In this document: positions 1 to 37,309 of the stretch, in pieces
Numbering within the stretch: position 1 is the first letter of the stretch
How the letters are laid out: every line of letters begins with the position of its first letter
IMG/VR virus record: IMGVR_UViG_3300045988_171288
Origin: a virus
Reading direction: 5' to 3' (one strand)
Length of the DNA stretch: 37,309 bases
Notes under the pieces: generated by a model
Told to the model about the DNA's origin: nothing
What the model saw: the letters and a program-made list of their open reading frames with translations, nothing else
Databases searched by the model: none
Program-made: the position numbers and the translations under genes

Positions 1-55
1 CTTGAGATATCACCCCCCAGTATCTTGAGATATCACCCCCCAGTATCTTGAGATA
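1..55. repeat. 23-bp tandem direct repeat CTTGAGATATCACCCCCCAGTAT, 2 full copies plus 9-bp partial (candidate iterons)
   Basis: Units read at 1-23 and 24-46, partial at 47-55. The C6 tract stands out in an AT-rich genome. The array is about 150 bp upstream of the putative rep gene. Confidence 0.85.
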
Positions 56-161
56 CTACAATAGATAAATTAACGATAGTTAATTTATTATAGTTAAATT
101 AAAATAGATAAATTATATATAGATATGCTACGCAAATTTTATGTATGTATTTATTTTTTAA

Positions 162-190
162 TTGACGCAAACTTACGCAAGTGCTATAAT
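162..190 (+). promoter_or_regulatory. Sigma-A-type promoter of the rep operon
   Basis: TTGACG (162-167), 17-nt spacer, TATAAT (185-190). ACGCAA boxes at 130, 165 and 175. Confidence 0.6.
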
Positions 191-211
191 ACATTTAAAA
201 GGAGTGATATT

Positions 212-841
212 ATGAGATTATACATAGGTAAATATTTACAATCTGAATTAATGAAATATGACGGAATTGATATGGTAGATATTGCTCTACTAGAATATTT
301 AGAAGATTTCAAATGTAGCGGAAATATGAAAGAACATATAAAAAACGGAAAGTCATGGAATTGGATTAGTTGGAGCAAAATACTAACAGATATGCCAATA
401 TTAAAAGTCAGTAAAAATGCTATAAAAGATAGATGTTTATATAAATTAGGAATTAAACCACTTAATTTTAACGAACGTTATGAAAAAGCAACAGATAGTT
501 ATAAGAAAAAAATGAAGAATTATAAATATTTTGGATTTATTGAATTTGAAACAGTGATAGAAGATAATGTGGAAAAAACAATTTTTAGATTTACAGAAAA
601 ATATTATTCAATAAAAGTTCCATTTTATGATCATGAAAATAAAAAGGACTTAACTGCTGCAACAGATAAGCCCAATGTAAATGATAATTATAATTTTGAT
701 TTTGATAATAATATTATATCACATGATGATAGTTATATGCAAATTCTATTAAATAGTGGATTTACTAAAAAAGATTTATTAAAAATGACCAGAAGTCAAA
801 TAATAAATGCTGTTAATAGTATAAATAATTTAAGAACGTAA
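212..841 (+). CDS. Putative plasmid replication initiator (winged-helix-like), function inferred mainly from context
   Basis: ATG at 212 lies 7 nt after GGAG (201-204); the ORF-track start at 125 has no RBS. First gene after the iteron array. No catalytic motif recognised. Confidence 0.45.
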   Translation: MRLYIGKYLQSELMKYDGIDMVDIALLEYLEDFKCSGNMKEHIKNGKSWNWISWSKILTDMPILKVSKNAIKDRCLYKLGIKPLNFNERYEKATDSYKKKMKNYKYFGFIEFETVIEDNVEKTIFRFTEKYYSIKVPFYDHENKKDLTAATDKPNVNDNYNFDFDNNIISHDDSYMQILLNSGFTKKDLLKMTRSQIINAVNSINNLRT

Positions 842-857
842 TAAGGATGGTAAATTT

Positions 858-1040
858 ATGACAAGTATAAGAAATAAGGATCTAGTTACAAGAAAGAGAC
901 TTAGTACAAGTGTTGATAAAGATATATTAAAAGAATCAAAAAAAATAAGTGATGATACAAAAATACCTTTTTCTAAATTAATGGATGAAGCATTAAATGA
1001 TTTAATAATAAAATATAGAGAAAAAAAGACTAGGATTTAA
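858..1040 (+). CDS. Ribbon-helix-helix (CopG/Arc-like) DNA-binding protein
   Basis: Beta strand KRLSTSV followed by two helices (LKESKKISD.. and FSKLMDEALNDLI). RBS AAGGATGG. Sits in an operon with rep. Confidence 0.6.
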   Translation: MTSIRNKDLVTRKRLSTSVDKDILKESKKISDDTKIPFSKLMDEALNDLIIKYREKKTRI

Positions 1041-1056
1041 ACTAGTCTTTTTTTCT
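1024..1056 (+). terminator. Rho-independent terminator overlapping the stop codon
   Basis: Stem AGACTAG (1027-1033) / CTAGTCT (1042-1048), followed by a T-run at 1049-1054. Confidence 0.7.
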
Positions 1057-1164
1057 CTATTGCATAACTCGACATTACTTCTTAGTAGAAAAAACACTGG
1101 GACAAAATAATAGTATGAGGAAATTATATAACATTCCTCTACTCTATTTTTTTACAGAAGAATT

Positions 1165-1293
1165 ATAAAATTTTGTAAAATTTTACAAAGAAGTAATTTA
1201 AATAAATTTTATAAAATTTTATATTAATCTATACTTTTTTATAAAATTTTATAAAAAAATAGTATTGCAAAATTTTATAAAATTTGGTAATAT
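1165..1293 (+). promoter_or_regulatory. parC-like centromere/operator array with embedded promoter
   Basis: Palindromic core TAAAATTTTA at 1166 (1 mismatch), 1176, 1212, 1242 and 1278 (degenerate). Identical 17-mers TTTTATAAAATTTTATA at 1207 and 1237. Promoter is TTGCAA (1265-1270), 17 nt, TGgTAATAT (1285-1293). Confidence 0.6.
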
Positions 1294-1335
1294 TTAATCA
1301 AGGTTGAACAAACTTTATAAAAGGAGGTGATAAAC

Positions 1336-1551
1336 TTGAGTAGAATTGTTTTAACTTTTAAAAATAACGATAAAGAAAAAGCAATAGAATCTTTTTTAGA
1401 TAGTAAGGTATCTCCTACTGCTTATATAAAGGAGCTTGTATGGGAGGCTATGAATAACGGAACTATAACAGTACCTGTTAAATCAGAAGATCAAAACCAA
1501 GAACAAGAAGTCGTTAAAAAAAGCAAACCTAAAGTTGGTGGATTTAGATAA
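1336..1551 (+). CDS. Ribbon-helix-helix protein, ParR-like centromere-binding adaptor candidate
   Basis: TTG at 1336 lies 8 nt after AAGGAGG (1321-1327). N-terminal strand RIVLTF followed by helices. Immediately upstream of the actin-like ATPase. Confidence 0.55.
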   Translation: MSRIVLTFKNNDKEKAIESFLDSKVSPTAYIKELVWEAMNNGTITVPVKSEDQNQEQEVVKKSKPKVGGFR

Positions 1552-1593
1552 AAGTACATTTAAAATTTAATATTAAATATTGGAGGAATGAGT

Positions 1594-2535
1594 ATGAAAT
1601 TTGTTAGTGTAGGAATAGACTTAGGAAACAGTATGCTAAAAGCTGCAAAAGAGGTTTCTGGAAAAAAGGTTAGGGTTAAAGTTCCTAATAGAATTCAGTA
1701 TAATAAATCTATTAATCCTAAAGCTAAAAAAGTTGAGTTTGATGGAAATACAATATTTGTAGGAGTTGGAGAACTTAATAATAATGTTCAAAAGCACTCT
1801 AGAAAGCATCTTTTAGAACAAACTTTTGTTATGATAAATGAATTATATCCAAGTGAATCAGAGTTAAAAGTTGATTTACGTTTAGGACTTCCACCTATAC
1901 AGTATTTCAATGATTCTCATAAAAGTAGCTTTGCTAATATGTTTCCAGTAGGTAAGCAATTTGAGTTTACTATTAATGGTATAGCTAAAAAGGTTACGTT
2001 TGTATCATTAGAAATTTTTGTAGAGGGATATTCAGCTTTTGTTTCTAATATTGAAAGTATCGGAGATAACAAACAAGACATATTAAGTATAGATGTAGGT
2101 GGAGGAACAACTGATATTTGTAGCTTCTCATATGATTATGATGATGAAATGTACTATCCAAATGATACTTTAACTATACCAAAAGGTGTTATTGACTATG
2201 GTTTAGAGATATCAAAACATTTTAATGAAGTAGAAAACGCGGATATATCAAGCAAATATATAGATTCTTTGCTTAAAAATAATATTGAAGAAATTGAATA
2301 TAAAGGTAATAAATATAAGCTTGAAAATTATTTAAGTTCAATAGAGCCTATAGTATATGATACAACAAATCAAATAACAAATAAGTTTGGTGAACTTGAT
2401 AGATACATAGTAGTAGGTGTTGGCGGAGGTTATAAAACATATAACCGTATGATTAAAGATAGAATAGCATCAGAAATAGAGCTAGATGAGGATTCTCAAT
2501 TCTTTGGAAATGCAGAAGGATATTTAGAACAATAA
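1594..2535 (+). CDS. parM: Actin-like plasmid segregation ATPase (ParM/Alp family)
   Basis: Phosphate-1 motif GIDLGNS, phosphate-2 motif DVGGGTTD, adenosine motif VGVGGG. ATG at 1594 lies 7 nt after GGAGG. Confidence 0.8.
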   Translation: MKFVSVGIDLGNSMLKAAKEVSGKKVRVKVPNRIQYNKSINPKAKKVEFDGNTIFVGVGELNNNVQKHSRKHLLEQTFVMINELYPSESELKVDLRLGLPPIQYFNDSHKSSFANMFPVGKQFEFTINGIAKKVTFVSLEIFVEGYSAFVSNIESIGDNKQDILSIDVGGGTTDICSFSYDYDDEMYYPNDTLTIPKGVIDYGLEISKHFNEVENADISSKYIDSLLKNNIEEIEYKGNKYKLENYLSSIEPIVYDTTNQITNKFGELDRYIVVGVGGGYKTYNRMIKDRIASEIELDEDSQFFGNAEGYLEQ

Positions 2536-2542
2536 ATCAAAA

Positions 2543-2569
2543 AAGTCAGTAGCGACCAACTACTGACTT
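2543..2569. other. 10-bp-stem hairpin after parM
   Basis: AAGTCAGTAG (2543-2552) / CTACTGACTT (2560-2569). An A-run precedes it, and there is no T-run on the plus strand. Confidence 0.5.
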
Positions 2570-2661
2570 ATGAACAACATACAATAGAGTATGCCGTATA
2601 ACTTAACGATAATATAAGTATACTCTATTGGATAAAAAAATACAATAGAGGAGATATAAAA

Positions 2662-2859
2662 ATGGAACAACTAATAGTAAACGGAATATTAGCATTAGAA
2701 AAACTTGAAAAGGAGCATGGTAGATTGGGTGCGATTACTGGAATAGTTATAATATGTATAGCTTCATTAGCAGCAATGGCTATAATAGGTGTTACAACTA
2801 TAGCATGGCTAAAAGTAGTAAATTGGGCTTTACAACACTTCATAGGATGGACACTATAA
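2662..2859 (+). CDS. Small membrane protein (65 aa, one TM)
   Basis: RBS AGAGGAG. Hydrophobic segment GAITGIVIICIASLAAMAIIGVTTIAWL. Confidence 0.6.
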   Translation: MEQLIVNGILALEKLEKEHGRLGAITGIVIICIASLAAMAIIGVTTIAWLKVVNWALQHFIGWTL

Positions 2860-2860
2860 T

Positions 2861-3001
2861 ATGGAGCAGTTATATTTTGAAATTTTAGAGAATGAATTAT
2901 ACATAAGCAAGACTTGTGAAGAATGTAAAAATAGGTGTAAGGTTTATTGTTTAAGTAAAGATGCAACAATATATTGTAATAAATTTAAAAGGCTAGATTA
3001 A
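2861..3001 (+). CDS. Cys-rich 46-aa protein (below ORF-track cutoff)
   Basis: My own translation: MEQLYFEILENELYISKTCEECKNRCKVYCLSKDATIYCNKFKRLD. ATG is 1 nt after the upstream stop (coupled). A degraded copy lies at 5129-5206. Confidence 0.45.
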   Translation: MEQLYFEILENELYISKTCEECKNRCKVYCLSKDATIYCNKFKRLD

Positions 3002-3015
3002 TTCTAGTCTTTTTC
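2990..3015 (+). terminator. Rho-independent terminator
   Basis: AGGCTAGA / TCTAGTCT stem (1 mismatch), followed by TTTT. Confidence 0.6.
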
Positions 3016-3074
3016 TATTGTAAAAAAGGATTAGATGTTTCTTATATAGAAATGTTTCTTATGTATATTAAACT

Positions 3075-3401
3075 ATGAAAGTAGGTGTTACATTGCTTAA
3101 GAAACTAAAGAAGGATGATTATAATTGGACTGGTAAATATATCAGAGAATACAATGAAATGGTTTCATATTATGAGAAACAGTTAGAAGAAAAGAATAGG
3201 ATCATTGAGTCTTTAAGTTTAGAAAATGATAATTTAAGAAAGAACATCAAGTTTCAAGGTAAACAGAAACAAATTTCTGATAAGGATATAGATAAAATAA
3301 GAAAATTAAAAAATGAAGGTAAAAGTTATAGTTACATATCGAATGAAACAGGCTGGAGCAAAGCAACTATAAGCAGAGTTATAAATAATAAAAATTATTA
3401 A
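3075..3401 (+). CDS. Coiled-coil protein with C-terminal resolvase-type HTH (HTH_7-like), no recombinase catalytic domain
   Basis: C-terminus reads DKDIDKIRKLKNEGKSYSYISNETGWSKATISRVIN. The start may instead be TTG at 3093, after AGGTG. Paralog of 4436-5074. Confidence 0.65.
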   Translation: MKVGVTLLKKLKKDDYNWTGKYIREYNEMVSYYEKQLEEKNRIIESLSLENDNLRKNIKFQGKQKQISDKDIDKIRKLKNEGKSYSYISNETGWSKATISRVINNKNY

Positions 3402-3429
3402 AAAAATAGTATTATTTAACTGAAATATA

Positions 3430-3458
3430 TTGACTCACCGTAACGGTTATGTTATAAT
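3430..3458 (+). promoter_or_regulatory. Near-consensus sigma-A promoter with palindrome in the spacer
   Basis: TTGACT (3430-3435), 17 nt, TATAAT (3453-3458). The spacer contains ACCGTAACGGT. Confidence 0.7.
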
Positions 3459-3485
3459 ATAAATATAGAAAGGGAGGTGAAGAAA

Positions 3486-3605
3486 GTGGCAAATAGAAGA
3501 AAACAAAAGAAAAAAAAGAAGAACACAGAACTTGCGACGGCTCGAATTCTTCTTTTGATAGAAATACTTAGCATAGTAAATACTATACTAGATAAGTTTT
3601 TCTAA
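3486..3605 (+). CDS. 39-aa peptide with Lys-rich N-terminus and hydrophobic C-terminus
   Basis: GTG lies 5 nt after AGGGAGGTGA. My own translation: MANRRKQKKKKKNTELATARILLLIEILSIVNTILDKFF. It has its own promoter and terminator. Confidence 0.45.
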   Translation: MANRRKQKKKKKNTELATARILLLIEILSIVNTILDKFF

Positions 3606-3645
3606 TACTTAGGGGCGAAAGCCCTTAAGTATATAAGTTTTCTTT
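3606..3645 (+). terminator. GNRA-capped hairpin terminator
   Basis: TACTTAGGGGC-GAAA-GCCCTTAAGTA (3606-3631), followed by a T-rich tail. Confidence 0.65.
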
Positions 3646-3752
3646 CATTATACCACAATGTACTATGAACGATACAAATAAATTATTAAAAATATCAATT
3701 GCATTAGCAATAGTAAATATAGTTCTACAAATATTTTTATAGGAGATTAAAA

Positions 3753-3947
3753 ATGAGTAAAAAAAGATTAAAAGTAAATTTTAATAAAGGTGGAAATGGT
3801 GGAGTTAGTGCAAAACTAACTCTTCCAATAACAATGGTTAGAGAATTAGGAATCGATGAAGAAAATAAGTTCATTGATGTAGTTTGTGAAGATGGCAAAA
3901 TAATAATTGTTAAATCGGAAACTCAGAATAGTATAAATATATTATAA
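3753..3947 (+). CDS. AbrB/SpoVT/MazE-type looped-hinge-helix DNA-binding protein
   Basis: GVSAKLTLPITMVRELGIDEENKFIDVVCEDGKIIIVK matches the SpoVT-AbrB pattern. RBS AGGAGA. Confidence 0.6.
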   Translation: MSKKRLKVNFNKGGNGGVSAKLTLPITMVRELGIDEENKFIDVVCEDGKIIIVKSETQNSINIL

Positions 3948-4047
3948 TAATATGAAAAAAATACATTAAAATATATACTGTGTATTTTTCTGCATTTTGT
4001 AGTATAATAAAAACATAGAAATAAAAAAGAGAAATTATAATCTAGTG

Positions 4048-4125
4048 GAATAGAGTGTGATTTCTATAAATACATGTTTTTATTTATTAGAATCACTCTT
4101 ATTGCCAGTAAGAGTGATTTTTAAT
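4048..4125 (+). ncRNA. Candidate antisense RNA (type I antitoxin) overlapping the 3' end of the toxin-like ORF
   Basis: Plus-strand TATAAT at 4036-4041 (alternative at 3993-3998). Hairpin AATCACTCTT / AAGAGTGATT (4091-4119), followed by TTTTT. Confidence 0.35.
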
Positions 4126-4202
4126 TTATCATAAATAAATGCTCCGATGATGCTAATGATTATAGCATCAGAGTTATTTAATAATAACTTTAAAATTTCC
4201 AT
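4080..4202 (-). CDS. 40-aa hydrophobic peptide with charged tail, type I toxin-like
   Basis: MEILKLLLNNSDAIIISIIGAFIYDKLKITLTGNKSDSNK. ATG lies 5 nt after AGGAGGTG (4215->4208). The ORF-track start at 4262 lacks an RBS. Confidence 0.55.
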   Translation of the reverse strand: MEILKLLLNNSDAIIISIIGAFIYDKLKITLTGNKSDSNK

Positions 4203-4435
4203 ACTTACACCTCCTTTCTTTCGTGAAAGTAGGTGTTTTTTCTTTTGTATAGAAATCATCACTCTTAGATTATAATTTCTCTAAAAAATATTATAACATA
4301 AAACAATTTATTAAAATAAAATAAATTGTTAATAGTTTTACTAAAGACTTTATTTTCATAAATTAATTATTGAATAAAAATAAATATAAATGATATAATA
4401 TTTTCATAAGTTAATTTATGAAAATAGGTGATGAA

Positions 4436-5074
4436 ATGAAAATTTTTAAAGAAATATTAGATACACATACTAAGATATGTACTTGTAGAAAAGTGTATAA
4501 AATAAATGATGATATTGAAATTATAATTGACCAGAAGGACAATAAATTAGTTATGTGGGGAGTTAATCATAAAACAGATAGGTTTTTAAATTTATCTACA
4601 AAGAGATTTAAAATGCTTATGGATGGATTTAAGTCAGTAGCTAGTGATTTATATTCAAGCGGAAGTAAGAATCAAAATTACTATTACATAACTATAGGTA
4701 AATCTATTAATAATTCTAAGGCTACAGAAAATAATGATAAAGTAGATATTGATTTATTGAAAGAAGAAATAAAAAGTTTGAAAGAAAAGTTATTGTTGCT
4801 AGATAGTGAAAATAATAAGTTAAAGGAAGATCTGGAAAGATATAAAAGAGAGTATTTATATTATTCTAATGAATATACAAATTTGAAAAAAGAAAATGAA
4901 AAAGGAAAATTAAATATTCATAATGCTAGAGGAGCAGGTAGAAAGGCTAAATTTACTGATTGTCAAGTTGATGAGATAAAAAGACTTAGGGAAAGTGGAA
5001 ATACTATAAAAGAAATAGCAAAAGTATTTAATTGTTCAGTTGGTTTAATTCATAAATTAATAAATGAAAAATAA
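4436..5074 (+). CDS. Coiled-coil protein with C-terminal resolvase-type HTH (HTH_7-like), paralog of 3075-3401
   Basis: GAGRKAKFTDCQVDEIKRLRESGNTIKEIAKVFNCSVGLIHKLI resembles the DNA-binding arm plus HTH of serine recombinases. ATG at 4436 follows AGGTG. Confidence 0.65.
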   Translation: MKIFKEILDTHTKICTCRKVYKINDDIEIIIDQKDNKLVMWGVNHKTDRFLNLSTKRFKMLMDGFKSVASDLYSSGSKNQNYYYITIGKSINNSKATENNDKVDIDLLKEEIKSLKEKLLLLDSENNKLKEDLERYKREYLYYSNEYTNLKKENEKGKLNIHNARGAGRKAKFTDCQVDEIKRLRESGNTIKEIAKVFNCSVGLIHKLINEK

Positions 5075-5128
5075 ATCTAAAAACATACAATATATTCATT
5101 TATTAATTTATAAACAAAATATATATGA

Positions 5129-5206
5129 AATTTATATGGCATAAAAGTATTATGTTTATCCAAAGATGCAGTTATATACTGTAAGAAGTTTAAAAAAGGA
5201 GTTTAA
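5129..5206 (+). pseudogene. 3' remnant of the Cys-rich small ORF (copy of 2861-3001)
   Basis: Reads ..VLCLSKDAVIYCKKFKKGV* against ..VYCLSKDATIYCNKFKRLD*. About 80 percent nucleotide identity over roughly 45 nt. No start codon. Confidence 0.5.
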
Positions 5207-5270
5207 TATATTTTGATTATGAAAATATAGAATATATTTGTATTTAAATTATTAAATCTATAAAGGAAGA

Positions 5271-5447
5271 ATGAACATGAAAGTAAATACTGTAGAATAA
5301 TTTAAGATTTTAGAATTTATTAAAGAAAATTTCGAGATAGAATATATTAAGTTAGAATTAATTGATAGAAATTCTATAAAGGTTATAGATGCAAAAAGTG
5401 AAAGTTGCATATTCTATTTAGAAAATAACGAAATAAAATGGACTTAG
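5271..5447 (+). pseudogene. Small ORF interrupted by an in-frame TAA at 5298-5300
   Basis: RBS AAGGAAG. Reads MNMKVNTVE*FKILEFIKENFEIEYIKLELIDRNSIKVIDAKSESCIFYLENNEIKWT* and is followed by a terminator. Confidence 0.35.
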
Positions 5448-5470
5448 ACTAGGTTTATCCTAGTCTTTTT
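5446..5470 (+). terminator. Rho-independent terminator
   Basis: AGACTAGG / CCTAGTCT stem, followed by TTTTT. Confidence 0.65.
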
Positions 5471-5529
5471 AAGTATATTCCTAGTAGAGAATATACTTAA
5501 CTATATAAAGAAGTATAGAAATCTATTTT

Positions 5530-6144
5530 CTAAAAATTACTATCATATAAATCTAATATTTCCTCTTGTTCAATTCCTATATATCTAAGTGTAACAGCTT
5601 GACTTGAATGATTTAAAGCCTTCTGTAAAATTGCAAGTATCCTCGGATTACTCGAATTACTCATATATATATGATAAGACCAAGTTTTTCTTAGTGTATG
5701 TGTTCCATAGTTGCCTTTTATATTTAATTCTCTTAAAGTATTTTTTATTATTTTATGAGTACTATCTACCCTTAAAGGTTTATTTCCTTTTCTACTTTTA
5801 AATAAATAATCATCCATATCATAACTCTTTAAGCTATCTAAGTATAATTTAATACTTTCTTTGACGCTATCATTTAATTTTAAATTTCTAGTTTTATCAG
5901 TCTTTTCTTCTGTAATAACTATTTTATCTTTAAAATTACCATTATTATCTATTACATCTTTTATCTTTAATTTTAATAAATCCCCTACTCTAAGTCCTAC
6001 ATTTATTCCAACTACAAAAAGCATATAGTCCCTTTTGTTATCTTTACCTTTTAAATATTGCTTTATTTTTTGTATATCCTTTTTATTCTTCAATGGATCA
6101 ACTGTATTTGCTTTTGCTATTCCATTGCTCTTTAATCTTACCAT
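5530..6144 (-). CDS. Small tyrosine recombinase (catalytic domain only, about 204 aa)
   Basis: Motifs GLRVGDLL (Arg), HTLRKTW (HxxR) and HSSQAVTLRYI (His, Tyr). ATG at 6144 lies 7 nt after AAGGTGA. Confidence 0.8.
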   Translation of the reverse strand: MVRLKSNGIAKANTVDPLKNKKDIQKIKQYLKGKDNKRDYMLFVVGINVGLRVGDLLKLKIKDVIDNNGNFKDKIVITEEKTDKTRNLKLNDSVKESIKLYLDSLKSYDMDDYLFKSRKGNKPLRVDSTHKIIKNTLRELNIKGNYGTHTLRKTWSYHIYMSNSSNPRILAILQKALNHSSQAVTLRYIGIEQEEILDLYDSNF

Positions 6145-6327
6145 ATCAAACTCACCTTTCAATGCCAATTTACAACGATAATATATCATTAGTTGTCATT
6201 AAAAACAACTACTTTTTTATATAAATAAGCTACACCTTAGTTATAGCAATATTTTAATATGTTTTCACGAATACCAACTTTTATAATTAGTTGGTATTTG
6301 ATATAATATAATTAAGAGGTGAGTACG

Positions 6328-7002
6328 ATGAAAAAATGTTCTATATGTAAAGAAATTAAACCATTAGAAGATTTCAGAAGAGGTAGAATATGTAGAGATT
6401 GCGAAAGAAAAAAGAATAATATTAATAGTAAAAAATATCATGAAGAATCTAAAAATAAAGTTAAAGGTAACTTTGTTTATCGTTTAATACATAATAATGA
6501 AATCATATATATAGGTAAGAGCACGCAAATAAATGTAAGATTAACCCATCATTTAAGAGATAAAGATTTTGATACGGTCGAAGTAATACAATTTGATAAT
6601 GAGGTTGATATGTGTATATCGGAAATATATTTCATTAATAAATATAAGCCAAGATTAAATAAAGAATTTATTTATAGTGATGTAAAAAGTATGTCATTAA
6701 AAGAATTAGACTCTATACTATGGATGAATATAGGTTATTATACTAATTATTTAAATAATTATACAATTAATTTAAATAACGAAAATAATGAAAATGAAAT
6801 AAAGAAATTAATGATTCAAAAATTAGGTGTAAATTTCGGATCAATAAGACTTTGTTTTATGAGGGAGCGTTATGGTAGATTTTATGTTTATGTCCAAAAT
6901 AAATCCAAAAAGCAAAAATCACTAAAAATATTTGAAAATAAAAATGATGCAGAAAAATTAGTAGAAGATGTAAGAAATTATATTAAAAAAGATTTTATAT
7001 AA
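6328..7002 (+). CDS. GIY-YIG nuclease-domain protein with N-terminal CxxC..CxxC zinc ribbon
   Basis: FVYRLI..NEIIYIGKST..R..H and EIYFINKYKPRLN match the GIY-YIG pattern. ATG follows AGAGGTGA. Confidence 0.65.
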   Translation: MKKCSICKEIKPLEDFRRGRICRDCERKKNNINSKKYHEESKNKVKGNFVYRLIHNNEIIYIGKSTQINVRLTHHLRDKDFDTVEVIQFDNEVDMCISEIYFINKYKPRLNKEFIYSDVKSMSLKELDSILWMNIGYYTNYLNNYTINLNNENNENEIKKLMIQKLGVNFGSIRLCFMRERYGRFYVYVQNKSKKQKSLKIFENKNDAEKLVEDVRNYIKKDFI

Positions 7003-7028
7003 TTGACAATTTATTACATAAAAAATAA

Positions 7029-7058
7029 CTAGAGTATACTCACTCTAGCTTCTTAGTT
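7029..7058 (+). terminator. Hairpin terminator
   Basis: CTAGAGT (7029-7035) / ACTCTAG (7042-7048), followed by a T-rich tail. Confidence 0.5.
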
Positions 7059-7137
7059 TAGATATCTTATGTAGAAATTTGCATGTCCTAATTATATTTT
7101 TTCTTAAATTTGGAAATAAATCTTATGAGGTGATTTT

Positions 7138-7239
7138 ATGAGCTTAAATTATTTAGGATATGGATTATTGATAGTTCCTGCTATTTTAGTTGTTGCTGGA
7201 GTGATATGGTGTTACTTAGTTGCTAATGATTATATATAA
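7138..7239 (+). CDS. 33-aa membrane peptide
   Basis: My own translation: MSLNYLGYGLLIVPAILVVAGVIWCYLVANDYI. RBS GAGGTGA lies 5 nt upstream. Confidence 0.45.
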   Translation: MSLNYLGYGLLIVPAILVVAGVIWCYLVANDYI

Positions 7240-7272
7240 AAAGTAGTAGGAAGTGAATCCTACTACTTTTTA
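7238..7272. terminator. Bidirectional terminator
   Basis: AAGTAGTAGGA / TCCTACTACTT 11-bp stem flanked by an A-run and a T-run. It sits between convergent genes. Confidence 0.75.
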
Positions 7273-7302
7273 TATAATTTAAAATAATTTAATTTTTTTC
7301 AC

Positions 7303-7614
7303 TTAACTCACTTTCTGATTTATTTCTAATAATGTATTTTCTATTAAGTTCATTCTACAATTAATCTCAGAACACAAAAGTCTATTAGTTTCAGATAATT
7401 CTTTATTTGTAGCTAATAGTTCCTGATTAGTTATTCTATTCTCTTCTATAGTTATTATTAGTTTTTTTCTTTCTTCTATCTCTTGTGCTTTTGTTTCTTT
7501 TTCAATTTCTATTCTTTGATTATCTCTTTTATTTATATACCAGGCGAATACTCCAACCATAGCGATTGGAAATCCAACTGAGTTTATTAATTCAGTTAAA
7601 ACACTTAATTCCAT
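7303..7614 (-). CDS. BhlA/UviB-like holin candidate (N-terminal TM plus coiled coil)
   Basis: TM segment VGFPIAMVGVFAWYI, followed by a charged coiled coil. The architecture is typical of the BhlA/UviB family. Confidence 0.5.
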   Translation of the reverse strand: MELSVLTELINSVGFPIAMVGVFAWYINKRDNQRIEIEKETKAQEIEERKKLIITIEENRITNQELLATNKELSETNRLLCSEINCRMNLIENTLLEINQKVS

Positions 7615-7628
7615 AAATTTTACTCCTT

Positions 7629-8369
7629 TTATATTGTATCGGTATTACGAATATTTCTTATCATTTTTTCTAATTCGAGTTTCGTTAATACCTCAGATGT
7701 TGTAACTTCTGAAAGTCGATATGGAAAAACCCTATTAGGAAGATTATTACTCGATACATTTTGATTTTTATTCGGTGTTTGTGAAGATGACCAAACACTA
7801 TTAGTATAACTATTATCTATTGCATAGGCTAGACCGATTCTTGTATTTCTAACACTCTTCGGTTCTACTGCGAATCCAAATCCTACCGTTTCACCAAATG
7901 CTTGATTTATTGGTATTCTGATACATTTACAACCTACAATGTCAATATCTTCAACAGTATATGTCCTATAATATTCAGCAGCTTTTAATACAACGTTATT
8001 GTTTGATATCACAAAGTATGTTGCATTTATAGTATCACCGACTATTGCATTTGCTATAGGTATTATCAGGTTGGAGATTCTTTTGTTTCTTTCAGAAAAC
8101 TTATTATGCAATGTAACAACATAGTGATTATTATTAAATACATCATATGTTCTATGTGTTGAACTTACTTCATTGAAAGCTATTAATGTAAAGTCTTTTG
8201 TAACAGTAGGGCTATAAAAGTTAAAATCGTTTTTATTTCTAAAGTTATTTTGAGTATCTATGCTAGCAAATTTTGCATTTATTTTATCCCATAACTTTCT
8301 TGCAAAAAAATGCAATCGTGCTCTATTTAATAAATTTGACATATATAAAAAAGGTGGAATGATATCCAC
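7629..8369 (-). CDS. Fibre/receptor-binding-like protein, short paralog of 8393-9613
   Basis: N-terminus LLNRARLHFFARKLWDKINAKF against LINQTRLNQFTTKIWSKIKEKY. Shared core CIRIPINQAFGE against CVIIPINEEFDE. GTG start after AAAGGAG. Confidence 0.55.
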   Translation of the reverse strand: MDIIPPFLYMSNLLNRARLHFFARKLWDKINAKFASIDTQNNFRNKNDFNFYSPTVTKDFTLIAFNEVSSTHRTYDVFNNNHYVVTLHNKFSERNKRISNLIIPIANAIVGDTINATYFVISNNNVVLKAAEYYRTYTVEDIDIVGCKCIRIPINQAFGETVGFGFAVEPKSVRNTRIGLAYAIDNSYTNSVWSSSQTPNKNQNVSSNNLPNRVFPYRLSEVTTSEVLTKLELEKMIRNIRNTDTI

Positions 8370-8392
8370 CTTTGCTCCTTTCTATCTATTAC

Positions 8393-9613
8393 TTAATTTA
8401 GCGATTCTATGATACTATTTATTTCAGCTTCTGTAATAACAGGTATCTCAGTTGTAGTTGTATCTGAACCACTTCTTATATTTAGTTTTACTTTATCGTC
8501 CGTAGCATCAAGTGTTAGATTCACTGATCCACTTTTACCATTTATAGATATCACAGAACCATCTTTGGTATTAAGTTCAATAAAAGCATCCGTTAAATTT
8601 GTAGAAGGATTATCGACTTTATTTATACATAAATATTTTTTACCGTGATTATTGCTGCTACTGTTATTTACAACAACTATATCTCCATTTTCGTAGCGTG
8701 TATCTCTTAATATATCATCTGTGAAATCATTAATTGCAAAATACTCATTTATAGCGATAGATGGCAACATATTTTTATCTAATTTACCATCATCACCAAG
8801 TTTTGCAAATTTAGAGCTGTCTTTTTCAAGAGCTTTTATTTTATTAGATAAAGAACCGATACTCTCTCTTCCTATCAAATACATTATTGCTGTATTAGCA
8901 TGTGTATTATCACCTGAATTCCAATTTATTGGTGAACCTGGAGTTGTAGGTGGTTGATCATTATTCATATTTATAACATCTGAATGATACTTGGAATCTA
9001 TATTTTCACATACGTTACACTTAGTATTTTGACTTCTAACAATAAAATATACTTCTTCATCAAATTCTTCATTGATAGGTATAATTACGCAATTTCTCAT
9101 AGTACCATTATCATTGAAACGTACTACATTTGTTTGTATATCACTGCTTCCGTTTTGCTGAATTATTTTTTTTACGACATCTCTTTCTTTTGTTTCACCC
9201 TTTGTTATTGCCCATACTTTCCAAGTAGTTGGACTTCCAACAGTTGCTTCACTATCAACAAGAATAACAAGTTCTGATACATATCTGTCCACAAAAGAAT
9301 TACTAGTAAGACCTCTAAATCCAAGACTTCTATTGTTACTTGTATTTCGATTTGGATTTCCTATATGTCTATTGCTTTCAATAGAAACATTGTCAACTGA
9401 TACATCTTGTTTGAAAGCATTTCTATCTTTTAATCTTGCATACTCAACTAAATCAATATCTACAGTATTAGTTCCTTCAATTTTAGTGAATTTCAATTTT
9501 TTATCATCAGTTAAAGTTACCTCTTTGAAAGAGACATTGTATTTTTCTTTTATTTTACTCCAAATTTTTGTTGTAAACTGATTCAATCTTGTTTGGTTTA
9601 TTAGTTTTGACAT
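8393..9613 (-). CDS. Fibre/receptor-binding-like protein (406 aa)
   Basis: Long ORF with shared N-terminal and core motifs with 7629-8369. C-terminal motif ITEAEINSIIESL. Confidence 0.6.
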   Translation of the reverse strand: MSKLINQTRLNQFTTKIWSKIKEKYNVSFKEVTLTDDKKLKFTKIEGTNTVDIDLVEYARLKDRNAFKQDVSVDNVSIESNRHIGNPNRNTSNNRSLGFRGLTSNSFVDRYVSELVILVDSEATVGSPTTWKVWAITKGETKERDVVKKIIQQNGSSDIQTNVVRFNDNGTMRNCVIIPINEEFDEEVYFIVRSQNTKCNVCENIDSKYHSDVINMNNDQPPTTPGSPINWNSGDNTHANTAIMYLIGRESIGSLSNKIKALEKDSSKFAKLGDDGKLDKNMLPSIAINEYFAINDFTDDILRDTRYENGDIVVVNNSSSNNHGKKYLCINKVDNPSTNLTDAFIELNTKDGSVISINGKSGSVNLTLDATDDKVKLNIRSGSDTTTTEIPVITEAEINSIIESLN

Positions 9614-9652
9614 TTTTAAAAAATCCTCTTTTCTTTATTATTATTTTTTAGA

Positions 9653-9955
9653 TTATCTCAAATTGTTGACTATATCATCTATTTCTGACTCTGATATTAT
9701 GGTTAAACTTTTGATTGTGTTATTTCCATTTTTAAAGTCAATTTTGTTAACTTCTTGAGATAAGTTATTGAATGCATTACTTGCACCAGTTCCTGGTCTT
9801 CCATTTCGGCATAAATAATCTAAAAATATTTCAATCCTTGAGCAAGGATCTGGTAATGTATTCACATCATTATTTCTGCACAAATTATCTAAAAATTGTT
9901 CACTTCGAGACTGGGGAACGGGTAATTTATCTAAACTTGTTGACTTATTATCCAT
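9653..9955 (-). CDS. 100-aa protein with internal duplicated motif P.SR.E.FLD.LCRN
   Basis: LPVPQSRSEQFLDNLCRNN and LPDPCSRIEIFLDYLCRNG. C-terminal ISESEIDDIVNNL resembles the C-terminus of 8393-9613. RBS GGAGG. Confidence 0.6.
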   Translation of the reverse strand: MDNKSTSLDKLPVPQSRSEQFLDNLCRNNDVNTLPDPCSRIEIFLDYLCRNGRPGTGASNAFNNLSQEVNKIDFKNGNNTIKSLTIISESEIDDIVNNLR

Positions 9956-9973
9956 ATAAATTCCTCCAAATAA

Positions 9974-10018
9974 AAAACTAGAGTATGTATTACACCCAGT
10001 AATATATACTCTAGTTTT
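9974..10018 (-). terminator. Long hairpin terminator directly upstream of the RBS of 9955
   Basis: 13-bp outer stem (9974-9986 / 10006-10018) plus inner stem ATTAC/GTAAT. On the minus strand it is followed by TTTTTTATTTGGAGG. Confidence 0.7.
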
Positions 10019-10111
10019 AAAAAATGAGTTTGAGAAAATATACTATTAATTAGTATTTATTGTAGAATATTAATTAACATATATATTTTGACATTATGCA
10101 ATTATGTTATC

Positions 10112-10140
10112 ATTATACTCTAAAATTAAATCAAATACAA
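10112..10140 (-). promoter_or_regulatory. Candidate sigma-A promoter reading toward the 9974-10018 hairpin
   Basis: On the minus strand: TTGTAT (10140->10135), 17 nt, TATAAT (10117->10112). Confidence 0.4.
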
Positions 10141-10172
10141 ATATTTTTAACTTATGTATATATTCAAGTTTC

Positions 10173-10997
10173 TTATTTTCTAAATGCAGTTACAAAACCA
10201 CCATCATATCCTTTAGCTGATAAATTTTTTACTCTTTGCTCAGCTAAATTCTTATCTTTAAATGATCCGGCTATTACTCTGTACCATGTCTTTTCATCTT
10301 TTACAAACGCTTCTAAAAATACACCACTAAATCCATCTTTATCTAGTTTAGACTTTCTATTAAGTGCATACTCTTTATTACTAAAGCTTCCTGAAATTGC
10401 TCTATAAAATACTTCTGAATGAGGTATAGGAGTAGGTGATGGAACTGATGTTGATATTTTTTTATTTAAAATTCCTTGAGCTATAGCTTTAGCCATTGAC
10501 TTAGGATTATATAAATCTATATCGTCTTTATCATCTACAAAACAACATTCAACTAAAAGTGCTGGTGATTTAGTTTTCTTTAAAAAAGCTAAATCTGTTC
10601 TTTGCTTTACGCCTCTATTTTTATATCCTAAAGCTTCTATCTCTTTACAAATTCTTACTGCAGCTTCATATGCTGGACCACTCATTTTATAAACTAATAC
10701 TTCTACTCCACTTGTTTTTCCATCTCCAGTTTTATCGCTAACACCACAGTTAAAGTGTATAGATACGTCTAAATCTACAGAATGTGAATTGCATTTAGTA
10801 ACTATTTTATTAATTACATCGGATACTGAAGTACCATTATCACATGTACAATCATATAAATTATTTGTTTTTGGTTTTAATATATTTATCAATTCATTTT
10901 TTACTTCCCTATTTCCAGTCGATTCTTTTATAAGTCCAAGAGCACCACAAGCTACCTTATTATCAGGGTTATGTCCTGCATGTATATTTAAATCCAT
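10173..10997 (-). CDS. Endolysin: N-acetylmuramoyl-L-alanine amidase (Amidase_3-like) with C-terminal SPOR-like repeats
   Basis: N-terminus is MDLNIHAGHNP...VSIHFN...GVEV. The C-terminus has two repeats, YRAISGSF..A and YRVIAGSF..A. Confidence 0.8.
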   Translation of the reverse strand: MDLNIHAGHNPDNKVACGALGLIKESTGNREVKNELINILKPKTNNLYDCTCDNGTSVSDVINKIVTKCNSHSVDLDVSIHFNCGVSDKTGDGKTSGVEVLVYKMSGPAYEAAVRICKEIEALGYKNRGVKQRTDLAFLKKTKSPALLVECCFVDDKDDIDLYNPKSMAKAIAQGILNKKISTSVPSPTPIPHSEVFYRAISGSFSNKEYALNRKSKLDKDGFSGVFLEAFVKDEKTWYRVIAGSFKDKNLAEQRVKNLSAKGYDGGFVTAFRK

Positions 10998-10998
10998 A

Positions 10999-11793
10999 TT
11001 ATTTTATCTCCAATACTTTGTCTAATTTATTTTCTATTTTGCTTAATCTTTCATTTAGTTTATTATTTTCTTCTATTAATTCTTGATTAGCTTTCCACAG
11101 AACTGAAAGCGTGTTTAATATATTTACGCTTACTTCATCTTCATACAATTTTTCATCTGTTAATGTAGTAATACATTTATTGTAGTTATTTATATTTTTA
11201 GTTTTATTATTTTGTATTAATTTGAAACTATCTTCATCTTCGATAACATCAATACTATCTAATATATCAAAAACACTATTAATCTTTTTAGCAGAACGTG
11301 AAATGCTTGAACGATACGACATATTAAAGTTTCCAGCATACACGACTCCTCTATCGCCACCTGTAGTGACAAAGTGTATACTACTTAATCCAGCCATGAA
11401 CATTTCGCCAAGCCTTATATAATCACACTCACGTTGAGTATTTCCACCTTGAGGAAGTAGAATTTTTCCTCTATTTAGGTGCAAAGTATCGCCTTTTCCT
11501 CTAATAATTCCATTAAATTTTGCATCTCCATTATTGCTTAAAACCCATGCTACAGCTCCACCAACACCAGTTCTACCAGTTGAAGTTCCGCTAACTACAA
11601 GGTCATTATGAATATTAGCACCTTTAAATGTTGCAATGCCATTTTCAAGTATATTCCAATTGACTGAAGTACCAGATTGTATGCCTTTTGTGAATGAAGT
11701 CAATCCTGTTACAGTTCCGCCTGTTAAAGGAAGTCTTTTGCTTATTTCACTATCTTGTTGAGGTTGTTTTCTAACCAACTCATATCCATTCAT
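10999..11793 (-). CDS. Tail fibre protein with C-terminal intramolecular-chaperone (peptidase S74-like) region
   Basis: Fibre motif LPLTGGTVTG. The C-terminus has ..SSISRSAKKINSVFDILDSIDV.. plus the terminal coiled coil LWKANQELIEENNKLNERL. Confidence 0.55.
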   Translation of the reverse strand: MNGYELVRKQPQQDSEISKRLPLTGGTVTGLTSFTKGIQSGTSVNWNILENGIATFKGANIHNDLVVSGTSTGRTGVGGAVAWVLSNNGDAKFNGIIRGKGDTLHLNRGKILLPQGGNTQRECDYIRLGEMFMAGLSSIHFVTTGGDRGVVYAGNFNMSYRSSISRSAKKINSVFDILDSIDVIEDEDSFKLIQNNKTKNINNYNKCITTLTDEKLYEDEVSVNILNTLSVLWKANQELIEENNKLNERLSKIENKLDKVLEIK

Positions 11794-11812
11794 TTTTTAC
11801 TCCTTTCTAATA

Positions 11813-11856
11813 TAAAAAAGAGCAATCTTTATCTATTTATAAAGATTGCTCTTTTT
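11813..11856. terminator. Strong hairpin inside the tail fibre gene string
   Basis: 15-bp stem AAAGAGCAATCTTTA / TAAAGATTGCTCTTT with an A-run and a T-run on either side. Confidence 0.7.
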
Positions 11857-11861
11857 CATTA

Positions 11862-12854
11862 TTAAGCTAATGCTGCTCTTAATATCTCAAATGTAAAGTG
11901 ATCATTTTGCAAGAATTGTACTCCACTTGCAGGTGTTATTTTAGCTGTTTGAGCATTTCCAACTGTTAAAGAGTAATGCTTCGTTGGATGAAGTCTTACA
12001 CCACTTAGGTATACTCTTACAATATCTGTAGCACGAATCTCTGCTCCTATAAGTACTTGAGTTGCAGTTGCAGTTGAAACAGTAGCTTCCTTAATATCCA
12101 TAGTTAAATTAACTGTTGCATTTACATTTGGTAAAGTTATAGTCTTAGTTTGAACACCGGTAACTCTACCCTTTGCATCTGTAGTAATTGAACCTATGGT
12201 TGTGAAGGTTCCACCGTGATTAGGACTTTCTGATGCAGTAGTATTTGATCTCTTAACATTTGAAAGTGATGTATTAATTACTGCATCTGCTGAACCATCA
12301 AATTGAGCTGAACCTGTAGCATCGCCTTGAAGCGTTATAGCTCTTGAATTTTGCAACTTTGTAGCAGTACTTGAATTACCAACAACTCCACCAATAACAG
12401 TTAAATTTCCACTTATAGTTTGTCCACCTGTTGTATTTATTAATTTTGATGTATCTATACCATCTAGCTTACTCTTATCTTTTGAACTCATTAAACCATT
12501 TTGTGAAGTTGTTGCAACTGGTATAGTTGAGAAATCAGCTATTTTTTTCCATGTAGCACTTTCATCATCATATCTATATATTTCATTTGTATCATTTACA
12601 GATGCAGTCCAACCTTCTTTTGCATTAGGATATGTTGTTTTCAATGCTGCCTCATTAGCAACAGAAGGCTTCCATTGAAGTCCATCTATAGCTGCAGTAA
12701 CCTTATTATCTATATTAGTTATACTTGTTCCCATAGCATCTAAACGGCCCTTTAGATTAGGATATTGAGTGACTCCATCATTTCTAGCATTTGTTACTTC
12801 ATTAACCGTATTATCATGTGTTGCTTGTTTTCTAATTAATTGAATTGCATCCAT
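11862..12854 (-). CDS. Tail fibre / minor structural protein
   Basis: N-terminus ..NARNDGVTQYPNLKGRLD.. is typical of siphovirus fibre proteins. The C-terminus has the VYLSGVRL module also seen in 12872-14071. Confidence 0.6.
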   Translation of the reverse strand: MDAIQLIRKQATHDNTVNEVTNARNDGVTQYPNLKGRLDAMGTSITNIDNKVTAAIDGLQWKPSVANEAALKTTYPNAKEGWTASVNDTNEIYRYDDESATWKKIADFSTIPVATTSQNGLMSSKDKSKLDGIDTSKLINTTGGQTISGNLTVIGGVVGNSSTATKLQNSRAITLQGDATGSAQFDGSADAVINTSLSNVKRSNTTASESPNHGGTFTTIGSITTDAKGRVTGVQTKTITLPNVNATVNLTMDIKEATVSTATATQVLIGAEIRATDIVRVYLSGVRLHPTKHYSLTVGNAQTAKITPASGVQFLQNDHFTFEILRAALA

Positions 12855-12871
12855 TTTTAATCCTCCTATGC

Positions 12872-14071
12872 CTATTTAAATTTTATTACCTCAAAATAAA
12901 TTTGTATATTTTCATTCCATGTTCCATCTACACACGTAATTGTTTTCAGTTGTTTATTAAGTGTATATGCTACATTTTCAACCATTTTTGCACCTGATAT
13001 ATATACATTTAATTCATCTTCAATTGAATTGTAGTCATCAATAGGAACAACTATAGATTTTGTTGGTTGAGTTAATATCGTTGTTTCCGTTAATTTTTTA
13101 TACGTAGTAATAGTTGTCCCGCCTCCACCATCTAATTTATCAAGTCTTGTTTTCAACTCATTTATTGCATTTACAATAATCTTTTCATTAGTTCTTAAAT
13201 GATTAATATTTCCAACTTCATTAGTATATTGACTAACTAATAAATAATCATTTAATTTCACAAGTATATTTCCAAGTGCTGATTGAACATTATTAGCTCC
13301 AAGTATATTCGATGTTAAAGTTACGTTATTGGCTCCAATTGTCGGATTATTATATTCTATACTATGAGTTCTTCTAAATGTACATAATAGAACTTGATCA
13401 CCATTTTTAAATGTTTTATCACCGATAGCCGTTATAGTTTTAGCACTAGAATTTAATGTGAAATCTATTCCTTTTATTTGCTTTACACCACTTAGATATA
13501 CTTCTACATCATTATTAGCTTCATACTCATTCCAACTAGAAAAAGATATTGTCTTATTATCCTGACTTACATTTATAACGTGATGTAACATTACAATAGT
13601 GTTTAAATTCTTTAGTTCTAATAATAATTGCTCTACTTTTAAAATACTTTCTAGCAGTCCTTTATAATCGCTATTTGATTCAATAGCACCTTTATTCGCA
13701 TGAAGTGATTCTAAACAATTGATATAAAAAAACTTAGAACTAAATATTTCTCCATTTTGCATTATCACAAGTTCAACTATTATATTTCCAACTGATGATA
13801 ATGTATTAGCATCAACAGGTATGGTTATATATTTTTCACTTCCAGTTGTAACTTCACAAGATATAAAAACTTCTGTATCGTCAGGCTTTCTAAATATAGC
13901 TTTAAATGATAAATCTTTATCTGATATATCAAATTCTTGACCTTTGCTGTATAGTCTTGCTTTTATAAAACGAGATTTAGTGTCATATTGCTTCATATTT
14001 ATTTTAGGAATAAATTCATTATCTGATAGGTCCAAATCTATCTCATGAGCAAAATTTTTAAAATTTATCAA
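12872..14071 (-). CDS. Baseplate upper protein (BppU-like)
   Basis: N-terminus IDLDLSDNEFIPKINMKQYDTKSRFIKARLY fits the BppU_N pattern. Two VY(L/I)SG(V/A)K modules. The likely start is TTG at 14071, after AAAGGAG. Confidence 0.55.
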   Translation of the reverse strand: MINFKNFAHEIDLDLSDNEFIPKINMKQYDTKSRFIKARLYSKGQEFDISDKDLSFKAIFRKPDDTEVFISCEVTTGSEKYITIPVDANTLSSVGNIIVELVIMQNGEIFSSKFFYINCLESLHANKGAIESNSDYKGLLESILKVEQLLLELKNLNTIVMLHHVINVSQDNKTISFSSWNEYEANNDVEVYLSGVKQIKGIDFTLNSSAKTITAIGDKTFKNGDQVLLCTFRRTHSIEYNNPTIGANNVTLTSNILGANNVQSALGNILVKLNDYLLVSQYTNEVGNINHLRTNEKIIVNAINELKTRLDKLDGGGGTTITTYKKLTETTILTQPTKSIVVPIDDYNSIEDELNVYISGAKMVENVAYTLNKQLKTITCVDGTWNENIQIYFEVIKFK

Positions 14072-14133
14072 AAATACACATCTCCTTTCTATCAAAATAA
14101 AAATGAGCAATCAAATCCGTTAATAAATCGAAT

Positions 14134-16593
14134 TTATTGCTCATTTTTTATAACTTTATAAAAAGTCTTATTTCTTTCTTCTTCATATCCTTTACGTTTA
14201 GCAGTTACAACATATTTAAACGTGAAATCTTTTCTATCTGATTCAACTATAAAATAATCTTTAGTTTGTTCTTTTATTCTATAATCTCCCCAGCCTTGTT
14301 TTATAACTTCTACTGTATAATTTAAATCTAAGTTAACACTTTCTTTAAATATATTATCTAATAAAATTACTCTTTCATAAGATCCTGTACTAGTTTCTTC
14401 TACTGTAAATACTTCCATACTTCTATCTGTTAGATAAGATTCACAATCTTCAACTGAATAATATAAAACATCACCATATTTTTCTGTTGATTGAACACAG
14501 TTTTTATTACCATTTACAGTAAAGTTTCCATTGATGTGTAAACCTAAATCTGATTGAATTGTATTCGCAGTAGTTGTATATAAAATATAATTATTTCCTT
14601 TCCAGAATGAGAATCCATTTGGAGAACAAGAGAAGTATTTTCTACCATTGCTACCAAAAAATGTTTCATCTTCTGATATTAAACTATATCTATTACTAGT
14701 TTTTGTATTATATAAATTTAATTCATTTTTATCAAGGAGTAGCCTATTATTAACAGAGTCCGTTTCTCTTATAATAAATTTATTTTTAAGTTTGATTACA
14801 AAATTATTGTTATCAGAGTTATATATTGAGTTTATATTATGTCCAAACCATAACTGGCTACCTTTAAATTCAGTTTCTTCAAATATAGTGATTGGAGCGG
14901 GTGTAATATTATCTATATTGTCTTTATCGAATCTCATATAACCATAAAAAGAATTATTTCTTTCATATGCAAGAGATAAGTAACTATTAGTTTTGTTAGC
15001 TACAACTATTCCAGGGATATTTTCATTACCGTTCATTCTTGATGAATAAACTTGTCCAATAACATCATCTCCATCCCAATTATAGAATTTCATAGTTGTT
15101 CCAGACAGTTCTATTGCATTTTTACCTTTATATTTAGTTATAATACCTTTTGAGCCACTAAGATCTATTTGTAAACTTCCATCTTTGTTTTGAATTAATA
15201 TAGCACTTAATACACCTGTTGAAACTAAACTTGCATTTATAACTCCATCTATTGTAAATCCATATTGATACGGTCCAGCATACCCCGTTTTAGAAAATCC
15301 TAATCCATTTTTATTTAATCTGATTACATTTCTTGCAGCATTTAAATCTTTATTATCTGCAACTATAATTTCATTTTGACGAGGTATAACATAACTATCA
15401 TTTACTCCAGCGTTGATCATAGATTGAATAACATCTTGTAAGTTATTGTTATTACTATTAGATATAATACTTTGTAACTCTGATAAAATATCACTTGTTG
15501 TTATAGATTTCTTAGATATATCAGTATTAGATAATTCTATCTCAAGAACCCTTTGTCTTAATACATCATATTTTCTTCTTATAACTCTTACATTTATATT
15601 TATATTATGTTTTTCTTCATAAACAGATACTGTGTCTCCTATATATACTCTTTCTGCTTGTATATATTCTTTATACTCTTCAGTTTGTTCTAAATATATA
15701 AAATTAATTCTATAACTTGCTTTTAACTCATCAATATGATTTTCAGCAAACTCTAATTTTGCTCTTCTTATTAATTCATCCTGTGCTTCTTTCAATGTGT
15801 CATATCCATCATCAGGGTTATTGTCACTTTTTAATTTTACATCATCATACTTAATTTCTTTTGTTTTTACTGAACTGTATTTATAAATTAAAGGACTATC
15901 AATATAAGAATCTATTGATATACCATCAAACCCAACAGGTTTTATTCTAGTAACTACATTATCTATATCTGTATTAGCTTCAAATCCACTTAGATTTTTC
16001 CTTGATCTTATTTCTACTCCTCTATTTTGACCGATCCTTTTATTTATAGTAAGATTATATCCTCTTCTTAATACTTCTCCACCCCATCTGTTTAAAAATG
16101 ATTGATCACAATCATGTATAGCTTTATACATACTCATTCTTTGATAATATGCAGTAGAAGAATTATTTATATCAGAAAATACTTCTATATCTTTTTTACC
16201 GATAGAATTATTTTTTAAATCTGTAAGAGCAGCTAGTCCACTTGTATTAGTTGGTCTTATATCTTCAATCCACATATCTAATGTTTCAGAGATAGTTATT
16301 TGTCTAGCAAAAACTATAACATCTCGTGTTCCTTTTGATATTTTTGCTATTCTAAATATTTCTTCACCATAATCTAGAGTTACTTTTAATATAAACTCCT
16401 CTACTATATTTTTATATAAGCCTTCTTTATCAACTTTAAATGTAGCATCAAGTACATAATCTCCATCTAAACCTTCATCTACTTCACATTTTATACATAT
16501 ATTATCTAATATAGTGTCACCATTTCCCATTAAGACTTGGCTAGGAGTGCAATTTTTATCAAATATACATATTTTAATTATTTTTTTATTCAA
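14134..16593 (-). CDS. Tail-associated lysin / prophage tail endopeptidase-type Tal
   Basis: 819 aa, placed directly after Dit and the tape measure. The N-terminal part resembles siphovirus Tal proteins. Confidence 0.7.
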   Translation of the reverse strand: MNKKIIKICIFDKNCTPSQVLMGNGDTILDNICIKCEVDEGLDGDYVLDATFKVDKEGLYKNIVEEFILKVTLDYGEEIFRIAKISKGTRDVIVFARQITISETLDMWIEDIRPTNTSGLAALTDLKNNSIGKKDIEVFSDINNSSTAYYQRMSMYKAIHDCDQSFLNRWGGEVLRRGYNLTINKRIGQNRGVEIRSRKNLSGFEANTDIDNVVTRIKPVGFDGISIDSYIDSPLIYKYSSVKTKEIKYDDVKLKSDNNPDDGYDTLKEAQDELIRRAKLEFAENHIDELKASYRINFIYLEQTEEYKEYIQAERVYIGDTVSVYEEKHNININVRVIRRKYDVLRQRVLEIELSNTDISKKSITTSDILSELQSIISNSNNNNLQDVIQSMINAGVNDSYVIPRQNEIIVADNKDLNAARNVIRLNKNGLGFSKTGYAGPYQYGFTIDGVINASLVSTGVLSAILIQNKDGSLQIDLSGSKGIITKYKGKNAIELSGTTMKFYNWDGDDVIGQVYSSRMNGNENIPGIVVANKTNSYLSLAYERNNSFYGYMRFDKDNIDNITPAPITIFEETEFKGSQLWFGHNINSIYNSDNNNFVIKLKNKFIIRETDSVNNRLLLDKNELNLYNTKTSNRYSLISEDETFFGSNGRKYFSCSPNGFSFWKGNNYILYTTTANTIQSDLGLHINGNFTVNGNKNCVQSTEKYGDVLYYSVEDCESYLTDRSMEVFTVEETSTGSYERVILLDNIFKESVNLDLNYTVEVIKQGWGDYRIKEQTKDYFIVESDRKDFTFKYVVTAKRKGYEEERNKTFYKVIKNEQ

Positions 16594-16601
16594 AGAATCA
16601 C

Positions 16602-17303
16602 CTATTTGTATGCTGTTCTTGGTAACATTTCAACTTTAGAAACATCACCTATCCAACTTATATTATTTTTTCCAAAACTAAGTAAAGGAAAATGGCCTAT
16701 CATATCTCTACTTTTACTAGTTTTATCCTTATTTCGGCATGATAAAAGCTTACTATCTAACTCAACATACTCATTAACATTGTTAATTTGCACTGTATCA
16801 TTATTTATAGTAAGCTGTATATTTCCATTTCCATAAATTTTTATTTTACACTCTCCAGGTACAGTTCCTTTATAGTAGAAATAATCTCTATTTTTTAATT
16901 TAATATAATTTTCTATAGCATACATAAATGGTTCACATGTGAAATCAATACTAAATTCTCCTAATAAATATAATCTATTTTGAATATCATTAACTTCTAT
17001 ATTCTTTATTATATAGTATCTATTGTGTCTTTCATAAAATAATTTATTATCTTTTATGTTCGTTATCCAATCAATTAAACCATCTATCTTATTAAATAGA
17101 TCTTCTTTACAGTTGCTTAATATTGCTAAGTCAAAGTGTAACAACTTGTCTGGATATGTTCCTTTTTTTATTATTAATGATCCGCTTCTTCCTTCAACTT
17201 CAATTTTTTCATAACTTTCATTATTTATTGATATATTCGGGCCTTTAATTATAGCGATACTTTTATCTATATTATTATTGTGATTAAAGCTAAGTGTTCT
17301 CAT
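16602..17303 (-). CDS. Distal tail protein (Dit)
   Basis: 233 aa, immediately downstream of the tape measure. Call is based on position and size. Confidence 0.7.
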   Translation of the reverse strand: MRTLSFNHNNNIDKSIAIIKGPNISINNESYEKIEVEGRSGSLIIKKGTYPDKLLHFDLAILSNCKEDLFNKIDGLIDWITNIKDNKLFYERHNRYYIIKNIEVNDIQNRLYLLGEFSIDFTCEPFMYAIENYIKLKNRDYFYYKGTVPGECKIKIYGNGNIQLTINNDTVQINNVNEYVELDSKLLSCRNKDKTSKSRDMIGHFPLLSFGKNNISWIGDVSKVEMLPRTAYK

Positions 17304-17305
17304 TA

Positions 17306-20300
17306 TTATGGAATAACTCTCCTTCCTAAGCTATAGTTAGTAAATTCATCTTGATACGGTGCTATAGTTCTAGTTAACTCTCGACCATCCATTATAACTT
17401 TAGGATTATCTAAATTTGTTTGTATGATAGCACTTTTAAATGACTCTGTAATAAGATTATAGTCTATAGCAAAATTAGCCATTTCTTCTTTTATATATGT
17501 TCTTAAATTTGATATAGGTAGAATTGCTTCAGGTCCTGCTTCTCCTCCAACCATAGCATTATTACCATTTAGACCAAACATAGTAGGTCTTGTCATTATA
17601 CCACCATTTTTATACCATTCTATACCAAAATTTGGAACACTCGGTGGGTTAAGACTAAATCCACCTCTTATTTTAAAATGTGGCATTTTTATTTTTGGTA
17701 ATTCCCATTTAAAGTTAAACAAATCTTTGAGTTTATCAACACCTTTTTTAACAACATCTTTTATAGTTTCCCATTTTTCAGTAGTATTAGTTTTTATTTC
17801 ATCCCATTTATTAGAAATTGTGCTTTTTATACTTCCAAATCTACTAGAAGCCTCTATTTTAATATTATTCCATTTATCAGATAAATTAGTTTTAATATTA
17901 TCCCACTTTTCAGTAGCATTAATTTTCATCTCATTCCATTTATCAGAAATTGAGTTTTTTATTAGATTAAATTTTTCAGTAGCACTATTTTTAACTTCAT
18001 TCCATTTAGTACTTAAATTATCTTTAATTTCATTCCATTTTATAGAAGCAGTATCTTTTATATTATTCCAGGTATCACTAAAAAATGTTATCATTGGTCC
18101 AAATATTTCACTTAATTTAGAACTTATTTCATTCCATTTATCAGATAACCATTGTTTTATAAAATCCCAAACTTCTATAACAATATCCTTGCAATTTTCC
18201 CAAATAAATTTATATGGTAAAGTTATTATATCAAATGCAAAACTTAAAATTTCGCCAATTAATAAAATTCCTACTTCTACAAAATTGCATATATTATCCC
18301 ATGCTTCTTTAGTCCATTGACATATTGAGTTCCAACCATCACTAAACCATGTTTTTAAACTTTCAAACCATGACGGGATTGTTTCTGTAAAGAAACTAAC
18401 AATTAAATTCCATGAGTCTATAAAAAACGTCTTTATATTCTCCCATAAACCAATCCAAAAATTACGAAAATCATCTGAAGTAGTCCATAAAGTAATAAAT
18501 GCAGCTACTAACCCAGCTATAGCCATTACAACAAGTCCTATTGGATTAGAAATTAATTCTAAGTTTAAAAGACTTTGAGCTATTGTGGCCGCCTCATTAG
18601 CTGTTTTAAATGCTTTTATAGCACCTACTAATCCAGTTATTGTATTTATAACTTTCCATGTAACAAATGCTGCTCCTATACCAGATATTAAAGAAAGAAT
18701 TGTAGGACCATTATTAACTACAAAACTCACAAATTCACCTATTTTTTCTGCAATTTGACTAACAATATCTTTTATAGCTGGAGCATTATTTTGAACATAT
18801 GTAATAGCCTCTTCAACTACAGGTTTTAATTCTTCACCTAATGGCTCTGCTATATCAACTTTAATAGTTCGTCCTAATCCTTCTAAAGCCGAACCTATAT
18901 TATCATATTTTTGATTGTTTATATCTTCTAACGCTGAGCTAGTCTTATTAATCTCACCTTGTATATCCATAAGTGACTTAATACCTTCTGCTCCTAAATC
19001 TTCCCACATTGTACCAAATAATTCTATTCCAAGAAGATTTTGCTTAACAGGATCATTCATATTAAATAAAGCTTGTGTTATATCGTTTAATGCATTTTTA
19101 GCTGATTCTCCACCTTCTCCAAACTTTTTAGTTGTTTCATCTACATCAAATCCAAGTTCCTTAAATGCATTTTCTGCTGTTCCATCTTTAACTCTTATTC
19201 CAAATTCTTTTACTGCATCTCCTAATTTATCTACTGAAAATGTTCCATTTTTTGCACCATTTACAAGCATATTAAACATTTCTTCTGAATCAATGCCAAG
19301 CTGTTTAAAATGAACAGAATACTCATTTATAGTATCCAATAAATCTCCATTTTTATCTAATCCAGCCTGAGCACCTTGAACTATTAAATTATATGCTTCT
19401 TCTGAAGAGACTCCAAATTGATCCATTAACATTTTAGCTGTTCTAGTTGATTCATTGACTTCAAATTCAAATGTATCTCTTAATAATAATGCTCTCTCTG
19501 TAGCTTTTTCAAGCTCTGTTCCAGCTAAATTAGTATTTATTTTAACTGTTGCCATACTTTGAGCTACATCTTCAATAGACTCTCCAAAATTATTTTTATA
19601 TACATTTTCCATTGATGTATTTAAACTATCAAATTCCTCTTTACTTGCACCAGTTTTAGTTATTAATGTATTAAATGCTTTGTCAAAATCATCTGATAAT
19701 TTTACAGCATATGTAGCTCCTGCTAGTGTTGCTGCTCCAATCGCAAAAATACTAGTTCCAATATTTTTTGCAGTTTCTTTCAACTCTTCTTTTTGTTTTT
19801 CAATTTCTTCAGTTGCTTGTTTTACAGCTTCTGCATGTCTTTTTTGTTCTTCTTGAGCATTTTTTAAAGCTTCCTTTTCAGCTTCAAGTGCATTTTTTTG
19901 TTCTTTTAAAGCTTTTTCAAGTTTTTCAGCTTCTTGTTTTGCTACACCGTTGTTGTCACCAAACTCTTTTAAGTTTCTTGTAGCTACATCTAGTGTAGAT
20001 TTAATTGTATTTAATTCATTTTCAGTTTTAACAATTTCTCTTTGAAAAGCTCTATATTGCTCCTCTGCTATCTCACCTTTTTCAAATTGAGCTTGAACTT
20101 GTACTTGAGCATTTTTTAAAGCTTTTAATTTTTCTTCTGTTGTCTCTACTGACTTACTTAAAATAGTTTGTTTTTGTGCTAGTAGCTCTGTATTAGTAGG
20201 ATCAAACTTTAAAAGTCTTTCTATCTGTCTAAGTTCTACTTGCAAGGATCTACTTCTTTTATTTACATCTTCAAGAGCCTTATCTAGCGGTCCAGTATTA

Positions 20301-20341
20301 CCTCCTATCTCTACAGTAATACCTTTAATTCCCTTAGCCAT
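17306..20341 (-). CDS. Tape measure protein
   Basis: 1011 aa with N-terminal coiled coil, central TM segments and C-terminal KWNEIK-type tandem repeats. Confidence 0.9.
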   Translation of the reverse strand: MAKGIKGITVEIGGNTGPLDKALEDVNKRSRSLQVELRQIERLLKFDPTNTELLAQKQTILSKSVETTEEKLKALKNAQVQVQAQFEKGEIAEEQYRAFQREIVKTENELNTIKSTLDVATRNLKEFGDNNGVAKQEAEKLEKALKEQKNALEAEKEALKNAQEEQKRHAEAVKQATEEIEKQKEELKETAKNIGTSIFAIGAATLAGATYAVKLSDDFDKAFNTLITKTGASKEEFDSLNTSMENVYKNNFGESIEDVAQSMATVKINTNLAGTELEKATERALLLRDTFEFEVNESTRTAKMLMDQFGVSSEEAYNLIVQGAQAGLDKNGDLLDTINEYSVHFKQLGIDSEEMFNMLVNGAKNGTFSVDKLGDAVKEFGIRVKDGTAENAFKELGFDVDETTKKFGEGGESAKNALNDITQALFNMNDPVKQNLLGIELFGTMWEDLGAEGIKSLMDIQGEINKTSSALEDINNQKYDNIGSALEGLGRTIKVDIAEPLGEELKPVVEEAITYVQNNAPAIKDIVSQIAEKIGEFVSFVVNNGPTILSLISGIGAAFVTWKVINTITGLVGAIKAFKTANEAATIAQSLLNLELISNPIGLVVMAIAGLVAAFITLWTTSDDFRNFWIGLWENIKTFFIDSWNLIVSFFTETIPSWFESLKTWFSDGWNSICQWTKEAWDNICNFVEVGILLIGEILSFAFDIITLPYKFIWENCKDIVIEVWDFIKQWLSDKWNEISSKLSEIFGPMITFFSDTWNNIKDTASIKWNEIKDNLSTKWNEVKNSATEKFNLIKNSISDKWNEMKINATEKWDNIKTNLSDKWNNIKIEASSRFGSIKSTISNKWDEIKTNTTEKWETIKDVVKKGVDKLKDLFNFKWELPKIKMPHFKIRGGFSLNPPSVPNFGIEWYKNGGIMTRPTMFGLNGNNAMVGGEAGPEAILPISNLRTYIKEEMANFAIDYNLITESFKSAIIQTNLDNPKVIMDGRELTRTIAPYQDEFTNYSLGRRVIP

Positions 20342-20618
20342 TGCCTCCTCCTTTCTTAAATCGTCTTAATCCTTCACGATCTGGAGTAGTTTGTTCTAAT
20401 CTGTAAGCATTTTCTAAGTACTCTCTTCCATGCTCTGTTTGACTTTGCTTATATATAAATGCATCTCTCTTTAATTGTAAGTAATCTATATAATCTAACC
20501 CTTCTATTTCAAGCATATTTAAACCTGTATACTCAAATACTAAATGTTCCCAAAAGGTTATAATGTCATAACTTAATCCCTTATCATCAATTGGATAATA
20601 AGGGATTTTTAGTTTTTT
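20334..20618 (-). CDS. gpT-like extension reached by -1 frameshift from the chaperone ORF
   Basis: The -1 frame is open from the heptamer (plus 20612-20618) to 20334 and reads KKLKIPYYPIDDKGL..MLEIEGLDYI.. Confidence 0.65.
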   Translation of the reverse strand, partial: KKLKIPYYPIDDKGLSYDIITFWEHLVFEYTGLNMLEIEGLDYIDYLQLKRDAFIYKQSQTEHGREYLENAYRLEQTTPDREGLRRFKKGGGNG

Positions 20619-20950
20619 TCAATGATTTGATTATTTACAAATTTAAAATATTCCTCCAGTAAAATATTTATATCTTCAATATCAAAGATATCTTCTACCA
20701 TTTCTTTAGATATTTTTACTTTATTAAGATTTCTACTTAATATTTCAGAACATACATAATAAATATCGTCTATTGGATCTATTTCATTACTTGACGATTC
20801 ACTTGATTTATGTATTTCTATCAAATTATCCATTATTCTTTTCGTAGGGTTTAATAATATTAATGTTGTATTATTACTATCATTTAAAGTTACTGTAAAT
20901 TTTTTTTTATTTATATTATTAAAATTTAAAGCCATTATTCTTTCCTCCAT
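20609..20950 (-). CDS. Tail assembly chaperone (gpG-like)
   Basis: Lies between the major tail and tape measure genes. Ends at the slippery site A_AAA_AAC. Confidence 0.75.
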   Translation of the reverse strand: MEERIMALNFNNINKKKFTVTLNDSNNTTLILLNPTKRIMDNLIEIHKSSESSSNEIDPIDDIYYVCSEILSRNLNKVKISKEMVEDIFDIEDINILLEEYFKFVNNQIIEKN

Positions 20951-20954
20951 ATAA

Positions 20955-20982
20955 AAAAGTGAGGCTAAAATTCCTCACTTTT
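20955..20982 (-). terminator. Hairpin after the major tail protein gene (attenuator)
   Basis: AAAAGTGAGG / CCTCACTTTT 10-bp stem. Confidence 0.55.
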
Positions 20983-21024
20983 ATTCTTCTTATTTTATTA
21001 TATTTAACCTTTTTATTATGAAAA

Positions 21025-21564
21025 TTATGCTAATGAATCATCTGTTTCTTGATATCTTATTAATGTCCCATCTTGATCTTGAGGTAGAGCCTTAAATTCT
21101 GCATCAATAACAGTTTCTTTATCTTTTGCAAATGCTAATGAAAAACCAGCTTGATTTTTACCTATTATTGTAATTCTTATATCTCCATCTATAGGATCTC
21201 TATGTACAAAATGAATTATATAAGATTTTCCATTTGCATTTTTAGTTCCACCTATTTTAACTGTACGAATCTTTTTAGAAGTATCTTCACTTACTCTTCC
21301 TGTTTCACATAATGCAGCTAAAGTTTTCCCATTGAATGTTAGTATTCCTGTTTTTAATATAACTTCTTCTTCTGTTATTATACTTTTAACTACTATTCCC
21401 AGATCATCTTTTGCTTCATATATTGTAGGTTTATATTCTAGAGTAGCACCACCACTTATATATCCAAGTCTATTATTTTCTGTTTCAATAGCACTATTTT
21501 CAGGTATTGATCCAGAAAATTCTTTATAGTATAAATTTCCGCTGCCTAAAGTTATTTTTGACAT
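21025..21564 (-). CDS. Major tail protein
   Basis: 179 aa. Position upstream of the chaperone pair. Confidence 0.75.
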   Translation of the reverse strand: MSKITLGSGNLYYKEFSGSIPENSAIETENNRLGYISGGATLEYKPTIYEAKDDLGIVVKSIITEEEVILKTGILTFNGKTLAALCETGRVSEDTSKKIRTVKIGGTKNANGKSYIIHFVHRDPIDGDIRITIIGKNQAGFSLAFAKDKETVIDAEFKALPQDQDGTLIRYQETDDSLA

Positions 21565-21574
21565 ATATATCCTC

Positions 21575-21922
21575 CTATTTTTTATTTACTGCTTGTTTTG
21601 TTATTAATTCAAATTCATAAGAAATTTTAAAATGTTCTTTTTCATCTATCCATTCTACTTCTTTTGTATAATCAGCTAAAAATGTATTTATTGCAAACTC
21701 TACATCTTCAATATGCTTTGAATCATCCTCTAAATTTGATACATAGAGCTCTACAAGTACACTATGCTCTTTTAATAAAATATTGTTATGTATAAATCTA
21801 TTATCTGAACATTTTATAGTCTGATTGTCATAAAAAACTATATAAGGTAAAGAAGGTGGCTTTAAAAACCTTACTTCTTTTGTTTTTATCCCTGTAGATG
21901 ATAATATTTTTTTAATGTCCAT
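21575..21922 (-). CDS. Tail completion / head-tail joining protein
   Basis: Position within the connector module. Confidence 0.55.
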   Translation of the reverse strand: MDIKKILSSTGIKTKEVRFLKPPSLPYIVFYDNQTIKCSDNRFIHNNILLKEHSVLVELYVSNLEDDSKHIEDVEFAINTFLADYTKEVEWIDEKEHFKISYEFELITKQAVNKK

Positions 21923-22313
21923 TTTTTATCGCCTCTTCAACTTTCTTTTCAAATCTTTTTACAGCTATTTCTTCATTTTTAGAAATATGATTATCTCCTC
22001 TAACAAAAGTCCCTTTTTTACTTGCATGTCCATTATTTAATAGATGTGCTAATCTATATTCTGGTTTTTTTACATACCAAATTTTTATAAATTTATTATC
22101 TTTATTTATAAGAATTTTGCTAGATATTGATCTTTTATACTTTCCTTTTCTTCTTCCAACTTTTGCATCTTTTTTTGTACTTTTTACAAGTTCTGACATA
22201 ACGTCATCTGTAACTTTTACTAAATCATTATGTAAATTAACTCTATAAGATTTAAGTTCTTTTTCTATTGCTTTTGATAAATTATTTATTGTCGTATATC
22301 CACTTTTAGCCAT
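21912..22313 (-). CDS. HK97 gp10-like tail component
   Basis: Size, position and N-terminal pattern. Confidence 0.6.
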   Translation of the reverse strand: MAKSGYTTINNLSKAIEKELKSYRVNLHNDLVKVTDDVMSELVKSTKKDAKVGRRKGKYKRSISSKILINKDNKFIKIWYVKKPEYRLAHLLNNGHASKKGTFVRGDNHISKNEEIAVKRFEKKVEEAIKNGH

Positions 22314-22612
22314 TAGTATACTCCTATTAGCTTAATAGTCTGATTTTTTAACATATAGTTATCATAATCTTGTATATCGTATTTAATCCCATCATAGATA
22401 ATTCTATATAACTGTGTATTCAATGATATATCTTTTAATTTAGAAAAATATCTAACTATAAACTCTAACTCTTGACTAATTTGAACTGCTCCAGAATCCA
22501 TATATTCTGAACCCTTAGATTTATTTATTCTAGCCTTAAGTGATGCAAACTCAGAATATTTTTCTGTTTCTTCATCCATTTTTTCAATTACTATAGGCTT
22601 ATCAAACACCAT
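22313..22612 (-). CDS. Head closure protein
   Basis: 99 aa. Position after the gp6-like connector. Confidence 0.6.
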   Translation of the reverse strand: MVFDKPIVIEKMDEETEKYSEFASLKARINKSKGSEYMDSGAVQISQELEFIVRYFSKLKDISLNTQLYRIIYDGIKYDIQDYDNYMLKNQTIKLIGVY

Positions 22613-22898
22613 TTTTATTATTTTTCCTCATTTCTAATTTAATTTGAAGCGAAAAATCAGTAACTAATCTACGTACATTACCACTTACTTTATCGTGTAA
22701 ATCTCTATTATCATATAAATCTGATATAATAATTAACGCTAATTCTTTTACTCTATCATCTTCCTTCGGAAATCCAGGACCTAATGATCCTTCAAGAGTT
22801 TTTTCAGAGACTTTAATCAAATGATTAAGTCTCCTATTTACAGCTTCATCATCAAACTCTATACCTAAATAATCTTTAACATCTTGAATTGTAATCAT
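22602..22898 (-). CDS. gp6-like head-tail connector
   Basis: N-terminal DVKDYLGIEFDDEA pattern. Position after the capsid gene. Confidence 0.65.
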   Translation of the reverse strand: MITIQDVKDYLGIEFDDEAVNRRLNHLIKVSEKTLEGSLGPGFPKEDDRVKELALIIISDLYDNRDLHDKVSGNVRRLVTDFSLQIKLEMRKNNKNGV

Positions 22899-22910
22899 AA
22901 TTTATACCTA

Positions 22911-24056
22911 CTAAGATACTGTGATAAATCCATTTACAATTGAATCTTTGTCTTTAACTTTATAATCATCTCTTACAATTGCTCTTAATATAGTCATATT
23001 TTTAGAAAATGCATTGAAAGTTCCTATAGTTGCAACATTTGAAGCCATTATGCTAACTTGTTGACGTTCAAATTTTTTAGCATAATCATATAAATTACCT
23101 ATAATAAAAGGTATTTTTTTATTAGTTGTTGCAAATACTTTGTTAGGTATAACTTTAATAGGTAATACAGTAGCTCCACATCTTAATTGTAATTTTAATG
23201 GAGAAGTCGGATCTGGATTTAATAAAGGTCTACCAGTAGCATCTTTTAATGTATCTAAATAATTTAATCCATCATCATTAGTATATATTTTAGCACCATT
23301 TTTATAGGCTTGGCCTAACGTAACATTAAGTGCTTTTTTTATACCATCTATATCGGTTAATTCAACTGCACTTTTAATTGCTACTAACTCTAATATTTTT
23401 TTATTAGATGTTGCAACATCTGCTTTTCCTAACCATTTCGTTACTACATCAACAATATTTGCATCACTATCACTTATTAAGTCATTTGAAACTGGCATAA
23501 ATCCTGCTCTATCTTGAATAGTATATGCTAATCTCTCAAACTTAGGTGCTTCAATTTCTTTAGTTATTTCTCCATTCTCATCTATGTCAACAAAAGTATT
23601 AACATCAGATTTCTTTTGATAAGTTCTAGCTCCCTTATTTGTTGTTACAGATTCGATATCTATATCCTGTAATAAAGAATACTCAGCATCTTTATAGTAT
23701 TGTATTTTAGTCATAATATCTTCTGGTACTGTGTATCCTCCATCTGCATCTACTCCTTCAACTAACCCTTTCCCTCTTATAAATGATCTTGTAGCATCCG
23801 CAAACTCTTTTTCAGAATCTTTTGATTTGCTTTCTTTATTTTTATTCTCTAATTCATTATCTGTAGGTGTATTATTATTTTTTTCTGATTCATATACTCT
23901 TTTTTCTAAATTAAATTCCTTTTGTAATTCATCAACTTCATTTAATAAAGACTCTGCTTTTACTAAATCCTTATTTTCTCCTTCTTCCATAAACCCTTTT
24001 GCCATCAATGTTTTTTGTTCTATTCTGTTATATAGTTCTCTCATTTTCTTATTCAT
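22911..24056 (-). CDS. Major capsid protein, HK97 fold
   Basis: 381 aa with an N-terminal coiled-coil delta-like region. Position after the protease. Confidence 0.85.
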   Translation of the reverse strand: MNKKMRELYNRIEQKTLMAKGFMEEGENKDLVKAESLLNEVDELQKEFNLEKRVYESEKNNNTPTDNELENKNKESKSKDSEKEFADATRSFIRGKGLVEGVDADGGYTVPEDIMTKIQYYKDAEYSLLQDIDIESVTTNKGARTYQKKSDVNTFVDIDENGEITKEIEAPKFERLAYTIQDRAGFMPVSNDLISDSDANIVDVVTKWLGKADVATSNKKILELVAIKSAVELTDIDGIKKALNVTLGQAYKNGAKIYTNDDGLNYLDTLKDATGRPLLNPDPTSPLKLQLRCGATVLPIKVIPNKVFATTNKKIPFIIGNLYDYAKKFERQQVSIMASNVATIGTFNAFSKNMTILRAIVRDDYKVKDKDSIVNGFITVS

Positions 24057-24059
24057 AAC

Positions 24060-24827
24060 TTATTCCTCCAAATTATTTTCTAAAAAAAAAGAATCTAATA
24101 CTTTAAGCTTTAACTTAAGTTCAGACTCTTTGTTTATTTTGTTATCTTTTTCATTTTTTTCAATAAAATCTTTTTCTTTTGATCCATAATTTTTAGTTGT
24201 ACCAGCTCTTGGCTGTGCAGGTACTGCAACTAAAGATAATTCATAAGCTTCTTTTGCACCATCTAATGTAAAATAACAAGTTTTTTTACCTTCTATAGTA
24301 TCATATTCTTTCCCCCAATAATGAGGGCAATATGTTTTAACATTATCAGTACCACAAATACTACAATAAGCATGTTTTGCTTTGCATCCAGTTGAGACTT
24401 CTTTTTTGATTCCACCTTTTATTTCAGAGATTAAATCTTCATTACTTGATGTTTTTATCATATATTGTTTTGTTATTAATTTTGTTGATACCTCTCCTGC
24501 ACCTGTCAATTTAGATGAATCTTGTATTAATTCGGTATCAAATATTCTAGCAACTTGATTGTCAGCAGTTCGTCTATGATCTTTTATAACAGTTTTTCCT
24601 ATATATAATTTTTTCAAGTCCTTTAAAGCATTCAAGTTAAATGGTTCAAAATTCCTATCGTCTAACTCATTATCTCCAACAATTGTTTTAAAAACAAATA
24701 CATCTTCTGCTGTTACAGGAGCTAGTGTAAATTTATTTATCTTCTTTAAATCTTCTTCTGTAACATCATGAGTTTCTACATTTGCTGCTTTAAAAATAAA
24801 TTCTTTTTTTATTTCTTCATCATCCAT
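24060..24827 (-). CDS. Prohead maturation protease (HK97/U35-like) with Cys-rich insertion
   Basis: VIKDHRR..VARIF, GGIKKEVSTGC and ELSLVAVPAQPRAG match the protease pattern. CSICG..CPH insert. Confidence 0.7.
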   Translation of the reverse strand: MDDEEIKKEFIFKAANVETHDVTEEDLKKINKFTLAPVTAEDVFVFKTIVGDNELDDRNFEPFNLNALKDLKKLYIGKTVIKDHRRTADNQVARIFDTELIQDSSKLTGAGEVSTKLITKQYMIKTSSNEDLISEIKGGIKKEVSTGCKAKHAYCSICGTDNVKTYCPHYWGKEYDTIEGKKTCYFTLDGAKEAYELSLVAVPAQPRAGTTKNYGSKEKDFIEKNEKDNKINKESELKLKLKVLDSFFLENNLEE

Positions 24828-26064
24828 TTGTACTATCTCCTTTCATATACTGTATCCCGGCTAATCTAACAGGTATACTAGCACCATTTCCTAATAATTC
24901 ATCTCCACCTTCTTTAGCTTCAAGATCTAACAAGGCTCTTGCTTCATTAGGTGTATATATAAAATTATTTACAGCAGAGCTTAAAGTCTCTATTTGTGTT
25001 TTTAAATCAGCTCTTAATATAACAGATATATTAAATTTAAAATGAAATCCTTGTTCTAACTCGTAAGAATCTAATAATTTATAACTTAATTCCTCTTCAT
25101 ATTGTTTTAAAATATATAGCAACGTATCAATATAAAAACTTAATTGCTGTGCTTCCGCACTTGCATAACTTGACTTAGTATAATCACCAATCTGATATGG
25201 CTTTATACCAAATGCACTTGCTATTTGCAAAGCACTATACTGTTTTAATTCTATAAATTGATTATCAGCTAATTTAATATTAAGTGGTGTAAATGTAGCA
25301 CCTAATGGCATAGGAATTATATTTCTTATACCTTCATTTTCAAGTTTACCCGTTGCATAATCTTCTATTCCAGCTATAAAAGTTTTTACATTTTCATCAC
25401 TTAAAGATCCTGTATACTGAACAACTGCTTTAGCTGTAAATCCATTATCATACATTTTATTTAATAAATCTTGAGATTTCAAATTTGATTGAATACTATT
25501 TTTTAGTTGATGCCTTACAGATAATCCCTTTATCCCATCAAATGTATTGCTTGTCTTAAAATGCAATATTTCCTCTGAACCAAACTTATAAAATTTAGTA
25601 CCACTTGAATATAAATAATATATATCTTTATTTTCACCTAATAATTTAGCATCATCATACCAAACTTCAATCTTACTATTATCTAAAATCCATAAATTTA
25701 AATTTTTACCAGCTCCATCTATAAGTACATATGCATTCCCAAAGTGATTACGATTATATTCAACTGTACTCCAAAATGTACCTGCAGTCATATATTTATT
25801 AGGTCTCTCTTTCAAAATTCTATATAATGGATGATCTCTTGCTGCTATCACTCCATGTCTATCAGTATACTTTAACAGTTTTAATGGAAGTTTACCTACA
25901 GACTCACTTAATACTTTTAAACATGCAAAATATGTAGCTTCACTTAGTTCTCCTTTACTTATATCTTTTAATCCTAAAAAATTCAAAAGTTCATTTAGCT
26001 CAATTTCTTGTGTTTTACCAGTAAATGCTTTATATGCATTCTTAAATCTTTTTATAATTGCCAT
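24820..26064 (-). CDS. Portal protein (HK97 family)
   Basis: 414 aa, immediately after terL. Confidence 0.85.
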   Translation of the reverse strand: MAIIKRFKNAYKAFTGKTQEIELNELLNFLGLKDISKGELSEATYFACLKVLSESVGKLPLKLLKYTDRHGVIAARDHPLYRILKERPNKYMTAGTFWSTVEYNRNHFGNAYVLIDGAGKNLNLWILDNSKIEVWYDDAKLLGENKDIYYLYSSGTKFYKFGSEEILHFKTSNTFDGIKGLSVRHQLKNSIQSNLKSQDLLNKMYDNGFTAKAVVQYTGSLSDENVKTFIAGIEDYATGKLENEGIRNIIPMPLGATFTPLNIKLADNQFIELKQYSALQIASAFGIKPYQIGDYTKSSYASAEAQQLSFYIDTLLYILKQYEEELSYKLLDSYELEQGFHFKFNISVILRADLKTQIETLSSAVNNFIYTPNEARALLDLEAKEGGDELLGNGASIPVRLAGIQYMKGDSTNG

Positions 26065-26084
26065 ATTTCACCACCTTTCAAAAT

Positions 26085-27815
26085 TTATTTTTTCCATCCC
26101 ATTTTAGATAAGTAGTTATCAAGTTCTGACTTAACATTTACTACTTCTTTGCTTCTATTTTTCATCATAACAGTATGTGCATCTATAGCAGCATCAACAG
26201 GATCTATTCTTTTAAACTTAGCTCTTGGCTCTTTATCTACTTTCATTTCTCCAAATGAGTTTTTTACAATCTTAGCATTTGTAAAACTCCATGTAAGTAG
26301 TTCATTATTTTTGTCATATTCAACTTTTTTAGATTTTACAGCTAACTTAATATCCTCTGTTGCATCATGTAAAAATTTAGCTGATTGAGTTACTAATAAT
26401 ATAGGACATCCAAATGATTCTAATTCACTCATTATCCCATCGGCATTATGTGGATCTAACCCTATACCTAAAAATTGTAAATTATACTTTTCTTTTAATT
26501 CTTTTAAGTGTTTGATTATGAACATATAATCATTTTTATAATCTCCACTTCCACCTGTTACTGTAATTAATTTCATTTGTTCCCATAAATCGTATGGTGC
26601 TAAATCTGTTTCTATATGTTCTTCTAACCTGCCTCGTGGCATAAATGAATGACTATAAAAGTAATAATTTTCATCAGGTTCTTCAAATTCAAGACATAAA
26701 GTTGTTAAATCTCCTCCTGAACTTAAATCTAATCCAACCCAACAAGCTCTATTTCTAAAACTTTCAAGTGTTCTTTTACTTCCACACTCTTCCCATCTTG
26801 AAACATCTATGAATTGGTCATCATTATTTTGGACCCACATATTTAAGCATTTTATTAAAAAGTCTCTTAAATCGCTTCCTCCCATATCTCTAGCTGTATT
26901 TGCATCAATTCTAAGAGTTTCTAATCCTTGTTTTGTAGATGCTAAAAATGGATTTGCTTTTATCCAATTTTTTTCATCCCATATATCATCTTCTTTATCA
27001 AGACAATATATATCAACAAAAAAATCCTCCGCAGTAGTTATACCTCGAAGGATTTTTATACAATAATCATCCATTTCTTTGCAGAAACTATTTAATTTAT
27101 CACCTCTTGTAGTTATCATGCTTACTAAAGTTTCAGGAAGTGATCTTGTTCCATTATATATTGCTTTGTATATTTTATTATCTTTATGTTGATGTAGCTC
27201 ATCTATTGAGCTATATATAGATCTAAATCCATCGTCAAGACCAGCTTCTTTTGATAAAGCTTCTATAGTACAATTTGTTTTTAAGGCTGTTATTAAAGAT
27301 TTATAATCTTGAACTTTAAATAATACATCTAAATCATCATCTATTGTTATAAACTTAGCCATTTCCTCCCAAGCTAGTCTAGCTTGTCTTTTTTTAGTAG
27401 CAACAGTAAATAACTTACCAAACATATATCCTTCAAATCCAGCTACATATGTTCCAGTTATACCATTTTCAAAAGTTTTTCCATTTTGTCTAGCCATAGA
27501 TTTATATTTACGTCTAAATCTGCGTTTTCCATTCTCACACTTTCTCCATCCAAAAGGAACTGCTAAATCAAATGCTTGACAATCTAGTAATCTAACTGGT
27601 TTAGGTTCAGAGCCCTCCGCTATTATTAATGTTTCAGCATATTCAATTATTCTATTAGCTTTTTCAACATCCCAATAGTATGGAAACTCATCTGTATTTT
27701 GCTTTTTTAAGTCATTTAAATGTCTTTTACAAGCAAGTATATGTAATTCTCCAACTACATACTCTCCATCTATAACCCTTTTAGCATATTCCGTTACTCT
27801 ATCTCTCATTATCAC
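26085..27815 (-). CDS. terL: Terminase large subunit
   Basis: 576 aa. Position, size, and overlap with the terS stop codon. Confidence 0.9.
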   Translation of the reverse strand: MIMRDRVTEYAKRVIDGEYVVGELHILACKRHLNDLKKQNTDEFPYYWDVEKANRIIEYAETLIIAEGSEPKPVRLLDCQAFDLAVPFGWRKCENGKRRFRRKYKSMARQNGKTFENGITGTYVAGFEGYMFGKLFTVATKKRQARLAWEEMAKFITIDDDLDVLFKVQDYKSLITALKTNCTIEALSKEAGLDDGFRSIYSSIDELHQHKDNKIYKAIYNGTRSLPETLVSMITTRGDKLNSFCKEMDDYCIKILRGITTAEDFFVDIYCLDKEDDIWDEKNWIKANPFLASTKQGLETLRIDANTARDMGGSDLRDFLIKCLNMWVQNNDDQFIDVSRWEECGSKRTLESFRNRACWVGLDLSSGGDLTTLCLEFEEPDENYYFYSHSFMPRGRLEEHIETDLAPYDLWEQMKLITVTGGSGDYKNDYMFIIKHLKELKEKYNLQFLGIGLDPHNADGIMSELESFGCPILLVTQSAKFLHDATEDIKLAVKSKKVEYDKNNELLTWSFTNAKIVKNSFGEMKVDKEPRAKFKRIDPVDAAIDAHTVMMKNRSKEVVNVKSELDNYLSKMGWKK

Positions 27816-28276
27816 GCTCCAAATTTAGAAAATTTATTTTTCTTAGGTTCTTCAGGTGGTTTAGGAACTACTAATTTACATCTACTAGATATAGTTAAGC
27901 CTAAATCTATAGCATGACTTCTACATTGTTTTGCATGTCTATCTTCTAATATAGATAATTTATTATACTCTTCAAAATCAACCAAAGGATCAAGTTCTAT
28001 CAATTTATCTGAAACTTTAGTATAATTGCTAAATGCTCTTACATACATAGCTAATGAGTTACAATCTATATTCGCCATTATATCTAACTCAATTAATTCA
28101 TTTGCTATCTTTTTGAATTCTTTTTTTTCATCTTTTGTTAAATTTTTTGGTGGCTTTATATTATCAGATTTAGCTTTCACTTCTGAGTTTTTACGTTGCT
28201 CAATCTCAGCTTTTGTAAGGTGTTTATTACCTTTTGCTATAATTAATTCAATTGGTTGTCTTTGACCAGCCACCAT
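27812..28276 (-). CDS. terS: Terminase small subunit (P27-like)
   Basis: ATG at 28276 lies 4-5 nt after AGGAGGTG. The sequence KGNKHLTKAEIEQR..KKEFKKIANEL fits P27-type terS. Confidence 0.75.
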   Translation of the reverse strand: MVAGQRQPIELIIAKGNKHLTKAEIEQRKNSEVKAKSDNIKPPKNLTKDEKKEFKKIANELIELDIMANIDCNSLAMYVRAFSNYTKVSDKLIELDPLVDFEEYNKLSILEDRHAKQCRSHAIDLGLTISSRCKLVVPKPPEEPKKNKFSKFGA

Positions 28277-28437
28277 AAACACCTCCTTTTTTTTTAAATT
28301 TCTCCGTGGGGAGTTTTTTCTACAGAGAACTCCCCTTGTATCGTTATCCCCAAAATGCCTCATAGAATTTTACCCACCCCTACCCTTGTAGAGGCTACTT
28401 AGAGGCTTTATATTTTAAATTACGATACACTCCATTA
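28277..28437. other. Candidate cos / packaging recognition region
   Basis: Lies between HNH and terS and is locally GC-rich. Inverted repeat GGGGAGTT (28308-28315) / AACTCCCC (28328-28335). CCCTTGTA occurs twice and TAGAGGCT occurs twice, 11 bp apart. Confidence 0.4.
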
Positions 28438-28842
28438 TTAATACTTTCTTCGTCTTATATTCCTTTTAAATCGATTGTGCTCATTGTTATGACAGTCTAA
28501 ACATAACGCTTTTAGGTTGTTATAATCTAATCTTCTTTCCCATCCTTCATCTGTTTTTATAGGAATTTTGTGGTGTACTTCACTAGCTATAGCTCCACAT
28601 ACTTCACATTTATATCCTTTATCCGCCATATATTTTGGTGCTAATCTTATCTTCCAATCAGGACTATTATAAAAATTCGTGTATTTAGGATCTCTTTTCT
28701 TATTATATTTTTTATTAGCTTCTTTGCTATATTTTTTATTAACTTCTTCTTTTTCTTTATCTTTAATTTCTTTACAAACTTCACAATATGTATTAGGATA
28801 TTTAATTATTTTTTTACATCTTCTACACAATTTATCTAACAT
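28438..28842 (-). CDS. HNH endonuclease (terminase-associated)
   Basis: CEVCG...EVHHKIP...LCLDCHNNEH. N-terminal CxxC pairs. Confidence 0.85.
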   Translation of the reverse strand: MLDKLCRRCKKIIKYPNTYCEVCKEIKDKEKEEVNKKYSKEANKKYNKKRDPKYTNFYNSPDWKIRLAPKYMADKGYKCEVCGAIASEVHHKIPIKTDEGWERRLDYNNLKALCLDCHNNEHNRFKRNIRRRKY

Positions 28843-29135
28843 ACTTCAAATTTTTCTTCAAAATCATCAGATTTCATAGTTCTTATTCTATGCTTTTGAT
28901 TATGTGTCTCTTTTATTACATAATCACCTACCTCTACTTTCTGATACCCTTTAGTCCCTCTATCGAATATCAATAATACAGGTTCTTTATCATCTATATC
29001 ATTCATTGCTAATAGAGCTATATCTTCTTTTATTGCATCTTCTAGCCATTTATTATTATTTATTGTTTCTATCTTTTCATCCCATTTTACAGCTTCTATT
29101 ATTTCTGATTTTTTTCTATACTTCATCTTTATCAA
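28836..29135 (-). CDS. Hypothetical protein, first gene of the late block
   Basis: ORF in operon context. Confidence 0.6.
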   Translation of the reverse strand: MIKMKYRKKSEIIEAVKWDEKIETINNNKWLEDAIKEDIALLAMNDIDDKEPVLLIFDRGTKGYQKVEVGDYVIKETHNQKHRIRTMKSDDFEEKFEVC

Positions 29136-29206
29136 TCCTTTTATTTATATTTTTACAAAATAAAAAAACTAGATTTCTCTAGCCATAATATTTCTCCTAT
29201 TGCAAT

Positions 29207-29260
29207 AAAAAAGGCAAGTCAGTTTATTACAATATATAATCAACTTAACTTGCCTTTTTT
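29207..29260. terminator. Long hairpin terminator (bidirectional)
   Basis: AAAAAAGGCAAGT (29207-29219) / ACTTGCCTTTTTT (29248-29260). Confidence 0.6.
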
Positions 29261-29347
29261 ATTTAGCTTATTATTTTGTTATATCAGTTTTTTAAAGAGG
29301 TACATCTAATTATGCGTTTAGTGAATATCACATCTTTCGACACTACT

Positions 29348-29376
29348 ATATTACCTTATTTTTATATGTAGTTTCC
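29348..29376 (-). promoter_or_regulatory. Candidate activator-dependent promoter with a weak -35
   Basis: On the minus strand: GGAAAC (29376->29371), 17 nt, TAATAT (29353->29348). The repeat array abuts the -35. Confidence 0.3.
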
Positions 29377-29382
29377 AGTCCA

Positions 29383-29437
29383 TTTTTTCGTCATTTTTCC
29401 GTCACTTTTTCGTCATTTTTTCGTCATTTTTCCGTCA
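29383..29437. repeat. Five exact-phase 11-bp tandem repeats TTTTT(T/C)CGTCA
   Basis: Units at 29383, 29394, 29405, 29416 and 29427. On the minus strand the unit reads TGACG(G/A)AAAAA. Confidence 0.9.
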
Positions 29438-29444
29438 TATTTAG

Positions 29445-29912
29445 CTACTTTTTTACTGATTCCATTCCATATTTCATAAAAGCTATTTCTTTTAATGCCC
29501 AGCGTTCATATCTTCTAACTGTACTTTCTGTTAGATTTAATTTTTCTGCTACAAATTCATATGCTTCAAATTTATTATATCTATTATTATAAACATATCT
29601 AGTTTCAATAACTTTCTTTGATACATCCTCTAATCTATCTAATATGTTTTCAAATCGCTCCCTATCACTTTCTAAATCTTCTATTTCATTAGATAGTTTT
29701 TCAATTTCTTGTTCTCTTTCTAAAATTAAATCATCTATGCCTTTTATATTTCTTGTTGTACTATTACCTGTCAGTCCTCTAGCTCTTCTACCTTCTAAGT
29801 CTTTACTTAGGATCTCTAAGTCTTTTTTTAGTGCATCTAGTCTTTTAACCTTATTGCCCTCTTCTTCAACATATATCATTGCTTTTGCTATGTAGTCATT
29901 TTTAATATCCAT
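29445..29912 (-). CDS. ArpU/RinA-like late transcription regulator (sigma-70 region-4-like C-terminus)
   Basis: C-terminus VIETRYVYNN..FVAEKLNLTESTVRRYERWALKEIA. It is the last early gene before the packaging genes. Confidence 0.6.
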   Translation of the reverse strand: MDIKNDYIAKAMIYVEEEGNKVKRLDALKKDLEILSKDLEGRRARGLTGNSTTRNIKGIDDLILEREQEIEKLSNEIEDLESDRERFENILDRLEDVSKKVIETRYVYNNRYNKFEAYEFVAEKLNLTESTVRRYERWALKEIAFMKYGMESVKK

Positions 29913-29934
29913 CAAACGTTCCCCCTTTAAGTTG

Positions 29935-30294
29935 TTATAATTTAATATATTTTTCTATCGTTTCTTTAGCTTCTTCAAATCCATTACAGACTACAGCTTT
30001 ATATCCTTGCTCATTCAGTTTATTAATCCATTCTCTTTGTGTTCTTCCGTTTCCATATTTCATTTCTATATATAAACCATGATAATTTCTTCGAGGAACT
30101 GGAAGGCATAAGTCAGGAACTCCCTTTTTTAAACCTTCTCTTTTCAGCTTCTTACCTTGATAATTACTTCTTTTACCTTCGTTAGGTATATGATATATAA
30201 GTGATAGCTCTGGATATATGCAGACATTTATATTACACCAGTCTATTAATGCCATTTGTTCTGTAGATTCGCTTCTTTTCATATTTCTATACAT
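29935..30294 (-). CDS. VRR-NUC domain nuclease
   Basis: GVPDLCLPVP...GLYIEMKYGNGRTQREW pattern. Confidence 0.7.
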   Translation of the reverse strand: MYRNMKRSESTEQMALIDWCNINVCIYPELSLIYHIPNEGKRSNYQGKKLKREGLKKGVPDLCLPVPRRNYHGLYIEMKYGNGRTQREWINKLNEQGYKAVVCNGFEEAKETIEKYIKL

Positions 30295-30296
30295 TT

Positions 30297-30521
30297 TTAA
30301 TATTCTACCTTTTCTATTTTTAAGAATCTAAATTCTTCATTTATTTTTTCTACTTCTATCTTACAACTTCCTAAAATTTTGCCTAGTTCATGACAGAACT
30401 CTGTTCTATTCTTTTCTAATTCTTCAAATTCATCTATATTTATACTCATACTTACACATATGAATTCTTGTTCTTTATATTGTTTTATGCAATTTAAGAT
30501 ATTTTCTAATTTTATGTTCAT
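30297..30521 (-). CDS. Hypothetical protein
   Basis: ORF packed within the operon. Confidence 0.55.
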   Translation of the reverse strand: MNIKLENILNCIKQYKEQEFICVSMSINIDEFEELEKNRTEFCHELGKILGSCKIEVEKINEEFRFLKIEKVEY

Positions 30522-30566
30522 TTTCTTTCTCCATTTTTGTACCTACTAGGAATATGTTGATTTTAA

Positions 30567-30716
30567 TTATTTATTTAATAGGTGAGTTATGCAGATCTGT
30601 ATCATGCCTACTAATATCCCTACGAAGTATGTTGAATGATCAAACCTTCTATTTATCTTAGTTAATATGCCTACACCTGCCATCGCCACTGCAAAATTTA
30701 TTATAAATTCAAGCAT
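30567..30716 (-). CDS. 49-aa two-TM peptide (weak RBS spacing)
   Basis: My own translation: MLEFIINFAVAMAGVGILTKINRRFDHSTYFVGILVGMIQICITHLLNK. AGGAGG lies about 14 nt upstream. Confidence 0.3.
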   Translation of the reverse strand: MLEFIINFAVAMAGVGILTKINRRFDHSTYFVGILVGMIQICITHLLNK

Positions 30717-30767
30717 AACTACTGTTCACTACCTCCTATTTCCATAAAAACTTTATTTTAATGACTT

Positions 30768-31013
30768 TTATTCATGATTAATTTTATTATAAATACTCAT
30801 AACATCTTTACCATCAATAAATCTTATAACATTGGTTGTTACTAAGGTTATTACTAATTCTTTTTTTTCATTAAATTTCATTTTATTACACTTAAACACT
30901 ATTTCATTATCTTTAGAAACATAAACATTTAAAACCTTATACATTTCCAAATTTTGTTTACAATAGTCAAATACTTGAACAATACAACCTATTTTTATAT
31001 CTTTGATATCCAT
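30768..31013 (-). CDS. Hypothetical protein
   Basis: ATG at 31013 lies 5 nt after GGAGG. Confidence 0.55.
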   Translation of the reverse strand: MDIKDIKIGCIVQVFDYCKQNLEMYKVLNVYVSKDNEIVFKCNKMKFNEKKELVITLVTTNVIRFIDGKDVMSIYNKINHE

Positions 31014-31067
31014 AACTTCCTCCAAATTTCATTAAAAGTTTTATTTTAATTAGAATTTTTATTTTGA

Positions 31068-31286
31068 TTAATAGTTTTCAATTTCTATATCGTCTAATAG
31101 TCCATATTCTTCAATCCAAGTTTTCAAAGTTTCAATCTCAATTATAACTTCTACTTCTTTTGCATTAGTATATGTACCATTTTCTTCATTTGAAAATGTT
31201 ACTTCATCTGCATCACTTATTAGAATTTTGTTTCCTATATCAAATCCTTGCATTTTTAAAAGTCCATTTTTTATCTCATAATTCAT
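31068..31286 (-). CDS. Hypothetical acidic protein
   Basis: ORF packed within the operon. Confidence 0.55.
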   Translation of the reverse strand: MNYEIKNGLLKMQGFDIGNKILISDADEVTFSNEENGTYTNAKEVEVIIEIETLKTWIEEYGLLDDIEIENY

Positions 31287-31345
31287 TTTAATTTCATCCT
31301 CAATTTCCTTTAAAATTTTGATTTTAATATTCTAAAACTCCTCTT

Positions 31346-31585
31346 TTAACTGTATACCTTATCTTTATCTATAACCAATAATCTTAACGCTAGTACACTT
31401 TCATGTGAGTTGTAATCTTCACCTTTATTACAGAATATAATCGTATAATCTATTTCTGTAATATACATACATGCAAATCTTTCAAATGCTTTATCTTTAT
31501 TTACAAAGTGTGATTTATCTTCACCTTCAATTTTTATACTATAATTCTCAAAGTTCGATATCCTTAAAAGCTCTTTTACTTGCAT
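31346..31585 (-). CDS. Hypothetical protein
   Basis: RBS GGAGGG upstream. Confidence 0.55.
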   Translation of the reverse strand: MQVKELLRISNFENYSIKIEGEDKSHFVNKDKAFERFACMYITEIDYTIIFCNKGEDYNSHESVLALRLLVIDKDKVYS

Positions 31586-31595
31586 AATAACCCTC

Positions 31596-31748
31596 CTATA
31601 AATTTCTAAGCCAACAACCGCATTTATTATCTATAACTTGCTGTCTACAATAGAAACATAATACTTTTCTTGTCCACCACAGTTTATTCATGTTTCTCCG
31701 TGAACTTCTTCCAGCTTCTTCAACATCACTTCTAAAATGGTATATCAT
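31596..31748 (-). CDS. Small Cys-rich ORF overlapping the ssb stop codon
   Basis: My own translation ends ..KVLCFYCRQQVIDNKCGCWLRNL. The start is uncertain (31748 or 31691). Confidence 0.3.
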   Translation of the reverse strand: MIYHFRSDVEEAGRSSRRNMNKLWWTRKVLCFYCRQQVIDNKCGCWLRNL

Positions 31749-32160
31749 TATCTTCTATGTATTCAAAATCATCAGGATTAAAACTAGGCTCAAATTTAGG
31801 GCCAAAGGAATCATTCTCTTGCTTACCTTCTTTTGATTTACCACTTTCTAATGACTTTATATTTTTAGCTACTACTATGAAATATTTTTTATTCTCATTG
31901 GTATTTTGGTCAATGTATTTATTTACTCTTACAGAACCTTGTATTGCTACTAATCTTCCTTTTGGTATATAGTTCACACAAAACTCTGCAGATTTTCCAA
32001 TAATTTGTACTGGTAAAAAGTCTGTTTCCTTATCTCCATTTTTATTTTTATATTCTCTATCTACTGCTAATGTAAAATTGGATACTGGTGTTCCTGTAGT
32101 TGGTATATATCTAAGTTCTGGATCTTTTGTTAATCTCCCTATTAGTACAATGTTATTCAT
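31732..32160 (-). CDS. ssb: Single-stranded DNA-binding protein
   Basis: NNIVLIGRLTKDPELRY OB-fold start and acidic C-terminal tail DNDIPF. Confidence 0.9.
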   Translation of the reverse strand: MNNIVLIGRLTKDPELRYIPTTGTPVSNFTLAVDREYKNKNGDKETDFLPVQIIGKSAEFCVNYIPKGRLVAIQGSVRVNKYIDQNTNENKKYFIVVAKNIKSLESGKSKEGKQENDSFGPKFEPSFNPDDFEYIEDNDIPF

Positions 32161-32161
32161 A

Positions 32162-32260
32162 TTACTTCTCCTTGCTTTTACGTTTTGATGTTTGATTAAG
32201 AACTTCTAATGGAATAAATACTATTGCAATTATCCCGAGTAAATATAATATTTGCATCAT
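32162..32260 (-). CDS. 32-aa membrane peptide
   Basis: My own translation: MMQILYLLGIIAIVFIPLEVLNQTSKRKSKEK. RBS AAGAGG. Confidence 0.4.
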   Translation of the reverse strand: MMQILYLLGIIAIVFIPLEVLNQTSKRKSKEK

Positions 32261-32275
32261 ATCCGCCTCTTTTAA

Positions 32276-32407
32276 TTAATTTTTTTTATTCATTAACGTT
32301 AGTTCTACTATAGCTTCTTGCCAAACTTCTTGAACCGTTTTATTATATTTCTTGGCTATACGTTCAGCTATTTCAAATAACATATCTGCTTCTTCTAATA
32401 TATTCAT
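32276..32407 (-). CDS. 43-aa hypothetical protein
   Basis: My own translation: MNILEEADMLFEIAERIAKKYNKTVQEVWQEAIVELTLMNKKN. Weak RBS. Confidence 0.35.
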   Translation of the reverse strand: MNILEEADMLFEIAERIAKKYNKTVQEVWQEAIVELTLMNKKN

Positions 32408-32434
32408 CTTTAATCATTATCCTTTCTTTTATTT

Positions 32435-33169
32435 TTAAATAGGTAATCGACTATTTATAAAATTTATTTGGTCCGATAGTGATATAGTCAATTTATATTT
32501 ATTAACTACATTTAGAGCATCATCTAAATATCTTCTTTTTATAGCTTTAAAACTGTTTACATCAAATTCTCTTTTTAATTGTCTATATATATCAGAGTAT
32601 ACTTTTGCTCTTAATGATTTATTTTTATATGCATTACTACCTTTTCCACCTAATGCATGAGTACCTACTTTTTTTACTAATTTAGTTATTTCTTCGCACT
32701 CAACAGCAAAGAGAGGTATATCATCTTTAAATTCATTTAAATCATCTTTTACTGAAGTTACTTCTTCTTGTACTGCTTGAATTTTCTTATCATGCATTAA
32801 TAGTGCTTTCATTTCTGTACTTAGATGCTTATAAGGATCCTGGTTAGCAAATCTATTTAATCTTAAATCTTTTAACAATGTCTTAACTTTCTTTTTGAAT
32901 TGTTTAGCGATTGGTTTTCTACTTTGCATCAGGACTTCATATAATCCATCTTCTGATAGAAACCACATTTCTCTATTTTGACCTGATACAAATAATGTTT
33001 GTATCAGCTTTTCATCTTCATCTACTTTCCTTAACATCATTGATACATCGCTATGTTCTATCCATTCTGCTACATCTTTTGCAAGAAATAATGGATTTTC
33101 CATATCTCCATATGTTTTAACTTGAAATCCTAATACTTCTCTTTCATCTATTACTTGTATTGCATTCAT
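32435..33169 (-). CDS. Antirepressor-like protein (Bro-N / ORF6N domain plus C-terminal domain)
   Basis: PLFLAKDVAEWIEHS...LSEDGLYEVLMQSRKPIAKQFKKKV matches Bro-N. ATG at 33169 follows AAGGGG. Confidence 0.7.
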   Translation of the reverse strand: MNAIQVIDEREVLGFQVKTYGDMENPLFLAKDVAEWIEHSDVSMMLRKVDEDEKLIQTLFVSGQNREMWFLSEDGLYEVLMQSRKPIAKQFKKKVKTLLKDLRLNRFANQDPYKHLSTEMKALLMHDKKIQAVQEEVTSVKDDLNEFKDDIPLFAVECEEITKLVKKVGTHALGGKGSNAYKNKSLRAKVYSDIYRQLKREFDVNSFKAIKRRYLDDALNVVNKYKLTISLSDQINFINSRLPI

Positions 33170-33362
33170 TTTTTGTCCCCTTGTATTCATTTAATTTTAT
33201 TATTTGTTGATTCAATATAAGATTATCCAACTCTTTGCTGCACTCAATAACTTTTGGGTGCGTAAGACCATACTTTTCGATTAACATATTCAATTTTATT
33301 CTCAACATTTTAATCTTTAAATTTTCCATGCTCTCATACTTCCTTATTTTTTCTTGAGTCAT
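33144..33362 (-). CDS. Spo0E-like aspartyl-phosphate phosphatase family protein
   Basis: IKMLRIKLNMLIEKYGLTHPKVIECSKELDNLILNQ matches the Spo0E signature (..SQELD.LI..). Confidence 0.6.
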   Translation of the reverse strand: MTQEKIRKYESMENLKIKMLRIKLNMLIEKYGLTHPKVIECSKELDNLILNQQIIKLNEYKGTKNECNTSNR

Positions 33363-33495
33363 ATTCTCTAACAGCTAGTATATATATGTCATAACATTTA
33401 TCTGAATGTTGTATTTCATGTTTTTCTATTCCCATGTCTTTAGCTATCCTATGAGCTATTTTTATAATTTCATCTTTGCCATCAATAATTGACAT
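33334..33495 (-). CDS. 53-aa hypothetical protein
   Basis: My own translation: MSIIDGKDEIIKIAHRIAKDMGIEKHEIQHSDKCYDIYILAVREYDSRKNKEV. RBS AGGAGA lies 5 nt upstream. Confidence 0.45.
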   Translation of the reverse strand: MSIIDGKDEIIKIAHRIAKDMGIEKHEIQHSDKCYDIYILAVREYDSRKNKEV

Positions 33496-33646
33496 TTTTT
33501 CTCCTGCTTTCTATGCACTTATCACATATTATTTTATTTTTTATTTTTTCTAGCTTTATTGCTCTATTTTTATCAACTAATATATTTTGCTTATCATCAC
33601 AATGTTTACAAGACATTGTAAATACTATTAATTCATTATTTTTCAT
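33482..33646 (-). CDS. 54-aa zinc-ribbon protein
   Basis: My own translation: MKNNELIVFTMSCKHCDDKQNILVDKNRAIKLEKIKNKIICDKCIESRRKNVNY, with two CxxC pairs. Confidence 0.45.
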   Translation of the reverse strand: MKNNELIVFTMSCKHCDDKQNILVDKNRAIKLEKIKNKIICDKCIESRRKNVNY

Positions 33647-33648
33647 AT

Positions 33649-33846
33649 TTAATAACCTAAAGTTTCATATGGAACTTCTATACCTATTATTTGAGCGTCT
33701 AAGGCTTTTCTAGTTCCACTTTGAATATTTGTATTAAATACTTTACATTTGTTTCTACAAGCCGATTTATGCTCTTTATTTCCTATATAATTTTCACAGA
33801 AGCCATCTTCTGACAATTTAAACTTTTCGCATTTATTTTTCGTCAT
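33649..33846 (-). CDS. Cys-rich hypothetical protein
   Basis: RBS GAGAGGT. Contains 4 Cys residues. Confidence 0.55.
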   Translation of the reverse strand: MTKNKCEKFKLSEDGFCENYIGNKEHKSACRNKCKVFNTNIQSGTRKALDAQIIGIEVPYETLGY

Positions 33847-33874
33847 ATTTACCTCTCATATTTTGTTATTTATA

Positions 33875-34816
33875 TCAATTTATTTTTCGCATCATAACGT
33901 GGATATAAGGCATCCCTGTCCATTTATTTCTTGTTGCTTTAAATCCAACAACTTTATATCCAGGATTTAATTTTTCCATTTCTTTTTCAATTAAGTTATG
34001 ATCACTTTCCATCTTGAATATTTTTTTCTTTGATACTTTTTTAGATGTAGTTATAATAGGCTCTTTTAATCCTTGACTACATCCCCAACGTTTTTTTCCT
34101 TTTGGGTCTTTTGATAGGTAGTTAGCTAAGTCAGTTAAATGTTTTTCATCAGGATCTATTCGTCTTATATTATTTCTTCTTCCATACTTCCAGCAGTTTT
34201 CAACTTGATCCATTGTTAGTTCAGAACTCATAATCATATGTACATGATATTTTCCTTTGCCTTCTTTTGAAATCTCAATTACATACATATACTTAATTTT
34301 CTTGTACTTTTTCTTATTTATTTTGTGCGATAACTTTTTTCCTTCTTGGTGTACTTGAAGTTTCATGTATTCATAATTAAGTTTGTTTATGTATGCTCTT
34401 ACGTGCTTTTTAGCTTCTTCATAACTTTTAGGTCTATTATCATTTCTGTAGTTAAGAGTTAAATAATAATCACCTTTTCCAAAGTTAGCATTTACTTTTC
34501 TTATGAAGTGCTTAACTGCATTTTTATTATTGAGATTCTTTTGAGCCTTCTTAGTAGTTTTAACTCTAAATTCTTCAGGTATATCTTTTTTTAAGAATAC
34601 TGGGTACATTTCAAGTTCTCTTATTGGTCCTGATGTTATTGTTTTTGTTTCATATATACAATTACTTCTTGCATCTAGTATTTGATCTATATTGTTTATA
34701 TTTACAACTTCACTATCTATAGTTACTTGATGCTCCATCATTGCATCTATTAAGTTTTCAAAATCAACTTCTGTGTATAGATTTTTCTTTCTCCTTTGAC
34801 TTTTTTTAACTGACAT
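33875..34816 (-). CDS. HUH rolling-circle replication initiator (pC194/pUB110 Rep_1-like)
   Basis: Motif 1 YYLTLNY, motif 2 YHVHMIM (HUH), motif 3 LANYLSKD (catalytic Tyr). Confidence 0.7.
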   Translation of the reverse strand: MSVKKSQRRKKNLYTEVDFENLIDAMMEHQVTIDSEVVNINNIDQILDARSNCIYETKTITSGPIRELEMYPVFLKKDIPEEFRVKTTKKAQKNLNNKNAVKHFIRKVNANFGKGDYYLTLNYRNDNRPKSYEEAKKHVRAYINKLNYEYMKLQVHQEGKKLSHKINKKKYKKIKYMYVIEISKEGKGKYHVHMIMSSELTMDQVENCWKYGRRNNIRRIDPDEKHLTDLANYLSKDPKGKKRWGCSQGLKEPIITTSKKVSKKKIFKMESDHNLIEKEMEKLNPGYKVVGFKATRNKWTGMPYIHVMMRKIN

Positions 34817-34888
34817 TCTACTACCTCTTTTTTATACTTTTTATTACAAATATTTATGATAAAATAGAATCTGGAGGTGTTTGACTTT

Positions 34889-35209
34889 ATGAATCTATCA
34901 CATTCTGATTCTATTTTATTAATATCTGTCTTAGAGAACTTTATAAATAATGATTCTCTAGACATACCTATTAGTGTTGATGAAAAGCTAGAAGACAATA
35001 AATTTGCAAAGTCTCTTATATCTAAATTAGAAAATCAAGAAACACGTATTAATTTAGATGAAATTAGAGTTGCTTACAATTCACTTCTTTTTTTCCAAGA
35101 AATGATTTTGTCTACTAATCAATCCGATATGCAATCTAAAATATATTTAAAACAAGCAAAATCTTTAATTGCTACTTTTTATCCTATTTTAGAAAATGCA
35201 TTCAGTTAA
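34889..35209 (+). CDS. Hypothetical protein on the opposite strand within the early region
   Basis: Only plus-strand ORF in this block. The start is ambiguous (GTG 34877 or ATG 34889). Confidence 0.5.
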   Translation: MNLSHSDSILLISVLENFINNDSLDIPISVDEKLEDNKFAKSLISKLENQETRINLDEIRVAYNSLLFFQEMILSTNQSDMQSKIYLKQAKSLIATFYPILENAFS

Positions 35210-35292
35210 AATAAATAATTTATTTCGATATAAATATTTCTTTTAATATCTTTTTTACGACAGTACTTTATTTTAAGTGCTGTTTTTTTCAT
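35206..35292 (-). CDS. 28-aa basic peptide
   Basis: My own translation: MKKTALKIKYCRKKDIKRNIYIEINYLF. Strong RBS GGAGG lies 7 nt upstream. Confidence 0.35.
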   Translation of the reverse strand: MKKTALKIKYCRKKDIKRNIYIEINYLF

Positions 35293-35347
35293 TTCTATTC
35301 CTCCTTACTTATGACATCTTTTTATTATTTCTTACTCAAACTTTAAT

Positions 35348-35414
35348 ACTTAGTACAAGTCCGTTAAAAGGCTCACCGAACCATTTAAAAGACTTGTATC
35401 TATTAAGTTTTTTT
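35348..35414 (+). terminator. Long structured hairpin with T7 tail
   Basis: ACTTAGTACAAGTC (35348-35361) pairs imperfectly with GACTTGTATCTATTAAGT (35391-35408). The inner loop is GC-richer, and T-run 35408-35414 follows. Confidence 0.5.
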
Positions 35415-35437
35415 GGGTGTATTATTTTTAGTTAATA

Positions 35438-35608
35438 TCACACCTTTTTAGTGCATCCACATTTTGCTTTATTTTCTGATACTATTCTTTCTCTTGTATC
35501 AGATGTTCCTCTTATGTATGCAATTATTGATGGTTTATCTTTTTCATCTATAATATCTGTTTTGTTAAAAATATTTCTTAAAATTTTTTCTTTTTCTTCT
35601 ATTGTCAT
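35438..35608 (-). CDS. First early gene (56 aa), in the Cro position but with no obvious HTH
   Basis: ATG at 35608 lies 7 nt after AAAGGAGA. Divergent from the repressor gene. Confidence 0.55.
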   Translation of the reverse strand: MTIEEKEKILRNIFNKTDIIDEKDKPSIIAYIRGTSDTRERIVSENKAKCGCTKKV

Positions 35609-35644
35609 AAAATATTCTCCTTTCAATTTCTTTTAATATAAAAG

Positions 35645-35675
35645 ATTATATATTGATATAACTTTTATATCAATA
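35645..35675 (-). promoter_or_regulatory. Consensus early promoter overlapped by an 11-3-11 palindromic operator
   Basis: On the minus strand: TTGATA (35673->35668), 17 nt, TATAAT (35650->35645). Palindrome is TATTGATATAA (35651-35661) / TTATATCAATA (35665-35675). Confidence 0.7.
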
Positions 35676-35768
35676 GTTTTTTGTCTTTTTTTGTCGCTTT
35701 TTATATTTTTTAATATTTTTTCTTTTATTTTAAAAGTTTTTATGTTATTGTATAAATAAGGTGATAAA

Positions 35769-36125
35769 ATGAATAATAGAATAAAACAAGCAAGAAAAAA
35801 ATTAAATCTTACACAAAAAAAATTCGGTGAAAACCTAAACTTAAGCGAATCTCATATATCTAATTTAGAAAAAGGACGAGTTAATCTTACAGCTCGAAAT
35901 ATAGATGATATATGCTCTACTTATAACATTAATCAAGTTTGGCTAGAAACTGGAGAAGGTGATATTTTTTCAGAACTTACAAAAGATGATGAATTTAACA
36001 TTTTGGTAGGTAAATTAGTGGCAGAAGAAGATAGTTTTAAGAAAAAAGTTATAGAAGAGATGCTAAAATTAGATGATGAAGATTGGCTATTCATAGAAAA
36101 GTTTGTAAGTAAAATAAAGAGCTAG
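35769..36125 (+). CDS. XRE-family HTH repressor (CI-like, no S24 peptidase domain)
   Basis: IKQARKKLNLTQKKFGENLNLSESHISNLEKGR is a classic HTH_3 sequence. Divergent from the early operon. Confidence 0.8.
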   Translation: MNNRIKQARKKLNLTQKKFGENLNLSESHISNLEKGRVNLTARNIDDICSTYNINQVWLETGEGDIFSELTKDDEFNILVGKLVAEEDSFKKKVIEEMLKLDDEDWLFIEKFVSKIKS

Positions 36126-36152
36126 ATATATTATCTAGCTCTTTATTTTTAT
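36113..36152. terminator. Bidirectional terminator overlapping the repressor stop codon
   Basis: AAAGAGCTAGAT / ATCTAGCTCTTT stem, followed by a T-run. Confidence 0.7.
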
Positions 36153-36254
36153 CCCAACTATTCCAATTAGCATAAACTTTATTTTTTTTAATAGTTTAAA
36201 ATTATCTATATTTATAATAATATCAATTATTTCTTTTTTTATTTCTTCTTTCAT
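36135..36254 (-). CDS. 39-aa peptide downstream of the methyltransferase
   Basis: My own translation: MKEEIKKEIIDIIINIDNFKLLKKIKFMLIGIVGIKIKS. RBS GGAGG lies 4-5 nt upstream. Confidence 0.4.
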   Translation of the reverse strand: MKEEIKKEIIDIIINIDNFKLLKKIKFMLIGIVGIKIKS

Positions 36255-36277
36255 AATTCCTCCAAATGGTATAAGTA

Positions 36278-37027
36278 CTAGTCATTTATGTTATATTCTA
36301 TTGAAATTCTATTCTTAGCTTTTTCAAAATAATTTTTATCTAATTCTATTCCTATAAATTTTCTTTTTGTTTTAGCACAAGCAACTCCTGTACTTCCACT
36401 TCCCATACAATTGTCCAATATAATATCTCCTTCACGAGTATAAGTTTTTATTAAATACTCAAGAAGATCTACTGGCTTTTGAGTTGGATGTATAGTCTTT
36501 GTTTCTTTATTAAAAAATAAAACATTATTTGGATAATTAGTATATTTAACTATATGTTCTTTTAATAAAGTTGACTCATTATAAATACTATCTTTACCCT
36601 TATTTTCTATTCTTTTTTTAATTTTGGGTTTATCTAACTTTTTCAATCCTTGTGGCACATACAACGGTTTTTTCTTATAAAATACATTTATATCTTCCAC
36701 TTTTCGCATTGGTTGATGTTTTGCAAATGCAAAACCTGTAACTGTATTTTTTATCCAATACCAGCTGTATTTGTAGTTCTTTATATTTGAATTAATTAAT
36801 TTTGTTGTAAATGGTTGAGCTGAAAATAATACTATAGCTCCATTGTCTTTTATAATACGGTTATATTGCTCCCACATTTCATCAAATGAAATTATATTAT
36901 CCCATTTGCAGTCTGTTGTCCCATATGGTAAATCGCACAGAATCATGTCTATAGTTTTATCTTTAATATATTTCATTCTCTCTATACATTCATCATTGTA
37001 TAACTCATATCTTTTTATATCTTCCAT
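36278..37027 (-). CDS. DNA methyltransferase, beta-class N6A/N4C (N6_N4_Mtase-like), orphan
   Basis: Motif IV CDLPYG precedes the AdoMet motif DNCMGSGSTGVA. HPTQKP motif. No adjacent nuclease. Confidence 0.85.
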   Translation of the reverse strand: MEDIKRYELYNDECIERMKYIKDKTIDMILCDLPYGTTDCKWDNIISFDEMWEQYNRIIKDNGAIVLFSAQPFTTKLINSNIKNYKYSWYWIKNTVTGFAFAKHQPMRKVEDINVFYKKKPLYVPQGLKKLDKPKIKKRIENKGKDSIYNESTLLKEHIVKYTNYPNNVLFFNKETKTIHPTQKPVDLLEYLIKTYTREGDIILDNCMGSGSTGVACAKTKRKFIGIELDKNYFEKAKNRISIEYNIND

Positions 37028-37253
37028 GACGCTCCTTTCATTAAACTAATAATTCACTCTGTAAACTTTATTTATATATATGTATTTGTAATGCTTTATT
37101 ATTTATAATAAGATTATCGAACGTTTGTTCTAGGAAAATTATACCATCTTGATTTATTATTTTCAATATATAACTTCAAAAGTTTTTAAAACCAAAAAAG
37201 GCGTATCTACTCTTGTTTATAAAGAATAAATACACCTTTTATTTTTCATTTTT

Positions 37254-37309
37254 ACCCCCAGTATCTTGAGATATCACCCCCCAGTATCTTGAGATATCAC
37301 CCCCCAGTA
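37254..37309. repeat. Same 23-bp tandem repeat as at 1-55 (11-bp partial plus about 2 copies)
   Basis: 37265-37309 is identical to 1-45. A partial unit ACCCCCAGTAT lies at 37254-37264. Confidence 0.85.

Follow-up and report, generated by a model that had tools for sequence, protein, structure and literature searches.

The locus lies in a 37,309-nucleotide stretch of viral DNA (IMG/VR record IMGVR_UViG_3300045988_171288), hereafter the window, whose genes include those for a terminase, portal, capsid and tape measure, a Rep protein, a ParM-like ATPase and a short tyrosine recombinase. This gene content indicates that the host element is probably a siphovirus-like phage maintained as a plasmid. 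The centre of the locus is an ORF on the minus strand (Table 1) with a strong ribosome-binding site, AAGGAGGTG, 7 nt upstream of its ATG, which bears out the 40-aa hydrophobic peptide with its own ribosome-binding site proposed in a first-pass annotation of the same DNA. Over codons 1–28, pN/pS is 0.08–0.45, indicating that the ORF is under purifying selection. A longer, GTG-started reading of 60 aa (4080–4262) was rejected, as it has no Shine–Dalgarno (SD) sequence, its start would fall within a leader helix and most of the 59–67-aa database calls differ upstream yet share the 40-aa core.

The first-pass description of the peptide as a transmembrane helix with a Lys/Ser tail stands in part. 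The strongly hydrophobic core is only 12 residues long, the best 19-residue Kyte–Doolittle mean is 1.63, at the usual threshold, as opposed to 2.3–2.4 in C. difficile toxins, and the net charge of +1 contrasts with +6/+7 in those toxins, the tail containing 4 Lys and 2 Asp. An invariant polar NNSD motif sits within the hydrophobic segment throughout the 40-aa family. Toxicity is thus not assured, as the peptide is less hydrophobic than the validated toxins and has almost no net positive charge.

The ORF is enclosed by a perfect 17-nt inverted repeat, AGAGAAATTATAATCTA, at 4028–4044 (+) and 4266–4282 (−), with 0 mismatches. Allowing up to 2 mismatches, this sequence occurs twice in the whole window, against a chance expectation of 0.22, and none of 100 shuffles reached 2 occurrences. 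The repeat belongs to longer complementary arms of approximately 34 bp, interrupted by one 7-nt internal loop and one bulge. Inverted copies do therefore face each other, but the extents first claimed for them, 3986–4068 and 4246–4300, are too long: beyond the arms nothing is shared except a second TATAAT on each side. These outer boxes are present as first described, at 4003–4008 (+) and, as the reverse complement, at 4290–4295 (−), although they are out of register, because their spacing to the repeat is 19 nt on the plus strand and 7 nt on the minus strand.

Table 1 Features of the cassette and two further genes of the element (positions in the window)
Feature	Position	Strand	Remarks
Probable antitoxin promoter, −10 element (outer TATAAT)	4003–4008	+	Perfect at the equivalent position in 11/11 loci examined of the 40-aa family
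Predicted antitoxin RNA	4015–4125	+	~110 nt from the outer promoter; ~77 nt if the start is near 4048 (inner box)
U-run directly past the 3′ arm, toxin strand	4023–4027	−	T-run conserved (alignment columns 331–336)
Predicted toxin mRNA, ~260 nt	4023–4282	−	Start near 4282, end at U-run 4027–4023; ends predicted by analogy with RACE-mapped C. difficile homologues
Inverted repeat, left arm	4028–4068	+	5′ domain of antitoxin RNA; on the minus strand, 3′ arm of toxin mRNA; includes inner TATAAT at 4036–4041
Toxin ORF, 40 codons and stop (MEILKLLLNNSDAIIISIIGAFIYDKLKITLTGNKSDSNK)	4080–4202	−	Homologous in 42 database proteins
Intrinsic terminator of predicted antisense RNA	4091–4124	+	Hairpin 4091–4119 and U-run; inside toxin codons 28–37
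Hairpin within ORF (UGAUGCUA...UAGCAUCA)	4148–4170	−	Helix 4: 85% paired, 2 pairs altered on both sides
Anti-SD/SD hairpin	4207–4236	−	ACACCU (4236–4231) pairs with AGGUGU (4212–4207), hiding AAGGAGGUG; minimum-energy leader fold
Inverted repeat, 5′ arm, read as toxin-mRNA 5′ end (AGAGAAAUUAUAAUCUAAGAGUGAUGAUUUCUAUAC)	4247–4282	−	Inner TATAAT is the reverse complement of 4269–4274
Probable toxin promoter, extended −10 element (TGTTATAAT)	4290–4298	−	TATGnTATAAT nearly invariant in the 18-locus alignment
Tyrosine recombinase	5530–6189		Near the cassette
Rep gene	33875–34816		Far from the cassette, no overlap

Predicted transcripts and their folds

Every locus examined has a perfect outer TATAAT. 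Measured from the extended −10 element on the toxin strand, the predicted 5′ UTR is 80 nt long; the equivalent box in C. difficile loci predicts 80–90 nt, and published toxin 5′ UTRs there measure 83 and 88 nt (PMC5961336). Placed at the outer boxes, the model also reproduces in the C. difficile loci the published RACE sizes for 5′ UTR, antitoxin and span lengths (PMC5961336). At its other end, the toxin mRNA would terminate at the conserved U-run. The fold computed for 4283–4020 has a free energy of −80.6 kcal/mol (z = −11.4).

In the minimum-energy fold of the leader (z = −5.4), ACACCU pairs with AGGUGU, and both the SD sequence and the AUG are paired, in keeping with the sequestered ribosome-binding site first proposed for this locus; the predicted 5′ UTR of approximately 80 nt would thus hide its own ribosome-binding site. 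Covariation agrees with this anti-SD stem (helix 3: 88.8% paired, 2 pairs altered on both sides), and RNAalifold recovers it independently, together with a leader/AUG stem and the outer part of a helix joining the two ends of the mRNA. The leader/AUG stem reflects an alternative pairing of the inner part of the 5′ arm, GAUUUCUAUAC (4257–4247), with the start-codon region, which is found in 19/19 loci with compensating changes across both subfamilies.

Taken over 64 pairs, the covariation test gives 90.5% paired positions, as opposed to 41–50% with the partners slid, and 14 pairs altered on both sides; none of 500 shuffles reached the observed values. Ten of the doubly altered pairs are in helices 1 and 2, which are formed by the arms of the inverted repeat and are 94% and 93% paired. 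This covariation between the arms across loci fits a helix that joins both ends of the toxin mRNA. The strand signature of such a helix is modest: counted on the toxin strand in the window's subfamily, G·U outnumbers A·C by 26 to 10 cells, and an asymmetry calculated from duplex energies in 21 loci falls short of significance (p = 0.09) and runs the other way in phiCD38-2-like loci. The main texts of PMC5961336, PMC7699646 and PMC6563280 make no mention of an end-to-end helix.

A terminator scan finds 3 sites in 1.1 kb against 0.0 expected, among them, on the plus strand, the hairpin and T-run within the toxin ORF. The CACUCU...AGAGUG stem of this hairpin, followed by T5–6, is present in 27/27 intact loci across both subfamilies, and its outer part shows compensatory changes. 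Conservation of the hairpin is at the nucleotide level and persists where it is read in another frame: it is translated as KITLTGNKSD in the window's subgroup and as KSHSNGNKSD or KNHSAQKSG elsewhere. The toxin 3′ UTR and the final 14 codons find their complement in the predicted antitoxin RNA (fold z = −5.1). In silico, the locus therefore contains a convergent antisense unit with an intrinsic terminator inside the toxin 3′ coding region, and the first-pass expectation of an antisense RNA of 80–120 nt ending at a hairpin within the ORF is borne out, the predicted length being ~110 nt from the outer promoter or ~77 nt from the inner one.

Homology to C. difficile modules and comparison with other type I systems

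The first-pass suggestion of a type I toxin–antitoxin (TA)-like locus finds its support in DNA homology spanning the entire module. An nhmmer profile made from an 18-locus DNA alignment (A3; 332 positions; E-values at Z = 100 Mb) matches loci L017, L003, L019, L018, L016, L021 and L020 collinearly over profile positions ~13–312, with E-values from 2 × 10−13 to 5 × 10−5, and thereby links the family to bona fide type I TA loci from phages and plasmids of C. difficile; L016 is gp33 of phiCD38-2, which has been named as a TA module (PMC7699646). By blastn, Clostridioides plasmids match window positions 4192–4298. At the protein level, all 9 toxins of the set to which these seven loci belong pass the NCBIfam model NF047374 (CD_typeI_toxin; curated cut-off 60 bits), whereas the window peptide gives no match to it even at E ≤ 10 and 7 of the 28 members of the 40-aa family match it weakly (best E 2.3 × 10−4, 21.5 bits). 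An hhalign comparison of the 40-aa family with the C. difficile toxin family is not significant (E = 0.058), and a profile of the 40-aa family run against 1.84 billion representative proteins returned 13 sequences, of which 11 were its own members, and did not reach the C. difficile toxins. As neither that profile search nor hhalign gave a significant link, the family relationship rests on DNA, not on the peptide, and nucleotide-level module profiles find such cassettes where peptide searches fail.

Megablast of 3500–5200 against GenBank phages and PLSDB plasmids gave no match, nor did sensitive blastn or tblastn of the peptide against GenBank phages; tblastn against plasmids matched two P. 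bifermentans plasmids only. Homologous peptides in the databases, all labelled ‘hypothetical protein’, come from Paeniclostridium/Paraclostridium sordellii, Paraclostridium and Romboutsia, and toxin homologues of P. sordellii are also shown in PMC7699646. Relatives of the cassette are found in P. bifermentans plasmids, IMG/VR contigs and genomes of Romboutsia, Paraclostridium and P. sordellii, and adjoin ParA and lysis genes on plasmids and viral contigs. Four loci (L013, L015, L032 and L044) have lost the 5′ half of the toxin and kept the antitoxin half. The location on a phage with Rep and ParM-like genes, with relatives across plasmids, viral contigs and genomes of Peptostreptococcaceae, agrees with the mobile-element addiction context proposed at first, and a maintenance role for the cassette is plausible given a host that appears to be a siphovirus-like phage-plasmid.

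The relatives CD0956.2/RCd10, CD2907.1/RCd9 and CD2517.1/RCd8 of C. difficile are type I TA modules (Maikova 2018, PMC5961336; Peltier 2020, PMC7699646). In this validated family, the toxins are membrane-associated and toxic, the antitoxins neutralise them in cis and in trans, the toxin mRNAs have half-lives of 35–89 min as opposed to 8–13 min for the antitoxins, and the modules stabilise plasmids (PMC5961336, PMC7699646). Beyond collinear DNA homology, the predicted layout of the window locus has in common with these modules an extended −10 promoter lying outermost on either side, an 80–90-nt leader that hides the SD sequence and AUG, a short antisense RNA ending at the CACUCU/AGAGUG hairpin in the toxin 3′ coding region, the inverted-repeat ends, and phage and plasmid locations in Peptostreptococcaceae. 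It differs in its toxin, which has 40 rather than 47–53 aa, has no Lys-rich extension and is distinguished by its NNSD motif and its failure against NF047374; in the frame in which the window's subgroup reads the hairpin; and in its predicted antitoxin, which at ~110 nt is shorter than the 125–134 nt of the short C. difficile antitoxins (PMC5961336).

Pfam finds no family for the window peptide, including the Fst family, and Rfam finds none in the whole window at the gathering score; sub-threshold Rfam matches in 3950–4350 (SpF22 at 28.9 bits against a gathering score of 55, and others) are at chance level and were rejected. Other type I families (Rfam Sok, BsrG, SprA1 and others; Pfam Fst, Hok, Ldr and others) likewise give no match at the gathering threshold. 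Three C. difficile loci have no Rfam match even at E ≤ 1, and the RCd antitoxins are thus absent from Rfam.

In hok mRNA, fold-back of the 5′ end to the 3′ end locks a stable, inert form. As in hok/Sok of plasmid R1, the predicted full-length toxin mRNA has complementary 5′ and 3′ ends and a buried translation start, and the proposed function is post-segregational killing; unlike hok/Sok, with which there is no sequence relation and no Rfam match, the antisense RNA would pair with the toxin 3′ end, whereas Sok pairs with the 5′ leader. SprA1/SprA1AS of Staphylococcus aureus and bsrG/SR4 and txpA/RatA of Bacillus subtilis are 3′-overlapping, convergent type I pairs on Firmicutes mobile elements. 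The window locus shares with them this overlap and a toxin mRNA that sequesters its ribosome-binding site, but not sequence homology (no Pfam match; Rfam BsrG at 12 bits against a gathering score of 55). The non-overlapping 5′ domain of SprA1AS targets the start of translation, and since the 5′ domain of the predicted antitoxin contains GAUUUCUAUA, which pairs with the toxin AUG region, this RNA might conceivably act in trans in a comparable way. The locus also recalls par (Fst/RNA II) of Enterococcus pAD1, a plasmid addiction module in which transcription converges, both RNAs carry repeats at their 5′ ends and a terminator hairpin is used within the overlap. The repeats of par are direct in the DNA, making its two RNAs complementary at their 5′ ends; in the window they are inverted, and both RNAs would therefore begin with the identical sequence.

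Alternative readings of the repeat and the cassette

The first-pass annotation had read the inverted repeat as a near-identical promoter pair placed face to face, the one of its five points that does not hold, and the repeat is probably not that pair. On such a reading, one promoter was duplicated, transcription would start approximately 7 nt past each inner TATAAT, near 4048 (+) and 4262 (−), and the arms would resemble each other through a shared promoter or operator or through gene conversion, with no RNA pairing. Both inner boxes are indeed perfect in the window, tandem promoters are documented for RCd11 of C. difficile (PMC7699646), identical arms yield the same covariation pattern as complementary RNA, and the duplex-energy test of strand asymmetry is not decisive. 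A promoter scan of each strand, however, made no call at 4036–4041 (+) or at 4269–4274 (−), and in relatives the inner boxes have become poor −10 elements (TGTAAT/TGCAAT in L041, TTTAAT in L029 and L031, TACAGT in L007, TATATT/TATTCT in phiCD38-2) while the arms remain complementary, with arm differences that are mostly G·U on the toxin strand. Because the inner boxes decay, the arms stay paired and the conserved outer TATAAT fits the RACE sizes in the C. difficile loci, the repeat is best read as transcribed sequence, and we regard its origin as a promoter copy as unlikely. Both outer and inner boxes could fire in the window itself, and the inner TATAAT at 4036–4041 (+) may be a secondary promoter.

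Slightly less probable still is a decayed or repurposed relative, whose peptide has lost its toxicity and whose antisense pair does no more than tune a small membrane protein with a role other than addiction, for instance in superinfection exclusion or abortive infection. The short hydrophobic core, the invariant polar NNSD motif, the low net charge, scores under all family cut-offs and the presence of some chromosomal copies outside obvious mobile elements would suit such a role. The peptide is nonetheless under strong purifying selection, all the regulatory RNA elements of functional C. difficile modules are kept, C. difficile toxins of 34–35 aa are functional (PMC7699646), and the copies that retain the antitoxin half without the toxin 5′ half are expected if the toxin is costly. 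An entirely different use of the repeat, as the ends of an invertible 221-bp segment that a nearby recombinase flips to swap the outer promoter of each strand, seems highly improbable. Repeats of 17–34 bp around a segment of ~220 bp do have a geometry like that of C. difficile invertible switches, and the tyrosine recombinase and proteins with resolvase-type HTH domains are nearby; yet all 13 sister-phage loci with matching flanks (some of them one contig in two collections) are oriented like the window, the arms differ at the conserved 7-nt loop, the architecture recurs in many unrelated genomic contexts that have no recombinase, and the homologous C. difficile loci give discrete transcripts that are explained without inversion (PMC5961336). 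We give equally little credence to a toxin-free, CopA/RNAI-like antisense pair that would set how the phage-plasmid replicates or how many copies it keeps: a convergent antisense RNA on a plasmid-like element and a weak Rfam match to ctRNA_p42d (14.8 bits against a gathering score of 50) invite the idea, but this match is at chance level, the Rep gene is distant, the antisense RNA would target a small conserved ORF on which purifying selection acts, and the homology points to TA modules.

Proposed mechanism and significance

With high confidence, although mainly on the strength of homology, we interpret the locus as a type I TA cassette, a DNA homologue of the C. difficile CD0956.2/RCd10-type modules, carried on a probable phage-plasmid. 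It is an unannotated, diverged relative of cassettes proven in C. difficile, and the kind of system is already known. The minus-strand promoter would produce an mRNA for the 40-residue hydrophobic peptide, in whose 80-nt leader two nested conserved helices would bury the SD sequence and AUG. As its first ~35 nt are complementary to the last ~40 nt through the inverted repeat, the two ends could pair and close the molecule, and we infer that this closure makes the mRNA inert and long-lived. The convergent promoter would give the antisense RNA, which stops at the hairpin within the ORF and would be fully complementary to the toxin 3′ UTR and final codons. By analogy with C. difficile, the short-lived antisense RNA would pair with the stable toxin mRNA, blocking its activation and directing its cleavage; on loss of the element, the antisense RNA would disappear first and the cell would be poisoned, so that the phage-plasmid is maintained.

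A wider reading, to which we assign somewhat less than even likelihood, is that the repeat, as an RNA element, is conserved throughout the C. difficile-type superfamily: complementary sequences at the start and end of the toxin mRNA would close it, as in hok, into a stable form that is not translated. The inner half of the 5′ arm would switch partners, binding either the 3′ end or the start codon, and the antitoxin, with its own copy of that arm, would strip the 3′ arm away and could also cover the start codon in trans. The RNA elements would be under selection strong enough to keep the terminator hairpin as nucleotides while the peptide frame differs or the loop is inverted.

With this cassette, the type I TA family validated in C. 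difficile gains an unannotated 40–41-aa subfamily on phage-plasmids, plasmids and chromosomes of Paeniclostridium, Paraclostridium, Romboutsia and Terrisporobacter, including human-gut viral contigs, which current protein models miss. The comparative data yield a structural model for the superfamily, an end-to-end closing helix and a leader with two alternative partners, the AUG and the 3′ end. This model could account for reports that C. difficile toxin mRNAs are unusually long-lived and show ‘tight folding’. To phage biology the cassette adds a further sign that episomal prophages of clostridia-like gut bacteria bear addiction cassettes adjoining their partition genes.

Putative toxin gene, repeat and promoters

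The cassette is a putative type I toxin–antitoxin locus, with a toxin ORF on the minus strand and an antisense antitoxin RNA on the plus strand. The ORF is preceded by AAGGAGGTG, and a pN/pS of 0.08–0.45 over codons 1–28, reflecting purifying selection, indicates that it is a real gene. The ORF with its upstream AAGGAGGTG, the inverted repeat, the plus-strand terminator and a second TATAAT on each side had all been named in the first-pass annotation, and all are found. A hairpin within the ORF, flagged as terminator-like, is partly conserved (85% paired, 2 pairs altered on both sides). The 17-mer AGAGAAATTATAATCTA of the repeat, identical in its two copies, has no third site in the window at ≤2 mismatches (chance expectation, 0.22 matches), and the arms extend beyond it if one 7-nt loop and one bulge are allowed.

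Features of the cassette, its flanks and compared loci (window unless a locus is named)
Feature	Coordinates	Strand	Comment
Toxin ORF	ATG 4202 to stop 4080	−	encodes MEILKLLLNNSDAIIISIIGAFIYDKLKITLTGNKSDSNK
17-mer copies	4028–4044; 4266–4282	+; −	0 mismatches between copies
Repeat arms	4028–4068; 4247–4282
Outer TATAAT	4003–4008	+	outside left arm
Outer TATAAT	reverse complement of 4290–4295	−	outside right arm; TG precedes
Antisense terminator	hairpin 4091–4119 + T-run	+	inside 3′ end of toxin ORF
Hairpin within ORF	4148–4170		8 bp
64-aa ORF	3753–3947	+	directly upstream of cassette
AT-rich repeat cluster	1195–1294		TTTTATAAAATTTT units
ParM-like gene	1588–2535
24-nt inverted repeat	4351–4426		88% complementary
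Promoter-like site	4370–4399		TTGAAT-18-TATAAT with TG
Tandem genes, L048	4565–4690; 5001–5126
Tandem genes, L049	202–327; 638–763
Region compared for loop inversion, L042	1391–1738
Region compared for loop inversion, L006	2891–3223

Sizes derived from the outer extended −10 boxes on either side of the C. difficile loci agree with published RACE: a 5′ UTR of 80–90 nt (83 and 88 nt published), a short antitoxin of 120–128 nt (125–134 nt) and a TSS-to-TSS span of 283–297 nt (298–306 nt), and the 3′ end published for the toxin mRNA falls on the antitoxin TSS (PMC5961336). In the window, the outer boxes place the toxin TSS near 4282, precisely where the repeat begins, with a predicted leader of 80 nt, a predicted antitoxin of ~110 nt (4015 to ~4125) and a TSS-to-TSS distance of 267 nt. 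Every locus of the window’s family has a perfect outer TATAAT, whereas the inner box, within each arm, reads TATAAT only in the window’s close relatives, is TACAAT in 6 loci and has decayed to TGTAAT/TGCAAT (L041), TTTAAT (L029/L031) or TACAGT (L007) in other related loci. These results speak against the earlier reading of the repeat as ‘duplicated promoters’: on the sequence evidence, it is better taken as transcribed sequence that gives the toxin mRNA its two complementary ends, the probable promoters lying immediately beyond it. That the repeat consists of promoters only was considered, and the inner boxes may be secondary promoters in the window.

Predicted RNA structure of the toxin mRNA and antitoxin

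If the repeat is transcribed, one arm would become the 5′ end of the toxin mRNA and the complement of the other its 3′ end. The predicted mRNA (4283–4020) has a folding energy of −80.6 kcal/mol (z −11.4); a 34-bp helix joins its two ends and is followed by UUUUU. C. difficile homologues have the same fold type. Across 18 loci, the 34 pairs of this end-to-end helix are 93–94% paired, with 10 pairs altered on both sides. When all 64 pairs of the tested structure are taken together, 0/500 shuffles reach the observed values, and slid partners are 41–50% paired. Arm differences on the toxin strand give G·U in 26 cells (13 columns) and A·C in 10 (4 columns), 7 of the latter at the terminal pair. Duplex energies show no significant strand asymmetry (p = 0.09, 21 loci), and the difference runs the other way in phiCD38-2-like loci. 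Our confidence that the helix is an RNA feature, not a DNA-level repeat, is only moderate.

An independent RNAalifold run retains the outer 14 bp of the helix but gives the inner part of the 5′ arm, GAUUUCUAUAC, the start-codon region as its partner; in these models the inner arm has two mutually exclusive partners. The leader/AUG pairing occurs in 19/19 loci checked, in both subfamilies (the window’s 40–41-aa family and the C. difficile type), with compensating differences (UUUCUAUAC/GUAUGGAAA, GUUCAUAC/GUAUGAAC and GUCUAUAC/GUAUGGAU) and a stem flank of ACA/UGU versus ACU/AGU. RNAalifold also recovers an anti-SD/SD stem, and through these two pairings the SD and AUG of the toxin mRNA are both predicted to be buried.

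On the antisense strand, CACUCU...AGAGUG followed by U5–6 is present in 27/27 intact loci, with compensatory changes in the outer stem (AU, GC, CC/GG). These nucleotides are kept even where the encoded protein differs: the heptamer in A-TCACTCT-T reads I-T-L in the window and, in a frame shifted by one, (S/N)-H-S in P. bifermentans and C. difficile. The terminator loop of one compared locus, TATTGCCCGTA in L042, is the exact reverse complement of that of another, TACGGGCAATA in L006, an inversion that preserves the RNA hairpin and turns the peptide tail into KITLIARKSDFYFIINKF. Because the hairpin is kept across frame shift and loop inversion, the RNA element constrains this stretch more than the peptide does.

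AGAGUG and CAC(A)CUCU hexamers each occur twice in every toxin mRNA of both subfamilies (window 4053–4061, 4091–4119, 4260–4265), permitting several mutually exclusive pairings. An antiterminator-like pairing between the antitoxin 5′ part and the terminator 5′ strand (arms 4043–4072 / 4081–4110, 70% complementary) could account for the long antitoxin forms known from C. difficile.

Relatives and the C. difficile modules

A collection of 5.8 billion proteins contains 42 homologues of the peptide; those with a named source are from Paeniclostridium/Paraclostridium sordellii, Paraclostridium and Romboutsia, and all are called hypothetical. Genomes, IMG/VR, metagenomes and two P. bifermentans plasmids gave 40 intact-ORF loci (28 distinct), whose contexts include phage lysis cassettes adjoining ParA, large plasmids and one or more chromosomal-looking sites. 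In some P. sordellii-type elements the 41-aa gene is present twice in tandem, adjoining holin and amidase genes, with ParA (CbiA/AAA_31) and an RHH protein near. Four related loci (L013, L015, L032, L044) keep the antitoxin half and miss the toxin 5′ half (match near 3001 or 1206 in each). The junction in L032, a sister phage, TCCTACTACTTTTTATATA, is identical to the terminator arm at window 7258–7276, implying a ~3.1-kb deletion that took the toxin start, ORF 4418–5074, the recombinase and a GIY-YIG gene.

Sensitive blastn matches window 4192–4298 to Clostridioides plasmids, whose 50-aa ORF passes NCBIfam NF047374, ‘type I toxin-antitoxin system toxin’, at 67 bits (cut-off 60 bits). Relatives of this 50-aa peptide occur in 31 C. 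difficile phage records, among them phiCD38-2 gp33, named as TA by Peltier et al. (PMC7699646). Peptide comparisons give a weak link: no NF047374 match is found for the window peptide, 7/28 of its relatives match at up to 21.5 bits, hhalign of its family against the C. difficile toxins gives E 0.058, and an exhaustive profile search with the 40-aa family reached nothing outside it. Intermediate peptides end KNHSNGNKSDL, between KITLTGNKSD and C. difficile KNHSAQKSG. At the DNA level the sequences point clearly to a link: an nhmmer profile of 18 loci from the window’s family is collinear with 7 C. difficile-type loci over the whole module (E 2e-13 to 5e-5, nominal 100-Mb database), aligning the outer TATGnTATAAT box, CTAAGAGTG in the leader, the GAAAGGAGGTG...ATG region, the CACTCT...AGAGTG hairpin and CTCTA...TAGATTGTA in the 3′ arm. 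By this homology, the type I interpretation of the first-pass annotation was essentially right, save for the role given to the repeat.

Host element and proposed mode of action

We read the window as a phage-plasmid. It is a siphovirus-like phage of ~37 kb, with genes for large terminase, portal, major head protein, tape measure, tail protein, anti-repressor, methyltransferase and replication initiator; further genes code for an actin-like ParM/ALP segregation ATPase and a tyrosine recombinase that is short (219 aa). The terminase shares no more than 47% identity with any known phage terminase and is closest to those of C. tetani phages and C. perfringens phage phiSM101. The cassette is part of the maintenance region, with the ParM-like gene on one side and the recombinase on the other. 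The neighbouring 64-aa ORF (PHROG 2329, 1e-17, function unknown; weakly PHROG 4681 ‘antitoxin’, E 0.039) looks, by eye, AbrB/MazE/SpoVT-like and could be a small DNA-binding regulator. The AT-rich palindrome/repeat cluster precedes the ParM-like gene by ~300 bp and is a candidate centromere (parC-like) site. The 24-nt inverted repeat, a candidate operator, overlaps the region’s best promoter-like site and precedes ORF 4418–5074, which has a resolvase-type HTH at its C-terminus, similar to that of ORF 3075–3401. In sister phages (L023–L027, L033–L037) the cassette is 99–100% identical, and in most of them the right flank (window 4310–4710) is ~82% identical over only ~112 nt; the cassette borders a recombination or mosaic boundary.

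A repeat-flanked cassette might be an invertible switch, but 0/13 sister contigs have it in inverted orientation. Replication control by an antisense pair was also considered, as was a non-toxic or repurposed peptide. At 40 aa, the window peptide is shorter than validated C. difficile members, its hydrophobic core is 12 residues with an invariant NNSD motif interrupting upstream, and its net charge is +1; toxicity is therefore plausible, if less certain than for the 50-aa toxins. For a type I module, the sequences directly support a conserved small ORF, convergent promoter-like boxes and an antisense terminator inside the ORF, and they also support a buried SD/AUG with covariation, complementary predicted mRNA ends, homology to validated modules and a mobile-element context.

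In such a module, the end-to-end helix would help to make the toxin mRNA stable and give it its ‘tight folding’; as the complement of the 3′ arm, and with its own copy of the 5′ arm, the antitoxin would displace this helix and may also act at the AUG in trans. In C. difficile modules, the toxin is membrane-active, the antisense RNA and the toxin mRNA pair into a full duplex that is cleaved by RNase III, half-lives are 35–89 min for toxin mRNA versus 8–13 min for antitoxin, and plasmid and prophage are stabilised (PMC5961336, PMC7699646). The cassette is a new, unannotated member, at the level of a subfamily, of an already known kind of system and, by analogy, would have a membrane-active toxin, an RNase III-cleaved duplex and unequal RNA lifetimes, and would stabilise its element.

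What the first reader, a model, noticed from the sequence alone, without database searches (positions are those of the whole stretch)
29161..29437. Five helically phased 11-bp repeats, a weak -35 promoter and a terminated leader ahead of the late operon
Directly after the stop of the ArpU-like regulator gene lie five exact-phase units TGACG(G/A)AAAAA (minus-strand sense). Each unit is one helical turn with phased A5-6 tracts, which implies curved DNA with sites on one face. They abut a promoter-like GGAAAC-17-TAATAT. The leader of about 200 nt then contains a long terminator hairpin (29207-29260) and a second, weak hairpin with a T-run (29161-29183) before the first late gene at 29135. This arrangement of activator sites, promoter, short terminated transcript and late genes is reminiscent of lambda PR'/tR'/Q logic. 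It is unusual for RinA/ArpU-type systems, which are thought to act by activation only.
Basis: partly seen in the sequence, partly recalled or inferred. Interest (0 to 1): 0.65.

Follow-up and report, generated by a model that had tools for sequence, protein, structure and literature searches.

The report
Phage late promoter firing into a terminator
Just after a gut phage's late-gene regulator lie five repeated binding sites, a promoter and a strong stop signal ahead of the packaging genes; this layout recurs in well-studied Staphylococcus, Enterococcus and Clostridioides phages, which suggests their late genes are all read through a terminator.

Summary
On the minus strand, five exact-phase 11-bp units (ATGACGRAAAA, 29438-29384) start 6 nt after the regulator's stop codon. 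They are followed by a sixth, promoter-proximal unit, a -10 hexamer TAATAT (29353-29348) and a leader of about 130 nt. The leader ends in one of the strongest intrinsic terminators in the window (29260-29207).

Seven diverged lineages (regulator 60-99% identical) keep this order and geometry. Their units co-vary with the regulator, and their terminators differ in sequence. In some near-identical phages the next gene's ribosome-binding site starts 8 nt after the T-run, so no promoter fits downstream.

The repeats are the known kind of operator of 'Ltr' late activators (RinA, ArpU, LtrA-C, Alt). The regulator is a sigma region-4 type protein. It fails the RinA and ArpU models.

The order (promoter first, terminator second) is not in the papers I could find. 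A conserved core, -10/NN/TAnTRT, sits beside the repeats in 80alpha, phiFL2A, phi13 and phiCD6356 as well.

The second hairpin is weak and lineage-specific. It lies at a recombination joint.

Active Q-like antitermination is plausible but untested. This is a new member of a known kind, and it makes an old puzzle testable.

The parts
29445..29915 (-). Late regulator gene (156 aa). Two long antiparallel helices are followed by a C-terminal sigma-70 region-4-like helix-turn-helix domain. It is the last gene of the early/replication operon, directly after a VRR-NUC gene.
   Evidence: ORF. Pfam Sigma70_r4 23.4 bits, just under the 24.1 cut-off. RinA 23.8 < 31.9 and ArpU 14.4 < 43.1. phrog_36 'transcriptional regulator', 2.4e-13. 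AF2 pLDDT 81. Foldseek local hits to sigma region 4: 3hug_K, prob 0.98. Relatives hit PF04545 above cut-off.
29384..29438 (-). Array of five 11-bp units (A/G)TGACG(G/A)AAAA. It is the presumed operator of the regulator. If the start site is near 29341, it lies at about -97 to -43.
   Evidence: Copy number varies: L003/L016 have 10 units. Diverged relatives have 3-6 units of a different sequence at the same place.
29371..29383 (-). Promoter-proximal sixth unit ATGGACTGGAAAC. It overlaps the weak -35 region (TGGAAA at 18 nt, or GGAAAC at 17 nt, from the -10).
   Evidence: ACTnGnAA is invariant in seven lineages. Natural variant L027 has ACTTGAAAC, which gives TTGAAA.
29348..29353 (-). -10 hexamer TAATAT.
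   Evidence: T, A, A, A, T are invariant in seven lineages at a fixed 17-18 nt from the proximal unit. The homologous position in phi13 is the mutationally validated TATA box of P23 (PMC13123087; sequence).
29340..29345 (-). Second conserved hexamer TAGTGT, 2 nt after the -10. It probably holds the start site (G 29343 or 29341).
   Evidence: T1, A2, T4, T6 are invariant in seven lineages. The same -10/NN/hexamer is found next to the repeats in 80alpha, phiFL2A and phiCD6356. The mapped phi13 TSS23 falls inside the equivalent hexamer. Homology to the 72-75% relatives ends here.
29261..29339 (-). A/U-rich leader with no conserved structure, no leader peptide and no alternative antiterminator pairing.
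   Evidence: Rfam finds nothing.
29207..29260 (-). Intrinsic terminator: stem 29254-29213 (dG -15.6), A-run 29260-29255, T-run 29212-29207. It ends the early operon and sits inside the late leader. The predicted short RNA is about 130-135 nt.
   Evidence: Every lineage has a hairpin with a T-run at the same relative position but with a different sequence. The mosaic joint of L001 lies exactly at 29207.
29169..29198 (-). RBS AGGAG (29198-29194) plus a 5-codon remnant ATGGCTAGAGAAATCTAG (29186-29169). This is the decapitated start of the 137-141-aa gene (MARLISCSVC...) that follows the terminator in close relatives.
   Evidence: Alignment. ORF starts in relatives. BLAST break at 29178.
29162..29182 (-). 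Second, weak hairpin (CTAGA-gaaa-TCTAG) with a T7 run. It is lineage-specific and lies at the recombination joint.
   Evidence: z = -2.1. Absent from relatives. L001 has a different second hairpin before its HNH RBS.
28836..29126 (-). First gene after the leader (96 aa from ATG 29126; phrog_419, unknown function). HNH (28438-28842), terS (27812-28363), terL (26085-27815) and portal follow.

Best explanation
This is the late-promoter cassette of a temperate, HNH/cos-type siphophage of gut Peptostreptococcaceae.

The regulator is made as the last early gene. It has a sigma region-4-like DNA-binding domain on a coiled-coil stalk. It binds cooperatively to the phased 11-bp units. Each unit is a -35-like TGAC/TGGAC core plus an A-tract, and the units lie on one face of curved DNA from about -97 to -37. 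From there it recruits host RNA polymerase to a promoter that has a good -10 and a poor -35 (class II-like activation, as for TP901-1 Alt and phi13 Ltr).

Transcription starts near 29341 and meets a strong intrinsic terminator about 130 nt later. The same terminator also stops the early operon, because there is no room for one between the regulator's stop codon and the array.

The late genes (orf96, HNH, terS, terL, portal and onward) are therefore expressed only by polymerases that cross this terminator. How they cross it is not settled. Polymerases may become terminator-resistant at this promoter, or the promoter may simply fire hard enough for leakage to suffice.

Shown: the sequence elements, their conservation and their order.
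Inferred: binding, start site, termination and readthrough.
For: 1. Array, promoter and terminator are present.

2. Seven lineages (regulator 60-99% identical) keep the same order: stop codon, 3-10 phased units, conserved proximal unit, 17-18 nt, TAAnAT, 100-141 nt to the end of a hairpin with a T-run. Unit and terminator sequences differ between lineages.

3. Units co-vary with the helix-turn-helix. RWALKE regulators have ACGAAA units, and RWGLKE regulators have ACTAAAA units.

4. In L003, L004 and L027 the T-run is 20 nt from the next ATG and 8 nt from its RBS. No TAnnnT hexamer lies between them.

5. No promoter-like site lies between the terminator and orf96 in the window.

6. The cassette behaves as one mosaic unit. 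Joints fall at 29207 and 29178 in close relatives and at 29340-29348 in distant ones.

7. Published work shows that repeats just after ltr genes are necessary and sufficient for Ltr specificity. It also shows that a terminator lies in the gap (PMC3753634, PMC3152322).

8. Alt repeats lie at -76 to -32, and phi13 repeats at -107 to -42 of a mapped start site. These ranges match the -97 to -37 predicted here.

9. The core -10/NN/TAnTRT recurs next to the repeats in 80alpha (the only hit in 7 kb), phiFL2A (20 of 22 bases identical to the window), phiCD6356 and phi13.

10. In staphylococcal phages this core is the one segment shared by two different mosaic groups.
Against: - There is no transcript, binding or termination data for this phage or any close relative.
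- The published 5' ends for phi11, 80alpha and phi55 lie downstream of the terminator, 23-28 nt before terS. For 80alpha the RNA had been treated to remove processed ends. In those phages a promoter after the terminator therefore remains the published model.
- One low-coverage relative (L012) lacks the -10 and the start region.
- The regulator is acidic overall (pI 5.4), unlike the basic Ltr proteins described.
- It has no detectable similarity to phi13 Ltr or phiFL4A LtrA. Transfer of function therefore rests on position, fold and cis-layout.
- A strong terminator inside a highly expressed late operon is costly unless something overrides it.
Confidence: 0.6

Rival explanations
1. Active, promoter-coupled antitermination (lambda PR'/tR'/Q logic). 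The regulator, or polymerase modified at this promoter, becomes terminator-resistant. Only polymerases that start at the late promoter cross the hairpin, while early-operon polymerases stop there. The conserved second hexamer would be part of the loading or pause site.
For: - The order promoter, then terminator, then late genes is kept through complete turnover of the terminator sequence.
- The terminator is as strong as the operon-end terminators of the same genome.
- A second -10-like hexamer is invariant at four positions. It is shared with unrelated Ltr systems.
- Without Ltr, readthrough from Pcad is undetectable, yet expression is high with Ltr.
- A sigma region-4-like domain is the kind of module that contacts the beta-flap at the RNA exit channel. 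This last point is established knowledge of sigma factors; its application here is inference.
Against: - There is no similarity to any Q family or other known antiterminator.
- The second hexamer lies at about -4 to +2, not in the initial transcribed region where sigma-dependent pause elements act.
- The array lies upstream of the -35, like a classical activator site.
- No conserved leader RNA element was found.
- No paper found proposes this.
Confidence: 0.25
2. Published staphylococcal model. The terminator only ends the regulator's own (early) operon, and the true late promoter lies downstream of it. The regulator activates that promoter from a distance. The promoter-like element next to the array is silent or makes only a short RNA.
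For: - 5' RACE ends for phi11, 80alpha and phi55 are 23-28 nt upstream of terS, after the terminator.
- In some relatives (L006, L009) 112 nt separate the T-run from the next ATG, and promoter-like hexamers can be found there.
Against: - In L003, L004, L027, phiFL4A and phiCD6356 the space is 15-25 nt and holds no -10-like hexamer.
- Nothing downstream of the terminator is conserved between lineages.
- The phi13 start site is next to the repeats and upstream of its hairpin.
- The phiFL2A 'start site' lies 2 nt after the 3' end of a tRNA-Arg gene, so it is probably a processing end.
- The 80alpha RACE end would need a promoter buried in the terminator arm.
Confidence: 0.12
3. The array is only a curved, UP-element-like stretch of phased A-tracts. 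It boosts a constitutive promoter through the polymerase alpha subunits, and that promoter makes a small RNA of about 130 nt. The regulator acts elsewhere.
For: - A4-6 tracts are the most constant part of every unit in every lineage.
- Phased A-tracts upstream of clostridial promoters are known to stimulate transcription (C. perfringens plc; from my own knowledge, not checked here).
Against: - The non-A half of the unit is as well conserved within an array as the A-tract. It changes together with the regulator.
- Repeats at this exact position are the proven specificity determinants in RinA, LtrC, ArpU and phi13 systems.
- The leader RNA is poorly conserved, which argues against a functional small RNA.
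Confidence: 0.05
4. The repeats are a packaging (terS/cos) or replication site rather than a transcription element.
For: The array is phased and curved, and it lies upstream of the packaging genes.
Against: - The array travels with the regulator gene, not with terS or HNH.
- In HNH/cos phages the cos site is expected between HNH and terS. This is established knowledge of HK97-like and phi12-like phages and was not tested here.
- The array keeps a fixed register to a conserved -10.
Confidence: 0.03

Closest known systems
Ltr (late transcriptional regulator) promoter modules of Firmicutes siphophages: RinA (phi11, 80alpha), LtrC (phi55), ArpU (phiFL2A), LtrA (Sigma70_r4 type), LtrB (DUF1492) (Ferrer 2011, PMC3152322; Quiles-Puchalt 2013, PMC3753634)
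   Same: - A small regulator gene is the last early gene, just upstream of the packaging genes.
- Direct repeats lie immediately after its stop codon.
- The C-terminal sigma region-4-like part reads the repeats.
- A terminator lies in the gap.
- Gene, repeats and core promoter are exchanged as one mosaic block.
- The -10/NN/TAnTRT core is shared.
   Different: - The units are 11 bp with built-in A-tracts and occur in 5-10 copies. Published cases have 2-4 repeats of 7 nt.
- The regulator is acidic (pI 5.4) and has a long coiled-coil N-terminus.
- It fails the RinA and ArpU models and has no detectable similarity to LtrA of phiFL4A.
- The papers place the late promoter after the terminator. Here the conserved promoter lies before it.
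phi13 Ltr / promoter P23 (S. aureus Sa3int phage; PMC13123087) and TP901-1 Alt / Plate
   Same: - Repeats lie at -107 to -42 (phi13) and -76 to -32 (Alt) of a mapped start site. Here the predicted range is -97 to -37.
- In phi13 the gene order downstream is the same: unknown ORF, HNH, terS, terL.
- phi13 has a hairpin with a T-run in its leader of about 75 nt.
- TP901-1 has a hairpin with a T-run just before the terS RBS.
   Different: - The regulators are unrelated in sequence (Alt is DUF722).
- phi13 repeats are 18 bp and overlap the end of the gene.
- The TP901-1 leader is about 480 nt and carries two tRNA genes.
- The phi13 paper never mentions a terminator (0 occurrences). For Alt I saw only secondary citations, not the primary papers.
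Lambda PR' / tR' / Q late-gene antitermination
   Same: A promoter lies directly after the regulator gene. It is followed by a short terminated leader RNA (lambda 6S, about 190 nt; here about 130 nt) and then a single long late operon. There is also a second -10-like hexamer close to the promoter.
   Different: - The regulator has no similarity to Q proteins.
- The binding sites form an upstream array rather than a site between the -35 and -10.
- The -10-like element lies at the start site rather than at +1 to +6 or further downstream.
- The promoter looks activator-dependent rather than constitutive.
- Antitermination has not been shown.
Phased A-tract / UP-element promoters (for example C. 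perfringens plc; phi29 p4-bent late promoter A3)
   Same: A-tracts repeat every helical turn upstream of the -35, which predicts curved DNA. Bending-dependent activation of a late promoter is known for phi29 p4.
   Different: Each unit also carries a specific, lineage-covarying core (TGACG, TGGAC, GTGAC or GGACT). This is expected for a protein operator and not for a generic UP element.

Membership tests
Ltr superfamily late-promoter module (Quiles-Puchalt 2013) | Regulator gene is the last gene before the packaging (HNH/terS/terL) cluster, on the same strand | tested here: met
   29445-29915 (-) is followed by orf96, HNH, terS, terL and portal. The order is the same in all relatives.
Ltr superfamily late-promoter module (Quiles-Puchalt 2013) | [quoted passage not shown] | tested here: met
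   The array starts 6 nt after the stop codon. In the relatives read, the arrays likewise begin within a few nucleotides of the stop.
Ltr superfamily late-promoter module (Quiles-Puchalt 2013) | Transcription terminator in the regulator-to-late-gene gap | tested here: met
   Hairpin with dG -15.6 and a T6 run at 29254-29207. This is sequence level only; termination was not measured.
Ltr superfamily late-promoter module (Quiles-Puchalt 2013) | Small basic protein (about 130 aa, pI > 8) | tested here: not met
   156 aa with pI 5.37. Only the C-terminal domain is basic (pI 9.2).
Ltr superfamily late-promoter module (Quiles-Puchalt 2013) | C-terminal region resembling sigma-70 region 4 | tested here: met
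   PF04545 scores 23.4 bits (cut-off 24.1) at residues 92-143. Relatives score above the cut-off at the same place. Foldseek finds sigma region 4.
Ltr superfamily late-promoter module (Quiles-Puchalt 2013) | Regulator binds the repeats and is required for late transcription | not testable with these tools
   Needs EMSA or footprinting and a deletion mutant.
RinA family (TIGR01636) | Score at or above the curated cut-off | tested here: not met
   23.8 bits against 31.9.
ArpU family (TIGR01637) | Score at or above the curated cut-off | tested here: not met
   14.4 bits against 43.1.
Lambda Q-type late antitermination | Q-family protein | tested here: not met
   No Q-family hit in Pfam, NCBIfam, PDB sequences or Foldseek.
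Lambda Q-type late antitermination | Promoter followed by an intrinsic terminator ahead of a single late operon | tested here: met
   In L003, L004 and L027 there is no room for a downstream promoter.
Lambda Q-type late antitermination | Sigma-dependent pause element (-10-like) in the initial transcribed region, next to the regulator's DNA site | tested here: inconclusive
   A conserved second -10-like hexamer exists (29345-29340). It lies at about -4 to +2, and the regulator sites are upstream of the -35.
Lambda Q-type late antitermination | Regulator-dependent readthrough of the terminator | not testable with these tools
   Needs Term-seq, reporter fusions or in vitro transcription.

The most novel reading that the evidence does not exclude
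Ltr-type late regulators of Firmicutes phages (RinA, ArpU, LtrA-C and this sigma region-4/coiled-coil family) are not plain activators. Their promoters all abut the repeats and share a -10/NN/TAnTRT core. They all fire into an intrinsic terminator. The regulator, loaded at the promoter, makes RNA polymerase terminator-resistant. This would be a Gram-positive functional analogue of lambda Q, built on a sigma region-4 fold. The published downstream 'start sites' of phi11, 80alpha and phiFL2A would then be processing ends. The long-standing puzzle that RinA needs sequences more than 155 bp upstream of the start site would be resolved.
Probability: 0.25. Interest if true: 0.85.

Novelty: new member of a known kind. 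Interest (0 to 1): 0.6.

Why it matters
[quoted passage not shown] They therefore control transduction of virulence genes and pathogenicity islands.

Their mechanism is unsettled. The founding paper noted that RinA needs DNA more than 155 bp upstream of the mapped start site, on the far side of a terminator. It concluded that the mechanism must be 'more complex' than contact with an adjacent polymerase.

This window's family shows, in unusually clean form, a conserved promoter that touches the operator array, with the terminator inside the late leader. In some relatives no other promoter is possible. The same core sits beside the RinA and ArpU boxes of 80alpha and phiFL2A.

If this holds, late-gene control in these phages includes an obligatory terminator-crossing step. 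That step is a new point of regulation, for example for satellite interference or host factors. It would also mean some published start sites need revisiting. All of this can be tested with standard reporter fusions and 5'/3'-end sequencing.

Tried and rejected
- Generic promoter/terminator scan. It missed both the promoter (weak -35) and the terminator (long loop with an internal bulge). I therefore relied on comparative conservation and my own hairpin scan.
- Rfam on 28300-30400 at a permissive threshold. Only chance miRNA-like hits to the hairpin appeared, so there is no known riboswitch or leader family.
- Alternative antiterminator pairing or a leader peptide. I read the leader sequence and its folds and found no complement to the terminator's 5' arm and no ORF with an RBS. 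A riboswitch-like or translation-coupled attenuator was rejected.
- Conserved leader RNA structure. A small 5' hairpin (ATAGC/GCTAT; GTAGC/GCTAC in L021) and a TCACTAAA motif are shared by some lineages only. I did not pursue a covariance model.
- Wider relatives. Genome contigs gave nothing. viral and metagenome contigs gave mostly near-identical copies. A profile search of 1.84 billion representatives gave only 32 clusters, and these cannot be placed on contigs with the tools allowed.
- PDB sequence search with the family profile: no hits.
- Homology to phi13 Ltr and phiFL4A LtrA: none detectable.
- The extra TGACGAAAAA at 33836-33845 is the start of a coding sequence.
- One literature search was wasted because 'ARPU' is a telecoms acronym.
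- Packaging-site and replication-origin readings were rejected because the array travels with the regulator and keeps register with the -10.
Full report
WHAT IS THERE

All relevant genes lie on the minus strand. The window is a phage contig of about 37.25 kb that looks circular, because bases 1-55 repeat at 37255-37309.

A VRR-NUC gene (29935-30294) is followed by a 156-aa regulator gene (29445-29915). After a 318-nt gap (29444-29127) come a 96-aa ORF of unknown function, an HNH endonuclease, terS, terL and portal.

Six nucleotides after the regulator's stop codon begin five exact-phase 11-bp units: ATGACGGAAAA, ATGACGAAAAA, ATGACGAAAAA, GTGACGGAAAA, ATGACGAAAAA (29438-29384). A sixth, degenerate unit, ATGGACTGGAAAC (29383-29371), follows. 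After 17 nt comes TAATAT (29353-29348), and 2 nt later a second hexamer, TAGTGT (29345-29340).

About 90 nt further lies a long hairpin with stem 29254-29213 (dG -15.6 kcal/mol). It is flanked by an A-run and by a T6 run at 29212-29207. My own scan of both strands ranks it among the four strongest hairpin-plus-T-run sites on its strand.

Next come an AGGAG ribosome-binding site, a five-codon mini-ORF, a weak second hairpin with a T7 run (29182-29162; z = -2.1), and the ATG of the 96-aa ORF at 29126.

The generic scan missed both the promoter and the terminator, for technical reasons.

IS IT MORE THAN CHANCE? COMPARATIVE EVIDENCE

The regulator has few relatives. Seven clusters were found by word-indexed search. 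HMMER found only 32 representative clusters among 1.84 billion.

I recovered loci for regulators that are 99, 79, 79, 74, 65 and 60% identical. Every one shows the same layout directly after the stop codon:
- three to ten 11-bp units, occasionally 12 bp, each ending in an A-tract;
- a conserved proximal unit (G/A)AACTGGAAA, with variants AACTGGTAA and AACTAGTAA;
- a variable spacer of 17-18 nt;
- TAAnAT;
- a second hexamer TAnTRT;
- a poorly conserved leader;
- a hairpin with a T-run whose end lies 100-141 nt from the -10.

Unit sequences differ between lineages: ATGRRCGAAAA, GYGACGAAATC, NNGRRCTAAAA, GTGACTAAAAY, GTGTGRAAATC. They track the recognition-helix region of the regulator. RWALKE regulators go with ACGAAA-type units, and RWGLKE regulators go with ACTAAAA-type units. 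The sample is small and confounded by phylogeny.

Each lineage has a different terminator sequence at the same relative place. The feature is thus maintained while the sequence turns over.

In the seven-lineage alignment the invariant columns cluster on ACTnGnAA, on TAAnAT and on T1, A2, T4, T6 of the second hexamer.

Copy number varies among near-identical phages: 5 units as a rule, and 10 in L003/L016. One variant has a better -35, ACTTGAAAC in L027.

THE TERMINATOR LIES INSIDE THE LATE TRANSCRIPTION UNIT

Several complete genomes of about 38 kb carry a 99% identical regulator (L003, L004, L027 and others). In these the T-run is followed after 8 nt by AGGAG and after 20 nt by the ATG of a 137-141-aa gene (MARLISCSVC...). 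No TAnnnT hexamer lies between them.

In the window, that gene has been replaced from its fourth codon onward. This leaves the RBS and a five-codon stub (29198-29169).

BLAST break points fall at 29207 (L001) and 29178 (L003, L004, L026-28). For the 72-75% relatives they fall at 29340-29348, right at the second hexamer.

The mobile unit is therefore regulator gene, array and core promoter, and in close relatives also the leader and terminator. What follows it is interchangeable.

No sigma-A-like site lies between the terminator and the 96-aa ORF. No room exists for a terminator between the regulator's stop codon and the array. The same hairpin must therefore also end the early operon.

WHAT THE REGULATOR IS

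- Pfam Sigma70_r4 scores 23.4 bits against a cut-off of 24.1, at residues 92-143.
- RinA (TIGR01636) scores 23.8 against 31.9, and ArpU (TIGR01637) 14.4 against 43.1.
- PHROG 36, 'transcriptional regulator', matches at 2.4e-13.
- Relatives found by HMMER hit Sigma70_r4 at the same position. Four of ten are above the cut-off, and one also has a marginal DUF1492 hit.
- AlphaFold (pLDDT 81) predicts two long antiparallel helices (residues 4-45 and 55-93) and a three-helix C-terminal domain.
- The best local Foldseek matches are sigma region-4 (-35-binding) domains, for example 3hug_K with probability 0.98.
- The protein is acidic overall (pI 5.4), with a basic C-domain (pI 9.2).

It is best described as a sigma region-4 type late regulator. 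It resembles family II (LtrA) of Quiles-Puchalt et al. by domain type only. It shows no detectable similarity to phiFL4A LtrA or phi13 Ltr. 'ArpU-like' holds only at the level of the superfamily.

The unit cores (TGAC, TGGAC, TGAAC) resemble the -35 consensus TTGACA. That fits a region-4-like reader, but it is inference.

WHAT IS ALREADY KNOWN

Ferrer et al. 2011 (PMC3152322) and Quiles-Puchalt et al. 2013 (PMC3753634) established several points:
- RinA, ArpU, LtrA, LtrB and LtrC are the only phage proteins needed to switch on terS and the late operon.
- A terminator exists in the gap, because there is no readthrough from Pcad without the regulator.

They read that terminator as lying between the ltr gene and a downstream terS promoter. 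Their 5' RACE ends mapped 23-28 nt before terS (phi11, 80alpha, phi55) or 118 nt before it (phiFL2A). [quoted passage not shown]

For TP901-1 Alt the repeats lie at -76 to -32 of the start site. For phi13 Ltr (PMC13123087, 2026) they lie at -107 to -42 of a genome-wide mapped start site whose TATA box is essential.

With a start near 29341, the array here spans -97 to -43 and the proximal unit core -41 to -37, which is the same geometry.

Of my searches, three addressed whether an Ltr protein acts by antitermination or whether a terminator inside the late leader has been discussed. None returned such a paper. The phi13 paper has no occurrence of 'terminator'.

FOLLOWING THE LEAD INTO THE MODEL PHAGES

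I read the corresponding regions directly.

- phi13: after the 18-bp repeats come TATAAT-TG-CTGTGT-AGCAAAA. For comparison, L021 has TAATAT-GG-TATTGT-AGCAAAA. Then come a leader and a 9-10-bp hairpin with a T-run, about 25 nt before the first late gene. From the published -107/-42 coordinates, the mapped start site falls inside the second hexamer.

- phiFL2A (ArpU): three TTGGCGG boxes at 11-bp spacing are followed after 21 nt by TAATATAGTAATATCGAAAG. This is 20 of 22 bases identical to the window's TAATATAGTAGTGTCGAAAG. The gap to terS is 795 nt. The published 5' end (position 14705) lies 2 nt past the 3' end of a tRNA-Arg gene (14629-14703), so it is very probably a processing end. A hairpin of dG -13.4 with a T-run immediately precedes the terS RBS.

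- 80alpha (RinA): two TGGCAGT boxes are followed after 20 nt by TATTAT-GA-TAGTGT (L032 263-276). A hairpin of dG -13.2 with a T6 run comes 89 nt later. The RACE end lies 19 nt after the T-run.

- The motif TAWWATNNTANTRT occurs about once per 15 kb per strand in the window (5 hits, 4.5 expected). Yet the single hit in the 7-kb 80alpha locus, and one of two hits in the 36-kb phiFL2A genome, lie at exactly this place. The motif was defined after I had seen the family, so this is supportive rather than a formal test.

- Megablast of the 80alpha rinA-terS region against all phage records splits the partial matches into two groups. One group matches positions 1-284 only (phage 29, ROSA, phiETA3 and others). 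The other matches 263-420 only (Mh4, 713, SAP2, TEM126 and others). The double hexamer is therefore the one segment common to both. It also lies inside the 59-nt 'specificity block' defined experimentally.

- phiCD6356 and JD033 (regulator 31% identical to the window's): TG-T-TAGAAT-TG-TATCAT is followed about 80 nt later by a hairpin with a T-run, just before the next RBS.

- phiFL4A (LtrA): the gap is only 86 nt, with a 12-bp hairpin and T6 run ending 25 nt before the terS ATG.

- TP901-1: two tRNA genes lie in the late leader, and a hairpin with a T-run lies before the terS RBS.

The layout of repeats, core promoter, leader and terminator-like hairpin thus recurs in every Ltr-type system I looked at.

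MECHANISM: WHAT IS SHOWN AND WHAT IS INFERRED

Shown by sequence and comparison:
- the elements, their order and their register;
- their co-inheritance with the regulator;
- the absence of room for a downstream promoter in several phages.

Inferred from the published Ltr work and from geometry:
- the regulator binds the units;
- it activates a promoter with a good -10 and a poor -35 from a class II-like position;
- it is helped by intrinsic curvature from the phased A-tracts.

Inferred from sequence rules:
- the hairpin terminates;
- early transcripts end there;
- late transcripts must cross it.

How they cross it is open. Two options remain.
- (a) Passive leakage from a very strong activated promoter.
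- (b) Polymerases started at this promoter are made terminator-resistant by the regulator, which is lambda Q logic.

Option (b) is favoured by three points:
- the promoter-before-terminator order is kept through complete sequence turnover;
- the terminator is strong;
- the conserved start-site hexamer is otherwise unexplained.

Option (b) is weakened by three points:
- there is no similarity to known antiterminators;
- the sites have a classical activator position;
- the second hexamer lies at -4 to +2, whereas known sigma-dependent pause elements lie further downstream.

A riboswitch-like or leader-peptide attenuator is unlikely.

VERDICT

The element is a new, unusually regular member of the known Ltr late-promoter kind. 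Its regulator belongs to a rare sigma region-4/coiled-coil lineage.

Its value is that it exposes a promoter that fires into a terminator. This arrangement appears to be general, is not in the papers I could find, and gives a concrete, testable answer to the 2011 puzzle of RinA acting across more than 155 bp and a terminator.

Noticed in passing
window 1-55 and 37255-37309: The two ends carry an identical 55-bp stretch built of 2.4 copies of a 23-bp unit. This is most simply an assembly overlap of a circular or circularly permuted genome of about 37.25 kb.
   Followed up: no
window 29169-29198; L003, L004, L027 downstream of the terminator: A strong RBS plus a five-codon stub (MAREI*) is the decapitated start of a 137-141-aa gene found in close relatives. 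Recombination joints cluster at 29207 and 29178. L001 has a third arrangement, with its own second hairpin before the HNH RBS.
   Followed up: partly
L003 / L016 (IMGVR_UViG_3300045988_169381): This otherwise 99% identical phage carries 10 units rather than 5 in the array, so copy number is polymorphic.
   Followed up: partly
L012 (ERZ24911154 NODE_11315, coverage 1.5): This variant has about 42 nt deleted. The deletion removes the -10, the second hexamer and the 5' leader hairpin, between short direct repeats (tataaa / tataca). It may be a defective copy or an assembly error.
   Followed up: no
L035 (phiFL2A, NC_013643) 14629-14705: The published late 'transcription start' (118 nt upstream of terS) lies 2 nt after the 3' end of a tRNA-Arg gene inside the 795-nt arpU-terS gap. 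It is probably a tRNA-processing end.
   Followed up: yes
L033 (TP901-1, NC_002747) 2135-2209 and 2289-2376: ARAGORN predicts two tRNA genes (Lys-ttt and Ala-cgc) in the leader of about 480 nt between the Alt-dependent late promoter and terS.
   Followed up: partly
L032 (80alpha) 263-284 and staphylococcal phage records: Two mosaic groups of staphylococcal phages share with 80alpha either positions 1-284 or positions 263-420 of the rinA-terS region. The 22-bp overlap TATTATGATAGTGTAGGATATT is the only common part. Several GenBank records of Kwan-type phages are linearised just upstream of it.
   Followed up: partly
window 17758-18060: A tandem array with nested periods of 33, 66 and 132 bp (about 2-7 copies, 60-77% matches) lies inside the late region, presumably within a tail gene.
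   Followed up: no
window 7234-7275, 11811-11860, 14095-14152, 36110-36150: Strong palindromic hairpins carry T-runs on both strands. They are candidate bidirectional terminators that mark operon boundaries.
   Followed up: no
window 29340-29345 and equivalents in all Ltr systems examined: It is unexplained why the start-site hexamer (TAnTRT) is conserved across unrelated regulators and host genera. In some pairs, such as window/phiFL2A and L021/phi13, the following bases (CGAAAG, AGCAAAA) are shared too.
   Followed up: partly
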